Shown here piece by piece: positions 1 to 64,000 of a DNA stretch of 64,000 nt. A program made the position numbers and the translations under genes. The notes below the pieces were generated by a model, which was given only the letters and a program-made list of their open reading frames with translations, ran no database searches and was not told where the DNA came from. How positions within the stretch are numbered: the first letter of the stretch is position 1; every line of letters begins with the position of its first letter. Source of the DNA: an uncultured Muribaculaceae bacterium (GTDB lineage Bacteria > Cyanobacteriota > Vampirovibrionia > Gastranaerophilales > Gastranaerophilaceae); NCBI GenBank assembly GCA_964572355.1, contig CAZNEN010000002.1:61168-125167 (forward strand). The letters run 5' to 3'.

Positions 1-536
1 GGACAGCGCTTGGCGTTATAAGAAGTGCTTATGCAAAAGATTCGACAATAAGGGTGTTTGCAGATGAAACACGCCCCAGGCAGCAAGGTGCAAGGCTTAC
101 AACATGGGAACTTACTCAGGACGGAATACCTACAACTCTTATTACTGACGGTATGTGTTCATATTTTATGTCAAAAGGTATGATAGATATGGTTGTGGTT
201 GGTGCGGACAGAATTGCTGCAAACGGAGATACTGCAAATAAAATAGGTACTTATACCGTTGCTGTTGTAGCAAAATATCATAATATACCTTTTTATGTTG
301 CGGCACCTTTATCTACCATTGATATTTCAATTAAAACAGGATGTGAAATTCCTATAGAGGAACGTTCAAAAGAAGAAGTAACACACATTAACGGAGATTG
401 GATTTGTGCAAAAGATGTTAATATAATAAATCCTGGTTTTGATGTTACTCCTAATTCATTAATTACGGGTATTATTACGGAAAAAGGAATTTTAAAACCT
501 GATTTTACAAAATCAATAACGAATATTTTTAAATAA
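1..536 (+). CDS. mtnA: Methylthioribose-1-phosphate isomerase (MtnA, eIF-2B alpha/beta/delta-like family), 3' part; the N-terminus lies left of the window
   Basis: The frame is open from nt 3 ([37 protein letters not shown]...). ETRPxxQGxRLT and [18 protein letters not shown] are family signatures. The GTG at 54 in the ORF track is therefore internal. Confidence 0.85.
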
Positions 537-554
537 AAGTTAAAGGACTATGTA

Positions 555-2186
555 ATGAATAATGTACAAAATAAGAATAATCGATTTTATATTCTTATGT
601 TAATTATTTCTTTAATTTTTATACGTGTTATTGTATATCTTTCTCGTAACTGTACGCTTTTTGGAGATGATTTATCCTATGGACTTTATTCAACGGGAAT
701 ATTTGATACGTTGAATCCTTTTAGTGAAGTCAGTGCTTTTAAAGTTCATGGCGGAGGTTATCTTTGTTTGTTTTTAACTAATTTTGTTAATTTCCATCTT
801 CCTTATATGTTTAATATACATCCTAATGATTTTATTTCAGCTCCTCATGGAGTAATTAAAGGTATATTTTATTGTCTGATTTTGTTGTCAGTTGTAAATT
901 TCTCCCAAATTTTTAAAAAATCAAAATTAATATATTGTTTGTTTTATATATTTATATTTCTTTATTCCGTTTCTTTAATAATAAATTTGAACTCATTTAT
1001 TATCTCTACTAATCATGCATTCTACAGATACTTTTTTCCTTTGATGTTTTTCAGCTTTTTTTGGAGTTTTATTTATAAACATATTATATTTTCAAATATA
1101 AAACAAAATAATTTTAAATTATTTTTGGCTTCCGTTTGCGCTTTTATAATAGGAACTTCGGTTGAAATATTATTTTTCTCATCTGCTTTTCTTGCAATGT
1201 TTATTATTTTATATAATTTAATATGCCGGAAGTTTTCAAAATCTAACTTATTTAATTTAAATAAAAATTTTTATATTCCTGTAATTGTTTTATTTTCCGG
1301 AGTAATTGCATATACTTTTTCATCAGGTTTTAAAAGTGTTATTGATGTAAGAGGAATGCATGAAGGAGCGTTAAATTTAACACATTTAAAAGAATTTTGC
1401 ATTATTTTTTTTAATACTTATATAATTCCTGATATTATAATCTGGATTATTTTTATAACCGTTATAATATTTTCTTTTTATTTAGGATTAAGAAAAAATA
1501 ACTTAAAAAAAATTATTTTTCCGTTAATAATGCTTATTTCTGTTTTTTCTGTGATGTTTTCACTGGTATTGTGCGGCAAAACATATTATGATGAAGGAGA
1601 ATTCTGGCTTGCTCATCCGAATATACATGTTCTGTATAACGTTTTAATTTTATATCCTTTATTAATGCTGTATAGTTTTTGTTCAAGATATTTTAATTTA
1701 TTGAAAAAAGATAAGAAATATCTTAAAACATCAATAATAATTCTGTTAATATTATTTTCTGTTTATAAAATATTTAATATAACAGAAAATATTCCCTATT
1801 CTTATTGTTATAATGATACCGGTTTAATGGCGGCAGCAAAGAAAAATAATTATATTGCGGAAAAAATATTTCGTTTTTATTATTTACGTAATAAAAAGCC
1901 GTATTTACCCTCGGATTTAAATACAATGGGTGAGTCGAATATAAGATATGCTCTATGGTACAGATATTGCAATGAAAATGATAATTGCTGCGACAACAGT
2001 ATATTTAATGCAAATTACTATATCAGGTTATATAAAAATGAAAATGCCAAAGTGCAGCAATACTGTTTTATTGATGACGGTTATGATGAATTTTATGCTC
2101 AAGGCGGATTTTTTGAAAAAGAAGAATTGAATAATATAAAATTTCAAAATTTATATGAAAAAGATTTCATTTTTAGCAAAAAATAG
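555..2186 (+). CDS. Polytopic integral membrane protein of unknown function (possibly a GT-C-type glycosyltransferase)
   Basis: 543-aa ORF starting 19 nt after the mtnA stop. It has many F/I/L-rich hydrophobic segments followed by a Cys/Tyr/Asn-rich soluble tail. I can name no catalytic motif. Confidence 0.7.
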   Translation: MNNVQNKNNRFYILMLIISLIFIRVIVYLSRNCTLFGDDLSYGLYSTGIFDTLNPFSEVSAFKVHGGGYLCLFLTNFVNFHLPYMFNIHPNDFISAPHGVIKGIFYCLILLSVVNFSQIFKKSKLIYCLFYIFIFLYSVSLIINLNSFIISTNHAFYRYFFPLMFFSFFWSFIYKHIIFSNIKQNNFKLFLASVCAFIIGTSVEILFFSSAFLAMFIILYNLICRKFSKSNLFNLNKNFYIPVIVLFSGVIAYTFSSGFKSVIDVRGMHEGALNLTHLKEFCIIFFNTYIIPDIIIWIIFITVIIFSFYLGLRKNNLKKIIFPLIMLISVFSVMFSLVLCGKTYYDEGEFWLAHPNIHVLYNVLILYPLLMLYSFCSRYFNLLKKDKKYLKTSIIILLILFSVYKIFNITENIPYSYCYNDTGLMAAAKKNNYIAEKIFRFYYLRNKKPYLPSDLNTMGESNIRYALWYRYCNENDNCCDNSIFNANYYIRLYKNENAKVQQYCFIDDGYDEFYAQGGFFEKEELNNIKFQNLYEKDFIFSKK

Positions 2187-2225
2187 CTGTTTATACATAG
2201 AGCTATTTAAAAAAAAAAACTAAAA

Positions 2226-2234
2226 TGTTATAAT
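2226..2234 (+). promoter_or_regulatory. Extended -10 promoter element (TGTTATAAT) upstream of skp
   Basis: TGnTATAAT matches exactly, about 24 nt upstream of the ATG at 2258. An AAAAAGGAG Shine-Dalgarno lies at about 2243-2251. Confidence 0.4.
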
Positions 2235-2257
2235 TAAATTCAAAAAAGGAGTATTTT

Positions 2258-2725
2258 ATGAAAAATAATTGTAAGTTTTTAGCGGTTGCGCTGGGTGCTT
2301 TTGTGATTGGTTTGGCAGTTAATAATTATGCAATTTCTGATGTTCCTTCAAATTTTAAAGTAGCTGTTGTTGATGTACAGAAAGTTGTTGCATCTTCATC
2401 ACAGGTTAAAGCATTAAAAGAAGATCAGAAAAAACAAAATCAGGAAATATCTAAGTTTATAGATAATGCTAAAACTGCTTTGGATAAAGAAAAAGATCCG
2501 AAAAAGAAGAAAACATTAGAAGAAAAATATACTAAAGAATTTCAGACAAAAAGAGAAAATATAGCTAAGAATTATGAAAAAAAACTTCTTGAAATTGATA
2601 AAAATATTTCAAGTTTAATTGATGCAAATGCAAAAGCAAACGGTTATGACCTTGTACTTGCTAAAGGTGTTGTACTTTCAGGAGGAACAGATATTACCGA
2701 TGCAATTACAAAAGAAGTAAAATAA
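2258..2725 (+). CDS. skp: OmpH/Skp-family periplasmic chaperone
   Basis: N-terminal signal peptide (MKNNCKFLAVALGAFVIGLAVNNYA). KVAVVDVQKVVASS start and a long K/E-rich coiled region are typical of Skp/OmpH. The size (155 aa) fits. Confidence 0.8.
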   Translation: MKNNCKFLAVALGAFVIGLAVNNYAISDVPSNFKVAVVDVQKVVASSSQVKALKEDQKKQNQEISKFIDNAKTALDKEKDPKKKKTLEEKYTKEFQTKRENIAKNYEKKLLEIDKNISSLIDANAKANGYDLVLAKGVVLSGGTDITDAITKEVK

Positions 2726-2738
2726 AAATTATTAAAAT

Positions 2739-2765
2739 AAAAAGAGGTTCAACCTCTTTTTATTT
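2739..2765. terminator. Bidirectional intrinsic terminator between convergent skp and the DAHP synthase gene
   Basis: AAAAAGAGG-ttcaa-CCTCTTTTT: a perfect stem flanked by an A-run and a T-run, so it can terminate either strand. Confidence 0.7.
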
Positions 2766-3776
2766 TTAAAAAGATTTTTTAACAACATTTGCAAGAGTCT
2801 TCAAATCAGTAAACAACTGTCCGAATTCTTCGGGATATAGGGACTGCGCACCGTCGCATAATGCTGTTTCGGGTGAATTATGAACTTCAATAATCAGTCC
2901 GTCAGCACCTGCGGCTATGGCTGCTTTTGACATAGGAGCTACTTTGTCCCTTAGACCCGTTGCATGACTCGGATCAACAACAATTGGCAAATGACTTATC
3001 TTTTGAACAACAGGTATTGCAGAAATATCAAGAGTATTTCTTGTAATATGTTCAAATGTTCTTATGCCGCGTTCACATAGAATTACTTCCCGATTTCCGC
3101 CTGCCATTATATATTCAGCAGACATCAGCCATTCTTCAATCGTAGCACTTAAACCTCTTTTAAGTAAAACAGGTTTTTTTATTGCACCAAGATTTTTTAA
3201 TAAATTGAAGTTTTGCATATTTCTTGCGCCAACCTGAAGAATATCAACATATTTCAAAAATATCGGTATCTGATTAACTTCCATAACTTCGGATGTAACA
3301 GCCATATTATATTTATCGGCAACTTCTCTTAAAATTTTTAATCCTTCTTCTCCGAGTCCCTGAAATGCATATGGTGAAGTTCTTGGCTTGAATGCACCGC
3401 CTCTTAATATTTTAACTCCGTATTCGGATAATTTTGCGGCTGTTGCATCCGTTTGATCGTATGTTTCCACCGTACAAGGACCTGCTATCATGCCTACATA
3501 ACCACCGCCGAATTTGACATCTTTTACTTGTATTATTGTATCCTGCGGTTTAAACACTCTGCTTACAAGTTTATAAGGTGATGTAATCCTTATTACTTCT
3601 TTTACGCCGTCTAAAAGTTCTATATCTCTTTTATCTATTACTTTTCTTCCTACCGCACCTATTACGGTATGGTCTGCTCCTCTTGAAATATGAGCATCAA
3701 AGCCTTTTTGTTTAATAAAATCAATAACTTTTTGTATTTTTTCTTCATCAGCCTGCGGCTGCATTACTATCAGCAT
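2766..3776 (-). CDS. aroF: 3-deoxy-7-phosphoheptulonate (DAHP) synthase, type I-beta, with an N-terminal ferredoxin-like/ACT-like regulatory domain
   Basis: The KDO8P/DAHP-synthase I-beta core (GPCTVE, KPRTSPYAFQGLG, QVGARNMQNF, KRG, DPSH) is preceded by a ~65-aa domain. I chose the start at ATG 3776 (MLIVMQPQ...) because a GGAGA SD lies 6 nt upstream. The ORF-track start at 3821 adds 15 unlikely residues. Confidence 0.85.
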   Translation of the reverse strand: MLIVMQPQADEEKIQKVIDFIKQKGFDAHISRGADHTVIGAVGRKVIDKRDIELLDGVKEVIRITSPYKLVSRVFKPQDTIIQVKDVKFGGGYVGMIAGPCTVETYDQTDATAAKLSEYGVKILRGGAFKPRTSPYAFQGLGEEGLKILREVADKYNMAVTSEVMEVNQIPIFLKYVDILQVGARNMQNFNLLKNLGAIKKPVLLKRGLSATIEEWLMSAEYIMAGGNREVILCERGIRTFEHITRNTLDISAIPVVQKISHLPIVVDPSHATGLRDKVAPMSKAAIAAGADGLIIEVHNSPETALCDGAQSLYPEEFGQLFTDLKTLANVVKKSF

Positions 3777-3857
3777 ATTCTTATCTCCATGAAAGATTAT
3801 ATAATAAAAAAGTTTAAACAAATAGAAAGTAAAATTAATTATTATATATAAGAATAT

Positions 3858-6107
3858 TTAGGGTCTTGTTAATGTCAGAGGAATATCTTTCGGATAAATT
3901 TCTTCCGTTACGCCGCTGCAGCCGGTAATAAAAAAGAAATCAAAGTTTTTACCATGTTCTATTTTGAGATCATCAAAAGGAATACTTATTTCAAATATTT
4001 CTTTATTAATATATTTTATATGATGTCCCCATTGCAGTTCCCACAATCCGTCTTTTACCGCTTTTGAAAATTGCATAGGATATTTTCTGTTGCTGGTTAA
4101 TGCTATTTTAACCTCATAAGTATATCCGTCCAATAATACAGGTAATAAACTGTCTGTTTTATTTGTAGTTCTTGAAGGTGATGTTAACTCAAAGGAATTA
4201 TTGTAGGTCTTAATATATACATATATTGAATAATATTCCTTAAAACTTTCTTTGCTTTCAAGAATATATTTACTTATGTCAAAACGCAAATATAAATTAT
4301 CTTTATCCATTCCGAAATAGATTCTGTTTAATAATTTATTTTCCTGTAAAATAGGACCGTCCGGTATATCAATACAGCCTGCATGAAGCCATTCATCATT
4401 ATCTTTAACCATACCGTTTATTAACGGTGAAATTTCTCTTCTGGGATTTCTAAGCGGTTTTCCCATAAAAGAAATCAAAGGCATTTCAAGATATGACGGA
4501 ATGGGTTTTTCGATAATATTATAAACGTTTTTAAGATGTTCTCTGAATAGAAAGTCAAATATATGATCCTGGCCCGAATTATTTGGTTCTCCGTACCACC
4601 AGAACCAATCTGATCCCTCAGCTATATATAATTCGGATTTTGCGGATTTTATCTGTTCTTTTGTAAGCCTGCCTGATTTTTCAGCTTCTTTTAAATCGTT
4701 TCTGGTTTGAACAAGATATTTCCAGGCAAGATTTTTAGTCGGCTCTGCTATCCACAGTTGAAATTCCTGATTAATCCAGGAACCGGAAGTTACTTTTTTT
4801 ATTATTTTCTCGGTTTTCTTATTTGCATTTATATAATCACTTATTAAGACCGTATTAATATTTTTATCTTCATTTATTAAAGAATATAGTCTTTCAAGAA
4901 AAACGGCACCATCTTTTGCATAGGATTCCCAGCTGTTTTCTCCGTCCATTGCGATAGTAAATATATGTTTTTCATCAGGTGAATTTTTTAATTTGTCATG
5001 AACTGTTTTTATTCTGTCAAATAAGTCATTTGCACATAAAATGCTGTCATGATGAGGATATTCAAAACTTATAAGGTTGGGAATTACGGAATCTCTAAAT
5101 ATTATATTAATTTCTTTTCCGCATTTTGTCTTATAAACGTATAAAGAACATACATCATAAGGATCTTCATAACATCCTCTGAAATCCCTGACAAATTCTT
5201 TTTTTATTGAATTGGATAAAACGCTTTCATCCGTTATAACCCATTTAATACCTGAATTAGCAAGGACATCAAGAGATTTTTGGCTTATACAATGCTCGCT
5301 CGGCCATATTCCCTGAGGTTTTTTCCCGAATACATCAGTTATTTTATCTACAGCCATTTTTATTTGTTCTTTTGCATCAAGTAATAATGCAATTTTACAA
5401 TCGGGCATGGGATGTTTTAATGAGGGGGTTTTTAAATCATTCGGATTAATTAATATTGGCAAAATAGGATGATTATAAGGACTTGTTATAATTTCAATCC
5501 TGCCTTCATCCTGATATTTTTTAAATGAGGGAATAATCTGTCTTATTATTTTTCTGTTTAATTCAATTAAGGAAATTCTGTCTTCAAGAGAATAATTGCT
5601 TCCTTTATCAATGAATTGTTGCAGTTCCGGATAAACATTAAACCATATCGGATCAAACCAGACAATGTTAAATAAAAACATTATGTCTGCATATTCCTGA
5701 AGGGTAAAATCTTCAATATCCGTTTCGGTTTTACTGTACCTTTTAATATAAAGTTCGTTATATCTCGGATTTTTTGAAATTAGACTTTCATAATTTGCAT
5801 CAAAAAAATAGTTCAAAATATAAAGTTTATCATCATCCGTTAATTCTTCAACAGGTGTAATTGTTAATTTTGAATGTATATCATGTCCGTCATGTTCCGC
5901 ATAGTCTTCTATTGCGTCAATAAGTGCCGGAACAATACTGAAATTTAATTTTATATTAGGAAATTTATCCAGTAAAAATAGCATATCAAGATAATCTTTT
6001 ATTGCATGAAGCCTTGCCCAAGGCATAAGTCTGATACCATCCGGCTGCGCTTGATAATTTGGCTGATGAAAATGCCACACAAAAGCAATTGATAATTCTT
6101 TTTGCAT
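3858..6107 (-). CDS. Glycoside hydrolase family 57 protein (alpha-glucan-active enzyme), long ~750-aa form
   Basis: All five GH57 conserved regions are recognisable: HFHQPNY, GRIEIITSPYNHPILP, IWPSEH (nucleophile Glu), AMDGENSWE (acid/base Asp) and AEGSDWFWWYG. Confidence 0.85.
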   Translation of the reverse strand: MQKELSIAFVWHFHQPNYQAQPDGIRLMPWARLHAIKDYLDMLFLLDKFPNIKLNFSIVPALIDAIEDYAEHDGHDIHSKLTITPVEELTDDDKLYILNYFFDANYESLISKNPRYNELYIKRYSKTETDIEDFTLQEYADIMFLFNIVWFDPIWFNVYPELQQFIDKGSNYSLEDRISLIELNRKIIRQIIPSFKKYQDEGRIEIITSPYNHPILPILINPNDLKTPSLKHPMPDCKIALLLDAKEQIKMAVDKITDVFGKKPQGIWPSEHCISQKSLDVLANSGIKWVITDESVLSNSIKKEFVRDFRGCYEDPYDVCSLYVYKTKCGKEINIIFRDSVIPNLISFEYPHHDSILCANDLFDRIKTVHDKLKNSPDEKHIFTIAMDGENSWESYAKDGAVFLERLYSLINEDKNINTVLISDYINANKKTEKIIKKVTSGSWINQEFQLWIAEPTKNLAWKYLVQTRNDLKEAEKSGRLTKEQIKSAKSELYIAEGSDWFWWYGEPNNSGQDHIFDFLFREHLKNVYNIIEKPIPSYLEMPLISFMGKPLRNPRREISPLINGMVKDNDEWLHAGCIDIPDGPILQENKLLNRIYFGMDKDNLYLRFDISKYILESKESFKEYYSIYVYIKTYNNSFELTSPSRTTNKTDSLLPVLLDGYTYEVKIALTSNRKYPMQFSKAVKDGLWELQWGHHIKYINKEIFEISIPFDDLKIEHGKNFDFFFITGCSGVTEEIYPKDIPLTLTRP

Positions 6108-6400
6108 AGTTTACTTCCTAATAATTAAGATAATATCATTTTTAATTTTAATAAACAACAGTTGAAAATTTCGTTTAATCTATAAATGTTAAGATATTTA
6201 ACAAATACTTATAATCAACAAATATATTACTATAACTGAATGTTGAGTGTATTGGTTACATCTAATATAGAGAAAAATTTTTTAACATCTGTACAAGATA
6301 AAAAAAAAATGTTTTAATTATATAAAACCTAAGTTAAACTCATCACATAGTGTATATTTAAGTAGTCAAATGACTATTTGAGAGAGGAGATTTGGTATAT

Positions 6401-6430
6401 GCCGTTACAAAAATAACGGTCTTTTTTTAT
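6401..6430 (+). terminator. Intrinsic terminator oriented for the + strand with no annotated + strand gene upstream
   Basis: GCCGTTA-caaaaa-TAACGGTC followed by TTTTTTT. On the minus strand the hairpin is not followed by a T-run. Confidence 0.6.
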
Positions 6431-6446
6431 TTTCTTAAAAAGAACT

Positions 6447-7499
6447 TTAAGTTCTTGAAAATACTTCAACATCAAGAGAATCCATTGTTCCCGAGAGGAA
6501 ATAAGCACTTGATGCTATCATTGCAGCATTATCGGTACAGTATTTAAGTGCGGGAGCATAAATTTTATAACCTTGTTCTTCAAGTGCAAACATTTTCTTT
6601 CTTATTTCGGAATTTGCAGCCACTCCGCCAGCAAGCACTATTGTCTTTGCACTTATATTGTCAGCTGCCTTTTTTGTCTTTTTTAGTAATACGGAGCTTA
6701 CATTTTCCTGAAAACTTGCGGCAATATCGGCTTTTGGCAGAACTTCATTTTCTTTTTGTAAATTTTGTATTAGTTGCAGAGCTGCTGTTTTTAATCCTGA
6801 AAAACTAAAATCAAATTCGTTTTGCAGTCTGGCTTCCGGAAGTTTATAAGCAAAAGGATTGCCTTCCTGTGCAAGTTTATCAAGATTTACTCCTCCGGGA
6901 TATGGTAATCCCAGTAGTCTTGCAACCTTATCATAAGCCTCTCCTACTGCATCATCTATGGTTTCACCTATAATATTTTGTTCGAGAAAGCTTTTTACTT
7001 CTATAATTTGTGTGTGTCCTCCGCTTATCAGAAGTGCTGCAAAAGGCGGAGTTAAATCGGTGTTAAGATAATTTGCACATACATGTGCATTTAAATGATT
7101 TACACCTATAAAAGGTTTATCATGAACAAGAGCAAGAGCTTTTCCTGCATTCATTCCGACAAGTAAAGAACCTACCAGCCCCGGACCGACCGTTGCTGCA
7201 AATGCGGTTATTTTATCTGCGGTTATATTTGCGTGTTCAAATGCCTGTGAAATAACCAGATTTATTGCTTCTAAATGTTCACGTGCCGCAACTTCAGGAA
7301 CAACTCCGCCAAATTCGATATGTGTTTTAATTTGGGAGGCAACAATATTTGATAAAACTTCTCGTCCGTTTTTGACTATAGCAGCTGCTGTTTCGTCACA
7401 GCTTGATTCTATTGCAAATATTATATTGTCTTCTTTGCTGTCGGGTCCTATTAGTATGGTTTTATTACTTATTGGTGTTTTAAATTCTTTTATATTCAT
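6447..7499 (-). CDS. tsaD: tRNA N6-adenosine threonylcarbamoyltransferase TsaD
   Basis: IESSCDETAAAIV, the GVNHLNAHV metal-binding motif, GPGLVGSLLVG and LAGGVAANS match the Kae1/TsaD family. It carries a ~25-aa N-terminal extension relative to the usual start. Confidence 0.9.
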   Translation of the reverse strand: MNIKEFKTPISNKTILIGPDSKEDNIIFAIESSCDETAAAIVKNGREVLSNIVASQIKTHIEFGGVVPEVAAREHLEAINLVISQAFEHANITADKITAFAATVGPGLVGSLLVGMNAGKALALVHDKPFIGVNHLNAHVCANYLNTDLTPPFAALLISGGHTQIIEVKSFLEQNIIGETIDDAVGEAYDKVARLLGLPYPGGVNLDKLAQEGNPFAYKLPEARLQNEFDFSFSGLKTAALQLIQNLQKENEVLPKADIAASFQENVSSVLLKKTKKAADNISAKTIVLAGGVAANSEIRKKMFALEEQGYKIYAPALKYCTDNAAMIASSAYFLSGTMDSLDVEVFSRT

Positions 7500-7566
7500 T
7501 TTTCTGATATTCTATTTTATATATTTTATAATATCATTTAAATAGTTTTTATGTGAGGATTTTATT

Positions 7567-8832
7567 ATGACAAGACCGATGAATATAACGGAAAAAATTT
7601 TAGCAGCTCATGCCGGTTTGGAAGAAGTAGTTCCCGGGCAGCTTATAGGTGCAAAAGTTGATATAACTTTAGCAAATGATATAACAGGTCCTGTTGCAAT
7701 AAAAGAATTTAATAAAATAGGTGTTGACAAAGTTTTTGACACTGCACGGGTTGTTTTTGTTCCGGATCATTTTGTACCTAATAAAGATATTAAATCAGCA
7801 CAGCAGGCAAAAGAGTTAAGAGAATTTGCCCGTGAACAGAAGCTTGAAAATTATTTTGAAGTAGGCAGAATGGGAATAGAACATGCTTTACTTCCGGATA
7901 AAGGTATTGTAACGGCAGGTGATATTGTAATAGGCGCTGATTCGCATACTTGTACATACGGGGCATTGGGTGCTTTTTCAACCGGTATGGGTTCAACTGA
8001 TATAGCCTGTGCAATGGCATCAGGTGAAACTTGGCTTAAAGTGCCTTCGGCAATAAAAGTTGAATTTCACGGCAAGCTTAATAAATGGGTAAGTGCAAAA
8101 GATTTAATTCTTTATTTAATAGGTGATATCGGAGTAGACGGGGCTTTATATAAAACTCTTGAAATTGGCGGTTCAACAATAGAAAATATGCCTATGGACG
8201 GCAGATTTACCATTTGTAATATGGCCATTGAAGCGGGAGCTAAAAACGGAATTATTATTCCTGATGAGATTACAAGACAATATCTTGAAAACAGAACTAA
8301 AAGACCTTATAAATTTTATAGCAGTGATAAAAATGCACAATATGAAGAAGTAAAAGTTTATAATGCGGAAGATATTGAACCTGTTGTTGCGTTTCCGCAT
8401 CTTCCCGAGAATATAAAGCCTGTTTCAAAAGCCGGAGATATAAAAATAGATCAGGCAATAATAGGGAGCTGTACAAACGGAAGACTTTCGGATATTAAAG
8501 CTGCTGCGGAAATACTGAAAGGAAGACAAGTACATAAAGATGTAAGATTAATAGTATTTCCCGCAACTCAACAAATTTATCTTGATGCTTTAAGACTCGG
8601 TTATATTGAGTCAATAATAGAAGCAGGCGGTGCTGTATCAACTCCGACATGCGGACCTTGTCTGGGCGGACATTCGGGTATTTTAGCGGCAGGTGAACGT
8701 GCAATATCTACTACGAACAGAAATTTCGTGGGTAGAATGGGACATGTTGAAAGCGAGGTATATCTTGCATCTCCTTATATTGCTGCGGCAAGTGCCGTAT
8801 TGGGGCATATAGCTTCACCTGAAGAACTGTGA
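7567..8832 (+). CDS. leuC: Aconitase-family dehydratase large subunit (3-isopropylmalate dehydratase LeuC type 2 / homoaconitase-like)
   Basis: 421 aa. [23 protein letters not shown] and CGPCLGG provide the three Cys ligands of the 4Fe-4S cluster. Substrate specificity cannot be told from the sequence. Confidence 0.8.
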
Positions 8833-8908
8833 AAACGGATAACATAATAGAACTGCCGCAATAAAAAAACACTTTTAGAAGTTTTTATATGATAAAAATT
8901 CCATTTTT

Positions 8909-9249
8909 TTACATCATTCTGTCAAAAACTCTTTGCAAATAGTTTTTAGGTGATGTTTTCTCTGTTTTTTCGTTATTTTTTATATAAGGTATATCAATAT
9001 TTGTTATTTTGTTAAGTCCGTTAATTGTTGATTTTTCGGAGTATCTATAGGTTAAAACGGATGAATCGGTTTTACTTGGAGTAAGTTCACTTATTGTTAT
9101 TTCAATCATATCCGAGTCTTTACCTATCTTAGAACCTAATTTTTCAAAATATTCGCAATCTTCTTTATTAAGTAGTGATGAGGTGCTTTAATGGTAGTTT
9201 TTGCATTGAAAGAGAGTTGATTTGCCATTGAAATTTTTTGTATGTTCAT
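8909..9249 (-). pseudogene. Two short overlapping-frame ORFs (37 aa at 9136..9249; 66 aa at 8909..9109, frame open from 9187): either a frameshifted small gene or two mini-ORFs
   Basis: ATG at 9249 with an AAGGGA SD gives MNIQKISMANQLSFNAKTTIKAPHHYLIKKIANILKN*. A second frame open from 9187 continues ...SSLLNKEDCEYFEKLGSKIGKDSDMIEITISEL.... One indel between 9136 and 9187 would join them into a ~110-aa protein. Confidence 0.3.
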
Positions 9250-9349
9250 AATATAATTCCCTTATTTGTGAAAAATAACAAGATTTCGTAAAAAAGTTTT
9301 TTGTCAGTAATTATTATATAATATTTTTAAAAAGAATTAAATAAATATT

Positions 9350-10012
9350 ATGGAAAATTTCAATTTTTTAAAAAAAATAAATAGTGATTTATATGAAATT
9401 ATATCGGAGGCGGAAAAACTCTATAAAGATGAATATTTTGAGCAATGTATTGCACAGACAAGACGTTTTGCGGAACAAATTTGCACTGATATATTAAAAC
9501 AAAACAATATCTGTTTAAAAACTTTTGATGAGATGCTTTTGAAACTCAAAGAAAATTCTAACGGAACTATAGAAGAAAAAGAATTTATTGATGATTTATA
9601 TTTTATAAAAAAACAAGGCAATATTTCCGTACATTCTGGAAAAGTTAACAAAAACGGTATTACTGCGCTTGAATGTTTAAAGCGTGCTTTTGAAATAGCG
9701 ATAAATTATTCCGTGTATAACCAAAATGCATCAAAAAATATACTTAAACTAAATTACAATATTGAACTTCTTATAACAGGGAAAGAATCACGGATAAATA
9801 AATTTAAATCTTTGCAAGAGCGATACAAAAAAGAAAAATTGAAACAAACAAAAACTGTATTACAGCAAGATAAAAATGATATTAAAATTAAAACGAACAA
9901 AATTCAAATTAAACCAATAAAAGTAACTTTCTTTTGGAAAACTGTTATTTTTCTTTTCGGAATATCAATAATTTTAATTTTATTTTTAATAATAAGAATA
10001 AATTTATTGTAA
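9350..10012 (+). CDS. DUF4145 (HEPN-like) domain protein with a Lys-rich linker and a C-terminal transmembrane anchor
   Basis: The N-terminal ~125 aa follow the DUF4145 pattern (...CIAQTRRFAEQICTDIL...DDLYFIKKQGNISVHSG...ALECLKRAFEI). The C-terminus FFWKTVIFLFGISIILILFLIIRINLL is a single TM helix. Confidence 0.65.
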   Translation: MENFNFLKKINSDLYEIISEAEKLYKDEYFEQCIAQTRRFAEQICTDILKQNNICLKTFDEMLLKLKENSNGTIEEKEFIDDLYFIKKQGNISVHSGKVNKNGITALECLKRAFEIAINYSVYNQNASKNILKLNYNIELLITGKESRINKFKSLQERYKKEKLKQTKTVLQQDKNDIKIKTNKIQIKPIKVTFFWKTVIFLFGISIILILFLIIRINLL

Positions 10013-11791
10013 AATGCTTTTTAATTTGTGACGTCCGTAATGAAGAGCATATAAAAAGAAATATTCATCGGGGGCAAAGAAAATATGTCCTCTTGACTTA
10101 TTTTCTTGTATATCTTTAATTATTAGTTCGTTAATTTCTTGTTTATTCATTCCTTTGGTACAAATATAATTACATTTTTGATCAAAACAATTCTTTTTGT
10201 TTATTTCTATATTTGAAATTCCCAAACGTTTATATTTTTTAAAAACGGGAGCCTTTTTGTCAAACCAGAAATTATGAATGAATAAAGTATCTATTATATC
10301 TTTCTGTGTTTTTGCATATGATAATGTACTGTTTGCTTCTTCTTTTGTTTCTGAAGGATAGCCTATGATTGCATAAATATAAGTATATATTCCTGCATTT
10401 GCAAAAAGTGAAATAGTATTATGTCTGTTATCGAATTTTATTCCTTTATTAAGCAGTTTATATATTCTTTCGGAGGCGGTTTCAAAGCCGAATTCTACCA
10501 GTCTTAGACCTGATTTATAGAACTTTTTGCATAATTCTTCAGAATATAATTTGTCTTCCAATCTTGCACAACAAATATATTTTATATTAAGTTTTCTTTT
10601 TATAATTTCATCCGCAAGTTTTGATAAATATGCAGGATGGAGAGCTTCATCAATAAATTCAAATATTTTAATATTATATTCTCTATTGAGAAATTCAATT
10701 TCGTTGACAACTTTTTCAGGTTTTTTAATCGTATATTTTTTTGGCGGATAATGAAGTCCGCAGAAAAGGCATTTACCCCAGTAACATCCTTTTGATGATT
10801 GTATTGGCATTATAATGTCAGGAGTGAAATATTTATCTAGTGATAATCCGTCTAAACACATTTGAGCCGCATTATTAATATTATATTCTAAATCAGGCTT
10901 TTTACTGATTATTTTCCCGTTTTTTTTATATATTAAGCCTTTTATGCCGCTTAAATTATTATTTTTTCCGGATAAATAATCCGCAAGCTGCACTATTGTT
11001 TTTTCTCCGAGCCCGACCATTACATAATCATAAAATATATCGAACGCTTCAGGCATATTTTTCAATTCATTATCTATTCTGGATATAATATTTCCTCCGA
11101 TGGAAATTTTTATATCGGATGTTTTTTTTAAAATTGCAGTTAATGTCAATGCAGGGATTATTTGTGTTTCATTGGGGCAGGAAATACAAACAAAATCATA
11201 TTTGTCAATGTCATATTCTTTTATTTTCTTTTTATAGAATTCATAAAAAATATTTTCATCCGTATTTTGAACGGTTTGATATTTTATACTGTTAAAATTC
11301 ACCTTATATAAAGGATTGTTATATGCGTTAAAATTACAAGAAGCAGGGGCATAAGGAAGCATTGCTATTTCAAATGCTTTATACATCTGCTTTGATATAT
11401 AATCCATTTTGTCTATATTATAGAAAGTTTTTTTATTTTTGTATTTCTTAAGATAATTATTTATATTATTTATAATTTTTAAATTTTCTTTTTCTTGTTT
11501 TAATTTTTTTTCAATTATTTTGCAGGTATAATAATGGATTTTATTATTTTCATCCGGCATATCGAATTTATAAGATTTTAAATAAGTAAGTTTTTCTTTT
11601 GCTTTTTCATATGAATTTCTTAGAAATTTTGAATTGAAAATGTAGTGAAAGAATTCAACGGATAAATCTAAAGATTTAACATTATACCCTGCCGCTTTCA
11701 ATTGTCCTGCAAGAAGCGGAGTTGATAAATACGGGCTGACAGGACTTGCGGGAGGAGGAAAAATAAGCAGTATTTTGTAGTTATTTTTCAT
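10004..11791 (-). CDS. B12-binding-domain radical SAM protein (class B-like), substrate unknown
   Basis: N-terminal Rossmann-like ILLIFPP...LLAGQLKAAGYNV (B12-binding-like). The Fe-S motif is GCYWGKCLFCG (Cx4Cx2C spacing as read). The body is a TIM-barrel-like radical SAM fold (FEFIDE, GFETAS). Confidence 0.7.
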   Translation of the reverse strand: MKNNYKILLIFPPPASPVSPYLSTPLLAGQLKAAGYNVKSLDLSVEFFHYIFNSKFLRNSYEKAKEKLTYLKSYKFDMPDENNKIHYYTCKIIEKKLKQEKENLKIINNINNYLKKYKNKKTFYNIDKMDYISKQMYKAFEIAMLPYAPASCNFNAYNNPLYKVNFNSIKYQTVQNTDENIFYEFYKKKIKEYDIDKYDFVCISCPNETQIIPALTLTAILKKTSDIKISIGGNIISRIDNELKNMPEAFDIFYDYVMVGLGEKTIVQLADYLSGKNNNLSGIKGLIYKKNGKIISKKPDLEYNINNAAQMCLDGLSLDKYFTPDIIMPIQSSKGCYWGKCLFCGLHYPPKKYTIKKPEKVVNEIEFLNREYNIKIFEFIDEALHPAYLSKLADEIIKRKLNIKYICCARLEDKLYSEELCKKFYKSGLRLVEFGFETASERIYKLLNKGIKFDNRHNTISLFANAGIYTYIYAIIGYPSETKEEANSTLSYAKTQKDIIDTLFIHNFWFDKKAPVFKKYKRLGISNIEINKKNCFDQKCNYICTKGMNKQEINELIIKDIQENKSRGHIFFAPDEYFFLYALHYGRHKLKSILQ

Positions 11792-11859
11792 ATTATGATG
11801 ATATCATAAATGCGGAGTACGATTAATCGTACCCCGCAAAAAATTTATTAGTTTTATTT

Positions 11860-12291
11860 TTAATTTGTTTCGTCATAATTTTGAGAGTCTGTTTTTATAA
11901 TATCAAAGTCAAATTTTTTCCATTCTTTAAAACCGCCTCTTAAAACTACTGCAGGATATTGTTTTTCGATTAAATCTAATGCTTTATTGTATGCTCTCGG
12001 ACAAGAATCGGAATAACTGTAAACTATTGTTACTTTATCTTTATCCAATATATCAAAATTTTTATCTTTTTCATCTTTATAAGGCAGATGAACGGCATAA
12101 GGAATATGTCCGTCCGTATAGTCATTATATTCGCGTACATCTGCTATATTAATTGTATTTATTCTGTTTGCAATAATATCATCTAAGGTATAGGGACCAA
12201 TTGTAAAAGATATAATATTTTCAAAAAATTTTTTGCCGCGTGATAAATCTTTTGTTATATCGCTGTGAAAAAACATATAAAATCCTTTCAT
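11860..12291 (-). CDS. Rhodanese-like domain protein
   Basis: DVREYNDYTDGHIPYAVHLP followed by the active-site-type loop VYSYSDSCPRAYN and a RGGFKEWK ending. This is single-domain rhodanese architecture. Confidence 0.7.
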   Translation of the reverse strand: MKGFYMFFHSDITKDLSRGKKFFENIISFTIGPYTLDDIIANRINTINIADVREYNDYTDGHIPYAVHLPYKDEKDKNFDILDKDKVTIVYSYSDSCPRAYNKALDLIEKQYPAVVLRGGFKEWKKFDFDIIKTDSQNYDETN

Positions 12292-12449
12292 CCAAGTTTA
12301 CAAAAATAATTTATATTAAATTTCTATAAAACAAATTACCTTATAAGATAAATGTTTTGTTTATATTTTTATAAATGAAGATTTTTAAGGAATGCCTGTT
12401 CTGTTTTACAGTAAATTTTTTGAACATTGTAAAAATATTCGTTTTTTCA

Positions 12450-12478
12450 TTGACTTTGATTTTGGTTAGTCGGATAAT
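12450..12478 (+). promoter_or_regulatory. Sigma70-like promoter of the pyr operon leader (TTGACT-17 nt-GATAAT)
   Basis: TTGACT at 12450-12455, a 17-nt spacer, and GATAAT at 12473-12478. It is the only near-consensus pair upstream of pyrK. Confidence 0.5.
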
Positions 12479-12500
12479 ACATGAAAATAAGGTTAATGTC

Positions 12501-12539
12501 ATGAGTGATTATTTGATAAAAATTGAATATAGTTTTTAA
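12501..12539 (+). CDS. Candidate 12-codon leader peptide (MSDYLIKIEYSF) of the pyr operon
   Basis: The ATG is preceded by AAGG 8 nt upstream. Its stop codon abuts the 5' arm of the terminator at 12540. This call is hypothetical. Confidence 0.3.
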   Translation: MSDYLIKIEYSF

Positions 12540-12572
12540 AGAGAAAAACATCTTTGTTTTTCTCTTTTTTTT
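12540..12572 (+). terminator. Intrinsic terminator / attenuator 31 nt upstream of pyrK
   Basis: AGAGAAAAAC-atcttt-GTTTTTCTCT is a perfect 10-bp stem followed by TTTTTTT. It lies between the predicted promoter and the first pyr gene. Confidence 0.7.
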
Positions 12573-12602
12573 AATAAAAAATTTAATTAGTGCGGAATAA
12601 TA

Positions 12603-13364
12603 ATGATTAAAGAAAAAATAAAAAAAATTCATAAAACAAAAGTTATAGGAATTGAGAAAGTATCAATAAATTCATATCTTTTAGAAATTGAATTTAAAAT
12701 ACCTCAAGAAATTAAAGCGGGACAATTTATATCCATTTACTGTGAAAATCATACTTTCAGGCGCCCATTTAGCGTATTTTCCTGTAATAACGGAAAAATC
12801 GGTATTCTCTTTAAAGAAAGAGGAAAAGGTACAAAATATATTAAATCATTGCAAGTTGGAGATTCAATAGATATAACCGGAGCATTCGGCAATGGATTTA
12901 GCATAAAAGATAAAAAAGCTTTATTGATAGGAGCAGGTATAGGTGCTGCTCCTATTGCATTTTTAAAATCAAAACTATGTGAAAAAAGTACGGAAAATAT
13001 GTTTATTGCAGGATTTTTAAATAAAGATGAAATTCCCTCCTGTATAAAGCCTGATATAACATATACCGATGACGGTTCATACGGAGAAAAAGGCAGTATT
13101 ATAACAGGCATTGAAAAAGCAATAAAAGACTACAGTCCTGAAATCATATATGCCTGCGGTCCTGAAATTGTTTTAAAGACAGCATCAAAAATCGGAGAAA
13201 AATATAATACGGAAATACAAATTGCTATGGAGAAAGTAATGGCTTGTTCTATAGGTGTCTGCAGAGGCTGCGTTATAAATATAAAGAAAAACGGAAATAT
13301 AGTAAATGCTGCTGTTTGTAAAGATGGTCCCGTATTTTTGGGGAGTGAGGTTGTATGGCAGTAG
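12603..13364 (+). CDS. pyrK: Dihydroorotate dehydrogenase B electron-transfer subunit
   Basis: RRPFS FAD motif, GAGIGAAP NAD-type loop, and C-terminal 2Fe-2S motif CSIGVCRGC...CKDGPVF. Confidence 0.9.
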   Translation: MIKEKIKKIHKTKVIGIEKVSINSYLLEIEFKIPQEIKAGQFISIYCENHTFRRPFSVFSCNNGKIGILFKERGKGTKYIKSLQVGDSIDITGAFGNGFSIKDKKALLIGAGIGAAPIAFLKSKLCEKSTENMFIAGFLNKDEIPSCIKPDITYTDDGSYGEKGSIITGIEKAIKDYSPEIIYACGPEIVLKTASKIGEKYNTEIQIAMEKVMACSIGVCRGCVINIKKNGNIVNAAVCKDGPVFLGSEVVWQ

Positions 13365-14281
13365 TAAACAGCGTTTTAAAAACCGATTTGAATGGTCTGA
13401 TTTTAAAAAATCCTGTAATGACCGCATCAGGTACATTTGGCTATGCAGATGAATATAATGATTTTATAGACGTTGAAAATCTCGGTGCAATAGTGACAAA
13501 AGCTATTTCTTTAATGCCGCGCGAAGGAAATAAACATACCAGGATTGCTGAAGCAAAAGCAGGCATGATAAATTCTATAGGACTTGAAAATGTCGGTATT
13601 GAAAGATTTCTGACGGATAAGGTTCCTGTTCTAAAAGAACATAACATAGAATTTATAGTTAATATTGCAGGTTCAACGCTTGACGAATATACTGAGTTGG
13701 CGAAAATATGTAATAACAATAACATTAAGGCAATAGAACTTAATGTATCATGCCCGAACGTTAAAACAGGCTGTCTTGAATTCGGAACGGAGGATAAATC
13801 TTTATATGAACTTGTTTCGGTGGTGAGAAAGGAATATAAAGGATTTTTGATAATAAAGCTGACCCCGAATGTTACGTCCGTTGAAAGTATAGGTATTGCA
13901 GTGGAAAAAGCAGGAGCTGATGCGGTAAGTGCAATAAATACTTTAAAAGGCACGTCAATAAAATTAAATATGATAAACGGAAAATTTTATAAAACGGTTA
14001 TACATGGCGGGTATTCTGGAGCAGGAATAAAACCTGTTGCGCTAAACGCAGTAAGCAGATTATCAAAAATTTTGAATATTCCGATTATCGGTATAGGCGG
14101 AATAGAAACACTTGAAGATGTGCTGGAATTTTTCGCGGCAGGTGCCGAAGCCGTTCAAATCGGAACAGCTAATTTTACACATCCGGATATTGCACAGAAC
14201 CTTGTGTTTGAACTTAAAGAATACATAATTAAGAACGGATTTAAAGATTTAGCGGAGTTAAAAAAAGAGTTGAGGGTATAA
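13355..14281 (+). CDS. pyrD: Dihydroorotate dehydrogenase B catalytic subunit (class 1B)
   Basis: NPVMTASGTFGY, IELNVSCPNV (Cys base), GGYSGAGIKP and IGIGGI. It overlaps pyrK by 10 nt. Confidence 0.92.
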   Translation: MAVVNSVLKTDLNGLILKNPVMTASGTFGYADEYNDFIDVENLGAIVTKAISLMPREGNKHTRIAEAKAGMINSIGLENVGIERFLTDKVPVLKEHNIEFIVNIAGSTLDEYTELAKICNNNNIKAIELNVSCPNVKTGCLEFGTEDKSLYELVSVVRKEYKGFLIIKLTPNVTSVESIGIAVEKAGADAVSAINTLKGTSIKLNMINGKFYKTVIHGGYSGAGIKPVALNAVSRLSKILNIPIIGIGGIETLEDVLEFFAAGAEAVQIGTANFTHPDIAQNLVFELKEYIIKNGFKDLAELKKELRV

Positions 14282-14285
14282 TAAA

Positions 14286-14861
14286 ATGACAAATGAAGTA
14301 TTGGATTTACTTGAACAGGCACAAGGGGTACTGCACGGGCATTTTTGCCTCACATCCGGACTGCACTCTAATATATATTTTCAATGTGCAAAATTGTATC
14401 AGTATCCGGAAATAACCGAACAACTCGGAAAAAAACTGGCTGAACAGTTACAAAACATAGAATATGATACAATTGTTGCTCCTGCAATAGGTGCTGTAAT
14501 AATCGGATATGAAACCGCAAAAAATGCGAAAAAACGAAATCTTTTTGTTGAAAGAAAAGACGGAATAATGTGTTTAAGACGCGGATATTCGCTTGAAAAA
14601 GGCGAAAAGGTCGTAATAATAGAAGATGTTATTACAACGGCAAGAACCATAAAAGAAACAATGGAAGCAATTAAAGAGTTTGAGCCGGAAATTGTTGCGG
14701 TTGGCTGCATAGTGGACAGAACTCAAGGCAAAACAGGCTATAATATTAAATCACTGCTGCAGATAGATCCTGTTGTTTATGAGCCGGATAAATGTCCTCT
14801 GTGTAAAGAAAAAATACCGCTTGTAAAACCCGGAAGCCGCGAAGAAAAGGCAAAAGTATAA
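14286..14861 (+). CDS. pyrE: Orotate phosphoribosyltransferase
   Basis: PRPP-binding loop VVIIEDVITTARTIKE. The size (191 aa) and operon context fit. Confidence 0.88.
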   Translation: MTNEVLDLLEQAQGVLHGHFCLTSGLHSNIYFQCAKLYQYPEITEQLGKKLAEQLQNIEYDTIVAPAIGAVIIGYETAKNAKKRNLFVERKDGIMCLRRGYSLEKGEKVVIIEDVITTARTIKETMEAIKEFEPEIVAVGCIVDRTQGKTGYNIKSLLQIDPVVYEPDKCPLCKEKIPLVKPGSREEKAKV

Positions 14862-15775
14862 TGGAACATTTAATTGACATAGAAAATATTTCTAAAGAAG
14901 ATATTTTAAATATAGTAAAGCTTGCAAAAGAGTTTAAAAAAGGAAGTAAAATAAGTGATATTTCAGGCAAAACACTTGCTCTGATGTTTTATGAAAATTC
15001 CACAAGGACAAGATGCAGTTTTGAAATAGCGGCAAAAAAGCTTTCCATGAACGTAATAAATTTTGATGCAGGGCATTCTTCGCTTTCAAAGGGCGAAAGC
15101 TTAAAAGATACAATTGAAAACTTGTATTTTCTTGGTGTAAACGCAGTGGTTATAAGGCATTCTCTTTCAGGTATAATAAATAACGTAATGCAGCTTGTAA
15201 AATATCCGATAAAATTTGTAAACGGCGGAGACGGTACGCATGCACATCCATCACAGGCTTTACTTGATTTTTATACTATGCTTGAAAAAATCGGAAGTGT
15301 CGAAAATAAGAAAATAACTATAATAGGGGACGTATCTCACAGCCGGGTTGCAAAATCAAATATAGCTCTTTTGTCTAAATTTGGTGCGAATATTCATCTT
15401 TGCGCTCCTACTTATCTTCAATTTGAAAAAATTGAAGCTTTTAATGTTAACTATCATAAAAATGTCAGGGAAGCAGTAGAAGGTGCTAATGTGGTTATGG
15501 TTTTAAGGGTTCAGAATGAGCGCCATGAAAAAGAAGGATATCCTGATTCAGCTGAATATAAAAGGCTTTATGAGATTGATACAAAGCTGTTAAAGCAGTA
15601 TGCGGCAGATAATGTAATATTAATGCATCCGGGACCTGCTAACAGGAATATAGAAGTATCATCGGAACTTTTGGATAATCAGCTGGGGAAAACGATATTA
15701 GAACAGGCACAAAACGGAGTATATGTCAGAATGGCAATCTTAAATATGTTGTTGGGAGATAAACATGCTTTTTAA
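14861..15775 (+). CDS. pyrB: Aspartate carbamoyltransferase catalytic subunit
   Basis: STRTRCSFE, HPSQALLD, MHPGP and the LRVQNER region match. No pyrI follows. Confidence 0.93.
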   Translation: MEHLIDIENISKEDILNIVKLAKEFKKGSKISDISGKTLALMFYENSTRTRCSFEIAAKKLSMNVINFDAGHSSLSKGESLKDTIENLYFLGVNAVVIRHSLSGIINNVMQLVKYPIKFVNGGDGTHAHPSQALLDFYTMLEKIGSVENKKITIIGDVSHSRVAKSNIALLSKFGANIHLCAPTYLQFEKIEAFNVNYHKNVREAVEGANVVMVLRVQNERHEKEGYPDSAEYKRLYEIDTKLLKQYAADNVILMHPGPANRNIEVSSELLDNQLGKTILEQAQNGVYVRMAILNMLLGDKHAF

Positions 15776-17039
15776 AAATGCTGAAATAGTAAATCCTAAA
15801 AATAATTTTCAGGGAAAATCAGATATAAGAATTGAAAACGGTTTAATAAGAGAAGTAGCCGTTAATATTATTCCTTTAAATAATGAAGAAGTTATTGATT
15901 TGACAGGAAAAATTATAATCCCCGGACTTGTTGATATACACTGCCATTTAAGAGAACCCGGATACAGTGCAAAAGAAACAATAAAAACAGGTATTTTGTC
16001 TGCAATTAACGGAGGATATACGGCAATATGTCCTATGGCAAATACTAATCCTGCTGTTGATAATGCGGCAACTTTAAACTATATAATAAGTAAAGCAAAA
16101 GAAGTAAGCGAAATAGGATTTTATCCGATATGTGCCGTAACAAAAGATCTTTCTGGAGAAAAAATCGTTAATGTATCAGAACTCCTTGACGGCGGTGCGA
16201 TTGCGTTTTCTGATGACGGAAAACCTCTTGAAAATGTGAAACTTTTGAGAGAAGCTTTAAGATATATAAATTCTCATAATTCTCTTATAATCTCGCATAG
16301 TGAAGATTCTTCATTAGCACAAGAAGGAGTCATTAATGAAGGAGTTAAAAGCACAAGGCTCGGACTAAAAGGTATTCCTGATATTACCGAGGCTTTGGCT
16401 GTTGCAAGGGAACTTGAAATTGTAAAAAATACAAACGGCAGATACCATTTTGCTCATATATCAACGAAACGCTCGGTTGAACTTATAAAAAGAGCAAAAG
16501 AAGAAGGCTTAAATGTTACGGCAGAAACCGCACCTCATTATTTTAGTCTTACGGAGGATGACATTATCGATTATGATGCGAGATTTAAAGTAAATCCGCC
16601 GTTAAGAACAAAAGAAGATTTAAATGCGATTATATCAGGGCTTCAAGATGGTACAATAGATGTGATTGCAACCGATCATGCGCCTCATACCGTTTATGAA
16701 AAACAGCTTCCGATTCAAAATGCCCCCATGGGAATTGCAGGTTTTGAAACGGCTCTTGCACTGGCTTTAACTAATCTTGTTCATACAAAAAAACTATCAT
16801 TTATTGATACAATAAGAAAATTTACATATAATCCGGTATCTGTTTTGAATATTCAAAATCAAGGAACAATTGAAGCAGGCACAGAAGCTAATTTGGCGGT
16901 TATTGATATTAATGAGGAATGGATTGTTGATGCTTCAAAGTTTAAATCCAAATGCAGAATTTCTCCTTTTGATAAAATGAAATTAAAAGGAAAAGTAAAA
17001 CAGACAATAATAAAAGGTAAAATATATAATATAGGATAG
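15765..17039 (+). CDS. pyrC: Dihydroorotase
   Basis: VDIHCHLREPG (HxH), ATDHAPH and FAHISTK match the amidohydrolase dihydroorotase pattern. Confidence 0.92.
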   Translation: MLFKNAEIVNPKNNFQGKSDIRIENGLIREVAVNIIPLNNEEVIDLTGKIIIPGLVDIHCHLREPGYSAKETIKTGILSAINGGYTAICPMANTNPAVDNAATLNYIISKAKEVSEIGFYPICAVTKDLSGEKIVNVSELLDGGAIAFSDDGKPLENVKLLREALRYINSHNSLIISHSEDSSLAQEGVINEGVKSTRLGLKGIPDITEALAVARELEIVKNTNGRYHFAHISTKRSVELIKRAKEEGLNVTAETAPHYFSLTEDDIIDYDARFKVNPPLRTKEDLNAIISGLQDGTIDVIATDHAPHTVYEKQLPIQNAPMGIAGFETALALALTNLVHTKKLSFIDTIRKFTYNPVSVLNIQNQGTIEAGTEANLAVIDINEEWIVDASKFKSKCRISPFDKMKLKGKVKQTIIKGKIYNIG

Positions 17040-17043
17040 AAAA

Positions 17044-18879
17044 ATGCAAATAAAACCCGAAATAAAAGAAAAAATAGTACTTGCACTCGATGTAGATACA
17101 CTGGAACAGGCAAAATCACTTATAACCGAGCTTAAAGAATACGTCGGTGTTTTTAAAGTGGGTTTGCAGCTTTATATGGGCTGCGGGTTTGAAGTTTTTA
17201 AATTTATGAAAGAGCAAAATATAAAATTCTTTTTTGATGTAAAACTTCATGATATTCCTAATACAGTGGCAAAAGCCTCTGAAAATGTAATAAGAAACGG
17301 TGCATCATTCTTTAATATTCATACAACAGGGGGAGAAGAAATGATGAGAGCGGCTCAAACGGCTGCAAGAAAAACAGCTGCAGAACTCGGAGCCGAAAAT
17401 CCCGTAATTTTGGGTGTTACTGTTCTTACAAGTATAAACGAAGACTGTTTGAAGAATGAACTTAAGATTCCTTATAAACCTGATGATTATGCGATACAGC
17501 TTGCATTAAGCGCAAAAAATGCCGGTCTGGACGGTGTTGTAGCCAGTGTTTGGGAGGCAAAGAAAATTAAGCAGGTTTGCGGTAAGAATTTTAAAGTATT
17601 ATGTCCCGGAATACGTCCCGAATGGTCGAATAAAAATGATCAAAAACGTCTTGCAACTCCGAGTATTGCCATAAAAGAAGGGGCAGACTATCTTGTTATA
17701 GGAAGGGCAGTTACAAGTGCAGAAGATAAAGTTAAAGCTATTCAAATGATATATGAAGAAATTGAAAATGCTATACTAACGCAGAATAAATCATATGCAA
17801 AATCAAAAGGTAAACTTATTCTTGAAAACGGAATGATTTTTGAAGGGGAGTCAATAGGCGCAGAAGGTATATCGTACGGAGAAATTGTTTTTAATACGTC
17901 AATGGTAGGTTATCAGGAAATTTTAACCGATCCTTCATACGCAGGTCAGACAATAGTTATGACCTACCCGGAAATAGGTAATTACGGTATAAATAAAGAT
18001 GATTTTGAAAGCGGGAAAATACACGCAAAAGGATTTATTGTTAAAAATATATGTGAACATGAATCTCACTATAAAAGCTATATATCACTTTCCGACTATT
18101 TGAAACAAAATAATATTATAGGGTTGAAGGGTATTGATACAAGATATCTTACCCAGATAATAAGAAACTACGGGGCAATGAACTGTGCTGTTACGACAGG
18201 AGATATTACTCCCGAAATTAAAGCAAAAGTGAAAGAATACAGAATAAGTAAGAATATTACGCTTGATGTAACAACATACAGAATTGAAAAATACTCAGGC
18301 AGCGGTATTAAACTTGCAGTTATTGACATGGGAATCAAAAAAAGCATTCTTGATAATTTTAAAGCTCTTAACTGTGATATAACCGTGTATCCTGCCGATG
18401 TTAAAGCTGATGAAATTCTGAATAATAATTTTGATGCCGTGTTAATATCAAATGGACCCGGTAATCCGGAAGATGCCGTTCAAGCAATTGAAACGGCAAA
18501 AAATCTACTCGGTAAAATAAGAATATTCGGTATTTGCCTGGGACATCAAATATTATCATTAGCGCTCGGGGCCGGAACATTTAAACTTAAATACGGACAC
18601 AGAGGCGGAAATCATCCCGTTATTAATTTAAAAACGAATGAGATATTTATTACTTCCCAAAATCATAGCTATGCGGTTGAAGAATCGTCACTTCCTGACT
18701 TTGTTGAAAAAACGTATATTAATCTTAACGATAATACAATAGAAGGGATTTGTTGTGACAAATATAAAATTAAGACCGTTCAATTCCATCCCGAATTAAC
18801 GGCAGGACCTTATGATGCAAATAAAATTATTACAAACTGGATAAAAGAAACGGAACAGGAAAAATTAATAATTGTATAG
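17044..18879 (+). CDS. pyrF/carA: Fusion protein: orotidine-5'-phosphate decarboxylase (N-terminal ~245 aa) + carbamoyl-phosphate synthase small (glutaminase) subunit
   Basis: N-terminal part: LALDV, FKVG, FFDVKLHDIPNT, LVIGRAV (PyrF). From about nt 17800: KLILENGMIFEGESIG..., FNTSMVGYQEILTDPSY, FGICLGHQ, VQFHPE (CarA triad). It is one uninterrupted 611-codon frame. Confidence 0.9.
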   Translation: MQIKPEIKEKIVLALDVDTLEQAKSLITELKEYVGVFKVGLQLYMGCGFEVFKFMKEQNIKFFFDVKLHDIPNTVAKASENVIRNGASFFNIHTTGGEEMMRAAQTAARKTAAELGAENPVILGVTVLTSINEDCLKNELKIPYKPDDYAIQLALSAKNAGLDGVVASVWEAKKIKQVCGKNFKVLCPGIRPEWSNKNDQKRLATPSIAIKEGADYLVIGRAVTSAEDKVKAIQMIYEEIENAILTQNKSYAKSKGKLILENGMIFEGESIGAEGISYGEIVFNTSMVGYQEILTDPSYAGQTIVMTYPEIGNYGINKDDFESGKIHAKGFIVKNICEHESHYKSYISLSDYLKQNNIIGLKGIDTRYLTQIIRNYGAMNCAVTTGDITPEIKAKVKEYRISKNITLDVTTYRIEKYSGSGIKLAVIDMGIKKSILDNFKALNCDITVYPADVKADEILNNNFDAVLISNGPGNPEDAVQAIETAKNLLGKIRIFGICLGHQILSLALGAGTFKLKYGHRGGNHPVINLKTNEIFITSQNHSYAVEESSLPDFVEKTYINLNDNTIEGICCDKYKIKTVQFHPELTAGPYDANKIITNWIKETEQEKLIIV

Positions 18880-18894
18880 AAAGAGATATAAAGT

Positions 18895-21800
18895 ATGCCG
18901 ATAAATAAAAATATAAAAAAAGTTTTAGTAATAGGTTCGGGACCGATTGTGATAGGACAGGCTGCCGAATTTGATTATGCTGGAGTTCAAGCTTGCAGGG
19001 CGCTTAAAGAAGAGGGAATAGAAGTTGTTCTTGTAAATTCCAATCCTGCGACTATTATGACGGATGAAAATATTGCCGATAAAGTATATATTGAGCCTTT
19101 AACACTTGAATCCTTGATTTATATAATTGATAAAGAACGCCCAAATGGAGTTATTGCAACGCTTGGAGGTCAGACAGGTCTTAATCTTGCGCTGCAGCTG
19201 TATGAAAGCGGAACTCTTAAAAAATATAGCGTTGAACTGTTAGGTACAAAAATAGAATCCATTAAAAAAGCAGAAGATAGAGAACTATTTAAAAATTTAA
19301 TGCTTGAAATAGATGAACCTATTCCCGAAAGCGATATAGTATCAAGTTTTGACGAAGCTAAAAAATTTGCACAGAAAATAGGTTTCCCTATTATTGTAAG
19401 ACCTGCTTATACTTTAGGCGGAACAGGCGGCGGTATTGCAAATAATTACAGTGAATATGAAGAAATTGTATATACGGGGCTTTCTCTTAGTCCGATATCA
19501 CAGGTGCTTGTTGAAAAAAGTATTGCCGGCTATAAAGAAATTGAATATGAAGTAATACGTGATGCAAATAATACGGCTATTTCTATTTGTAATATGGAAA
19601 ATATAGATCCTATAGGTATACACACGGGCGACAGCTTTGTAGTTGCACCTACGCAGACTCTTACAAACAAAGAATGCCAGATGTTAAGAAGTGCAGCACT
19701 TAAAATAATAAGAGCATTGAAAATAGAAGGCGGATGCAATGTTCAGTTTGCACTTGATACTGTAAGTAATCAATATTATGTAATAGAAGTAAATCCCCGC
19801 GTGAGCCGCTCATCTGCTCTTGCTTCAAAAGCAACCGGATATCCGATTGCCAAAATAACAACGAAAATTGCAATAGGGTATAATCTGCATGAAATTCCAA
19901 ATTCCATAACAAAGAAAACAGTTGCTGCATTTGAACCGGCTATAGATTACGTTGTTACAAAAATTCCCAAATGGCCGTTTGATAAATTTAAACACGGCGA
20001 TAGAATATTAGGTACCAAAATGAAAGCGACGGGAGAGGTAATGGCAATAGGAAGAACTTTTGAAAGTTCATTTAAGAAGGCTATTACATCCATAGAATCA
20101 AAATATACAGGACTTCTAAGAGGGCGCCATCTGGAATGCAGTGAAGATGAATTAAAAGCACTTCTTCATGTTCAGGATGACAGAAGAATTTTCAGAGTGG
20201 CTGAAGCGATAAACAGAGGGATAAGTGTTGATGAAATAAATAAAATAACCAAAATAGATAAATGGTTTATATATAAAATAAAGAGTCTTGTAGATTTTGA
20301 AAATAAACTTAAAAGCGAACAATTAACTCCCGATTTATACCTTGAAGCAAAGGAAAAAGGCTTCTTGGATGAAGAAATAGCAAAGTATACTCAAATTTCC
20401 ATATCGGATATAGAGAAGCTGCGCCGCGAAAATTCAATAAGTGCATCATTTAAAATAGTTGATACGTGTGCAGCGGAGTTTAAAGCATATACCCCTTATT
20501 ATTATTCGACATATAACGAAGTTGATGAAAGTGATTCCGATAATGACGAAAAGAAAATTTTAATATTAGGTTCCGGCCCCATAAGAATAGGGCAGGGTAT
20601 TGAATTTGACTATTGTTCAGTCCATGCGGCATGGGAAGTAAGAAATAACAATTATAAATCTTTAATTGTTAATTCAAATCCGGAAACTCTTTCAACTGAT
20701 TTTGACGTTGCTGATAAATTGTTTTTTGAACCTATGCATATTGAAAATATTATGAATATTATCGAAAAAGAAAATCCGGAAGGAGTTCTTGTTCAATTTG
20801 GAGGTCAGACGGCAATAAATCTTGCACCTAAACTTCATAAACGAGGGGTTAAAATTTTAGGTACTTCTCTTGAATCAATAAATATAGCGGAAGACAGAAA
20901 ACTTTTTGAGCAACTGTTAAGAGAGTTAAATATTCCGCAGCCCAAAGGTTTTGCTGTTAGAAAGCAATCTGAAGCTCTTGAAGTAGCGAAAACTTTGGGT
21001 TATCCTCTGCTGGTTCGTCCTTCCTATGTTATAGGGGGACGTGGTATGCAGGTTGTCTATAATAAAGACGAGCTTATTTCATATATTGACAGTGCATTAA
21101 AATTTTCTGATGAGCATCCTATTTTGATTGACCAGTATATAGAAGGAACAGAACTTGAACTTGATGCAATCTCCGACGGAGAAAATGTTTTAATACCTGC
21201 GATAACTGAACACATTGAAAGAGCGGGTGTTCATTCGGGAGATTCCATTGCTCTTTATCCGACAAGAACCATTTCGCAGCATATTATTGATAATCTTGTA
21301 GTTTATACCGAAAAAATAGCCAGAGCATTAAAAATTAAGGGATTAATGAATATTCAGTTTATATTGAAAGATGGCGTTGCATATATTATTGAAGTAAATC
21401 CCAGAGCTTCAAGAACTGTGCCTATTTTAAGCAAAGTTACGGGTGTGCCAATGGTAAAAATTGCAATTGATGCGATATTGGGTAAGTCTATAATTGAACA
21501 GGGATATAAAACGGGACTTGTTAATACAACCGAGTTGGTATGTGCCAAAATTCCCATATTCTCCTTTCAAAAACTGAACAGAATAGATCCTGCTCTGGCT
21601 CCTGAAATGAAATCAACAGGCGAGGTACTGGGTATTGATACTTCATATGAAAGAGCATTGATAAAAGGATTCCTTGCCGCAGGCTATAAACTTTCAACGG
21701 AAAGAGGAAATGTATTAATATCAATAAACGATCATTATAAAAAGGATTCGGTTGAAATAGCACAAACACTGGTTGATTTAGGATACAGACTTGTTGCTAC

Positions 21801-22146
21801 AACGGGTACGCATAAATATTTAAAACTGCACAATATTGAATCTAAAGAAATAGAAAAATTTGATATCAAAAAAATGCAAAGAAATATGAAAAATAAAGAG
21901 CTTTGCTTTATTATTAATACCCCCACAACAAATAACAATTCTGTGAGATACGGCAGTGAGGACAGAGGATTTTTAATAAGAACAATAGCTGAAATGTATT
22001 CTACACCGTGTTTTACAGTGCTTGATACGGCTAAAGCATATTTGGAAGCACTGAAGTCGTATATGAAAGATGATAATCTTACTTATGACAGTATTGATAA
22101 ATACAGAAAAGAGAAGCAGGTTTGCAGCAAGATAACAGAAAGCTAA
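18895..22146 (+). CDS. carB: Carbamoyl-phosphate synthase large subunit
   Basis: 1083 aa with duplicated ATP-grasp halves (GPIVIGQAAEFDYAG / GPIRIGQGIEFDY) and a C-terminal MGS-like domain. Confidence 0.97.
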   Translation: MPINKNIKKVLVIGSGPIVIGQAAEFDYAGVQACRALKEEGIEVVLVNSNPATIMTDENIADKVYIEPLTLESLIYIIDKERPNGVIATLGGQTGLNLALQLYESGTLKKYSVELLGTKIESIKKAEDRELFKNLMLEIDEPIPESDIVSSFDEAKKFAQKIGFPIIVRPAYTLGGTGGGIANNYSEYEEIVYTGLSLSPISQVLVEKSIAGYKEIEYEVIRDANNTAISICNMENIDPIGIHTGDSFVVAPTQTLTNKECQMLRSAALKIIRALKIEGGCNVQFALDTVSNQYYVIEVNPRVSRSSALASKATGYPIAKITTKIAIGYNLHEIPNSITKKTVAAFEPAIDYVVTKIPKWPFDKFKHGDRILGTKMKATGEVMAIGRTFESSFKKAITSIESKYTGLLRGRHLECSEDELKALLHVQDDRRIFRVAEAINRGISVDEINKITKIDKWFIYKIKSLVDFENKLKSEQLTPDLYLEAKEKGFLDEEIAKYTQISISDIEKLRRENSISASFKIVDTCAAEFKAYTPYYYSTYNEVDESDSDNDEKKILILGSGPIRIGQGIEFDYCSVHAAWEVRNNNYKSLIVNSNPETLSTDFDVADKLFFEPMHIENIMNIIEKENPEGVLVQFGGQTAINLAPKLHKRGVKILGTSLESINIAEDRKLFEQLLRELNIPQPKGFAVRKQSEALEVAKTLGYPLLVRPSYVIGGRGMQVVYNKDELISYIDSALKFSDEHPILIDQYIEGTELELDAISDGENVLIPAITEHIERAGVHSGDSIALYPTRTISQHIIDNLVVYTEKIARALKIKGLMNIQFILKDGVAYIIEVNPRASRTVPILSKVTGVPMVKIAIDAILGKSIIEQGYKTGLVNTTELVCAKIPIFSFQKLNRIDPALAPEMKSTGEVLGIDTSYERALIKGFLAAGYKLSTERGNVLISINDHYKKDSVEIAQTLVDLGYRLVATTGTHKYLKLHNIESKEIEKFDIKKMQRNMKNKELCFIINTPTTNNNSVRYGSEDRGFLIRTIAEMYSTPCFTVLDTAKAYLEALKSYMKDDNLTYDSIDKYRKEKQVCSKITES

Positions 22147-22290
22147 AACTTACAAAAAAAAAGTTTAAAATTAATATAAAAAATATGGGTATTGATATTG
22201 ATAAAAATGAATACCGTGAAATTGTTTTATCAAATTCAAATCATCCTGAAAAATTTGACAAATAAAATCGGTTTATTGTCTAATAACATT

Positions 22291-23565
22291 ATGAATATTA
22301 ATGTAGAAAAATCTAAACCCTTGAGAGGAACTATTGAAATTCCCCCGGATAAATCCGTTACACATAGGGCTTTTATGTTATCAGCTCTCACTAAAGGACG
22401 GGTTAAAATTTCAAATTTTTCTAAAGGAGCGGATTGTATATCCACTTTAAATATAATTAAACAGTTAGGCTGCAATATTAAGTTTCTGAATGAAAAAGAA
22501 TTAATTGTTGATTCCTCAAATGCTCTAAAAATACCGAAAGGTGTGCTTGACTGCGGAAATTCCGGAACTACGGCAAGACTTATGATGGGAATTCTTGCCG
22601 GACAGAATTTTAACAGCAAATTAAAAGGCGACATAAGTCTTTCAAAAAGACCGATGAAAAGGGTAATTGCTCCGCTTGAATTAATGGGAGCAAATATAAT
22701 ACACAATGACTACAAATTGCCTGTTGAAATTTCAGGTACACCATTAAAGGGTATAGATTATAACTCGCCTTTAGCTTCCGCACAGGTAAAATCATGTCTG
22801 CTTCTTGCAGGTTTAAATGCGGAAGATAAAACGGTATTTTCTGAACCTTATAAATCCCGTAATCACACCGAGTTAATGTTTGAATATATGGGAGCTGATA
22901 TTAAAATAAACGGGAACACCATAGCTGTAAAAAAATCACAATTAAATCCCGTAGATATTACTGTATGCGGTGACATTTCTTCTGCGGCATTTTTTATGAC
23001 AGCGGCTCTTATTGTACCCGGTTCCGATATAATAATCAAAAATGTCGGAATTAATGAAACACGCTCCGGCATTATTGAAGTATTTAAAGCCATGAACGGA
23101 AATATAGAGATAATGAACGAAAGAACTGTTTCTAACGAAAAAGTTGCAGATTTAAGAGTAAAATATTCCGATTTGAAAGCAACAATTATTGAAGGCAGTA
23201 TTATACCAAGATTAATAGATGAAATTCCGGTTATAGCAGTTGCTGCAACTCAGGCTGAAGGAACTACCATAATAAAAGATGCTCTGGATTTAAGAAATAA
23301 AGAAGCGGATAGAATAACTTCCGTTAAAACCGAACTGTTAAAACTTGGCGCGGATATAGAAGAAATGCCGGATGGATTTATTTTAAACGGAAAATCCGAA
23401 CTTCAAGGCAATTGTGAAATTGAATGCTACCATGATCATCGTATTGCAATGAGTGCTTATATTGCAGGATTAATATGCAAAAAACCCATTAAAATTAATG
23501 AATTTCAATGGGTTAATATTTCTTTTCCGGAATTCTTAAAGTTAAATTCCGCACTTATTGCATAG
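22291..23565 (+). CDS. aroA: 3-phosphoshikimate 1-carboxyvinyltransferase (EPSP synthase)
   Basis: LRGTIEIPPDKSVTHRA, LDCGNSGTTARLMMG, LSKRPM and DHRIAMS. I chose the start at ATG 22291 (MNINVEKSKPLRG) because the 33 upstream residues of the ORF-track call have no counterpart in AroA. Confidence 0.9.
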   Translation: MNINVEKSKPLRGTIEIPPDKSVTHRAFMLSALTKGRVKISNFSKGADCISTLNIIKQLGCNIKFLNEKELIVDSSNALKIPKGVLDCGNSGTTARLMMGILAGQNFNSKLKGDISLSKRPMKRVIAPLELMGANIIHNDYKLPVEISGTPLKGIDYNSPLASAQVKSCLLLAGLNAEDKTVFSEPYKSRNHTELMFEYMGADIKINGNTIAVKKSQLNPVDITVCGDISSAAFFMTAALIVPGSDIIIKNVGINETRSGIIEVFKAMNGNIEIMNERTVSNEKVADLRVKYSDLKATIIEGSIIPRLIDEIPVIAVAATQAEGTTIIKDALDLRNKEADRITSVKTELLKLGADIEEMPDGFILNGKSELQGNCEIECYHDHRIAMSAYIAGLICKKPIKINEFQWVNISFPEFLKLNSALIA

Positions 23566-24304
23566 GATAATAAACCTTGCTTCCTCGAGCCGAATCAACA
23601 TTAAAAGCAAGAATAATTTTCTCACCTTTATAATCATCAGGCGGTACATCAAAACTGTTTATTTTAGTCAGCAATATAAGAATAGAATCATCTAAAGCTT
23701 CATTATTTGATTTTACAAGAATTTTTTTTGTATTTAATATACCTTCTTTATCAATGGTAAATACAATTCTACATTCGTCTTTACCTTTAATTCCCGAAGA
23801 ATCCCAGGCGCTTGTAAATTCTCCTCCTATTCTTACCAGATATTCTCTTAGAACAGGAGAGATTGTTCCTAACCTTTTATTTAATATTGGCAGATTTCGA
23901 TTTGGATCTTGAGATCTGAAATTAGACGGCAGTGCATTATCCCAATATGATTTTACATTTGGTAATTTTACATTTGCAATTTTCGCATTTTCTTTAACTT
24001 TTTCTATTTTCTTTTCACGGTAAGGAGGCAGAAATAAAATTATAATACTGAGAAGAATAGAAATCCCTATTGTAATTAATGCTTTTTTCTTATCAGCTCT
24101 TTCTTCTTCCTCTTCTGCCAGTTGTGCTAATTCTTCACTGGTTAATTTCCTTCTTCTTGAAGAAGTTGTTTGTTTTACTTCAACTTCTGGTTCGGGTTCA
24201 TAAAATTCTTCTTCTTCAATAATTTGTTCAAATATATCATTTCCGCATTCACAAAAATCCGGGCATTGATCATATTCTTTGTTGCATTCTGTACATCTAT
24301 ACAT
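23555..24304 (-). CDS. Zinc-ribbon / single-TM / TonB-C-terminal-like domain protein
   Basis: N-terminal CTECxxxxxxCPxFCECG zinc ribbon, an acidic linker, the TM helix ALITIGISILLSIIILFLPP, and a C-terminal ~90 aa (ECRIVFTIDKEGILNTKKILVKSNNEALDDSILILLTKINSFDVPP) resembling TonB_C. Confidence 0.6.
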   Translation of the reverse strand: MYRCTECNKEYDQCPDFCECGNDIFEQIIEEEEFYEPEPEVEVKQTTSSRRRKLTSEELAQLAEEEEERADKKKALITIGISILLSIIILFLPPYREKKIEKVKENAKIANVKLPNVKSYWDNALPSNFRSQDPNRNLPILNKRLGTISPVLREYLVRIGGEFTSAWDSSGIKGKDECRIVFTIDKEGILNTKKILVKSNNEALDDSILILLTKINSFDVPPDDYKGEKIILAFNVDSARGSKVYYPMQ

Positions 24305-24321
24305 TATTGAATTCCTTAAAA

Positions 24322-25992
24322 TTAATATTCTTTATCTACTTTTTCCAGTAATTCTTCTCTTATTATGATTTCAAATTTAGTAATACCTAACATTGTTGTC
24401 TCCATAATAAGAATTGCAGTAGGAAGCATAGCGGCAATAAAGCTTAATACCATACCTGTTACATCACCGCCCATAACTCCTATAAAGTATGAAACGTTCA
24501 TTGTAATTTCTATAAATACAACGGCAACTGCAATTAAAAAGAATTTTTTTGCTTCTTTTTTCAGGTTTTTGCTGCTTTCTACACCGTGAAGGGTAACACC
24601 ATGGACATTATAGTCGCTGAATCCGTCCTGTTTTATAACATTCGATGCAAATATTCTTTTTGTTATTGCAAAAGATGTTGCAAAACAATGGAATGCGAAT
24701 ATAATCATTAAAGTTGCAAGTGTTAAAAATATAGGCGAAAATTTAAACCCTGCGGAAAATCTTATCCATCCTGCAGCTTCGGGGAAACATTCCGCCAGTG
24801 TTTGAGATACACCATATGCAAGAAACGGTGCCGTTATAATACCAAGAAGATATTCCCATACCGCTTTTATTTGCAGATTGAATATTTTATTATTAATATC
24901 TTTTAATTTTTTCTTGGTAATATTATTAACAAATAAAGTAATCCACTGCTGATAATCTTTTACAACAGCCTGGAAGTCTTCTCTGCTTTCATATCCGTCA
25001 AGTTCTTCTCCTGTTTCTGCAATAATATTTTTTGTAAATCCTGCAAAAACACCAAGGAAAATGCATAAGAAACTGCATAAGATTAACATCTGAGGTATTA
25101 ATACAGGCAGATTATACGTATGAATAAATAATTCCGCAACGGAGAAAATAAGAATCAACCCGAAAATACCAAATGCAGATAAAAGACACAATCTTTGTAT
25201 CAGTAAAGATGACTGAGAGAGTCTGGATTTACCTTTATTTTGAAGAATAAGAAACTGTCCTTGTTTTAAAAGCAGAGTTATAATTATAAAACATATTGAA
25301 ATTAAAAATAATATTCTTGTTTGTATTTGTACCGTAATGCCCCATATTACCGTAATATCTTTTAAAATGTAAGACATTGTCAAAGGAACAAACAATATAA
25401 ATGCATTTAAAACTCCGAGTATTATTTCATTTTGAGAAAGTTTTCCTCGTAAATAATTAGATTTATAAGCTATTTCTTTTGTAATTAAAGCTCTTCTTCT
25501 TTCAATATCCGCTTTTTTTCTTTCGATTTTTATTTTAGTTTGCGCCCCTATACCTTTTCCGTATAGTGTTTCAATATCTTGCTCATTGAGTTCTTCATCC
25601 TCAATCATGGTAATTGTTTTTTTATGTTCCGCCTGTTTTATTCTTTCCGCATTTTTTCTGTTTGCAAGCTCTAAAGAACCCGGAACTATTTTTGGATTTG
25701 TTCCTGCAGTTGTAATTTTAATGCTGATAAATTCGTCCGTATCTGCAATCATTAATTTGCAGAGTGAACCTATTGGCATGGATGCTCCTATAGGTTGTCC
25801 GCGAAAAAGTACTCGTTCACTTTTTAAATTATTAACTATCTGCCATTTTCCGTTATCTGTTTTTTGGAGTGAAATTATTAAATCAAAACTCAAATCAAGT
25901 TTGTAATGACATCCGGGAGCTGTTCCTATGTTAATTACATTAGTTTCATTAAATACTTTTTCATTATTTTTGGATGTTATGGTAACCTTCAT
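24322..25992 (-). CDS. FHA-like N-terminal domain fused to a polytopic membrane domain; function unknown
   Basis: The first ~95 aa (VINIGTAPGCHYKLDL...SLQKTDNGKWQIVNNLKSERVLFRGQPI...LMIADTDEFISI) follow the FHA beta-sandwich pattern. A K/E/R helical linker and about 8-10 hydrophobic helices follow. Confidence 0.55.
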   Translation of the reverse strand: MKVTITSKNNEKVFNETNVINIGTAPGCHYKLDLSFDLIISLQKTDNGKWQIVNNLKSERVLFRGQPIGASMPIGSLCKLMIADTDEFISIKITTAGTNPKIVPGSLELANRKNAERIKQAEHKKTITMIEDEELNEQDIETLYGKGIGAQTKIKIERKKADIERRRALITKEIAYKSNYLRGKLSQNEIILGVLNAFILFVPLTMSYILKDITVIWGITVQIQTRILFLISICFIIITLLLKQGQFLILQNKGKSRLSQSSLLIQRLCLLSAFGIFGLILIFSVAELFIHTYNLPVLIPQMLILCSFLCIFLGVFAGFTKNIIAETGEELDGYESREDFQAVVKDYQQWITLFVNNITKKKLKDINNKIFNLQIKAVWEYLLGIITAPFLAYGVSQTLAECFPEAAGWIRFSAGFKFSPIFLTLATLMIIFAFHCFATSFAITKRIFASNVIKQDGFSDYNVHGVTLHGVESSKNLKKEAKKFFLIAVAVVFIEITMNVSYFIGVMGGDVTGMVLSFIAAMLPTAILIMETTMLGITKFEIIIREELLEKVDKEY

Positions 25993-26001
25993 CTTTATCC
26001 T

Positions 26002-26670
26002 CTATCTTCCTATTGCTTGTGAAAATTTTCTGAGTGCTTGTTCAACATTTTCTTCGGAAGCAACAATTAATTTTTGTTCACTCATAACCGGAACTAAAGC
26101 TTGTCTTACATCATCGAGCTTTTGGGGATGCGCATAAAGAAAAGTTAAACTTAAATCGGGAATATATTTTAATGTATTCTGAATATTTTTTGGAAGTGTA
26201 TTCCAATTAATTTGTTTTGTGATATCTCCCTCATTTTCTAAATCTCCCAGAATAATAATTGCAGGGACATATCCGTCGGCTTTATATATAAGAGCATCAT
26301 CTACTGCCTTTTTCAAAGCCAGTCCGTATGCAGTTCCGTATGCCTTACTGTCAAATTCACTTCTTTTATTCATTGCATTTCGCATAGCAATTGTTTTGTG
26401 AGGATTACCGTTATAAATATTATATGCATCTTCTGTTACGGCATATATTAATGTGTGATCTTCAGAATCAAGTCTTTTAGCCATTTTTAATACAGTCTGC
26501 TGCTGCTGATATAGTAAATTTCTGTTTGAGGCCGATACATCGAGTAAAAATATTGCCACTACAGGCTTAAATTCTCCAAACTCTATTTTACTGACACCAA
26601 CAAGAATTAATTTTCCTATAAAAACCATCAAAGGTAAAATTATACCTAAAATTAAAGCTCTTCTAAACAT
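26002..26670 (-). CDS. Membrane-anchored von Willebrand factor A (vWA) domain protein
   Basis: N-terminal TM (ALILGIILPLMVFIGKLILVGV). MIDAS motif DVSASN (DxSxS) after a beta-strand VAIFLLD, with later T and D(L)ENEGD elements. Confidence 0.7.
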   Translation of the reverse strand: MFRRALILGIILPLMVFIGKLILVGVSKIEFGEFKPVVAIFLLDVSASNRNLLYQQQQTVLKMAKRLDSEDHTLIYAVTEDAYNIYNGNPHKTIAMRNAMNKRSEFDSKAYGTAYGLALKKAVDDALIYKADGYVPAIIILGDLENEGDITKQINWNTLPKNIQNTLKYIPDLSLTFLYAHPQKLDDVRQALVPVMSEQKLIVASEENVEQALRKFSQAIGR

Positions 26671-26708
26671 ACTACTCTCAAAACTAATAATATTACGTTA
26701 AGATTGTA

Positions 26709-28205
26709 TCATATTTTTTTTATATTATGCAAGTTGTTTCTTTTTCTGAATGTCCAAAAATCAGGATGAAGCAATGCTAAAAATGGAATTATTTCAAGAC
26801 GTCCTATTAACATGTTTAAAATACTTATTAATTTTGACAAATCACTTATAGAACCGAAATTTCCCATCGTACCTGCGACAGAACCGAACCCCGGACCTAT
26901 ATTTCCGAGTGTTGTTATTGCTGTTGATATTCCTATAGCGGAATTTTGTTCAATAAACGTTAATAATACTGCGGTTACGGCAAAGATTGCATAATAAAAA
27001 ATAACAAACGATATCATTTGTCTTACGATATCTTCATTTATAATTGCTTTGTTTATTTTTATCGGATAAACACCGTTCGGATGATATATTTTAGATATTT
27101 GTCTTCTCAAATATTTAAAAATAAATATAAGTCTTAATATCTTTACGCCTCCTGCGGCAGATCCTATAGATGCTCCGGAAAACATTAATATGAACAATAA
27201 AAGCTGTGCGCGTAAATTCCACTGTGCAAAATCAACCGAGGCAAATCCGGTTGTTGATACAATTGATACAACCTGAAAAAATGCTGCTTGTGTTGAATCT
27301 TTTAAATCATATATATTATGGGTTGTAAGTGTTATTGCAATAAATAAAGTAAATAAAAAAATTATTGCAATATATGTCTTAAATTCTTCATCTTTAAACA
27401 ATGCTAAAAAATTTCGTTTGACAAAAACTTTATATAAAAGAGCAAAGTTTGTTCCCGATAAAAGCATAAAAAAAGCTATGGTCCAGATAAATTTAGCCTG
27501 TGTATAAATCATCATGCCTAAAGGATGAGTTGATAAACCTCCGCCGGAAAGGGTTGAAAGAGAGTGACATACGGCGTCAAAAACAGGCATTTTCATAAAT
27601 ACAAGTATTATAAATTCAAGCAATGTAAGCGAGAAATAAATACTCCAAAGTGCAAGAGCGGTTTGTCTTATTCTGGGTGTTAATTTGCTGTCTGTTGAGC
27701 TTGCTCCGGGCAGTTCCGCAAAAAACATTTGTCTTCCCGCTATTGAAAACTGCGGCAGAATTGCAATGAATAATACTAATATACCCATACCTCCGAGCCA
27801 TTGGCTGAATGAACGCCAGAAAAACATTGTTTTGGGAAATATCGTAAAATCCGATAAAACGCTTGCACCTGTGGTCGTGACTCCTGAAACGCTTTCAAAT
27901 AATGCATCAACTGGTTTTAATCCGAAATATAAGAATATTATTGAAGATAACAGAGAAAATAATATCCATGATAATAAGACTGTTGCAAGAGCTTCACTTC
28001 TGTTGATATTATTTAATTCCTCGCCGCTTTTTGCTTTCCCTTTTAGAATAAAACTAAGTAAATATGACAATAAAGCGGTATAAATAAACGGGCTGCAGGC
28101 ATAATTTTCATGCAGTATAAGTGCGCATATACACGGTATAAGTAATACTATCGCAATATACTTTAATATTAAACTGACAGAATTAAATATATAATTAAAT
28201 TTCAT
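26709..28205 (-). CDS. trkH: TrkH/KtrB-family potassium transporter membrane subunit
   Basis: 498 aa, polytopic, with repeated pore-loop motifs (SGVTTTGAS, STLSGGGLST, VSTTGFAS, GNIGPGFG) typical of TrkH. Confidence 0.9.
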   Translation of the reverse strand: MKFNYIFNSVSLILKYIAIVLLIPCICALILHENYACSPFIYTALLSYLLSFILKGKAKSGEELNNINRSEALATVLLSWILFSLLSSIIFLYFGLKPVDALFESVSGVTTTGASVLSDFTIFPKTMFFWRSFSQWLGGMGILVLFIAILPQFSIAGRQMFFAELPGASSTDSKLTPRIRQTALALWSIYFSLTLLEFIILVFMKMPVFDAVCHSLSTLSGGGLSTHPLGMMIYTQAKFIWTIAFFMLLSGTNFALLYKVFVKRNFLALFKDEEFKTYIAIIFLFTLFIAITLTTHNIYDLKDSTQAAFFQVVSIVSTTGFASVDFAQWNLRAQLLLFILMFSGASIGSAAGGVKILRLIFIFKYLRRQISKIYHPNGVYPIKINKAIINEDIVRQMISFVIFYYAIFAVTAVLLTFIEQNSAIGISTAITTLGNIGPGFGSVAGTMGNFGSISDLSKLISILNMLIGRLEIIPFLALLHPDFWTFRKRNNLHNIKKI

Positions 28206-28210
28206 TTTAA

Positions 28211-29551
28211 TCAGTACCTTTTAAAGTAATTCATAATACTGTCGGCATTATTTTTTGTGGTAAATACAATTATATTGTCATAAGGCATTATCTGTGTTGT
28301 GCCATGCGGGATTATAACCCTGTTTCTTCTTTGTATTGTTGCTATTATAGCACTGCAAGGCAGTTTTAAATTCATAATCATGTCTGTTTTAAAATGAGGA
28401 GGAATACAAATTTCCAAAACTTTTCCCTGCCCTCTTTCTACGGTGGCTAATATCTCAACTTCCGTTTTTATAAGATGATTTTCAATGTCTTCAATTGCGG
28501 CACCGTTTTGTGATATTGCAACATCTATCCCTACTTTTTCAAACAGATTTGCATTTGCATTTTTGGAAACCCTTGTTATTACTTTAGGAACGCCGAGCTG
28601 CTTTGCAAGTAACGAACAAAGCAAGTTTTTTTCATCATTATTTGTTACGCTTACCACAACATCGCAATCGCCGATACGTTCTTCTTGAAGCAGTGTAAAA
28701 TTAGCACCGTCGCCGTTTATTACAAGAGTATTTTTCAGATTTTCGGTTAATTCAATACATCTTTTGTAATTAAATTCAATTATTTTTATTTTTATATTAG
28801 CTTTTTCTAAGTTTTGTGCAAGCATTAATCCTACATTTCCGCCTCCTATTACGGCGACCTGCCTTATATCGGAATTTTCCTGAAAGAATCTGCTTGCGAG
28901 TATATCAAGAGAATATGATGAACCCATAAAAATAACTTTATCGTTCAAAAGCAACTGTGTATCTCCGTTTGGAATAAATAATGTATTATCTCTTGTAATT
29001 CCGACTATTAATGTTTCATCGGGAAAGTTGCAATCTTTAACTTTTTTATTTATAAATTTAGTACTGTTTACAATTCTGTATTCAAGGAGTCTTGCTTTTC
29101 CGTTAGCAAAATTCTCAACGTCTATTGCATTAGGAACGGTAATTATTCTGAAAATTTCCTGCGTCATAAGCTCTTCCGGCCAGAGGACATAATCTATCAT
29201 TAATTCTCTTTGATACTTTGAGCCTCTTACAAGAGAGAGAGATTCAACATTTTCTTTTTTGCTTACAAAACATATGGTTTGCAATCTTGTCATGTTTTTA
29301 ACGGTTAAACAGGCTACTATATTGGATTCATCGTTATCCGTACAGGCAATAAAAAAATCGGCATCTTTTATCCCGATTGATTCCAAAAGCGAAATGTTGG
29401 CTCCCGAGTCCTGCACATATTCTATGTCTAATTTATCAAGATTATTTGTATCATTTGAGCTGTCATCTATTACAATTATATCATGGTCTTCGTAAAATCT
29501 TGCAGCAATAAGGCAAGCCAGTTCATTTGCACCGTATATTACAATTTTCAT
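28211..29551 (-). CDS. trkA: Trk system potassium uptake protein TrkA (tandem RCK/NAD-binding domains)
   Basis: Two Rossmann starts (MKIVIYGANELA..., VAVIGGGNVGLMLAQNL), each followed by an RCK_C-like segment. It lies adjacent to trkH. Confidence 0.9.
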   Translation of the reverse strand: MKIVIYGANELACLIAARFYEDHDIIVIDDSSNDTNNLDKLDIEYVQDSGANISLLESIGIKDADFFIACTDNDESNIVACLTVKNMTRLQTICFVSKKENVESLSLVRGSKYQRELMIDYVLWPEELMTQEIFRIITVPNAIDVENFANGKARLLEYRIVNSTKFINKKVKDCNFPDETLIVGITRDNTLFIPNGDTQLLLNDKVIFMGSSYSLDILASRFFQENSDIRQVAVIGGGNVGLMLAQNLEKANIKIKIIEFNYKRCIELTENLKNTLVINGDGANFTLLQEERIGDCDVVVSVTNNDEKNLLCSLLAKQLGVPKVITRVSKNANANLFEKVGIDVAISQNGAAIEDIENHLIKTEVEILATVERGQGKVLEICIPPHFKTDMIMNLKLPCSAIIATIQRRNRVIIPHGTTQIMPYDNIIVFTTKNNADSIMNYFKRY

Positions 29552-29773
29552 GAAAAATCCCTTTTTCCATTTTTACTTATAAACTAAAAAGGAGCTTTTG
29601 TCTATTATTAATTTAGTTTGATACTTCCTTTAAGAAGGCTGACTGTTTGCCGAAGATTGTTTGTTTTCTCTTTGATATTGTTTTTTTGTTGTGATTCTGT
29701 TTAGGATTCCTACTGCTGCCGCAACTATCATTGTATTTGTTAAAAATGTAAGACCGTATGATAAATTTTTACT

Positions 29774-30508
29774 TTAGTCATCAACTTTTTTTACGGAATT
29801 CTTACTGTTTTTAGAAAATAAAAGACCAGCTTCAAATAATAAATATGTTGGGACAGCCAGCATAAGCTGGCTCATTACATCAGGCGGGGTCAAAATTCCT
29901 GCAACTATTAATAAGCCTACTATTATATATGACCTTTTATCAGCTACGGAATCATATGAAACAATGCCTGATCTTATTAAAGCTATTGTTATTAAAGGAA
30001 CCTGAAACATTAAACCGAATGCCAAACTCATCCATAGAGCAAGTGTTACGACATTTGAAATATTAAATACAGCCTGTATATTTTCGGTAGAAAAACTTAC
30101 TCCGAAGTTTATAATTAAAGGTAAAATAAGAAAAATACAAAAAGCGGCGCCTGTTACAAATAATAAACTTGAAATTATTACAATTGATTTTATGAATTTT
30201 CTTTCATGCTCATATAATGCGGGAAGAAGAAAATCCCAAATTTTTTTTGCTATGTAAGGAAAACATATTATAAAATCAATAACTATAGCTGTTTTAATCT
30301 GGATTAAAAAAACCTCAACCGGAGAAAAATAATTTAATGTAATTTTATTTGTTCCCAGTATTATTTTAATTAAAAAATCTAAAGCTTTCGGTGCTGCAAA
30401 GAAAGTAAACGGCAGCACTATTGCAATGGCATATAAACACTTTAAGATTGTTTCTCTTAAAGCTTCAAGATGCGAAATCAGACTCTCATTTTTATCTTCT
30501 TCACTCAT
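29774..30508 (-). CDS. tatC: Twin-arginine translocase subunit TatC
   Basis: 244 aa with six TM segments. LISHLEALRETILK N-terminus and P..ALDFL, LLFxxGxxF, TPPDV-type motifs (ILTPPDVMSQ). Confidence 0.9.
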   Translation of the reverse strand: MSEEDKNESLISHLEALRETILKCLYAIAIVLPFTFFAAPKALDFLIKIILGTNKITLNYFSPVEVFLIQIKTAIVIDFIICFPYIAKKIWDFLLPALYEHERKFIKSIVIISSLLFVTGAAFCIFLILPLIINFGVSFSTENIQAVFNISNVVTLALWMSLAFGLMFQVPLITIALIRSGIVSYDSVADKRSYIIVGLLIVAGILTPPDVMSQLMLAVPTYLLFEAGLLFSKNSKNSVKKVDD

Positions 30509-30513
30509 TTTTG

Positions 30514-30729
30514 TTATACATCGGTAGGTTTATATTCTTCAGGTTTTTCGCCCGCATCTTCTATTGCTTCTTTAATTTCATCGGCTTCTTTTTTAATGAG
30601 TTCTTTTGCTTTTTTATATTCATAAGAAGCTTTACCGAGTGCTCTTGCAAGTTCGGGTATTCTTTTCCCGCCGAACAGCAGTAGTATTACAACAAGTATA
30701 AGTGTTATTTCTGTTATTCCGAGTGACAT
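30514..30729 (-). CDS. tatA: Twin-arginine translocase subunit TatA/E
   Basis: MSLGITEITLILVVILLLFGGKRIPELARALGK is the canonical TatA TM plus the FG-G-hinge-amphipathic helix. Confidence 0.92.
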   Translation of the reverse strand: MSLGITEITLILVVILLLFGGKRIPELARALGKASYEYKKAKELIKKEADEIKEAIEDAGEKPEEYKPTDV

Positions 30730-30752
30730 TTATTTTTTCTCCTTCTAAATTA

Positions 30753-32036
30753 TTATATTACTCTTTGTTCTTTTATAGCAAATATTTCTATTGCGGAAAA
30801 ATTGCAGCTTTTCTTGCAGGCACTGCAGCCTATGCACTTTGAAGCATTAATTACGGATTTCCCTGTTTCATCTTTATAAATTGCTTTTGCCGGACATTCT
30901 AAATTGCAAATCCCGCAGCTGCTGCATTTATCAGGATTTATTACCGCCATTGCAATTCTTGTATGCTGCTTTTCTTCAAGCGAAATTCTTTTTATTGCAC
31001 CTGAAGGGCATACTTTTGAACATTCATTGCAATCATATTTACAGTAATTTTCGCCCTGTTTATAATCAATATGGACGGCTCCGAAATTATCGTTTGCTTT
31101 TGTTAATATTTTATTCGGGCATGCTTTAATGCATAAGTTACAGTTTAAGCATTTATTAAACATTCTTTGAAGATTAACGGCACCGGGCGGAAGTATTATA
31201 TCTTTAAATTTTTTAACCGTATTGCCGGCTGAAATAAGTCCGTATTTTACGGCTCCTGCAAATGCGGCTGCAGCCGAAGCGGCAATGATAAATTCTCTTC
31301 TTTTTATATTAAATTTAACCTGTTCTTTTGTTTTTATACCGTATTTAATTGCTCCTTTATAACATTTACCGAGGCACTTAAAGCATTTTATACACACTTC
31401 GTTATTAACTGTTTGCTCGGCGGAATCGATACAACCTGCGGGGCAGCTTCTTTCACAAAGAGAACAAGACATACAGCTCTCTTTTTTAATATATATTTTA
31501 AACAGAGATATCTTTGACAATAATCCCAAAATACAGCCGACAGGACAAATATCCGTACAGAATAATCTGTTTTTAAATATTGCCAGCACTCCTATAATAA
31601 CAATTGCAATAATCCCTGCCGCAGATAAAGTTAAGGCCGAGCCAAACAGAGTATAAGGGTCTGTATATCTTATAAATAATGCACTTCCTCCGATTAAAAC
31701 CCCGAATGTTAAAGCGGATATATAATATTTAAAAGGATAATTTATCCGTTTTTCATTATTTCTTTTATTCCTGATAAGGCAGATTATTTCCTGAAAAATT
31801 CCCATTGGGCAAATTAAAGAACAATATATCCTTCCGAACAAAGGAGTTATCAATATAACTGATATTAACAAAATTATAGCAATTGTCGAAAAATCAAAAA
31901 TATTTCTTTGCAAAACGGGGGTTAATTGAATATCAAATATATGAACAGGATAAAATAAACCTGCCATTGCTGCAATGGCAAGTATAAAAATAATTAAAGC
32001 TATACTTAAACGAATTATATACAATAGGTTTTTCAT
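30753..32036 (-). CDS. Fused NapH-like membrane 4Fe-4S protein + NapG-like tetra-cluster ferredoxin (polyferredoxin) with an internal twin-arginine motif
   Basis: N-terminal TM helices with GRIYCSLICPMG and NRLFCTDICPVG (NapH/MauN-type CxxxCP). Two CxxCxxCxxxCP-type motifs follow, then KRREFIIASAAAAAFAGA. After that come ILPPGA...CLNCNLCIKACP, CKYDCNECSKVCP, CSSCGICNLECP and CIGCSACKKSC (NapG-like). Confidence 0.75.
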   Translation of the reverse strand: MKNLLYIIRLSIALIIFILAIAAMAGLFYPVHIFDIQLTPVLQRNIFDFSTIAIILLISVILITPLFGRIYCSLICPMGIFQEIICLIRNKRNNEKRINYPFKYYISALTFGVLIGGSALFIRYTDPYTLFGSALTLSAAGIIAIVIIGVLAIFKNRLFCTDICPVGCILGLLSKISLFKIYIKKESCMSCSLCERSCPAGCIDSAEQTVNNEVCIKCFKCLGKCYKGAIKYGIKTKEQVKFNIKRREFIIAASAAAAFAGAVKYGLISAGNTVKKFKDIILPPGAVNLQRMFNKCLNCNLCIKACPNKILTKANDNFGAVHIDYKQGENYCKYDCNECSKVCPSGAIKRISLEEKQHTRIAMAVINPDKCSSCGICNLECPAKAIYKDETGKSVINASKCIGCSACKKSCNFSAIEIFAIKEQRVI

Positions 32037-32044
32037 ATTTATCT

Positions 32045-33286
32045 TTATCCGGCAGTATCTAAACTTTTAACGGTTGATTCGACTTTCTTTAGTAATTCGG
32101 GTATATCAAGCCCCTGTGGACAATTCTTTGAACATAGATGGCAATTAATACATTTATCTGCTCTTTCATCCTCTTTTAATGCTTTATAGTTATATACAAA
32201 CATAAATGTTTTTGAAGAAAGATTTGAACTTTTATAAATGTTGTACAATCCGAAAATTGCAGGAATATTAATTGCTTTCGGACAGACTTCCAAACAGTAT
32301 TTGCATGCCGTACAATTAATCTCACCGTGTTCCTGTATTATTTTTGCAATTTCTGCCGCTATTTTTTCTTCCTGCTGAGTAAATTCCTTAAAATTAACAA
32401 AAGTATCTATGTTTTCTTTCATCTGCTGCAAATTACTCATGCCGCTTAAAATAGTAAATACTCTGTTTTTAGAGCTTGCCCACCTCAGCCCGAAAGAGGC
32501 TTGAGTTTCATCCGGACATTCGGCTTTTAGCTTTGCAGCTGCTTTTTCCGAAAGGTTACATAATCCGCCGCCTCTTAAAGGTTCCATTACAATAACGGGA
32601 ACTCCGGCTTCATCTGCAATTTCGTATAATTCTTTAGCATTGATTACTTCCCAGTCCAGATAATTCATTTGCAGCTGGCAGAAATCCCATTTATGTTCTT
32701 TAATGACTTCACGCAGCATTTTGGGATCACCATGGAAGGAAAATCCCAGATTTTTTATTTTCCCTTCTTTTTTTAATTTTAATAATTCACCGTACATATC
32801 ATTGTTACGATAATTGTTTATTGTATTTTGATTTAAATTATGAACCATATAATTATCAAAATATTCAACCTGGCATTTTTTTAATTGTTCGTTAAAAAGT
32901 TTATGAACATCTTCTCTTGAATTTACTAAATATGCAGGATTTTTGTCGGCTAAAAAGAAACTTTCTCTGGGATATTTCTTTAATATTTCTCCTATTGCAA
33001 TTTCTGATTTTGAATCAACATACATATAAGCCGTATCAAAATAATTTGCACCGTGTGCCATTGCATATTCTACCATTTTGTCAAGTTCAACCATATCTAT
33101 TTTGCCGTCACGCATAGGAAGTCTCATACAGCCAAAACCCAGCAGCGGAATATTGAGGTTATTAAATTTTCTTGTTACAACCTGATTTTCCGCTTTTTGC
33201 ACTTCTTTTTTTCCGCAGCCTGACGTAAGCATTGCAGCTCCTCCGACAGCCATTACGGAACTTAATATAAATTCACGACGTTTCAT
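32045..33286 (-). CDS. Aldo-keto reductase fused to a C-terminal 2x[4Fe-4S] ferredoxin domain, with an N-terminal twin-arginine signal and a lipobox
   Basis: I chose the start at ATG 33286 (AAGGAGA SD 5 nt upstream): MKRREFILSSVMAVGGAAMLTSGCG = RR motif + h-region + L-T-S-G-C lipobox. AKR tetrad candidates are FDTAYMY (D, Y), LADK (K) and MVHN (H). C-terminal CTACKYCLEVCP and CINCHLCSKNCP. Confidence 0.8.
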   Translation of the reverse strand: MKRREFILSSVMAVGGAAMLTSGCGKKEVQKAENQVVTRKFNNLNIPLLGFGCMRLPMRDGKIDMVELDKMVEYAMAHGANYFDTAYMYVDSKSEIAIGEILKKYPRESFFLADKNPAYLVNSREDVHKLFNEQLKKCQVEYFDNYMVHNLNQNTINNYRNNDMYGELLKLKKEGKIKNLGFSFHGDPKMLREVIKEHKWDFCQLQMNYLDWEVINAKELYEIADEAGVPVIVMEPLRGGGLCNLSEKAAAKLKAECPDETQASFGLRWASSKNRVFTILSGMSNLQQMKENIDTFVNFKEFTQQEEKIAAEIAKIIQEHGEINCTACKYCLEVCPKAINIPAIFGLYNIYKSSNLSSKTFMFVYNYKALKEDERADKCINCHLCSKNCPQGLDIPELLKKVESTVKSLDTAG

Positions 33287-33416
33287 ATTATCTCCTTTTT
33301 GTTTATTAAATATTTTACTATCTGATAGCTGCTCTAAGTCAAGATAAGACAATCATATTAATTTATACATGAAAAGATGAAATAGAACAGTATTAGTTTA
33401 TTTTGTTGTAATATAA

Positions 33417-34412
33417 TTAAGAATTCTCAATAATTCTTTTGTGTTGATCACGCCATTGATATGAAATCTGATAATTAAGATTATTTTCAATTGCTAATTT
33501 TTTCATTAAAACCGCAAGCTGAATTATTTCATCGGTAATGCAGCCGAAAATACTGTTGGGATTATTTGCACTGTTGGATTCGCAATCAATTACAATATTT
33601 TTGACACCGGATTCAATGCATTTTTTTATGAATAATCTTATTTCGTTTTCGTCAGCATTCATGGAAAAGAAAATATATTTTACAAAAAGCATATCCGGAT
33701 ATTGTGAATAAAGTTTTATATTTTCCCAGACTTTATTAAAATTATTCTGGCGTTTGATTTTTAAATAGTTTTTTTCGCTTCCGCTGTCAGGGCTGATCTG
33801 AATGCTCATTGAACCGTCTTTAAGCCCGCTTAATATTGTTTGGGAAAATTGGATACCTGAAGAGTTTATTGCTTGACGAATATTATTCTTATGAAAAAAA
33901 TCGGCTATTTCTTCAAATTCGGAGCATATGACAGGTTCGCCTCCGCCCCAGTTTATTAAGCAGGAAGAGTTTATCATTTCATTTTTATTCATTTGTTTTA
34001 TTATCGGCAGAAGCTTGTATTTTATATCTTCGGTTTTTCTTCCTATACCGCAATAAATACAATTTGAATTGCATTTAGTGAAATGATTTATTGTAAGAAA
34101 TTTTATATTGCCTGATTTTGGAAATAAAGGAACTATCTGCTTTTGCAAAAATTTACATCCTTTACATGGAGCCAGATTAGTTTGGTTATATATCATCAGT
34201 CTGTTTATATTTTTCAAGTATTCCGAAAATTGAAATTTTTTAATCATTATCGGAAATATAAGAGGCGGTGAATATGGTACTTTTGTACAATGACAACATG
34301 TATGTACGGAAAACGGCCAGAATAAAATATCGGAATATAATTTCTCACAAAAGAATAGTTCTTTACCTGCCCATTTTTTATTAAATTTATTTATAAGAAA
34401 ATTTCTGAACAT
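33417..34412 (-). CDS. Radical SAM protein with a Cys-rich N-terminal extension; function unknown
   Basis: Canonical CNSNCIYCG (Cx3Cx2C) and a WGGGEP SAM-binding motif. The N-terminal HTCCHC...CKGC could bind a metal or an auxiliary cluster. Confidence 0.7.
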   Translation of the reverse strand: MFRNFLINKFNKKWAGKELFFCEKLYSDILFWPFSVHTCCHCTKVPYSPPLIFPIMIKKFQFSEYLKNINRLMIYNQTNLAPCKGCKFLQKQIVPLFPKSGNIKFLTINHFTKCNSNCIYCGIGRKTEDIKYKLLPIIKQMNKNEMINSSCLINWGGGEPVICSEFEEIADFFHKNNIRQAINSSGIQFSQTILSGLKDGSMSIQISPDSGSEKNYLKIKRQNNFNKVWENIKLYSQYPDMLFVKYIFFSMNADENEIRLFIKKCIESGVKNIVIDCESNSANNPNSIFGCITDEIIQLAVLMKKLAIENNLNYQISYQWRDQHKRIIENS

Positions 34413-34576
34413 ATTGAAAAGTTTACCTTTTCTCTAATGTTATTGCAATATCGTCTATTGATTTTATATAAAAAAACATTAATACATTAAATAGTGGATT
34501 TTAAATTTGCACAAAAAAGAAGATACTAAATTATGTAGAGTATGCGGATTAGAGTGTAATTTGTGAGGCGGTAAAA

Positions 34577-35956
34577 TTGTACAATTCCATATACCCGGCT
34601 TACGCAGGATATTACTCGGGTGTAAATAACAGGCAGATAACAAGAAAGCAGGAGAACGAAAAAAGTTCTCAATCGTCTCATAGCGCACAGGAAGAAGTAC
34701 AAAAAGGAGACAGTCATTCATCAAACCGGGGTGCGTATTTTCCAAACGGCGAAAAGGTAGCCATTGACTATACAAAACGCAAAATAAATATAGAGCAGGT
34801 ATTAACGGATTTTAAAAATACAGCTAATGCAATAGGAGCTCCTGATGATATTAAATCAGAGGTATTCTCTTATCTTGATTTAATAAACAGTCAGGCGCAA
34901 AAAGATAACCCTAATCAGCAAATTATTCAGTCAAATTTAAAAAATGCCTCACAAATACTTGATGAATATATAACAAATACTTTGAATAAACCTTCAAAAG
35001 TAGTGGAAAATTGGGTTGATGCTCTTTTCCTGCAAAAAATCGATTATAAAATACCGGTTAAAGAAATACCTGAAATAGCCGTTCAAAGTACTGCCGCAGA
35101 TGAAAATAGTCCTGTTATATATTCTAAAACCGATTCATATGAAGTGCGGCAGGAATCACAAACAGCAAAAAATCAGAATACGGTGTATGTTCCTGATGAT
35201 CCCGCATTGAAAAGAATGTTTATTCAGGCTAAAAAATATGCGGCAATAGACAACAAAGAAAAAGCATTGTATGCCTTTGAAAGCAGTTTGGATTATGCGA
35301 CTGAAATAGGTGATAATCAAACTCAAGCTATGATACATTATGAACGCGGCAGGTTGTATGATGATATTAATCAAATTGATGATGCTCTGTACAACTATAA
35401 TAGAGCGGCAAAACAAAGCCAGGATAATAATATAAAAGCAAGAGCACATTTTTCTATGGGGAAAATATATGATGATTATGTAAAATTTGAGCCTGCCGTT
35501 AGTCATTATTGCGCTGCCGTTTCTTTTGCCGGAGAAGCGGATAATCTTAAACTTCAAACGCAGGCATTATCTGATTTGGCTCAATTACATGCAGGCAGAT
35601 ATGATAAGAAAAATACAATGATGTTTATGGATATGGCTGATACAATAGCCTCAGAAACGAATGATAATAGAGTAAAAGGTATTATTTCTTCCAAAAATGC
35701 AGTGTGCTGTAAAAAAATTGATGAAAAAATAAAAGCATTAAAGTATTATGGAGAATCAGTCAGATCATTTTTACAAACTGATGATAACGAAAAACTTGCA
35801 AAGAATTATATGAATGCTGCCGAGCTTATGGACGGCTACGGCAATAAGGCAAAGGCTATGAAACTTTTATCAAAAGCGTATATTGCAGCTCAAAGTACAG
35901 ACAACGCCGAGTTAAAGACGCAAATTACCATGCTGATTGCACAAAATAATATTTAA
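34577..35956 (+). CDS. TPR-repeat protein with a disordered hydrophilic N-terminal region
   Basis: TTG start with a GAGG SD 8 nt upstream. The C-terminal ~250 aa contain repeated A..Y...A/L...G TPR-like units (ALYAFESSLDYATEIGD, AMIHYERGRLYDD, ALYNYNRAAKQS, AHFSMGKIYDD...). Confidence 0.7.
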   Translation: MYNSIYPAYAGYYSGVNNRQITRKQENEKSSQSSHSAQEEVQKGDSHSSNRGAYFPNGEKVAIDYTKRKINIEQVLTDFKNTANAIGAPDDIKSEVFSYLDLINSQAQKDNPNQQIIQSNLKNASQILDEYITNTLNKPSKVVENWVDALFLQKIDYKIPVKEIPEIAVQSTAADENSPVIYSKTDSYEVRQESQTAKNQNTVYVPDDPALKRMFIQAKKYAAIDNKEKALYAFESSLDYATEIGDNQTQAMIHYERGRLYDDINQIDDALYNYNRAAKQSQDNNIKARAHFSMGKIYDDYVKFEPAVSHYCAAVSFAGEADNLKLQTQALSDLAQLHAGRYDKKNTMMFMDMADTIASETNDNRVKGIISSKNAVCCKKIDEKIKALKYYGESVRSFLQTDDNEKLAKNYMNAAELMDGYGNKAKAMKLLSKAYIAAQSTDNAELKTQITMLIAQNNI

Positions 35957-36147
35957 TCTTGTATACATTTCCTTATAATAAGAAAATAAAATGCGACCTA
36001 AAGCCGCATAAGTCAAGAAAGGAATGGTTAGACTATTAATTTATCTGTATTATTACATATTATTGTATACTAAGCAAATTTGTGAATATTTGTTAATAAT
36101 TTTTAACATTTTGTATAAAATGCTAATGTTATAAAAAAGGATAAATT

Positions 36148-36960
36148 ATGAAAATAGGTATTATAAGTTTAGGTTTAATCGGCGGTTCTTTGCTAAAGGA
36201 TTTAGTTTTACAACAGGAGCATGAGTTATATGCGGTTACAAGAAACAGGAAAACTCTTGATGAAATAAAACCGATTGTATCAGATTGTTCAGATGATATA
36301 AATATTCTTTCCGCTTGCGAGATTGTATTTATTGCATCTCCTATTAATAAGACTCTTGAAATAATGGATGAACTTGAAAGCGTTGTTAACAAAGATTGTA
36401 TTGTTCTGGATTGTGCAAGTATTAAAGGATTTGTTATACGGAAAAAACGTCCGTATAAATTTATAGGTTCTCATCCAATGGCGGGAACGGAAAATAACGG
36501 CTTTGCCGCATCTTTTGAAGGTTTATTTAAAGGTGCAAAATGGGTGCTTACTCCTTCTGAAAATATTTCGGAAAGTGATTTTAAAAAAGTTGCCGGTGTA
36601 ATTTCCGCAACAGGCGCAAAAATATTGATAACAACACCTGATGAACATGATATGGCAGTTGCTTTGATAAGTCATATGCCCATGCTTATTTCGCAGTCAT
36701 TATTTAAAACGGCTCAGAATAATAATTTGGCAATGAAGCTTGCCGCAAGCGGCTTTAGAGATATGACACGTCTTGCTATGTCAAACCCCGTTATGGCGGA
36801 TGATATGCTGAAATACAACGGTGAAAATATCAGAAAATCTTTAGAAATGTTACAAAAATCCGTAAATTATTTAATTAATACTAAATATTTTGAAGAAATT
36901 ACCGATATAAAAAATACACGGTCGAAAATGTACTCGGATGAAGGGAAAAATTTAATTTGA
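36148..36960 (+). CDS. tyrA: Prephenate/arogenate dehydrogenase
   Basis: MKIGIISLGLIGGSL Rossmann start and the GSHPMAGTE catalytic motif. 270 aa. Confidence 0.85.
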   Translation: MKIGIISLGLIGGSLLKDLVLQQEHELYAVTRNRKTLDEIKPIVSDCSDDINILSACEIVFIASPINKTLEIMDELESVVNKDCIVLDCASIKGFVIRKKRPYKFIGSHPMAGTENNGFAASFEGLFKGAKWVLTPSENISESDFKKVAGVISATGAKILITTPDEHDMAVALISHMPMLISQSLFKTAQNNNLAMKLAASGFRDMTRLAMSNPVMADDMLKYNGENIRKSLEMLQKSVNYLINTKYFEEITDIKNTRSKMYSDEGKNLI

Positions 36961-37037
36961 ATTATAAATGTATCATTTAGTTTTATATTTAATTTAAAAA
37001 TTTGGTTTTATTAATGCAAAATTTTAAAGACATTAAA

Positions 37038-37062
37038 ATAAAAAAACCGATTTTCATCGGTT
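37038..37062 (-). terminator. Intrinsic terminator oriented for the minus strand, ~170 nt downstream of the glycosyltransferase stop
   Basis: Minus strand reads AACCGA-tgaaaa-TCGGTT followed by TTTTTTTATTTT. On the plus strand there is no T-run. Confidence 0.6.
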
Positions 37063-37069
37063 AAGCTTA

Positions 37070-37150
37070 CTATATATCAGAGAGAGGAATCAGAGAGAGA
37101 ACACTTATCTGCTTTGGTAAGTTTGCTATTTTGCTATCCTCTATTAACAT
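37070..37150 (-). CDS. Candidate 26-codon small ORF (MLIEDSKIANLPKQISVLSLIPLSDI), or alternatively the body of a CU-rich small RNA
   Basis: The ATG at 37150 is preceded by AAGGG 5 nt upstream. A TTGTAA-N16-TATAAA promoter-like element at about 37184-37211 overlaps the palindrome TTGTAACAATATGTTACAA. The element ends just before the terminator at 37038-37062. Confidence 0.25.
   Translation of the reverse strand: MLIEDSKIANLPKQISVLSLIPLSDI
37076..37099. repeat. Tandem direct repeat ATCAGAGAGAG x2 (13-nt period)
   Basis: Copies at 37076-37086 and 37089-37099 are identical. On the minus strand they read CTCTCTCTGAT twice (CU-rich, anti-Shine-Dalgarno-like). Confidence 0.8.
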
Positions 37151-37228
37151 AATTACCCTTTTTTCTTTTTTAATATCGTGTATTTTATACACTTGTAACA
37201 TATTGTTACAATTTAAACGGGATATATT

Positions 37229-38353
37229 TTATTTCTTATAATCGTACCATTTTTCAAAGGTTGAGAAGAAAATTAAAGCATAGTTTTTCTTTCCGCACTC
37301 GATTCTGAAAATCTTATCAAAGAAGAAAAAAACGGGATAATAGACAAAAAACGGCATTTTAGTAAATCTGTTTATTAAAAATAATGTGCGGTTCCTGACA
37401 AATTCTTTATCTTCTTCTTTCATATTAAGATGTTTAAAATCATATTTCATTTTATTAAAGAATTCTCGTTTATAGGGCAGCTTAACTTTCATAAACCACC
37501 AGTAAAGCGTTATGACTTTATAATCCCAGTAATAATATTTCATTTCGTCGAAGAGGTTTATTTGTTTTAAATTATCACCTATTAAATTGAAAATTTTAAA
37601 ATAATCAAAGAAGGTTTTATTTCTTGTATTTGTGACAGCATTTTTTCTGTTGTATCTGTAATATATTAAATCTTCTCTTAAAATTGAAATTTTATCTGCT
37701 TTAAAAAATGCGTCATAGACAAATACATTATCTTCAAAATATATACCGCCAGGGAATTTAACATCTTTTTTAATAAGAAAATCACGTTTGTAAATTTTGT
37801 CCCACGGTACGCTTGTCTGCCAGAAAACACTGTATTTAATATCCCGCCAGTTAAATGTTTTATTGTCAAATTCTTCGGGAATTTGTTTTAATTTGGCGTA
37901 CACATGGTTTTTATCAATTCTGCCCGTTAAATCATCAAATTGATTCCAAGTGCATATTGTAATATCGGACTCCGTTTCCGTAATTTTATTATAAAGCTTT
38001 TCAACAGCGGTTAATTCCATGTAGTCATCGCCATCTATGAAAAATATATAATTACCGCGTGCCATTTTAACACCGAAATTTCTTGCTATTCCTTGTTTTA
38101 AGTTTTCTGAATTCTTATAAACAACGAAACGGCTGTCTTTTTGTGCATATTCATTAACTATCTCAAGTGTTTTATCCGTTGATTTATTATCGACGACAAT
38201 TATTTCAATATCTTTAAATGTTTGATTTACTACACTGTCTAAAGTTTGTCTTATATATTTTTCCACATTATAAACAGCTAAGATAACACTGACTTTTACT
38301 GACATATTCCGCCTTTTTGTAAAATATATATGTTTCAACCTATATTTTATCAT
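37229..38353 (-). CDS. Family 2 glycosyltransferase
   Basis: VSVILAVYNVEKYIRQTLDSVVNQTFKDIEIIVVDNKSTDKT and FIDGDD (DxD). The more likely start is ATG 38305 (MSVKVSVIL...). Confidence 0.85.
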   Translation of the reverse strand: MIKYRLKHIYFTKRRNMSVKVSVILAVYNVEKYIRQTLDSVVNQTFKDIEIIVVDNKSTDKTLEIVNEYAQKDSRFVVYKNSENLKQGIARNFGVKMARGNYIFFIDGDDYMELTAVEKLYNKITETESDITICTWNQFDDLTGRIDKNHVYAKLKQIPEEFDNKTFNWRDIKYSVFWQTSVPWDKIYKRDFLIKKDVKFPGGIYFEDNVFVYDAFFKADKISILREDLIYYRYNRKNAVTNTRNKTFFDYFKIFNLIGDNLKQINLFDEMKYYYWDYKVITLYWWFMKVKLPYKREFFNKMKYDFKHLNMKEEDKEFVRNRTLFLINRFTKMPFFVYYPVFFFFDKIFRIECGKKNYALIFFSTFEKWYDYKK

Positions 38354-38478
38354 TAATTTAAGGAAATCAATAAAATATAATAAAATGATATCGGTCTAAA
38401 TATATTTTTTTATTGTAACGGTTGGTTTTATTTTAGTATAAGTCAAATAATTTTATTGAAAATTTATTTTATCAAAGC

Positions 38479-39207
38479 TCAGCAACCAATAGACAAACCG
38501 GCGCATATATTTATGGATTGTCCCGTTATTGATTTTGCACTGTCAGATATTAAAAATCCGCAAGTCTGTGCAATTTCTTCCTGTGTCACGAATCTTCTTT
38601 GCGGAATAGTTTCTATTATTTCTTCTTTTGAGAAAATTTCTTCCAGATTTTCATTTTCTATTAGTTGAGTATCAACCCAACCGGGGTTTATTATGTTGAC
38701 GGTGATATTGTTCTGTGCCAGTTCAAGCGCAAGTGATTTAGTCAATCCTATTAATGACGCTTTTGTCATGGAATAAACGGAAGCAAATCCCTCCCCCGTA
38801 ACTCCAGATATGGAGCCTATGTTTATAATTCTTCCCCAATTTTGTTTTTTCATGTGGGGAATGACCAGACGGGTAAGCTCATACGGAACTAAAGTATTTA
38901 ATTTAACGGAATTTATAATATCATTTTTTTTCATTTCTTCTATCGGGGAATAAAAATAAACTCCTGCATTATTTATTAAAATATCAATATTTGTATTTAA
39001 TTCATTAAATAATTTTTCTGCGGAATTATCATTATACAAATCAATTGCTGCAAATCCTTTAAATTTATTTTCACTGCATAATTTTTCAAGTTTTTCTTTG
39101 TGTCTGCCGGTTATATAAACGTCAAACCCGCTTGCAAAATACTTTGCAATTTCGAGTCCTATTCCGCGGGATGATCCCGTAATTAATATTTTTTTCTTAT
39201 TCATCAT
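38479..39207 (-). CDS. Short-chain dehydrogenase/reductase (FabG-like)
   Basis: ILITGSSRGIG cofactor loop, NNAG, and the catalytic S...YSMTK triad. Confidence 0.85.
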   Translation of the reverse strand: MMNKKKILITGSSRGIGLEIAKYFASGFDVYITGRHKEKLEKLCSENKFKGFAAIDLYNDNSAEKLFNELNTNIDILINNAGVYFYSPIEEMKKNDIINSVKLNTLVPYELTRLVIPHMKKQNWGRIINIGSISGVTGEGFASVYSMTKASLIGLTKSLALELAQNNITVNIINPGWVDTQLIENENLEEIFSKEEIIETIPQRRFVTQEEIAQTCGFLISDSAKSITGQSINICAGLSIGC

Positions 39208-39520
39208 CTACATTTGTTATAAAACTTAATAGCGACATAATAAAGGAATTTATTATTTCTTTTTTCTCATTATCATCAAGAGTTTTTATAAATTCAATAC
39301 AAGTGTGAAGATTGTAATTTCTGTCATACCACCTGTTGTATCCGGGAGGCGCATTATCTGTCATATTTTGAATTGCAGAATCAAATTTATCTTTATATTT
39401 AGCAAGAATTATCTGCAGAAAATCCTGTGCTATCAATTCAACATTATACTCATCAACTGTTTCGAGGAGCAGTATAAGTGATTTTAAATCGGGATATTTA
39501 TCATACCAGCGCTTATACAT
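39197..39520 (-). CDS. Hypothetical 107-aa protein with duplicated RWYD motif
   Basis: KRWYDKYPDL and NRWYDRNYNL occur about 60 residues apart. The gene is packed between the HIT and SDR genes (6-nt gap, 11-nt overlap), which supports it being real. Confidence 0.6.
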   Translation of the reverse strand: MYKRWYDKYPDLKSLILLLETVDEYNVELIAQDFLQIILAKYKDKFDSAIQNMTDNAPPGYNRWYDRNYNLHTCIEFIKTLDDNEKKEIINSFIMSLLSFITNVDDE

Positions 39521-39526
39521 AACGGT

Positions 39527-39862
39527 CTAACCTGCGGGCCAATTAAATTCTCTGCCTGCCATTACATGTACATGGATATGAAATACTGTTTGACCTGCAC
39601 TCTTACCTGTATTAATAACGGTTCTGTATTCTTTTATTCCCAGTTTTTTTGTTATTTTGGGAATAGCGGAAAATATATCAGCAAATGCTTCTTTTGAATC
39701 AATATCATTTAATGATGAATAGTGTTTTTTCGGTATTACAAGAAAATGCACGGGTGCCTGCGGGTTTAAATCATTAAATGCAATAACTTTATCATTTTCA
39801 AAAATAAAATTTGACGGGATTTCTTTATTTATTATTTTGCAAAATATACAGTCATTATTCAT
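39527..39862 (-). CDS. HIT-family (histidine triad) nucleotide hydrolase
   Basis: CIFCKI N-terminus and the HIHVHVMAG histidine triad. I chose the start at ATG 39862 (AGAGG SD); the ORF-track start at 39910 adds 16 residues. Confidence 0.88.
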   Translation of the reverse strand: MNNDCIFCKIINKEIPSNFIFENDKVIAFNDLNPQAPVHFLVIPKKHYSSLNDIDSKEAFADIFSAIPKITKKLGIKEYRTVINTGKSAGQTVFHIHVHVMAGREFNWPAG

Positions 39863-40134
39863 TTTTAAACCTCTGTTATTAAATATATCTTTATAATATA
39901 GCTTTTTCATATTTTATAAAACATAACCATAAAAAATGCAAATAAAATGTACTTTTAAAGATATTTGTAACAAAAACTTAACATTTTAAAAATTTAGGCA
40001 ATTTCATAATATAAAAATACTTTATATAAATACGAGGATTCAATTAAGTTTTAATTTTGATTCAAATTTTATATTTCATACTTACCTTACTTACTACCTT
40101 TACTAACACACGAGGAAATTGAAAAAGATTTCAG

Positions 40135-40162
40135 AGGAACCCTAAAAAGTTCCTTTTTTTTT
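40135..40162 (+). terminator. Intrinsic terminator oriented for the + strand with no annotated + strand gene upstream
   Basis: AGGAAC-cctaaaaa-GTTCCT followed by a run of about 8-9 T. The T-run touches the purN::purD stop codon on the other strand. Confidence 0.5.
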
Positions 40163-41897
40163 ATGTTTTCGTTTTAAAATCTATATCTGTTCTGAAAATT
40201 TTATTTTTATAGTTTATATTATTAACTGCTTCATATACTTTAGATACCGCATTTCTGCCTGATGCGCAAACAGACAGTACTCTGCCCCCGTCAGTGTATA
40301 AATTGCCGTTTTTTTTCTTTACTCCTGCAAAGAATATTTTTACATCGGATTTGCAATTAATATTGATTTTATCACCGGCAGCCGGATTATAAGGATATCC
40401 TTCAGATGCCAGTACTATACATATTGAAGGTATATTGTTGAATTCTGTTTTTATTTTATCCAGTTTTCTCTGGACTGCTGCGATGAGAATTTCTAATAAA
40501 TCGCTTTTAAGATTCATCATTAATACCTGAGTTTCGGGATCTCCAAAGCGCATATTAAATTCCAGCACCTTTATTCCCGTTTCGGTTAAAATGAGACCGG
40601 AATATATAATACCTGTAAAATCAGCTTTTTCTTTAATTAATGCATTTTTTAATAAGGTTAAATATTCTTTAATCTTAGTTTTATTAATGTTAACCGGGCA
40701 TATTGCGCCCATTCCTCCCGTATTGGGACCTTCATTATTTTCTTTAAGTTTTTTGTAGTCTTTTGCGACCGAAAGAGGCAGGAGTGTTTTGCCATCCCAA
40801 AAGCAAATAAGTGAGAATTCTCTTCCTTGCAGGAATTCTTCAATTACTATTTTTTTTGAAGCTTCTTTGAATTTGCCGTCCAAATAGTCTTTGATTATTT
40901 TTTTTGTATTTTCTTTATTATTTGCAATGCAGACTCCTTTACCTGCCGCAAGACCGTCAGCTTTTATTACAAACGGAAATTTATACGGAATATTTTTTAT
41001 ATCTTCATATTTTTCAATAATTATATAATCTGCTGTAGGAATATTATTTCTTTGCATAAATTTTTTTGCAAAAGATTTAGAGCTTTCAAGTTGTGTCCAA
41101 TATTTGTTTGCGCCTATACATGGTATTCCCGCATTTGAGAATATATCTGTAATGCCGTCAGCAAGCGGTTGTTCCGGACCTATGAGAACTAAATTTATAT
41201 TTTTTTCTTTTGATTTTTCCGCAAGTTCCTTATAGTTTTCGGCGTATATTATTTCTCCGAGATTTTTAAATCCGTCGTTTGATCCGAATAGGTATAATTT
41301 ATTTAATAGTTTCGATTGTAATAATTTATCGGCCAGAGCATGTTCTCTGGCACCTGAACCTATTAAAAGAACATTATATTGTTTAATAAGTTTTTCAATT
41401 GTTCGGGGCAGAAGTTTATGTTCGGCTTTGTGTATTTCTCTTTCGAGTTCTTTAAGTGTCATGTCTGGATTTATTTTAACTGTTTTCTGTGCTATTATTT
41501 CGCCCGAATCAACTTCTTTTGAAACATAGTGAACGGTTACCCCCGTTTTTTTAACTTTTGCGTTAAATGCTCTTTCTATTGCATTTTTCCCTTTAAATTC
41601 GGGTAATAGCGACGGATGTATATTTATAAATTTCCCCTCCTTAAGCATATCTTCAGAAAGAATACGCATATATCCCGCCAGAACTATTAAATCAAATTTG
41701 TTTTTTTGTAAAAAAGCTAACGTATTTTCATATTTAATGCAAAAAGATTTTATCCCGAGCCGCTTTGCCCTTTTTAATACATAAGCATTGTAATTATCAG
41801 ATACACAGGTAAATTCTATCGAACTGTTTTTAAAATAATTAATAACAGCTTCAAAATTAGAACCGCTGCCTGAAGCAAATATTGCAATTTTTGTCAT
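40161..41897 (-). CDS. purN/purD: Fusion protein: phosphoribosylglycinamide formyltransferase (PurN, N-terminal ~180 aa) + phosphoribosylamine-glycine ligase (PurD)
   Basis: PurN: IAIFASGSGSNFEAV, NIHPSLLPEFKG, VHYVSKEVDSGEII. PurD from about nt 41380: VLLIGSGAREHALADKL, GPNTGGMGA, EFNMRFGDPETQ. It is a single 578-codon frame. Confidence 0.9.
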   Translation of the reverse strand: MTKIAIFASGSGSNFEAVINYFKNSSIEFTCVSDNYNAYVLKRAKRLGIKSFCIKYENTLAFLQKNKFDLIVLAGYMRILSEDMLKEGKFINIHPSLLPEFKGKNAIERAFNAKVKKTGVTVHYVSKEVDSGEIIAQKTVKINPDMTLKELEREIHKAEHKLLPRTIEKLIKQYNVLLIGSGAREHALADKLLQSKLLNKLYLFGSNDGFKNLGEIIYAENYKELAEKSKEKNINLVLIGPEQPLADGITDIFSNAGIPCIGANKYWTQLESSKSFAKKFMQRNNIPTADYIIIEKYEDIKNIPYKFPFVIKADGLAAGKGVCIANNKENTKKIIKDYLDGKFKEASKKIVIEEFLQGREFSLICFWDGKTLLPLSVAKDYKKLKENNEGPNTGGMGAICPVNINKTKIKEYLTLLKNALIKEKADFTGIIYSGLILTETGIKVLEFNMRFGDPETQVLMMNLKSDLLEILIAAVQRKLDKIKTEFNNIPSICIVLASEGYPYNPAAGDKININCKSDVKIFFAGVKKKNGNLYTDGGRVLSVCASGRNAVSKVYEAVNNINYKNKIFRTDIDFKTKT

Positions 41898-42828
41898 TAT
41901 CTTTTATTACTCCAAGTTTAAACGGATTATATTTTTTACATATTTTAATTATTTCGTCAAAGTTTTCGGGATTTGCAATAATACAAAAACCGACTCCCAT
42001 ATTGAACACTTTATATGCTTCTTGTTCTCCCGTATATTTTTTTATTTTTTCAAATATCTGCTGGGGAGGAATAAGTTTCAAATCAATTTCGCCGCATAAA
42101 TTGTCGGGGATTATTCTTTTCAAGTTAGCGGCAATACCGCCACCTGTTATATTTGCGCAGGCTTTTATTAATTTTTTATTACAAAGTTCCGAAATCTCTT
42201 TTGTATAAATGCAGGAGGGTTTAAGAGCTGATAGAAATTCATTGCAGGTTAAGAGTTTCTCTTTATATAATTTTCTTACAAGAGTAAATCCGTTTGCATG
42301 TATTCCGTTGGAGGTAAGACCTATAATAATATCACCTTTATTAACATTTTCTTTTTTCAGAAGATTTTCTTTCCTTACAAGACCTACGGAAAAACCGGCA
42401 ATATCAAAATAATTTTCTTTGATTAAATCTTTAAGTTCCGAAGTTTCTCCTCCGAGAAGAATTGTATTATATATGTCAAGTTGTTCCTTAAGACTTTTTA
42501 TTATTTTTCCTGTAAATATTTCGTCTAATTTATTTACGGCAATATAGTCAAGAAAAAATAAAGGAGCCGCACCCGAACAGATTAAGTCATTAAAATTAAC
42601 CGCAATTAAATCACATGCAATAAAGTCATATAAATTGTTATCAATTAAAGGTATAATTTTAGAGCCAATGCCGTCGGAAGTTGCCGCTATATAGTAATCC
42701 GGAAGAGCCGGATGCTCTGTAATCCCTGCAAAAAGTCCGATATTGTTACTTTTTACTGTATTCTTTATTAAAGCCGTTAAAAAGTCGGCTTTTTCTGTAT
42801 CTACTCCTGATTCCAAGTATGTAAACAT
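41857..42828 (-). CDS. purM: Phosphoribosylformylglycinamidine cyclo-ligase (AIR synthetase)
   Basis: YLESGVD, ATSDGIGSKI, LFFLDYIA, GGETSE and NITGGG. The 3' end overlaps purN::purD by 41 nt. Confidence 0.9.
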   Translation of the reverse strand: MFTYLESGVDTEKADFLTALIKNTVKSNNIGLFAGITEHPALPDYYIAATSDGIGSKIIPLIDNNLYDFIACDLIAVNFNDLICSGAAPLFFLDYIAVNKLDEIFTGKIIKSLKEQLDIYNTILLGGETSELKDLIKENYFDIAGFSVGLVRKENLLKKENVNKGDIIIGLTSNGIHANGFTLVRKLYKEKLLTCNEFLSALKPSCIYTKEISELCNKKLIKACANITGGGIAANLKRIIPDNLCGEIDLKLIPPQQIFEKIKKYTGEQEAYKVFNMGVGFCIIANPENFDEIIKICKKYNPFKLGVIKDNDKNCNICFRQRF

Positions 42829-42918
42829 ATATCTTCCCGTATTTATGATAATTATATCACTAACTTATCTTTATACCCGTATTTCATTTTTTTGTTTTAA
42901 TAATGTTATTATATTTTT

Positions 42919-43743
42919 ATGAAAAAAATTTATAAATTAATAGGCTATGTTATTCTTATTTTAGGTGCAATTTCTATGATTCTGCCATTTGTTTATATGG
43001 TTAGTTTATCATTTATGACCGATAAACAGATTTTTTCCGCTGCGGTTAATTTTATACCCTTGCCATTTACAGTGGATAATTATAAATATGTAATAAATTA
43101 TGCGGATATTTTCAGATTCTTTTTTAACAGTATGTTCGTTGCAATTGCAACAACACTGGGACAAGTTATAATTTCGGCACTTGCAGGTTATGGTTTTGCA
43201 CGTTTTAATTTTAAGTTTAAAGAACAATTATTCTTTTTGGTAATAGTAACAATGATGATACCTCCGCAAGTTAATATAATCCCTTTGTTTTATATAATGA
43301 AAGAGTTTAATTGGATTGATACATATCAGGCTTTGATTATTCCGGGATTATTCGGAGGATTTGGCGTATTTATGATGCGGCAATGGTTTAAATCAATACC
43401 TGAAGATATGGAATTATCAGCGCGGATTGACGGTTGTAATACTTTTCAGGTTTTCCTGCAAATAGCAATGCCGCTGGCATTACCTGCATTAATTACACTT
43501 GCGATTTTTACTTTTATTACGACTTGGAACAGTTTTATGTGGCCTCTGGTTGTAACCAATACGGAAGTAATGAGGACTCTTCCTTTAAGTATTGCGGATT
43601 TTAAAGGAAGTTTCAGAGAAGTAACGGACTGGGGTGCATTAACCGCATATTCCGTTATTTGCACTGTCCCTGTTATATTAATATTTTTACTAGGCAGGAA
43701 ATATTTCATTAATGATATCTTGAACGGCAGTGTAAAAGAATAA
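42919..43743 (+). CDS. Carbohydrate-type (CUT1, MalG-like) ABC transporter permease
   Basis: Six TM segments and the EAA loop ELSARIDGCNTFQVFLQIAMPLALPAL. No partner ATPase, binding protein or second permease occurs in the window. Confidence 0.8.
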   Translation: MKKIYKLIGYVILILGAISMILPFVYMVSLSFMTDKQIFSAAVNFIPLPFTVDNYKYVINYADIFRFFFNSMFVAIATTLGQVIISALAGYGFARFNFKFKEQLFFLVIVTMMIPPQVNIIPLFYIMKEFNWIDTYQALIIPGLFGGFGVFMMRQWFKSIPEDMELSARIDGCNTFQVFLQIAMPLALPALITLAIFTFITTWNSFMWPLVVTNTEVMRTLPLSIADFKGSFREVTDWGALTAYSVICTVPVILIFLLGRKYFINDILNGSVKE

Positions 43744-43842
43744 AATATTCATATAAATATATGATTTATTTTAAAATAATGACAAATATAATTTTTTTAT
43801 TAATAAGTAATATGTGTATGGTAATATCAAAAGGTTTTACGG

Positions 43843-44076
43843 ATGATAAACAGTTTAAAGAATATGGTATCACAAATTTTATATGCTCCCGTATCAGTTC
43901 AAACTTCGGCAGCTAAATCAAGCGGTTATAATCCGTTTGAAAATCCTTTTGTTCAATCTCAATCATTAAGAAGCAGCAGTTATGCCGTAAACAAACCCGT
44001 AAAGGGCGGCTATTTCGCAGGATATTACAACGGAAAACCCAATATTGTGGGCAGAAGGCTTTTTATCGAGGCATAA
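43843..44076 (+). CDS. Hypothetical 77-aa protein
   Basis: The ATG has AAGG 8 nt upstream. The product is S/Q/N/Y-rich with a basic C-terminus (GGYFAGYYNGKPNIVGRRLFIEA). There is no recognisable family, so coding status is uncertain. Confidence 0.4.
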   Translation: MINSLKNMVSQILYAPVSVQTSAAKSSGYNPFENPFVQSQSLRSSSYAVNKPVKGGYFAGYYNGKPNIVGRRLFIEA

Positions 44077-44109
44077 TAAAGGTAATAAGTTTTTAATATC
44101 CGTAACAAT

Positions 44110-45474
44110 TTAAAATTCTGTCGTTTTAGTCGGATTTTTAAATTTTGTTATATTTGCCTGGAATAAAAGATTAATATCACCCGTAGGACCGTTTCTGTGT
44201 TTTGCAATAATTATTTCGGCTTTACCTTTGTTCGTTACATCATCTTTATTGTAATATTCATCTCTGTATATAAACATTACGATATCAGCATCCTGTTCTA
44301 TTGCGCCTGAATCTCTCAAATCAGACAGCATCGGCCGTTTATTGGGACGTGCTTCAACTCCTCTTGACAGCTGTGAAAGAGCAATTATCGGGACATCAAG
44401 TTCTCTGGCAAGTCCTTTCAATGAACGTGAAATAGCAGAAATCTGCTGGTTTCTGTCATTAGGGTTTCCGCCTCCCTCCATTAACTGTAAGTAATCTATT
44501 ACAATTAGTCCCAAGTCTTTTTCTTCCATCATAAGACGTCTGCATTTTGCTTTAATATCCGTTGCGGTGATACCTGATGTATCATCTATATAAATTCTGG
44601 CATCGGACAGCCGTGTCATTGCTTCAACCAGTTTTTCCCAATCTTTAGGCTGCATATGTCCCGACGTTATTCTCTGTGTATCAACTTCCGCTTCTGAACA
44701 TAACATACGTTTTACAAGCTGCTGCTTTGGCATTTCAAGAGAAAATATTGCAACTCCTTTTTTCCCTTTTAAAGCAACATTTTGTGCCAGATTAAGTGCA
44801 AAAGCGGTTTTCCCCATGGAAGGACGTGCCGCAAGAATAATCAAATCAGATTTTTGAAGACCTGATGTTAATGCATCCAAATCATAAAATCCCGTTGTGA
44901 CTCCGACAAGATCATCTTTATTGTTATATCTTAATTCTATTTGTTCATAGCTTGTTACTACAAGATCCTGAATCGGAATTAAGTCGCTCGAGTCTTTTTG
45001 TGCCGCAATATTAAAAATCAGTTTTTGTGCATTATCAAGCACTATATCGGTTTCTTCATTTTCATAAGACATTGATACTATTTCGGAACCGGCATTTATA
45101 AGTGCGCGTTTTATTTCTTTTTCCTGGATAATCTTGGCATAAAATTCTATATTTGCGGTTGTAACAACATTTAAGGCTAAATCGTTAATATAAGCTCTGC
45201 CTCCGGCATTTTCCAGTTCTTCTTTATTTCGTAAATATTCTGATACGGTTAATATGTCAATCGGTTGGTTTTTTCTGAAAAGTTCTAAAATTGCTTCAAA
45301 AATGATTTTATGTGCAGGCTTATAAAAACTTTCGGGTCTTATAAATTCCACTATACGACCTAAAGATACAGGGTTAACCAAGACAGCACCGAGGACTGCT
45401 TCTTCTGCTTCCACACTTTGCGGTAATAATTTAAGCATGCCGACCTCAGGCTGCTTCACGACTTTACTTGCCAA
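44110..45474 (-). CDS. dnaB: Replicative DNA helicase DnaB
   Basis: PQSVEAEEAVLGAVL N-terminus, Walker A ARPSMGKTAFAL, SLEM, DYLQLM and IIALSQLSR. 454 aa with no intein. Confidence 0.95.
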   Translation of the reverse strand: MASKVVKQPEVGMLKLLPQSVEAEEAVLGAVLVNPVSLGRIVEFIRPESFYKPAHKIIFEAILELFRKNQPIDILTVSEYLRNKEELENAGGRAYINDLALNVVTTANIEFYAKIIQEKEIKRALINAGSEIVSMSYENEETDIVLDNAQKLIFNIAAQKDSSDLIPIQDLVVTSYEQIELRYNNKDDLVGVTTGFYDLDALTSGLQKSDLIILAARPSMGKTAFALNLAQNVALKGKKGVAIFSLEMPKQQLVKRMLCSEAEVDTQRITSGHMQPKDWEKLVEAMTRLSDARIYIDDTSGITATDIKAKCRRLMMEEKDLGLIVIDYLQLMEGGGNPNDRNQQISAISRSLKGLARELDVPIIALSQLSRGVEARPNKRPMLSDLRDSGAIEQDADIVMFIYRDEYYNKDDVTNKGKAEIIIAKHRNGPTGDINLLFQANITKFKNPTKTTEF

Positions 45475-45503
45475 TTTGCCTCCGGATTTATGATTTTTAT
45501 AAT

Positions 45504-46079
45504 TTATTCTGCAAATGCTTTTGAATTGTTATTATATTCAAGCGACAATTCTTTCGTTTTGTCTTTTTGTTGTGCAAGATACTCCTGACCGTTTCGTACT
45601 ATTCTGTGGATTTGCTGTATATCACGGTCAAGATTACTCAGTACCTGCTCTGCGTATGCTTGAGCTCCTTCTCTTGTTTGAAGAGCTTCCTGATATGCAC
45701 TTCTTCTTATTGACTCTGCCTCTTCTGTCGCTTTGTTCTTCATCTCTTCGCAGCTTTCTTTAACCTGCTCTTGAATTTTTGCTGCTTTTTCTCTTACTGC
45801 ACGGATTAATTCCGATTCGCTGAGTATACTTGCGGCAGTATTTTGAGCTTCATTTATTATTCTGTCTGCTCTGTTTTGTGCTTCCATGTAAATATCATCG
45901 CGTCTTTTCAGTATCATTTCAGCCGTTTTTATTTCTTCCGGTAAAATAGCTCTTATTTTGCTTAAAATATCCTGTATGTCATCCGTATTCATAAATAAGC
46001 AGTAGCCGCCGACATGGAATTTGTTATCCAGCATTTCGTCTGCTTCATCTATTAAATGACTTACTCTTAATTCTGTCAT
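45504..46079 (-). CDS. Hypothetical coiled-coil protein (ATPase b/G/H-subunit-like heptad-rich region)
   Basis: 191 aa, A/E/Q/R-rich helical from about residue 45. It lies 4 nt downstream of coaD on the same strand. Confidence 0.6.
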   Translation of the reverse strand: MTELRVSHLIDEADEMLDNKFHVGGYCLFMNTDDIQDILSKIRAILPEEIKTAEMILKRRDDIYMEAQNRADRIINEAQNTAASILSESELIRAVREKAAKIQEQVKESCEEMKNKATEEAESIRRSAYQEALQTREGAQAYAEQVLSNLDRDIQQIHRIVRNGQEYLAQQKDKTKELSLEYNNNSKAFAE

Positions 46080-46083
46080 GGTT

Positions 46084-46566
46084 TTAACCTTTCATATATT
46101 TTAATTCTAAATATTTTGCTACCGGTTCCGGAACGAATTTTGATATGTCCCCCTTCATAAGAGCTATTTCTCTTACTGTTCCCGATGATATAAAATTATA
46201 TTTGGGTTTTGTTATAAGAAAGACCGTATGAATGTCACTGCATAAAGCACTGTTTGCCTGCGACAGCTGCATTTCGTATTCAAAATCAGATACCGCTCTG
46301 AGTCCTCTTATTAATACATTAGCATTTTTTCTTTTTGCATATTCAATTGTCAATCCGTCAAAGCTGTCAATTTCTACATTTTTTATATCTTTGCAGGATT
46401 CTTGAATTAATGTAAGCCTGTCTTCAAGAGGTAAAAAATTTTTTTTATTTACATTGACGGATACAACCAGTATTACTTTATCAAATATATTTGCAGCTCT
46501 TTTTAGTACATCTAAATGACCTTTTGTTATCGGATCAAAACTGCCGGGATATATAGCTGTTCTCAA
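46084..46566 (-). CDS. coaD: Phosphopantetheine adenylyltransferase
   Basis: IYPGSFDPITKGHLDV, RGLRAVSDFEYE and ISSGTVRE. Confidence 0.93.
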   Translation of the reverse strand: MRTAIYPGSFDPITKGHLDVLKRAANIFDKVILVVSVNVNKKNFLPLEDRLTLIQESCKDIKNVEIDSFDGLTIEYAKRKNANVLIRGLRAVSDFEYEMQLSQANSALCSDIHTVFLITKPKYNFISSGTVREIALMKGDISKFVPEPVAKYLELKYMKG

Positions 46567-46673
46567 TATTTTTTACCTTTGTTGCAATGCTCACAATATA
46601 ATTATATTGCAATCATGTTTTTAATATTCTTTAAGGAGATTAAATGTTTATGATTTTTTACAATAAATAATTA

Positions 46674-48293
46674 TTATGATGGATTGTATCTTGTAAATTT
46701 ACCGTCAAAATACAGATGAATACAGTTTTTACCGTTTTCTTTTGATACATATAAAGCTTTATCAGCCCAATCAATAAGCTCTTTAATATCATCAGCCGCA
46801 TTTGGATATTCGGCAATACCAATACTTATGGTTGGTCTTATAATTGTATTATCATCAACTTTAACTTCTATTTCACTTATTTTTCTTCTTAATCTTTCGG
46901 CAATGGTTACTGCGTTTAAAGCAGCCGTTTCAGGAAGGATAATAGTAAATTCCTCACCGCCGTATCTTGCCGGTATATCAACATGTCTTATTGTTTTTTG
47001 TATTGTGGAAGCTATTTCTTTTAGAACCATATCACCGACTAAATGTCCGTACATATCATTAACAGTCTTAAAATTATCAATGTCCATCATAATTAACGAG
47101 AGTACATGATGATATCTTTGCACTCTTTTAATTTCAGATTCAAGTAAGAAATAGAAATGACGATGTATATATAACTTTGTTAAACCGTCTTTTGTTGCGA
47201 GTTCGTATAACTGCGCATTGTCAACGGCAATAGCTGCTTGATTTGCTAATGCTTCAATAAATTCTAAATCTTTTTTACTAAATAATTTACCGTTTTTCTT
47301 ATTTGTAATATTTATAATTCCTATACATTCACCTTTTGCAATTAAAGGAACACATATTAAAGAAGAAATATTTGAATCGCTGTTTGAAAACTGGTTAAAT
47401 CTCGGATCTTGTCCGCCGAGATTGGTGATTATTGATTTTTTTTCAGTGAATACTTTTCCAGCTATTCCGCTTTCTGGTTTCATTTTTTGGCATTCCACTA
47501 TACCATTGTTTATATCATTTTCATGTTTCTTGTCTTTAAGACCGTATACAACCTTTACCTGAAGTGTGTTATCGGATGGATCATAAAGCATTAAAGAACC
47601 TTTTTCCGCATTAACAGTTTCTATGGCTTTATCTAAAATTACGCTTATCAATCGTTTTAGGTCGTCAATAAAGTTTACGGCCTGAGATATATTATAAAGA
47701 ATTGAAAGATTATGAAGTGTTTTATTTAAATCTACAATTTTATTTTCCTGTTCTTTATTTTTGATAAATTTTCTTAAAATAGGATCAATACAGTTGAATA
47801 CTTGATTTATATATTTATAGTCTTCAACCGTAAAGTCCGAATCATCTTCTTTTTTACTAAGTGAACAAATACAAAACGGGACATTATCATTATAAAATAC
47901 TTTTATGTACTCTGTCTGGAGTTCATACAATTTATGTGTATTCCAAAATGCTTTGTAAATCAGACTTCCATCCTGATTTGTTACTTTTATTAATTCTTCG
48001 GTTTCATTTTGCAGAAACGGGGCATTATCAGCTTCAAATTCAAACTCCATATCACTGTCTGCCGTAATATTTTTTGTTTGAAAAATTCCGTTATTATTTA
48101 AGAAAAATCTTATATTTTTAAGATTTAGAGAAGATTTAATAAGAAAAGATACCTTTGAAAGCAAATCTTCAATGGAACGCGACTGATTTGCCACCATATT
48201 CAAATCAAAAAGATTATGCAGTTCCAGTACATTTTTTTGTAAAATATAAACTTTTTCAGCTAAATCTTGTGTCATAATTGTATTATACATCAA
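46674..48293 (-). CDS. Diguanylate cyclase: uncharacterised N-terminal region + GAF domain + GGDEF domain
   Basis: C-terminal DIDNFKTVNDMYGHLVGD...RYGGEEF with an RxxD-type site region upstream. The central ~150 aa are GAF-like (GSLMLYD...GIAGKVF...SLICVPL). Confidence 0.85.
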   Translation of the reverse strand: MMYNTIMTQDLAEKVYILQKNVLELHNLFDLNMVANQSRSIEDLLSKVSFLIKSSLNLKNIRFFLNNNGIFQTKNITADSDMEFEFEADNAPFLQNETEELIKVTNQDGSLIYKAFWNTHKLYELQTEYIKVFYNDNVPFCICSLSKKEDDSDFTVEDYKYINQVFNCIDPILRKFIKNKEQENKIVDLNKTLHNLSILYNISQAVNFIDDLKRLISVILDKAIETVNAEKGSLMLYDPSDNTLQVKVVYGLKDKKHENDINNGIVECQKMKPESGIAGKVFTEKKSIITNLGGQDPRFNQFSNSDSNISSLICVPLIAKGECIGIINITNKKNGKLFSKKDLEFIEALANQAAIAVDNAQLYELATKDGLTKLYIHRHFYFLLESEIKRVQRYHHVLSLIMMDIDNFKTVNDMYGHLVGDMVLKEIASTIQKTIRHVDIPARYGGEEFTIILPETAALNAVTIAERLRRKISEIEVKVDDNTIIRPTISIGIAEYPNAADDIKELIDWADKALYVSKENGKNCIHLYFDGKFTRYNPS

Positions 48294-48307
48294 AAATATT
48301 TATTTTC

Positions 48308-48631
48308 TCATTGGTTGGCTGTATCTTTTTTTGGCTTTTTGTTTTCAAGTATCATAAGCAAAACAGAAGAAAGCAATAATACAGGAACAAAGAAATTTTT
48401 AATATTATTTTTAAATGCCGTTTTAAACGGCCGTTTATCATTACAGCCGGCAATAGCCCATACAATTGTCATTCCAAAGAGAATAGGAACTGATTTCTTT
48501 GTATGTTTAACAAAACTATCAGTATATGTTTTTACCGTGTCCATTCCTTTTTTTAACATAGAAGCAGCTTTGTTTTTCTTAGTGTTCATTGCAGGCATAC
48601 GGCTGTTTCCTGCCGAAACTTTTTGAATCAT
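48308..48631 (-). CDS. Hypothetical small membrane protein (two TM segments)
   Basis: 107 aa with a basic N-terminus and the hydrophobic segments VPILFGMTIVWAIAG and FFVPVLLLSSVLLMIL. It is packed between ribD and the GGDEF gene. Confidence 0.5.
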   Translation of the reverse strand: MIQKVSAGNSRMPAMNTKKNKAASMLKKGMDTVKTYTDSFVKHTKKSVPILFGMTIVWAIAGCNDKRPFKTAFKNNIKNFFVPVLLLSSVLLMILENKKPKKDTANQ

Positions 48632-48642
48632 AATTTCCCTTT

Positions 48643-49746
48643 TTATTGTTCAGTCTTTATAAATCTGCTTGTTACCATTATATCGTGTTTTAAGCGTTTC
48701 GTCGAGATTATAATTAAATTGTTACATTTTGATATTTTATCTCTCTCACAACCTTGTACAAAATCTAACCCCTGATTATCAGATAGTATTTTAGGCGCTA
48801 TAAATTGTATTAAGTTATCGGCTAAATTACTTTGAATAAATGAATTATTTAATGTTCCGCCGGCTTCAATTAATATACTTTTTATTCCTGTATTGTATAT
48901 TATTTTGATAGCATTCTCAAGGTTTATATACCCGTTTTTCAGCGGGCATTTTATAATTTCGACATGCGGGGCATATTTTTTAAATTTTTTTTCGTCAGTT
49001 TTTTCTGAAGTTATTATAATAACCCTTGTATTATCACTGTTATATATATTACTCTCAGGTATTGTTGAGAGATTTGTATCTAAAATTATTCTTACCGGAT
49101 TTCTTCCGTTTTTTATCCGGCATGTCATATAAGGATTATCTTTTTTGACAGTATTGGAACTTGTTAAAACGGCGTCATATTTATTTCGCAGTTTATGTAC
49201 TTGAAGACGAGAATATTCATCAGTTATCCATTTAGAGTCACCTGTTCTTGCGGCAATTTTTCCGTCCAGCGTTGTTGCTGTTTTGATTGTAATAAAAGGT
49301 TTATTTTCCGTCTGGTTTTTGATAAATATTTCATTTAGTTTTCTGCATTCATTTTCGAGCACTCCGGTTATAACTTCAATACCCGCTCTTTCCAATTTTT
49401 CTATTCCTTTACCCGAAACTATGGGATTTGGATCAACCATACCTGTTATAACTCTTTTAAATCCTTTTTCTATTAATAAATCGGCACAGGGAGGAGTTTT
49501 ACCGTAATGCTGGCAGGGTTCCAAATTTACTATTACGGATTTGCCTTTTAAATCTTCTTTTGCATTTAATACCGCATTTCTTTCGGCATGATTTCCTCCG
49601 AAAAATTCATGTCTTCCTTCTGATATTATTCTAAAATTGTCATCAAAAATAACAGCCCCGACTAAGGGATTGGGAGAAACTCTGCCCTCGCTTTTTTTTG
49701 CCAGATTAATGCATCTTCGCATAAGTTTATTATATTCTCTTAACAT
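48643..49746 (-). CDS. ribD: Bifunctional riboflavin biosynthesis protein RibD (deaminase/reductase)
   Basis: HAERNAV and PCQHYGKTPPC zinc motifs, followed by a C-terminal RibD_C reductase domain (TLDGKIA...SNTV). Confidence 0.92.
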   Translation of the reverse strand: MLREYNKLMRRCINLAKKSEGRVSPNPLVGAVIFDDNFRIISEGRHEFFGGNHAERNAVLNAKEDLKGKSVIVNLEPCQHYGKTPPCADLLIEKGFKRVITGMVDPNPIVSGKGIEKLERAGIEVITGVLENECRKLNEIFIKNQTENKPFITIKTATTLDGKIAARTGDSKWITDEYSRLQVHKLRNKYDAVLTSSNTVKKDNPYMTCRIKNGRNPVRIILDTNLSTIPESNIYNSDNTRVIIITSEKTDEKKFKKYAPHVEIIKCPLKNGYINLENAIKIIYNTGIKSILIEAGGTLNNSFIQSNLADNLIQFIAPKILSDNQGLDFVQGCERDKISKCNNLIIISTKRLKHDIMVTSRFIKTEQ

Positions 49747-50347
49747 TTTTTACTTTCTTATAAAAAGCATCTGTTATAATTTGTGAATATTTCCCTTTTT
49801 CATTAACGGAAATAATTATCAGGTTTTTCCCGTTTTCAAGTTCCGCAACTCCGACAATTCCTTCTATATCTTTTATCGGAAGATTCGAAATTTCAGCTTC
49901 AATCTTTGCATATGGAATTTTCTGGTCTAAACCTTCTAATTCTCCCTGTTTTTTTACTTCTATTTTATCAAACTTCACAATCTGGTATTTATATTTATTT
50001 ATTATATTATCAATTTTTTCTTGTAATTTTTCGCTGTTTATATCTTCTTTTGTTAATATATTTTCGTTATTAGGCTCAATCATAATTATTTTTTGTTCGG
50101 TGGCATTATGTTCCGCTATTATCATTTTGTTTTTTAAGATTTTTAAATTCTTGTCTATTGTGTACTCTTCATCAATTTCCGATAAGTCCACAATATCTTT
50201 TGTTTTATCGATAATTTCTTCCTGTGTTTTGTTTTGATAATCATTAATCCGGCTTTTTATAAAATCTATTACGCCGATATGCTGTAAACCGAAAAATACC
50301 AGAACAGCAATAATAATTTTTATTATAAAACTAAAACAGCCTTTCAT
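49730..50347 (-). CDS. Hypothetical membrane-anchored protein
   Basis: N-terminal TM FSFIIKIIIAVLVFFGL followed by a K/E/I/N-rich soluble domain. It overlaps the ribD start by 17 nt (operonic). Confidence 0.55.
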   Translation of the reverse strand: MKGCFSFIIKIIIAVLVFFGLQHIGVIDFIKSRINDYQNKTQEEIIDKTKDIVDLSEIDEEYTIDKNLKILKNKMIIAEHNATEQKIIMIEPNNENILTKEDINSEKLQEKIDNIINKYKYQIVKFDKIEVKKQGELEGLDQKIPYAKIEAEISNLPIKDIEGIVGVAELENGKNLIIISVNEKGKYSQIITDAFYKKVKNVKRI

Positions 50348-50417
50348 TAAGACTCCTTTACCATTAATGTTAATTTAATTGAATTTAACCGGAATTTGTA
50401 ATACATTAAGTATAACT

Positions 50418-53003
50418 ATGATAAATAAAGAAATCAAGAATACTGACAGTATTAATGCGGATTATGAACAAGCAACGCCTATGTTCAAACAATTTCTTGA
50501 TATAAAAAGAAAGCATCAGGGAGTTGTTTTATTATATCGAATGGGTGATTTTTATGAAGGTTTTTTTGAAGATGCCATACTTTTTTCAAAAGAACTTGGT
50601 TTGACTCTTACTCATAAAGAAGGGGGCAGTCTCGGTGATGTGCCTATGGCAGGTATTCCCGTAAAGTCTTTAAATACATATATCCCTAAATTATTAAACA
50701 AGAATTATAAAGTTGCAATATGCGAGCAGCTTGAAGATCCTAAAGAGGTTAAAGGACTTGTTAAAAGAGATATCGTAAAAACTATTACTGCAGGGACCAT
50801 TACGGAACTTAATCTCTTGGAGCCTACGGGGAATAATTATCTTGCCGCTGTTATTAATGTTAATAATATTTTCGGACTTGCGTATACTGATATTTCAACA
50901 GGAGAATTCAGAGTTACTAACGGTTCATTGGAAGAAATACTCTCAGAACTTGCAAGAATTAAGCCTTCAGAGATATTAACACCGGTAAAAAAACAAAAAA
51001 TATTGCCGTTCCAGATTGTTCCTGATGAAAAAATCGATTTGCCCGATGAAATTACATCCGTATATTCTTGTACTAAAATGTCCGAATTATCTTTTCAGGA
51101 AGAAAGAGCTTCGGTAAATTTAAAGTCTTTATTTAATGTAATATCTCTTGATGCTTTCGGTTTTCAGGAATATAAAATTGCTTTTCGTGCAGCCGGTGCT
51201 ATAGTTGATTATATTGCGGAAACCCAGAAGGGTATTTTCCCGAAATTTGATATTATTAAACCTTATTCTATATCCGAATATGTTTGTCTGGATGCAAGTA
51301 CAAGAAAAAATCTTGAGCTTATTGAAACTTCAAAAGACAAAGGTAAATACGGAAGTTTATACTGGGCAATAGATAATGTTAAAACCCCTATGGGGGCAAG
51401 ACTTTTAAAATCATGGATTACCCAGCCGATTAAAAATATTGATGAAATTAATAAAAGACTTGATTCTGTTGAAGAATTTGTGAATAATTCAACAGGGAGA
51501 ATAAATCTTTCAAATTTGCTTGACAGAATTACCGATATTGAACGTCTTGCAGTTAAATTAAGCAACGGAACCGTAAATCCCAGAGATTTATTATCTTTAA
51601 AATCTACACTGTCACTTTTGCCTAATTTTAAAAGTATTTTTAATTCTTTTGATAGTGAATATATAAATAATTTTAATGTTAATACGGATGAATTAACCGA
51701 ATTTGCATCCGTAATAAACAGAACTATTGAAGAAGAAGCTCCTGCTGTAATTAAAGACGGCGGTGTTATAAAAGATAATGTAAACGGAGATTTGGATTAT
51801 TTTCGCGGTCTTTTAACAGGCAGTGAAAGCTGGCTTCAAAAATTTGAAGCCGAACAAAAAGATGTAACGGGAATTAAAAATCTTCGTGTAAGTTATAACA
51901 GAAATTTCGGCTATTTTATAGAAGTTACAAAATCTAATCTTTCCCAGGTTCCCATTAATTATGTAAGAAAGCAGACTCTTACAAATGTTGAAAGATTTAT
52001 GACGGAGGAATTAAAAAAACACGAAAGTGATGTTCTTTCCGCAAGGTTTAAGTCTGTTGAATTAGAACAGAAAATTTATAATGATTTAGTCGAATATGCA
52101 AAAGCTTTTGTTGAGCCGATTAAAGAAGCTGCTCATTTTATTGCGCGTGCGGATGTTTTGTTGTCATTTGCGCTAAGTGCTGTTGAATCAAATTATGTAA
52201 GACCCGAAATTATTGACTCAAATGAATTATATATAAAAGACGGCAGGCATCCGGTAGTAGAAAAGATTCTTCCTATGGGGCAGTACGTTCCCAATGATTT
52301 AAGACTGATTGCCGATATCCATAATTATGAAGATACTCAGTTTATGATATTAACAGGACCTAATATGGCAGGAAAGTCAACCTACATGAGACAAAACGCT
52401 TTAATTGTACTTATGGCTCAAATAGGTTCTTTTGTTCCGGCTTCATATGCCCGTATAGGTATTGTAGATAAAATTTTTACAAGAGTAGGTGCGGTTGACG
52501 ATTTATCATTGGGGCAATCAACTTTTATGGTTGAAATGAATGAAACCGCATATATTTTAAACAGCGCTACCGAGAAAAGTTTAATTCTTCTCGATGAGAT
52601 AGGAAGAGGAACTTCAACATATGACGGAGTTGCAATTGCATGGTCGGTTGCGGAATATATAGCAACAAAGATTAAAGCCAGAACTATTTTTGCAACGCAC
52701 TATCATGAACTGAATGTTATGCCGAATTCAATAGAACAGATAAAAAATTACAGAATAACATTATCGGAGCAGGACGGAGAAATTCAGTTTTTGAGAAAAG
52801 TAGTTCCGGGCAGTGCAAGTAAAAGCTACGGTATTCAGGTTGCAAAAATGGCCGGTCTTCCGCAAGCTGTTGTTAATAAAGCTCAGATTCTTATGAACAG
52901 AATGCAGAAAGATTACTCAAAGGATCTTTCAAAAAGAAAATCAAAACAAGCATATCCTGAAGTTCCGCAGTTATCTTTAACTTTTGAGCAGAAAGAAGTA
53001 TAA
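50418..53003 (+). CDS. mutS: DNA mismatch repair protein MutS
   Basis: TPMFKQFLDIKRKH, GDFYE, Walker A TGPNMAGKSTYMRQ and LDEIGRGTSTYDG. ATG 50418 is preferred over the TTG at 50379 listed in the ORF track. Confidence 0.95.
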   Translation: MINKEIKNTDSINADYEQATPMFKQFLDIKRKHQGVVLLYRMGDFYEGFFEDAILFSKELGLTLTHKEGGSLGDVPMAGIPVKSLNTYIPKLLNKNYKVAICEQLEDPKEVKGLVKRDIVKTITAGTITELNLLEPTGNNYLAAVINVNNIFGLAYTDISTGEFRVTNGSLEEILSELARIKPSEILTPVKKQKILPFQIVPDEKIDLPDEITSVYSCTKMSELSFQEERASVNLKSLFNVISLDAFGFQEYKIAFRAAGAIVDYIAETQKGIFPKFDIIKPYSISEYVCLDASTRKNLELIETSKDKGKYGSLYWAIDNVKTPMGARLLKSWITQPIKNIDEINKRLDSVEEFVNNSTGRINLSNLLDRITDIERLAVKLSNGTVNPRDLLSLKSTLSLLPNFKSIFNSFDSEYINNFNVNTDELTEFASVINRTIEEEAPAVIKDGGVIKDNVNGDLDYFRGLLTGSESWLQKFEAEQKDVTGIKNLRVSYNRNFGYFIEVTKSNLSQVPINYVRKQTLTNVERFMTEELKKHESDVLSARFKSVELEQKIYNDLVEYAKAFVEPIKEAAHFIARADVLLSFALSAVESNYVRPEIIDSNELYIKDGRHPVVEKILPMGQYVPNDLRLIADIHNYEDTQFMILTGPNMAGKSTYMRQNALIVLMAQIGSFVPASYARIGIVDKIFTRVGAVDDLSLGQSTFMVEMNETAYILNSATEKSLILLDEIGRGTSTYDGVAIAWSVAEYIATKIKARTIFATHYHELNVMPNSIEQIKNYRITLSEQDGEIQFLRKVVPGSASKSYGIQVAKMAGLPQAVVNKAQILMNRMQKDYSKDLSKRKSKQAYPEVPQLSLTFEQKEV

Positions 53004-54524
53004 ATGACAAAGTTCTTTAAAAGTGATAAAGGGATAATTTTGATATTAATTGTTCTTTTTTTCTGTATTCTTCCGTTTTTCTTTTTGCATCAGGGTTTGT
53101 TGCTGATTGATACCGGAAGAGAGTTTTACCTTCCTTCTCAAATTAATTTGGGCGGTATTCTATATAAAGATGTTTATAATATATACGGTCCTTTTTCTTA
53201 TCAGTTTAATGCCGTTCTGTTTAAGATATTCGGTGAACATTATAATACTCTGTATTTTGCGGGAATATTGAATTCATTATTAATAACTGTTGTTATGTTT
53301 TTATTGTCACGTGAATTTACGGATAGAATAAAATCTTTTTTTATAGCTTTATTAACAATGTTTTCGCTCGTGTTTACAACTTTTTTGTATAATTCAAATA
53401 TTACATATGCATTTGCAATGGTTTATGCCCTTAGTGCTTTTTTATTATCTTTGTTGTTTTTAATCAAGTATTTTAAAAAAGAAAATGCAGTGTTTGCATT
53501 TGTTTCCTGCTTTTTTGCAGGTCTTAGTATCGCAAATAAGTATGAATTCAGTTTATATCCTGTTGTTTTAATATATTGTCTGTGCTTTTTAAAGCCTGTC
53601 GGAATTAAAAACGGTCTGAAATCATTGCTGTATTTTTGTATTATACCCGTTATGTGTTTTAGCATATTATTGCTGCAAGGACTTAGCTATGACGATATTA
53701 AATATACAATCGGTATGTTTAATAATATGTTTAATGCTCCGACTCTAAAATTATTCTATTCAATTTTCGGAATATTCTTTAATATCGGAAATTTGCAGGG
53801 ATTAGTTAAAAATAACGGCATATATGCCGTTTTTGGAATATTACCTTTATTAAATTTATTTTTATTTCTGGCTAAATTTAAACAAATATATAAGAATAAG
53901 TATCTTTTTGTTTTTATTTTATGTTCACTTGCTGCCTGTGCAAAAGGTTTTATATTTTTGAATGTTAATCATATGGGAATATTTGTATTTCCTTTATGTA
54001 TTCTTACCTCGATAATATTACTTGAAAAATACAATGTGAAATTTATTCCGGTAGTTCTTGCAGCTGTTGTACTTCTTTTTGCGGCGGAAGATTTTTCATC
54101 CTTGAAATATAAAAATTATTTGCTTGAAACACCGAAAGGAAATATATATACGTTTAAAAAAGACGGTGAATCCGTAAAATATGTATCCGATTTTATCATT
54201 GCAAATACGAATAAAACAGATAAAGTTGTTGTTATGCCGGAAGGTTTATTTATTAACTTTATAACCGAAAGAAAAGGTGATAACTTTTTCTATAACCTGA
54301 GCCCCCTGTTTTATACGGATGTTTTCGGAGAAGAAATGATTTTAAGCCGTTTTAAAGAAAATAAACCCGAATATTTTGTAATTCTTCCCATTAATAATAT
54401 TGAATACGGAAAAAGTTTTTTCGGTATTGATTATGCACAGAATTTTTATGAGATGATTATTAATAATTACAATTTAATTGAAGAAAAAAATAATATAAAA
54501 ATCTTTAAAAGAAAGAATTTATAA
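53004..54524 (+). CDS. Polytopic membrane protein, possibly a GT-C-type (ArnT/PMT-like) glycosyltransferase
   Basis: 506 aa with about 11 hydrophobic helices and a C-terminal soluble domain. The start abuts the mutS stop and the stop abuts the rimO start. Confidence 0.65.
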   Translation: MTKFFKSDKGIILILIVLFFCILPFFFLHQGLLLIDTGREFYLPSQINLGGILYKDVYNIYGPFSYQFNAVLFKIFGEHYNTLYFAGILNSLLITVVMFLLSREFTDRIKSFFIALLTMFSLVFTTFLYNSNITYAFAMVYALSAFLLSLLFLIKYFKKENAVFAFVSCFFAGLSIANKYEFSLYPVVLIYCLCFLKPVGIKNGLKSLLYFCIIPVMCFSILLLQGLSYDDIKYTIGMFNNMFNAPTLKLFYSIFGIFFNIGNLQGLVKNNGIYAVFGILPLLNLFLFLAKFKQIYKNKYLFVFILCSLAACAKGFIFLNVNHMGIFVFPLCILTSIILLEKYNVKFIPVVLAAVVLLFAAEDFSSLKYKNYLLETPKGNIYTFKKDGESVKYVSDFIIANTNKTDKVVVMPEGLFINFITERKGDNFFYNLSPLFYTDVFGEEMILSRFKENKPEYFVILPINNIEYGKSFFGIDYAQNFYEMIINNYNLIEEKNNIKIFKRKNL

Positions 54525-55832
54525 ATGAGACAAATTGCTTTAATAAATCACGGCTGCGCAAAAAACCTTGTAGATTCGGAATTAATGCTGGGTAAATTAA
54601 GCCAAAACGGATATAAAATTACGCTTGATGAATCAAAGGCCGATATTGTTATAATTAATACCTGCTCGTTTATCCATGATGCGGAAAAGGAATCTGTACA
54701 ATCTATTTTTGAAATGATAAATGCAGGAAAAAAAATTATAATTACGGGTTGCTTGCCTCAAAAATATAAACAGGAGCTTAAGGAACTGATACCTGAAGCT
54801 CTTGCTTTTATCGGAACATCGGATATTGATAAAATTGTTGATATTGTGAAGAAAATTACAAAAGAGAAACAGACTGAGTATGAAGTAAACGAAAATCCTC
54901 AATACTATTATCCTGAAAATGTCAAAAGACAGCAAATAACAATGGGAGCAAGTTCTTATATAAAAATAGCCGAAGGCTGCAGTTTTGATTGCGGTTATTG
55001 TATAATCCCCAAATTAAGAGGACCTTATATCTCTCGAAAAATGGAAAATATAGTACAGGAAGCAAGAGAACTGGCTGATAAAGGTGTAAGTGAAATAGTT
55101 TTAATTGCTCAAGATACAACAAGTTACGGCAAGGACATATACAAAAAACAGTCATTAAAAGAGCTTTTAGTTGAACTTAATAAAATAGAAAATTTAAACT
55201 GGATAAGAATAATGTATACATATCCTTCAATGCTTACTGATGACCTGCTTGAAACAATAAATGAACTTGATAAAGTTGTAAAATATATAGATGTTCCCCT
55301 TCAGCATGTAAGCAAAAATATACTTAAATTGATGAACAGACCCGTTGAGGATTATAAAAAACTTATAAAAAAAATTCGCAAAATTATTCCTTCTGCAGCA
55401 ATCAGAACAACTTTTATTGTGGGTTATCCGGGTGAAACACAAGAAGATTTTCAAGAACTTTGTGATTTTATAAAAGAAATGAAAATAGACAGACTCGGTG
55501 TTTTTGAATTCTCAAGGGAAAAAGATACAAAAGCATATAATTTAAAACCTCAGATAAGTGCAAAAATAAAAAAACAAAGAAAAAAACAATTAATGCTTTT
55601 ACAGCAGAACATATCAAAAGAATTAAACAAGAAATTAATCGGTAAAAAAATAAATTGTATTGTTGAAACAATAAATGAAAACGGTATAATAACAGCTCGC
55701 AGCTATAAAGATGCCCCTGAGGTTGACGGATTGGTTTTTATAAAAACGAAAACTCCCGTTATTCCTGGTGATATAATTACTGCCGAAATAACGGGAGCTG
55801 TTGAATATGATTTAACTGCTATTTTTTGTTAG
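54525..55832 (+). CDS. rimO: Ribosomal protein S12 methylthiotransferase RimO
   Basis: N-terminal GCAKNLVDSE (UPF0004 cluster), radical SAM CSFDCGYC, and a C-terminal TRAM domain. The 435-aa size fits RimO. Confidence 0.88.
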   Translation: MRQIALINHGCAKNLVDSELMLGKLSQNGYKITLDESKADIVIINTCSFIHDAEKESVQSIFEMINAGKKIIITGCLPQKYKQELKELIPEALAFIGTSDIDKIVDIVKKITKEKQTEYEVNENPQYYYPENVKRQQITMGASSYIKIAEGCSFDCGYCIIPKLRGPYISRKMENIVQEARELADKGVSEIVLIAQDTTSYGKDIYKKQSLKELLVELNKIENLNWIRIMYTYPSMLTDDLLETINELDKVVKYIDVPLQHVSKNILKLMNRPVEDYKKLIKKIRKIIPSAAIRTTFIVGYPGETQEDFQELCDFIKEMKIDRLGVFEFSREKDTKAYNLKPQISAKIKKQRKKQLMLLQQNISKELNKKLIGKKINCIVETINENGIITARSYKDAPEVDGLVFIKTKTPVIPGDIITAEITGAVEYDLTAIFC

Positions 55833-57363
55833 AAGCAATAAAATCTCTTTTTTGTTTGTATTTTTGTACTCTTCTGTCTTTTATTGCTTTTGGGTTATGT
55901 TTAATTAGAGTATCAATAACAAATTTTTCCAGATTTTTGTCCTTATCGGAATTATATACTTCCGCTAATTTTAATGCAATTTCAATATGTTCCGGATATT
56001 GCTTATGCAGTTCTTTTAATTTATCTTTAGCTAATTGTTTTCTTCCGAGCCTTAAATCTATAAATGTTTCAAGGATTTGAGTATCCAAATCATCATTTAT
56101 GTTTTTTGCAAGATTTAAATATCTTTCCGCAGTTACATAATTTCTCATTTTGTAATAATTAACCGCAAGATTATATAGTATTACATGTTGGTTTTGGAAA
56201 TCATTAACAACCAGAGGGAGGACTCTGTTTAAAATATAATTTGAACGTTCATACTGCTTTTTATATCCATAATTAATTGCAAGATCAACCCATACAATAA
56301 TATTTTTTCTGTCATCTTTTAACTTTGCAATTAATCTTTGTATTTCAAGTTCAAAATTTTCACCCGGGTAAGTTGTTAAAATTTGGTGGTAAAACATATT
56401 ATTGTATTCTTCGGAAGAAATAGGAATATCAATAACATCGGGTATCATTTTATATATTAACATTAAAGTATTAACATCACGGCTTGAAATATTTGTTGTT
56501 TTATTATCATTATCCAAATAATCACCGGTATGATACATTATGTCATTCGGAGAAGCACTATGTCCCCATAATCCCAAAGCATGCCCGATTTCATGTTCCG
56601 CAAGCGATAATAATTTATCATTATCGTATTTTAAACCCTTTGTATCGGTCGGTTTGATATAAACATCAATTCTTTGAAGAGTATTATCTTTTATGGCAGG
56701 AATAGCTTTACCTATTCTATTGGGTTCATAGTTGTCTTTGAATGTTACATCATCAACAAAACTGACACATATATTTGCATTCTTATTGCCCATTGTTTCT
56801 TTGAACATAATTTCGCCGTTAGTAGCTGTCTGCCAGTTTAAAAATGCTTTTCTTACAGTTTCATAGTATTCTTTAGGTATACCTGAATCACCTGATATTG
56901 AGTATGTAATCGGGCTTTTAATATTCCATCTTACAAGTTGATCCTCATATAAAACATTATCTATATAATTAGGTCCTATCTGTCTGTCTAATTGTTGGCG
57001 CATATTCATCAATATATTATCCGCAAGTTTGCTTGCTTCATCACAATCATCCAATTGTGCAATTTCATATAATTTTTTCTGATTTTCATATGTAGGCGGT
57101 AATTTTGATAAAGCCATGGCCTGATAATAAATTGCATCATCATCATAAGGTCTTGACTCTGATACCATTTTGAACATTTTATAAGCTTTATCGTAATTGC
57201 CGGCCGCCATATATTTTTTACCCTGATTAAACATATGATCAGGCATTATTCTTTTTAAATAAAAGAATATTCCCAAAATAACCAGCAGAACAACACTAAA
57301 AACAATAAATGAAATTTTCATATTATTTTGGTTCTGCTGTCTTCTTTCTTGTTTTTGTACCAT
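55819..57363 (-). CDS. Membrane-anchored TPR protein with a matrixin-like (M10) zinc metalloprotease domain
   Basis: N-terminal TM ISFIVFSVVLLVILGIFFYL. The zinc motif HEIGHALGLWGHS is of the HExxHxxGxxH type. TPR-like repeats flank it on both sides. Confidence 0.75.
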   Translation of the reverse strand: MVQKQERRQQNQNNMKISFIVFSVVLLVILGIFFYLKRIMPDHMFNQGKKYMAAGNYDKAYKMFKMVSESRPYDDDAIYYQAMALSKLPPTYENQKKLYEIAQLDDCDEASKLADNILMNMRQQLDRQIGPNYIDNVLYEDQLVRWNIKSPITYSISGDSGIPKEYYETVRKAFLNWQTATNGEIMFKETMGNKNANICVSFVDDVTFKDNYEPNRIGKAIPAIKDNTLQRIDVYIKPTDTKGLKYDNDKLLSLAEHEIGHALGLWGHSASPNDIMYHTGDYLDNDNKTTNISSRDVNTLMLIYKMIPDVIDIPISSEEYNNMFYHQILTTYPGENFELEIQRLIAKLKDDRKNIIVWVDLAINYGYKKQYERSNYILNRVLPLVVNDFQNQHVILYNLAVNYYKMRNYVTAERYLNLAKNINDDLDTQILETFIDLRLGRKQLAKDKLKELHKQYPEHIEIALKLAEVYNSDKDKNLEKFVIDTLIKHNPKAIKDRRVQKYKQKRDFIASNKK

Positions 57364-57378
57364 ATTATCTCCTTTATA

Positions 57379-57894
57379 TTATTTATTTAATTCTAATAAT
57401 TCTGATAATTTTTTAGTTTCCAATTTGGATAATAATTCGGAATTACCTTTTATTTTGAAATATTCCGAGAATTTTTCAGTTGTTTTTAAATTATATGAAC
57501 GTCCGTTTTTATCTTTTTTTCTGCTTATAAGACCTTTATCAACAAGTTCTTGAACATGTTCATATGCATTTGAACCTCGCATTTCTTTTAATTCGGATTG
57601 TCTTATGGGTTCTTTCAGGGCGATAACCGTTAATGTTTTTAGGACTGCATTTGAGATATCAACAGGACATAGTTTTTCGACAATATCCATATATTCATCC
57701 TTAACCTGAATAATATATCCGTTTTCATCATCAATTTCAAGCGCACCGTTGCGTGATGAATAATCAACAATTAATGAAAGCATTGCTTCTTCTACATCTT
57801 GTTCTTCAGCTTCAAGTATTTTGGCAATTTCTTTTAAATCAACAGCTCTTCCTGTTACAAACAATACAGCTTCTATTCTTGATTTCAGGTCCAT
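57379..57894 (-). CDS. scpB: Segregation and condensation protein B
   Basis: IEAVLFVTGRAV start, LKTLTVIALKEPIRQSELKEMRG and the LVDKGLI winged-helix pattern. Confidence 0.88.
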   Translation of the reverse strand: MDLKSRIEAVLFVTGRAVDLKEIAKILEAEEQDVEEAMLSLIVDYSSRNGALEIDDENGYIIQVKDEYMDIVEKLCPVDISNAVLKTLTVIALKEPIRQSELKEMRGSNAYEHVQELVDKGLISRKKDKNGRSYNLKTTEKFSEYFKIKGNSELLSKLETKKLSELLELNK

Positions 57895-57904
57895 ATTTAT
57901 ACCT

Positions 57905-58777
57905 CTATGCCGTTTGTTCTTCCGCTTCTTCTTTTGAAGGAGCTTTGCCTTTTACTACATATAAATCGGAATAAAATTCTTCCTGTTCCAGATCGAACTC
58001 GCTTTCTGCCGATAAAAATAGCAATGCTATATATGCGGATATTTTATCAAGCCCCAGAAGAGTTAATGTATTTAATTCCACTTTTTCTTCTTTTTCAAAA
58101 ATTTTAATTAAATTTTCATGAAGAATTTTTATGCTGCTTTCTATGTATTCTTCATGAGCAAGATTAATAATGTCATCACTTGACATATTTGCATAATTTC
58201 TTACTCTTCTTTTGGCTCGTTCTAAAGAGTTTTTAACCGCCTGTTTTTTATCAAGCTGTTCATAAAACTCTAATTGGCGTATTAAATCTTTTAAAGTTAC
58301 AATTCTGTTTCTGTTTAATTTAACGCTTGTTCTTCTTTGAATTATGTCTTCAATAGGTATAACATTATCAGGAAAGTCCTGATAATACATATCATCAGAG
58401 AATCTGGAATCATCGTCGTTATCATATTCCGGGTTAAATTCTTCCTTTGCTTCAAATTGCATGGGGTCAAGCCCTACAAGAACATTGGATTTTAATTTCA
58501 ATAATACTGCAAGAAAAAATAATGCTCTGCCGCTTAGACGAAGATTATTTGATTTGCTTTCCGCAATATGCAGCATATATTTATCGGCTATATCGGCAAT
58601 ATCTATATTCCAAGGGTCTATTTTCCCTTGTTTCGCCATTTGGACAAGCACTTCAATTCCGTCGAGTTCTTCTGACGGAGTATCTAAAATTGAATCAGGA
58701 CTGAAGCCTAAATCCTTTTCGTAAGATTTAGCCGTGGATTGGATATAGAAATTGTTTGTCTCCTTTGGATTTAACAT
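57905..58777 (-). CDS. scpA: Segregation and condensation protein A (kleisin)
   Basis: LVQMAKQGKIDPWNIDIADIADKYM and GRALFFLAVLLKLKSNVL match the ScpA N-terminal domain. The C-terminal winged helix has LTLLGL...ALLFL. Confidence 0.85.
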   Translation of the reverse strand: MLNPKETNNFYIQSTAKSYEKDLGFSPDSILDTPSEELDGIEVLVQMAKQGKIDPWNIDIADIADKYMLHIAESKSNNLRLSGRALFFLAVLLKLKSNVLVGLDPMQFEAKEEFNPEYDNDDDSRFSDDMYYQDFPDNVIPIEDIIQRRTSVKLNRNRIVTLKDLIRQLEFYEQLDKKQAVKNSLERAKRRVRNYANMSSDDIINLAHEEYIESSIKILHENLIKIFEKEEKVELNTLTLLGLDKISAYIALLFLSAESEFDLEQEEFYSDLYVVKGKAPSKEEAEEQTA

Positions 58778-58784
58778 TTCTTAC

Positions 58785-61700
58785 TTAGTCCCTAAATTTC
58801 ACGCCCGTTACACGTGTTTTGCCATGCTCTTTTTGTGTCACACCTATTGTCCTATTAGCTGATTCTATCATGGGTTTTCTGTGACTAACTACTATAAATT
58901 GCGTATTTTTTGCCTGTTGCTGTATAATATCCGCCAAACGTTCGACATTAATGCCGTCAAGATTTGCATCAACTTCATCTAACGCATAAAAAGGAGCCGG
59001 CAGATATTTTTGTATAGCAAATACCAGAGCAAGTGCAGTAAGGGATTTTTCTCCTCCGGACATAGAACCTAGTTTCTGTTTTTTCTTATCTCTTGGTTGT
59101 GCTTCTATTGTTAAACCGCCTTCAAAAGGACTTTCGGGATTTTCCAGCATTAATGACCCTTCTCCTTCCGAAAGTTTTGCAAAAATATCTTTGAAGTTTT
59201 CATTTATATTGTTATATGTTTTCATAAATGTTTCTTTTTTTATCTGTTCATAACCGTTCATTTTTTCAAGAATCTGTTTGCGTTCGTTTGTAAGTGTTGC
59301 AATTTGCTCTTTTTTCTCTTCCTGTCTTGCTTTTACTTCATCGTAAGCTTGGATTGCAAGCATATTAACGGGTTCCATTTCTTCCATTCTTTTTTGAAGC
59401 CTCTGGATTTTTCCCGTTATTTCTTCGGTTGAAATTTCTGTCGGAACAAGTGCATTTATATCTATTTGTTTTTCTTTAAATTCCGATCTTATTTCTTCAA
59501 GCATCGGTTCTAGCTCTCTTCTTCTTGATTTAAACGCTTCAACCTGCTCGGTAATTTTTTCGATTTCATTTTTGAGTTTATTTTTCTGTGTTTCTGTATT
59601 TAAAAGCTCTTCCTGAATTAAGTCGCGCTGCTGCTGCAATTGAACAAGTTTCTCGCCCAGAGTTTTAATTTTTTCTTCAAGAACGGTTGTTTTTACTTCA
59701 ATCTCTTTTATTTCTCCGGCATATTTTTCTTTATCCCATTCTCCTGTTTCATTATCTTTTATAAGACGCTGGATTTGTTCTTCTTTTGTTTTTATAAGTT
59801 CTTTATTAAAATCAATATCTCTGTTTGATTCATTAATTTCATTATTACATTTTAATATTTTATTCTGATAGTCTTTTATTTGATTTTCAATGGCGGAAGT
59901 CATTTCTTTTAATTTTTTAAGTTCGCCTTCTGTCATTTTACTTTCTATTTCAGTAATTTTATCTTGCAGAACAAGCATTTCATCATTTAAAAGTACAAGT
60001 TTTTCCTCGTATTTTTCCAATTTTTTTTCTATATTTTGAACTTTCGGTTCGTTTTCTTTGATTGTTTTATTGCATTCTTCAATTTTTTGTTCGTTATTTT
60101 GAGAATTACTGTTTAAATTATTTAATTCCATTTTTGCACTGTTTAGTGCAGTCATTGTATTAGAGTAATTAGCTCTTATTTTTTCCTGTTTTATTTCAAG
60201 TTCTTCTTTTGTCTTTTCAAGTATGGCGTATTGTTTTTGAAGCTCGGTAAAGCGGGATTTATATTTTTGCAGTTCATCATCTTGATTTTGGCTGAACTTA
60301 AGACCGGTATCGCGTCTGTCACCGCCCGTTATAGCACCTGATTTCTCAAATAGACTGCCATCCAGTGTTACAATACGGTATTTGCCTATTAGTTTTTTTG
60401 CACTGTCATAATCGTCCGCTATTAATGTTTCTCCGAGCGCATAATAGAAAACATCCAGATATTTATCATCAAAATCAATAAGATTAATGGCAAAATCAAT
60501 AATACCTTTTTCTTTCGGTATTCTAAGACTTGCAGGTGCTTTTTTTATTTTGTTTAAAGGCAGAAAAGTTGCCGTTCCTGCTCTTGCTGTTTTTAGATAA
60601 TCAATACAGATTCTTGCCGTATCTTCATCATCCACGACAATATTTTTCATTCTGCCGCCCATTGCAACTTCAAGTGCCGTTGAATATTCTTTATCAACGC
60701 TTCCTAACTGCAGCAAGGGAGCATGAACACCTCTTATTTTTGCTTTTAGTATTGAATCTATAGCGCGGCCCAAGTTAATTTCTTCATATGCACTTTTTTG
60801 TGCTTCAATAGTTAATATTTTCTTCTGTGCTGTTTGTATATCATGCATTAAATCAGATATTTCGTTTTTATTTTTATCAATATTATAGATAATATTTTCC
60901 TGCGCAAGTTTATAATCGCCCAGTTCTTTTGCAAGTTCTTCCACCTGCAGGGTTAATTTATCTTTATTATCTTTAAAATTATTCTTGAATGAAGTTAATT
61001 CTTCAAGAATCTTTTTTGAATTTTCAATATCTTTTTTATAAGATACAAGTTCTGTTTCAAGAGGAATAGTTTCGGATTTTATATTCCATTCGCTCTCCTT
61101 TAGTTTTTCAAGTTCTTTTTTGAGATTGTTTCTTTCTTCAAGTTGTTTATCAGCATTTTTATTTAAACCTGAAACTTCTTCAAGAATTTTTTGAAGTTCA
61201 GTTTCCTGAATTTTTATATTTTCTTCAATTGCAGCAATTTCAGCTTTTTTCTCTTCAATTTTTAAATTTATTTTATTAATTTTTTCTTTGTGGTTCTCTA
61301 TTCCGTTTTTGGAGTTCTCAATGGTTTTTAAATTGTCATGGATTGTTTTTTCAACCGAGCTTATGGCAAGATTTTTCCGTGAAATCTGCCCTTTTAATTC
61401 TTCAAGCTGTTTTTTTGTTTCAATTTGCTCAGCTTCTCCATTATTTTTTACAAGTTCGGAGATTTCATTATATCTTTTTTTTATTTCGGAAAGGGTATCA
61501 TCCAATTTTTTCAGGTTGTTTTCTTCATCTTTTTTCTTTTTGTTAAAATCTAAAATACTTTGATGAACAAGTTCTAAATTTCTTTTGATATCAAAATATT
61601 TAACCGTAGTAATTTGGCTTTCAAGCTGAAATTTTTCGGTTTTTAATTTTTGATATTTAAGTGCCGTTTCTTTTTCCTGAGCAAGACGTTCAATTGAGGA

Positions 61701-62282
61701 TTCAATCTCCGTTAAGATAATATTTGCATTTTCAACCCTCTCTTCGACTGTCAATAACTCATTCTGAGCTTTTTCTATTCTTCTGTTGAAGTCTGCAACT
61801 CCCGCAATTTCATCAATAATTTTTCTTCTTTCAACGGCAGAGCAGTTTGTAATACTCATAACATCACCCTGCATCATAACGTTGTAACTGTTTGGCGTAA
61901 TGCGGTATTTTTCAAGCTTTGTATGAATTTCGGTAAGTGTTGATACCTGATCATTCAGATAATAAACACTGTTAAAACCTTGAGAAGACTTTTTAATTCT
62001 TCTTGCAACCGTAATAGGTTCTTCTTCTTTATCTTCCGGTTCAAAGACAACTTTGACAAATGCTTCATTCCTTTTTGTATGGGTAGAGATAAAATCCGAT
62101 AATTGTTCGGTACGCAAATTTCTTGCGCTTGCAAGTCCGAGTGCAAACAATATACTGTCAATGATATTGCTTTTTCCTGATCCGTTAGGTCCCGAAATAG
62201 TTGTAAATCCTTTCAGAAACGGGATTGTAATATCACTGGCAAAAGATTTAAAGTTATCTACTTCAAGTTCTTTTATGTACAT
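58785..62282 (-). CDS. smc: Chromosome partition protein Smc
   Basis: Walker A GPNGSGKSN, long coiled coils, a hinge (GVHAPLLQLG...ALEVAMGG), the signature MSGGEKSLTALAL and Walker B FYALDEVDANLD. Confidence 0.96.
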   Translation of the reverse strand: MYIKELEVDNFKSFASDITIPFLKGFTTISGPNGSGKSNIIDSILFALGLASARNLRTEQLSDFISTHTKRNEAFVKVVFEPEDKEEEPITVARRIKKSSQGFNSVYYLNDQVSTLTEIHTKLEKYRITPNSYNVMMQGDVMSITNCSAVERRKIIDEIAGVADFNRRIEKAQNELLTVEERVENANIILTEIESSIERLAQEKETALKYQKLKTEKFQLESQITTVKYFDIKRNLELVHQSILDFNKKKKDEENNLKKLDDTLSEIKKRYNEISELVKNNGEAEQIETKKQLEELKGQISRKNLAISSVEKTIHDNLKTIENSKNGIENHKEKINKINLKIEEKKAEIAAIEENIKIQETELQKILEEVSGLNKNADKQLEERNNLKKELEKLKESEWNIKSETIPLETELVSYKKDIENSKKILEELTSFKNNFKDNKDKLTLQVEELAKELGDYKLAQENIIYNIDKNKNEISDLMHDIQTAQKKILTIEAQKSAYEEINLGRAIDSILKAKIRGVHAPLLQLGSVDKEYSTALEVAMGGRMKNIVVDDEDTARICIDYLKTARAGTATFLPLNKIKKAPASLRIPKEKGIIDFAINLIDFDDKYLDVFYYALGETLIADDYDSAKKLIGKYRIVTLDGSLFEKSGAITGGDRRDTGLKFSQNQDDELQKYKSRFTELQKQYAILEKTKEELEIKQEKIRANYSNTMTALNSAKMELNNLNSNSQNNEQKIEECNKTIKENEPKVQNIEKKLEKYEEKLVLLNDEMLVLQDKITEIESKMTEGELKKLKEMTSAIENQIKDYQNKILKCNNEINESNRDIDFNKELIKTKEEQIQRLIKDNETGEWDKEKYAGEIKEIEVKTTVLEEKIKTLGEKLVQLQQQRDLIQEELLNTETQKNKLKNEIEKITEQVEAFKSRRRELEPMLEEIRSEFKEKQIDINALVPTEISTEEITGKIQRLQKRMEEMEPVNMLAIQAYDEVKARQEEKKEQIATLTNERKQILEKMNGYEQIKKETFMKTYNNINENFKDIFAKLSEGEGSLMLENPESPFEGGLTIEAQPRDKKKQKLGSMSGGEKSLTALALVFAIQKYLPAPFYALDEVDANLDGINVERLADIIQQQAKNTQFIVVSHRKPMIESANRTIGVTQKEHGKTRVTGVKFRD

Positions 62283-62420
62283 TAACTTTGATGATACCCA
62301 TGTCTAGACATTTATTATTACACAACAAATACGCATAATAGTCAAAAACATTACATAATCTTAAAAAATTAAAATCATATGTTTTTTGCAATAAACGAAT
62401 AATAAAAGTAACGGGCTAGA

Positions 62421-64000
62421 CTAAGCTATTTCCGCCGGTTCTTTAAGCAGCAGATTTCTTGCATGAATTGCAGTTGTTTTTAAATTTGTGTAATATTCTT
62501 TATCTTTTTCATTAATCGAATTTTGTTTGCCTGTATCAGCCATTTCTCCGATTTGGCTTAGTAAATCCGCTGTCTGCATTATATTTCTGTATATTGTGCC
62601 TTCATCAATATTATCCGGCTTCATTCTTAAAAGTTGATTCCAATTTGTCATGCTTTCATAAGGGTTTGATCTGTTTAAATCAGCCCATATATAGACCATT
62701 TCAGCAGCATCTTTATTGTATTTTGCATTATGGGGGATTATTCCGTTATTCATTTCTGAATTAAAAATATCTGATGATATTTTTAATAATGTTTTAAATG
62801 TTTCGTTTATTTTTTCTGAATCGTATTCTATTCTTTCCGTATCACTGCCGTCATATGTTTCTTCCATATTCTTTATTGCACGTATTTTATTCAATAATGT
62901 ATCTTTTGTGGTAATTATATAATACATTTTCTCTGCATTATTATAATGTTCCTTTATTTGCTGCGGAGGATATTTCTTTAAAAATTGATAATTGGAACTT
63001 AATGCATCCGGTATATTTTCATCAAGAAATTTCATATTTTCCGCAGTTTTAATTAAAGATTCAAGTTCTTTTTTCTTTCTTTCAAGTCTTGCTTTTGCTT
63101 TGTTTCCTTTTGCGGATGTATCCGTTGAAGCAAGCTCCGTTCTTAATTTTTCGATGTAATCATCTATACTTTTTGCATTAATTTGTTTTTTAAAAACTTG
63201 AACTGCTTCAAAATGTGATTCAAGCACTTTTGAAGGAACAGTCTCTTGTTTCTTTAATGCTTTTACCAGATCTTCTTCAGAGTACTTTCCTGTTGTTCGG
63301 GTTATTTTATACATTTTCTTTTTTTTAGCTTCAAGTTCATTTAATGCTGATTTTATTGCAGATTCGGATATTTGAGGTTTTTCTGTGTTTTCAACAAAAT
63401 TCAGCATTTCATAATAGTTTGAAAAACTGTTTATATGTTTGCCGAATTTAGACAGCATTGAATTTATGGAATTTACCATTTTTTGATAAACATCACAAGA
63501 ACTGAAGCGTGTTTTTTCAAATATTTCTGAAAAATCGGAATCAAAACCTATTGCGGTTTCATTTTGTCTTGCGGGAATAGCTATACTTGCGGCAAACATG
63601 GCAAGCGCCTGCGGTGATATACTCTCAAGAATTCCGGAATTAACCGTTTCTGCCAGAGTTAATGAATCATATCCTTTAACTTTTGAGGCTAAATGTGCAA
63701 GTATGGAGGGTTCGGTTTTTCCGTCATTTTCAACTAAAAAACCTCTGTCCTTAAGAACATTTATTTTTCTGGAACTTATTTCCATAAGTTTATTAAATTC
63801 TGGTGTTTCCTTAGATGCATCTTTATTATATGCAAAGAATGTTTTACCGTATATTTCAGGTAATTTTGACGAGTCGGAATTATGCTTGTAATATTCGGAT
63901 AAGAAAGCATAATCGGGAGAGTAGCTGCTTTTAACGGAATCGCAATCTGCTACTTCCAGATAAAGAAAATCCTGCAGCGAGGTTCTATCAACTGGCATTG
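62421..64000 (-). CDS. C-terminal portion of a probable Ski2/HelY-like helicase (DSHCT-type tail); the N-terminus is probably right of the window
   Basis: SLTLAETVNSGILESISPQALAMFAASIAI resembles the start of the DSHCT region. MVYIWADL...IDEGTIYRNIMQTADLLSQIGEMA resembles its W..G...EGsi.R...R..eLl.Q core. The frame is still open at the window edge, so the listed Met may be internal. Confidence 0.5.
   Translation of the reverse strand, partial: MPVDRTSLQDFLYLEVADCDSVKSSYSPDYAFLSEYYKHNSDSSKLPEIYGKTFFAYNKDASKETPEFNKLMEISSRKINVLKDRGFLVENDGKTEPSILAHLASKVKGYDSLTLAETVNSGILESISPQALAMFAASIAIPARQNETAIGFDSDFSEIFEKTRFSSCDVYQKMVNSINSMLSKFGKHINSFSNYYEMLNFVENTEKPQISESAIKSALNELEAKKKKMYKITRTTGKYSEEDLVKALKKQETVPSKVLESHFEAVQVFKKQINAKSIDDYIEKLRTELASTDTSAKGNKAKARLERKKKELESLIKTAENMKFLDENIPDALSSNYQFLKKYPPQQIKEHYNNAEKMYYIITTKDTLLNKIRAIKNMEETYDGSDTERIEYDSEKINETFKTLLKISSDIFNSEMNNGIIPHNAKYNKDAAEMVYIWADLNRSNPYESMTNWNQLLRMKPDNIDEGTIYRNIMQTADLLSQIGEMADTGKQNSINEKDKEYYTNLKTTAIHARNLLLKEPAEIA

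Follow-up and report, generated by a model that had tools for sequence, protein, structure and literature searches.

Aldo-keto reductase (AKR) enzymes that use the nickel-pincer cofactor NPMN are established through NphT (PDB 9YEB), in which His144 coordinates Ni and Lys200 tethers the cofactor covalently (Semersky et al., Nat Chem 2026, PMC13524815). The locus considered here lies in a 64-kb stretch of DNA (the window) from the genome of a gut Melainabacterium of the order Gastranaerophilales, and its first protein, G1, shares with NphT the AKR barrel, the same catalytic tetrad, an S/T-x-His motif where strand beta-5 ends and a hydrophobic stacking position at beta-7, with sugars as plausible substrates. 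The setting is also NphT-like, as G1 orthologues occur in larB/larC/larE neighborhoods without a LarA-sized gene. However, G1 is only ~20-25% identical to NphT, has Glu in place of Lys200, and the lar genes lie outside the window. G1 also carries a predicted Tat signal that ends in a lipobox and, at its C-terminus, a 2x[4Fe-4S] domain; it has a partner, a membrane polyferredoxin, and is expected to do net redox, whereas NphT catalyzes a redox-neutral disproportionation.

The partner, G2, most resembles the polytopic polyferredoxin (PFD) Q1NSB0 of delta-proteobacterium MLMS-1, from a dual Sec/Tat-targeted family that was studied experimentally and found to be Tat-dependent (Tooke et al., eLife 2017, PMC5449189). 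Both join a NapH-like four-helix module to a NapG-like four-cluster domain, and both have RR directly before a weakly hydrophobic TMD5 with positive charges after it. Two cytoplasmic clusters are predicted in G2 and three in Q1NSB0, and no redox partner was assigned to the PFD of that study, whereas G2 has a conserved AKR-ferredoxin (AKR-Fd) partner and tatAC in its operon. NapGH and NosGH, from nitrate and N2O reductase systems, consist of the same two blocks and feed a Tat-exported periplasmic redox enzyme, but in G2 the blocks are fused in one chain, the terminal enzyme would be an AKR, and NapA/B/C, NosZ and cytochromes c are absent from the window. Uncharacterized cytoplasmic AKR-Fd fusions (COG1453-type) share with G1 the two-domain architecture (35-47% identity), the invariant tetrad, S-x-H, M-E-P and eight Cys, but have no signal peptide and no PFD or tat neighbors, and lar genes adjoin them at 1/80 sampled loci. 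Glucose-fructose oxidoreductase of Zymomonas mobilis is, as proposed for G1, a Tat-exported sugar oxidoreductase with a non-dissociating hydride cofactor; unlike G1, it has a Rossmann fold, bound NADP and no Fe-S clusters, and is a soluble, redox-neutral ping-pong enzyme with no membrane partner.

Gene order and conservation

Four tightly packed ORFs encode G1, G2, TatA and TatC (Table 1), and the ORF list confirms exactly the gaps of 8, 23 and 5 nt that had been claimed for them. The mechanical G1 ORF extends to a TTG at 33352; since a convincing ribosome-binding site, AAGGAG, precedes the ATG at 33286 with a 5-nt spacer, MKRREFILSSVMAVGGAAMLTSGC is the likely N-terminus. A TTGACT-type promoter had been suggested upstream. 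The hexamer is there, and its best -10 element, TAAAAT (33312-33317), is 19 nt away, but a consensus promoter scan, whose 27 sites compare with a chance expectation of 26.8, did not list it, so this candidate is no better than chance and is not supported.

Table 1. Features of the locus, with positions in the window
Feature	Position	Strand	Description
leader	33287..33342	-	RBS AAGGAG 33292-33297; TTGACT 33337-33342
G1	32045..33286	-	413 aa counted from ATG; AKR barrel + C-terminal 2x[4Fe-4S]; predicted Tat-exported lipoprotein precursor
twin-arginine signal + lipobox	33215..33286	-	MKRREFILSSVMAVGGAAMLTSG|C24; RR consensus and lipobox pattern matched
AKR barrel	32360..33142	-	tetrad D84/Y89/K115/H149; Pfam envelope residues 49-309
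His185 codon	32732..32734	-	S183-F-H185 motif, end of strand beta-5; equivalent of Ni-coordinating NphT His144
Glu235 codon	32582..32584	-	M234-E235-P236 after strand beta-7; position of NphT Lys200
2x[4Fe-4S] domain	32117..32314	-	two CxxCxxCxxxCP motifs: Cys325/328/331/335, Cys379/382/385/389
G2	30753..32036	-	427 aa; NapH-like four-helix module fused to NapG-like four-cluster domain
NapH-like module	31359..32036	-	TM1-4, CX3CP C72 and C160, cytoplasmic CxxCxxCxxxC 188-198 and 215-225; hydropathy and motif scan
internal Tat motif	31233..31304	-	K245-R246-R247-E-F-I-I, then weakly hydrophobic TMD5 (residues 250-268), lysines downstream
NapG-like domain	30804..31151	-	four [4Fe-4S] motifs 296-306, 332-343, 371-381, 401-411; predicted outward-facing
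tatA	30514..30729	-	71 aa; Pfam TatA_B_E 6e-16
tatC	29774..30508	-	244 aa; Pfam TatC 1.4e-56

The last two genes encode the Tat translocase, as originally proposed: in addition to the Pfam matches, TatC exceeds the TIGR00945 cutoff (170.9 vs 132.7 bits), with TatA at 52.9 bits against 53.9 for TIGR01411. Among 64 Gastranaerophilales loci having enough sequence, the order AKR-Fd, PFD, tatA, tatC is retained in 55, with the PFD gene directly after the G1-type gene in 55/64; because the order is kept while the flanks differ, the four genes are supported as one functional module. Five distant lineages (L081/85, L083, L087, L089, L094) also have a PFD next to a Tat-type AKR-Fd, and in two of them (L083, L089) tatA(C) is again within the operon. 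Cytoplasmic AKR-Fd relatives almost never have PFD or tat neighbors, and at 80 control loci of mostly cytoplasmic AKR-Fd a PFD was found once and lar genes once. Values of dN/dS are 0.049 for G1 against its closest relative, 0.03 for tatA and 0.045 for tatC, and the cassette is under purifying selection in the lar-unlinked lineage (0.03-0.10 at dS 0.7-0.95).

Predicted export signals of G1 and G2

The 24-residue extension of G1, with KRREF and L-x-G-C, had been read as a twin-arginine signal ending in a lipobox. It matches the RR consensus and a PROSITE-style lipobox pattern, and both elements are retained in 110/120 close homologues (65-92% identity); RR is retained in 102/117 distant Tat-type homologues. 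The feature does not extend across AKR-Fd proteins at large, as the RR pattern occurs within the first 40 residues of only 13 of the best 150 50%-identity representatives, in one of them inside a long N-terminal extension; P0189, whose RR signal was seen by eye, is additional to these. Most representatives without the pattern begin directly at the AKR barrel with no N-terminal extension. That most relatives are cytoplasmic would fit a non-functional RR/lipobox, with G1 a cytoplasmic Fe-S AKR and its adjacency to tatAC coincidental. This is highly improbable given the retention of KRREF and L-x-G-C among close homologues and of RR among distant ones, the co-operonic tatA(C) in two distant lineages, and a partner PFD that itself needs Tat. 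Export of G1 via Tat and its lipid anchoring are accordingly the presumed fate of the protein, judging from its sequence and that of its homologues.

G2 has two Fer4_5 (CX3CP) motifs and several Fer4 matches in Pfam, NapH-like and then NapG-like. CX3CP occurs twice in its sequence, CxxCxxCxxxC twice ahead of residue 226, and another four cluster motifs come after residue 296, which agrees with the predicted joining of a NapH-like module with two clusters to a NapG-like four-cluster domain. NCBIfam scores point the same way but lie far below the equivalog cutoffs (NapH 82.8 bits vs 234; NapG 45.5 vs 269; NapH/MauN, 78.4 bits, likewise sub-cutoff). TMD5 has a Kyte-Doolittle value of 1.68 vs 2.6-2.8 for TM1, TM2 and TM4, and the internal RR is retained in 68/69 PFD orthologues. 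In sequence it shows every hallmark of the proteins whose Tat dependence was established by experiment, and by these features G2 is a member of the known dual Sec/Tat PFD family (PMC5449189). The original prediction knew of no description of such a system; the NapH::NapG fusion is not new, but the combination of an exported AKR of nickel-pincer type with an Fe-S connection to the membrane was not found described. The prediction had also missed the internal KRREF motif of G2.

Probable cofactor of the putatively exported AKR

G1 matches Aldo_ket_red (7e-41) and a dicluster Fer4 domain (Fer4_9/Fer4_17/Fer4_8) in Pfam, its AF2 model has a pLDDT of 93, and the top Foldseek matches are canonical AKRs. 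The fusion and the intact D-Y-K-H tetrad were thus correctly recognized; the tetrad columns are invariant across the family, as are all eight cluster Cys, and the tetrad aligns residue for residue with NphT D47/Y52/K75/H106. A MAFFT alignment with 9YEB residues 8-227 pairs T142 with S183 and H144 with H185. His185 does not vary within the Tat-type set and occurs in 135/137 representatives lacking the RR pattern, and Glu235 is invariant as Glu in the family. Because cytoplasmic AKR-Fd proteins, few of which are lar-linked, also keep S-x-H and M-E-P almost without exception, the His is a family trait and no proof of Ni binding.

Where a locus continues for 4 kb or more past tatC, lar genes occur in that flank in 49 of 53 cases, in the order larB-larC-cbiM-larE, the pathway that makes the nickel-pincer nucleotide; at L007 these are larB (285.6 bits; cutoff 175), larC1 (198; 90), cbiM and larE (261; 150), with no LarA-sized protein in the inspected locus. 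LarC in Gastranaerophilales is LarC1 only, a point against the cofactor assignment. At L083 and L089, larC/larE and tatA(C) are placed inside the operon, with the PFD gene on one side and the AKR-Fd gene(s) on the other, and cbiMQO follows at L083. AKR2 of L131, an NphT-like His+Lys AKR adjoining larEBC, also bears a 2x[4Fe-4S] tail. An 84%-identical relative still has lar genes downstream, behind a ~4 kb insertion. However, larB, larC, larE and cbiM are absent from the 64-kb window, and the syntenic relative L171 (92% identical) likewise has none of them within 10 kb, so the cofactor assignment here rests on orthology.

The original prediction stressed that an exported AKR would lack NAD(P)H. 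A nickel-pincer nucleotide cofactor, which it could not foresee with the lar genes lying beyond the window, most likely resolves this paradox, as suggested by the lar linkage and His185. The genes for making this cofactor, present in the operon of most relatives, would explain how such an enzyme can function extracytoplasmically with no NAD(P)H at hand. In an unlikely alternative with the same exported architecture, the barrel contains NAD(P)(H) bound so tightly that Tat exports it with the protein, or no nicotinamide-type cofactor, and the relatives' lar genes serve another client. The periplasmic glucose-fructose oxidoreductase of Zymomonas shows that Tat can export an enzyme loaded with NADP, and the intact tetrad, the missing tethering Lys and the absence of lar genes in the window and at L171 fit this reading, as does the SGMS...Q..EN helix after strand beta-8, which resembles that of dinucleotide-binding AKRs and may fit NAD(P) or an adenine-dinucleotide form of the pincer. 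It is disfavored by the contrast in lar linkage with the 80 control loci (49/53 vs 1/80) and the missing LarA-sized protein, by larC and larE lying between the PFD and tat/AKR-Fd genes at L083 and L089, and by His185 at the Ni-ligand position; moreover, one-electron Fe-S clusters would probably not readily recycle a bound NAD(P) without a flavin.

Proposed electron path

Altogether, the preferred interpretation, favored with moderate confidence, is that the operon supplies a redox module, complete in itself and built on a nickel-pincer-type AKR, at the external surface of the cytoplasmic membrane, as well as the machinery to export it. G1 would fold in the cytoplasm and there acquire two [4Fe-4S] clusters and, in its barrel, most likely NPN/NPMN, with His185 ligating Ni and the pincer nucleotide bound non-covalently because Glu235 replaces the tethering Lys. 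TatAC would recognize KRREFIL and export the folded holo-protein, which would then be lipidated at Cys24. Sec would insert the four NapH-like helices of G2, and the internal RR with the weakly hydrophobic fifth helix would direct the folded four-cluster domain across the membrane by Tat. Outside, hydride could pass between a sugar-type alcohol/carbonyl and C4 of the pincer nucleotide via the tetrad, coupled through one-electron steps to the two G1 clusters, then, by a presumed G1-G2 contact, to the four outer G2 clusters and the NapH-like module, and from there to membrane quinone or cytoplasmic clusters. A substrate outside the cytoplasm would thereby undergo net oxidation or reduction with no free NAD(P)H involved.

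For the coupling step only, a less likely but plausible rival is that the PFD is no quinol dehydrogenase but a transmembrane conduit, carrying electrons from low-potential cytoplasmic donors (ferredoxin, hydrogenase) via its two cytoplasmic clusters to the outer clusters and AKR-Fd; the module would then be a reductase that acts outside the cytoplasm and is driven by ferredoxin. In favor of this, a fermentative metabolism is described for gut Melainabacteria, and simple aldehyde/alcohol couples demand a stronger reductant than menaquinol. G2 retains its pair of cytoplasmic [4Fe-4S] motifs along with both CX3CP, which suits such a conduit, as does the absence of quinone-biosynthesis or other respiratory genes from the 64-kb window, where, as originally noted, neither NapA, NapB nor any other known terminal reductase was found. 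On the other hand, no redox cofactor is known inside NapH-type helices, NapH is the best, though sub-threshold, family match of G2, and the only characterized relatives, NapGH and NosGH, are treated as quinol dehydrogenases (PMC5449189). An electron-sink (reductase) role is slightly favored. The original idea that Tat largely serves this module is plausible and may hold, the analysis covering 64 kb of the genome; additional RR-signal flavoproteins occur in the same operon of relatives.

Components of the cassette

The cassette consists of four minus-strand open reading frames separated by gaps of 8, 23, and 5 nt (see the table of features), with AAGGAG 5 nt before the ATG of G1, in a window of about 31% G+C. 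This layout agrees with the original prediction, which had also proposed a TTGACT-type promoter upstream of G1. That sequence exists, but its best -10 candidate is at a distance of 19 nt, and the region holds promoter-like sites at chance frequency (27 found vs. 26.8 expected in the promoter scan), leaving the promoter unsupported. Because both promoter and terminator scans were at chance level, no claim about transcription signals is made beyond the tight gene spacing.

G1 (AKR-Fd) encodes an aldo-keto reductase (AKR) barrel (Aldo_ket_red, PF00248; Pfam score 140.6 bits vs. a cutoff of 24, 7e-41) fused to a dicluster ferredoxin tail recognized by Pfam and NCBIfam. The catalytic Asp-Tyr-Lys-His tetrad is present (D84, Y89, K115, H149), its Asp, Tyr, and His being invariant in the family and its Lys nearly so; profiles and residue alignment together bear out the tetrad-bearing barrel fused to 2x[4Fe-4S] that had been read from the sequence. 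For mature G1, AF2 gave a confident model (pLDDT 93), and canonical AKRs are among its closest Foldseek matches (target-normalised TM 0.72-0.83, barrel region only). No solved structure spanning the AKR and Fe-S fusion was found in the PDB with Foldseek, whose PDB library predates the release of 9YEB. The twin-arginine signal ending in a lipobox that had been proposed for G1 was recovered by regular-expression tests for Z-R-R-x-Phi-Phi, an uncharged h-region, and a [LVI..][AST..][GAS]C lipobox within the first 35 residues: K-R-R-E-F-I-L is followed by 17 uncharged residues and L-T-S-G-C24. A KRR[ED]F motif and an L-x-G-C lipobox are both kept in 110 of 120 close homologues (65-92% identity), which come from Gastranaerophilales (Melainabacteria) gut MAGs.

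G2 had been described as a NapH-like module joined to a NapG-like ferredoxin. The architecture stands, with two Fer4_5 (CX3CP) modules, several Fer4 motifs, and a Fer4 x4 match for the C-terminal part (Pfam), but the fusion is not new, its matches miss the equivalog cutoffs for NapH (82.8 vs. 234 bits), NapH/MauN (78.4 vs. 213), and NapG (45.5 vs. 269), and an internal RR motif had been overlooked. By architecture, G2 is a predicted member of the dual Sec/Tat polyferredoxin family PFD, described as a NapH-NapG fusion, in which reporters fused after TMD5 cross the membrane Tat-dependently (Tooke et al., PMC5449189). Dependence on both translocases was demonstrated for the MLMS-1 protein only, and no partner was assigned to PFD (PMC5449189). 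The features that define the family are an even number of helices, an RR motif before a further helix that is weakly hydrophobic and accompanied by positive charges, and four [4Fe-4S] motifs, all of which are found in G2. TM1-4 are strongly hydrophobic, with CX3CP after TM2 (residue 72) and TM4 (residue 160), and two CxxCxxCxxxC motifs are predicted on the cytoplasmic side. K245-R246-R247-E-F-I-I directly precedes TMD5 (250-268), whose Kyte-Doolittle value is 1.68 vs. 2.59-2.79 for TM1, TM2, and TM4; positive charges lie at and after it (Lys264, K274-K275-x-K277), followed by cluster motifs at residues 296, 332/336, 371, and 401. Of 69 PFD orthologues, 68 share the internal RR. A true nap or nos system was rejected, the NapH and NapG scores being sub-threshold and the partner genes absent; the expected lack of NapA and NapB was confirmed, with none of napA/B/C in the window. 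No nap, nos, respiratory, quinone, or lar genes were found in the 64 kb, the rest of which holds ordinary chromosomal housekeeping genes.

The last two genes are the Tat translocase, as had been supposed: TatC scores above its equivalog cutoff (TIGR00945, 170.9 vs. 132.7 bits), and TatA above its Pfam cutoff (57.8 vs. 21) and marginally under TIGR01411 (52.9 vs. 53.9). G1 has the only convincing N-terminal RR signal in the window, to which G2 adds its internal RR, and the other RR candidates in 1.1 Mb of related loci, a sample biased to this locus, are flavoproteins of the same operon. On these signal counts, dedication of Tat to this module is plausible.

Conservation and the putatively exported subfamily

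Of the related loci, 64 extend far enough downstream, and 55 of these have the order AKR-Fd, PFD, tatA, tatC. Scanning genome contigs with a single-protein query returned almost exclusively Gastranaerophilales-type MAGs, a few of them under other taxon labels, and the wider taxonomic spread was taken from metagenome contigs. The window's flanking genes (radical SAM, TrkAH, TPR) are common to its closest relatives only. Against the syntenic, 92%-identical relative L171, dN/dS is 0.049 for G1, 0.10 for G2, 0.03 for tatA, and 0.045 for tatC (dS 0.7-0.95). Given the gene order kept with differing flanks and the low dN/dS, the four genes are a selected unit.

Searching the 50%-identity representatives exhaustively gave 9874 relatives. 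About 13 of the top 150 have an RR signal, in many cases together with a lipobox, and most RR-less members are 370-380 aa long and start straight at the barrel. Within this large family the Tat type forms a distinct minority, and a profile built from RR-bearing members retrieved many more of it. The linkage to PFD and tatAC for which homologues were to be surveyed extends to distant loci: PFD, larC, larE, tatA, tatC, AKR-Fd, a 77-aa gene, and cbiM/Q/O in L083/L084, and PFD, larC, larE, tatA, and two AKR-Fd in L089. Others read PFD and two tandem Tat-AKR-Fd (L081, L085, L086) or PFD and AKR-Fd (L087, L094). In a control of 80 metagenome loci (1.03 Mb) of mostly cytoplasmic AKR-Fd, PFD occurs once, beside an RR-type member, and lar genes occur once, so the PFD, tat, and lar linkage is specific to the exported subfamily. 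No characterised member was found in the literature on COG1453 or on AKRs with twin-arginine signals.

Several variants were seen. On five MAG contigs (L013, L028, L053, L058, L077), AKR-Fd adjoins lar genes, and PFD and/or tat are missing or truncated, which may reflect deletions or assembly artefacts. Many Gastranaerophilales operons add a flavodoxin-like protein with predicted export (see the table), which in 40 of 80 loci is a Flavodoxin_4 protein with a hydrophobic N-terminus, encoded upstream of AKR-Fd, and in others belongs to the FMN_red family and bears an RR signal and lipobox itself; no such protein is encoded in the window. Three RR/lipobox AKR-Fd representatives (P0122, P0126, P0167) have 'GFSGPG' instead of 'GFSFHG', lacking the Ni-ligand His discussed below, and their beta-1 and beta-7 motifs differ as well; these may be paralogues that are non-catalytic or have been re-purposed.

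lar genes and the predicted cofactor

Gastranaerophilales loci continue after tatC with larB (285.6 bits, cutoff 175), larC1 (198 bits), cbiM, and larE (261 bits), and lar genes flank 49 of 53 loci with at least 4 kb after tatC. No LarA-sized protein is present in the locus inspected for it (L007). Between PFD and tatA, the distant loci L083 and L089 encode a bona fide LarC (196.6 bits, cutoff 90; LarC2 140, cutoff 50) and LarE (247-253 bits, cutoff 150). The LarC of these distant lineages is full length; that of Gastranaerophilales is a 247-aa LarC1-only protein, with no LarC2 (CTP-binding) domain in about 55 loci.

AKR-fold enzymes can use nickel-pincer mononucleotide, as in NphT (PDB 9YEB), which keeps the AKR tetrad and binds the cofactor through His144 as Ni ligand and Lys200 as thioamide; among 427 AKR genes co-occurring with larBCE, 40% have the His without the Lys (PMC13524815). 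This was the only paper in the literature searched to join nickel pincers and AKRs; its text has no mention of Tat, periplasm, signal peptide, ferredoxin, iron-sulfur, or fusion, and 'nickel-pincer' together with 'twin-arginine' was not found. The traits sought in an NphT-type enzyme are a Ni-ligand His at the end of beta-5, a thioamide Lys, larB/larC/larE without larA, and a pincer bound in a capped cavity excluding the AMP moiety. Residues 8-227 of 9YEB, recovered from its alignment as top match (3.9e-23) of the second AKR beside larEBC in L131, were compared with G1 using MAFFT. The NphT tetrad (D47, Y52, K75, H106) aligns with that of G1, T142-G-H144 lies opposite the invariant S183-F-H185 (T142 with S183, H144 with H185), and I199 and K200 correspond to M234 and E235, the Glu being invariant in the family. 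G1 is, on this alignment, a protein with the predicted Ni-ligand His and without the tethering Lys. Across 137 representatives that lack the RR pattern, the S-x-H and M-E-P motifs are likewise nearly invariant, making the His a family trait. The gene context argues for a nickel-pincer nucleotide rather than NAD(P)(H) as the putative hydride cofactor of G1.

A human-gut metagenome contig (L131) encodes larE-larB-larC, a signal-less His/Glu AKR-Fd, and then a signal-less 341-aa AKR with the NphT His and Lys motif, 9YEB as best PDB match, and two CxxCxxCxxxCP motifs at its end. This last protein would be a cytoplasmic, Fe-S-fused NphT-type enzyme, and from the signal-less pair beside larEBC, Fe-S-fused nickel-type AKRs probably exist beyond the exported subfamily.

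In the window and L171, tatC is followed by TrkA/TrkH, and lar genes are absent from the window and from within reach in L171. In L172 (84% identical), an insertion of about 4 kb separates tatC from larB, larC1, and cbiM, and insertions of 1-2.5 kb occur at the tatC/larB junction in several other loci. The junction appears to be a hot spot for insertions. In the window's lineage, the lar block has thus become separated from the cassette step by step. That the cassette decayed once this linkage was lost was rejected at dN/dS of 0.03-0.10, and strong purifying selection on G1 points to a cofactor supply that probably remains in another part of the genome. When lar genes were sought beyond the window, one of its end genes was on record on a 1.9-kb contig only, and the other had no record. 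The L172 insertion contains RhuM, HTH regulators, DUF6613, HicA/HicB, and pilin-like genes. In several genomes the tatC/larB junction holds a conserved 352-368-aa protein without Pfam match, sometimes beside a CheR-like methyltransferase, and a 91-aa fragment of it is found in L069.

Proposed redox module and neighbouring genes

In the best-supported reading, G1 would receive its Fe-S clusters in the cytoplasm along with a nickel-pincer nucleotide, whose binding is expected to be non-covalent in view of Glu235, G1 would be exported by Tat and then lipidated, G2 would be inserted via Sec/Tat, and hydride chemistry at the pincer cofactor would be coupled via the Fe-S wire to the NapH-like module. 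The cofactor identity, the contact between the partners, and the coupling are what we infer. Comparative genomics supports the extracytoplasmic, membrane-wired AKR system with its own Tat genes that had been proposed; the premise concerning NAD(P)H is replaced by a putative nickel-pincer nucleotide (lar linkage, His185). GFO/IDH/MocA dehydrogenases, GH42, pectate-lyase-like proteins, and mannitol dehydrogenase near the loci of other lineages point to sugars as likely substrates, as for NphT. Aldose oxidation would be thermodynamically favoured with menaquinone, and carbonyl reduction, as an electron sink, is feasible with low-potential cytoplasmic donors; nothing usable on quinones in Gastranaerophilales was found in the literature.

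To our knowledge, nickel-pincer nucleotide enzymes were previously cytoplasmic racemases and epimerases only. A redox-neutral AKR hydride shuttle and ornithine cyclodeaminase were added in 2026. Relative to NphT, an NphT-like AKR is joined here to Fe-S clusters, a membrane polyferredoxin, and Tat, with larBCE and a nickel-uptake component in most relatives; the assembly of G1, PFD, tatAC, and lar as a whole was not found described. We tentatively entertain, at clearly less than even odds, that no nickel-pincer enzyme before G1 was extracytoplasmic and that in none before it was the pincer wired to Fe-S clusters. The cofactor in its AKR barrel would then do the usual job of a flavin, hydride/one-electron transduction, with eight or more clusters leading to or from the membrane (two in G1, four outer and two inner in the Sec/Tat polyferredoxin), and small genomes would keep tatAC essentially to assemble one module. 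Nickel-pincer chemistry would reach net, electron-transfer-coupled redox catalysis outside the cytoplasm, the orphan PFD family would gain its first candidate physiological partner, and the Tat signal on an AKR would be explained. External sugars or carbonyls may then serve an unrecognised, respiratory-type electron sink or source in gut Melainabacteria, and likewise in other anaerobes of gut and rumen that are regarded as pure fermenters. The same Ni-ligand His position raises the question of nickel use by the large uncharacterised cytoplasmic AKR-ferredoxin family.

Features of the window and of related loci
Feature	Locus	Positions	Strand	Remark
G1 (AKR-Fd)	window	32045-33286	minus	ORF
G2 (PFD)	window	30753-32036	minus	ORF
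tatA	window	30514-30729	minus	ORF
tatC	window	29774-30508	minus	ORF
TTGACT	window	33337-33342		
Radical-SAM gene	window	33417-34412	minus	directly upstream of G1; weak MoaA/SPASM-type matches
PyrF-CarA fusion	window	17044-18879	plus	OMP decarboxylase + carbamoyl-phosphate synthase small chain
PurN-PurD fusion	window	40161-41897	minus	formyltransferase + GAR synthetase
222-aa protein	window	26002-26670	minus	N-terminus MFRRALILG
556-aa protein	window	24322-25992	minus	no Pfam matches
TonB_2 protein	window	23555-24304	minus	C-terminal TonB_2 domain
NifX-like gene	L171	3327-5007		interval that includes the gene; gene product 125 aa; PF02579, Nitro_FeMo-Co
larEBC and two AKRs	L131	6894-13478		
LarC1-only LarC	L007	12158-12901		equivalent positions in about 55 loci
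Flavodoxin-like protein	L007	7414-7986		
Flavodoxin-like protein	L018	14644-15381		
Flavodoxin-like protein	L077	2746-3396		
tatC/larB insertion	L172	13554-17524		
352-368-aa protein	L008	12366-13448		
352-368-aa protein	L019	11513-12610		
352-368-aa protein	L030	12277-13335		
352-368-aa protein	L031	4783-5856		
352-368-aa protein	L047	11158-12225		
352-368-aa protein	L048	5763-6869		

The radical-SAM gene was rejected as a module member, being conserved in the two closest relatives (L001, L171) only. In L171, the NifX-like gene, absent from the window, lies between the radical-SAM and AKR-Fd genes; a link of these upstream genes to cofactor handling is possible. Elsewhere in the window, two fusions of nucleotide-synthesis enzymes were seen (PyrF-CarA, PurN-PurD). 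Downstream of TrkAH lie the 222-aa protein, in which the RR is followed by a membrane-anchor-like helix and is not convincing as a Tat signal, the 556-aa protein, and the TonB_2 protein, a trio that is syntenic in L171.
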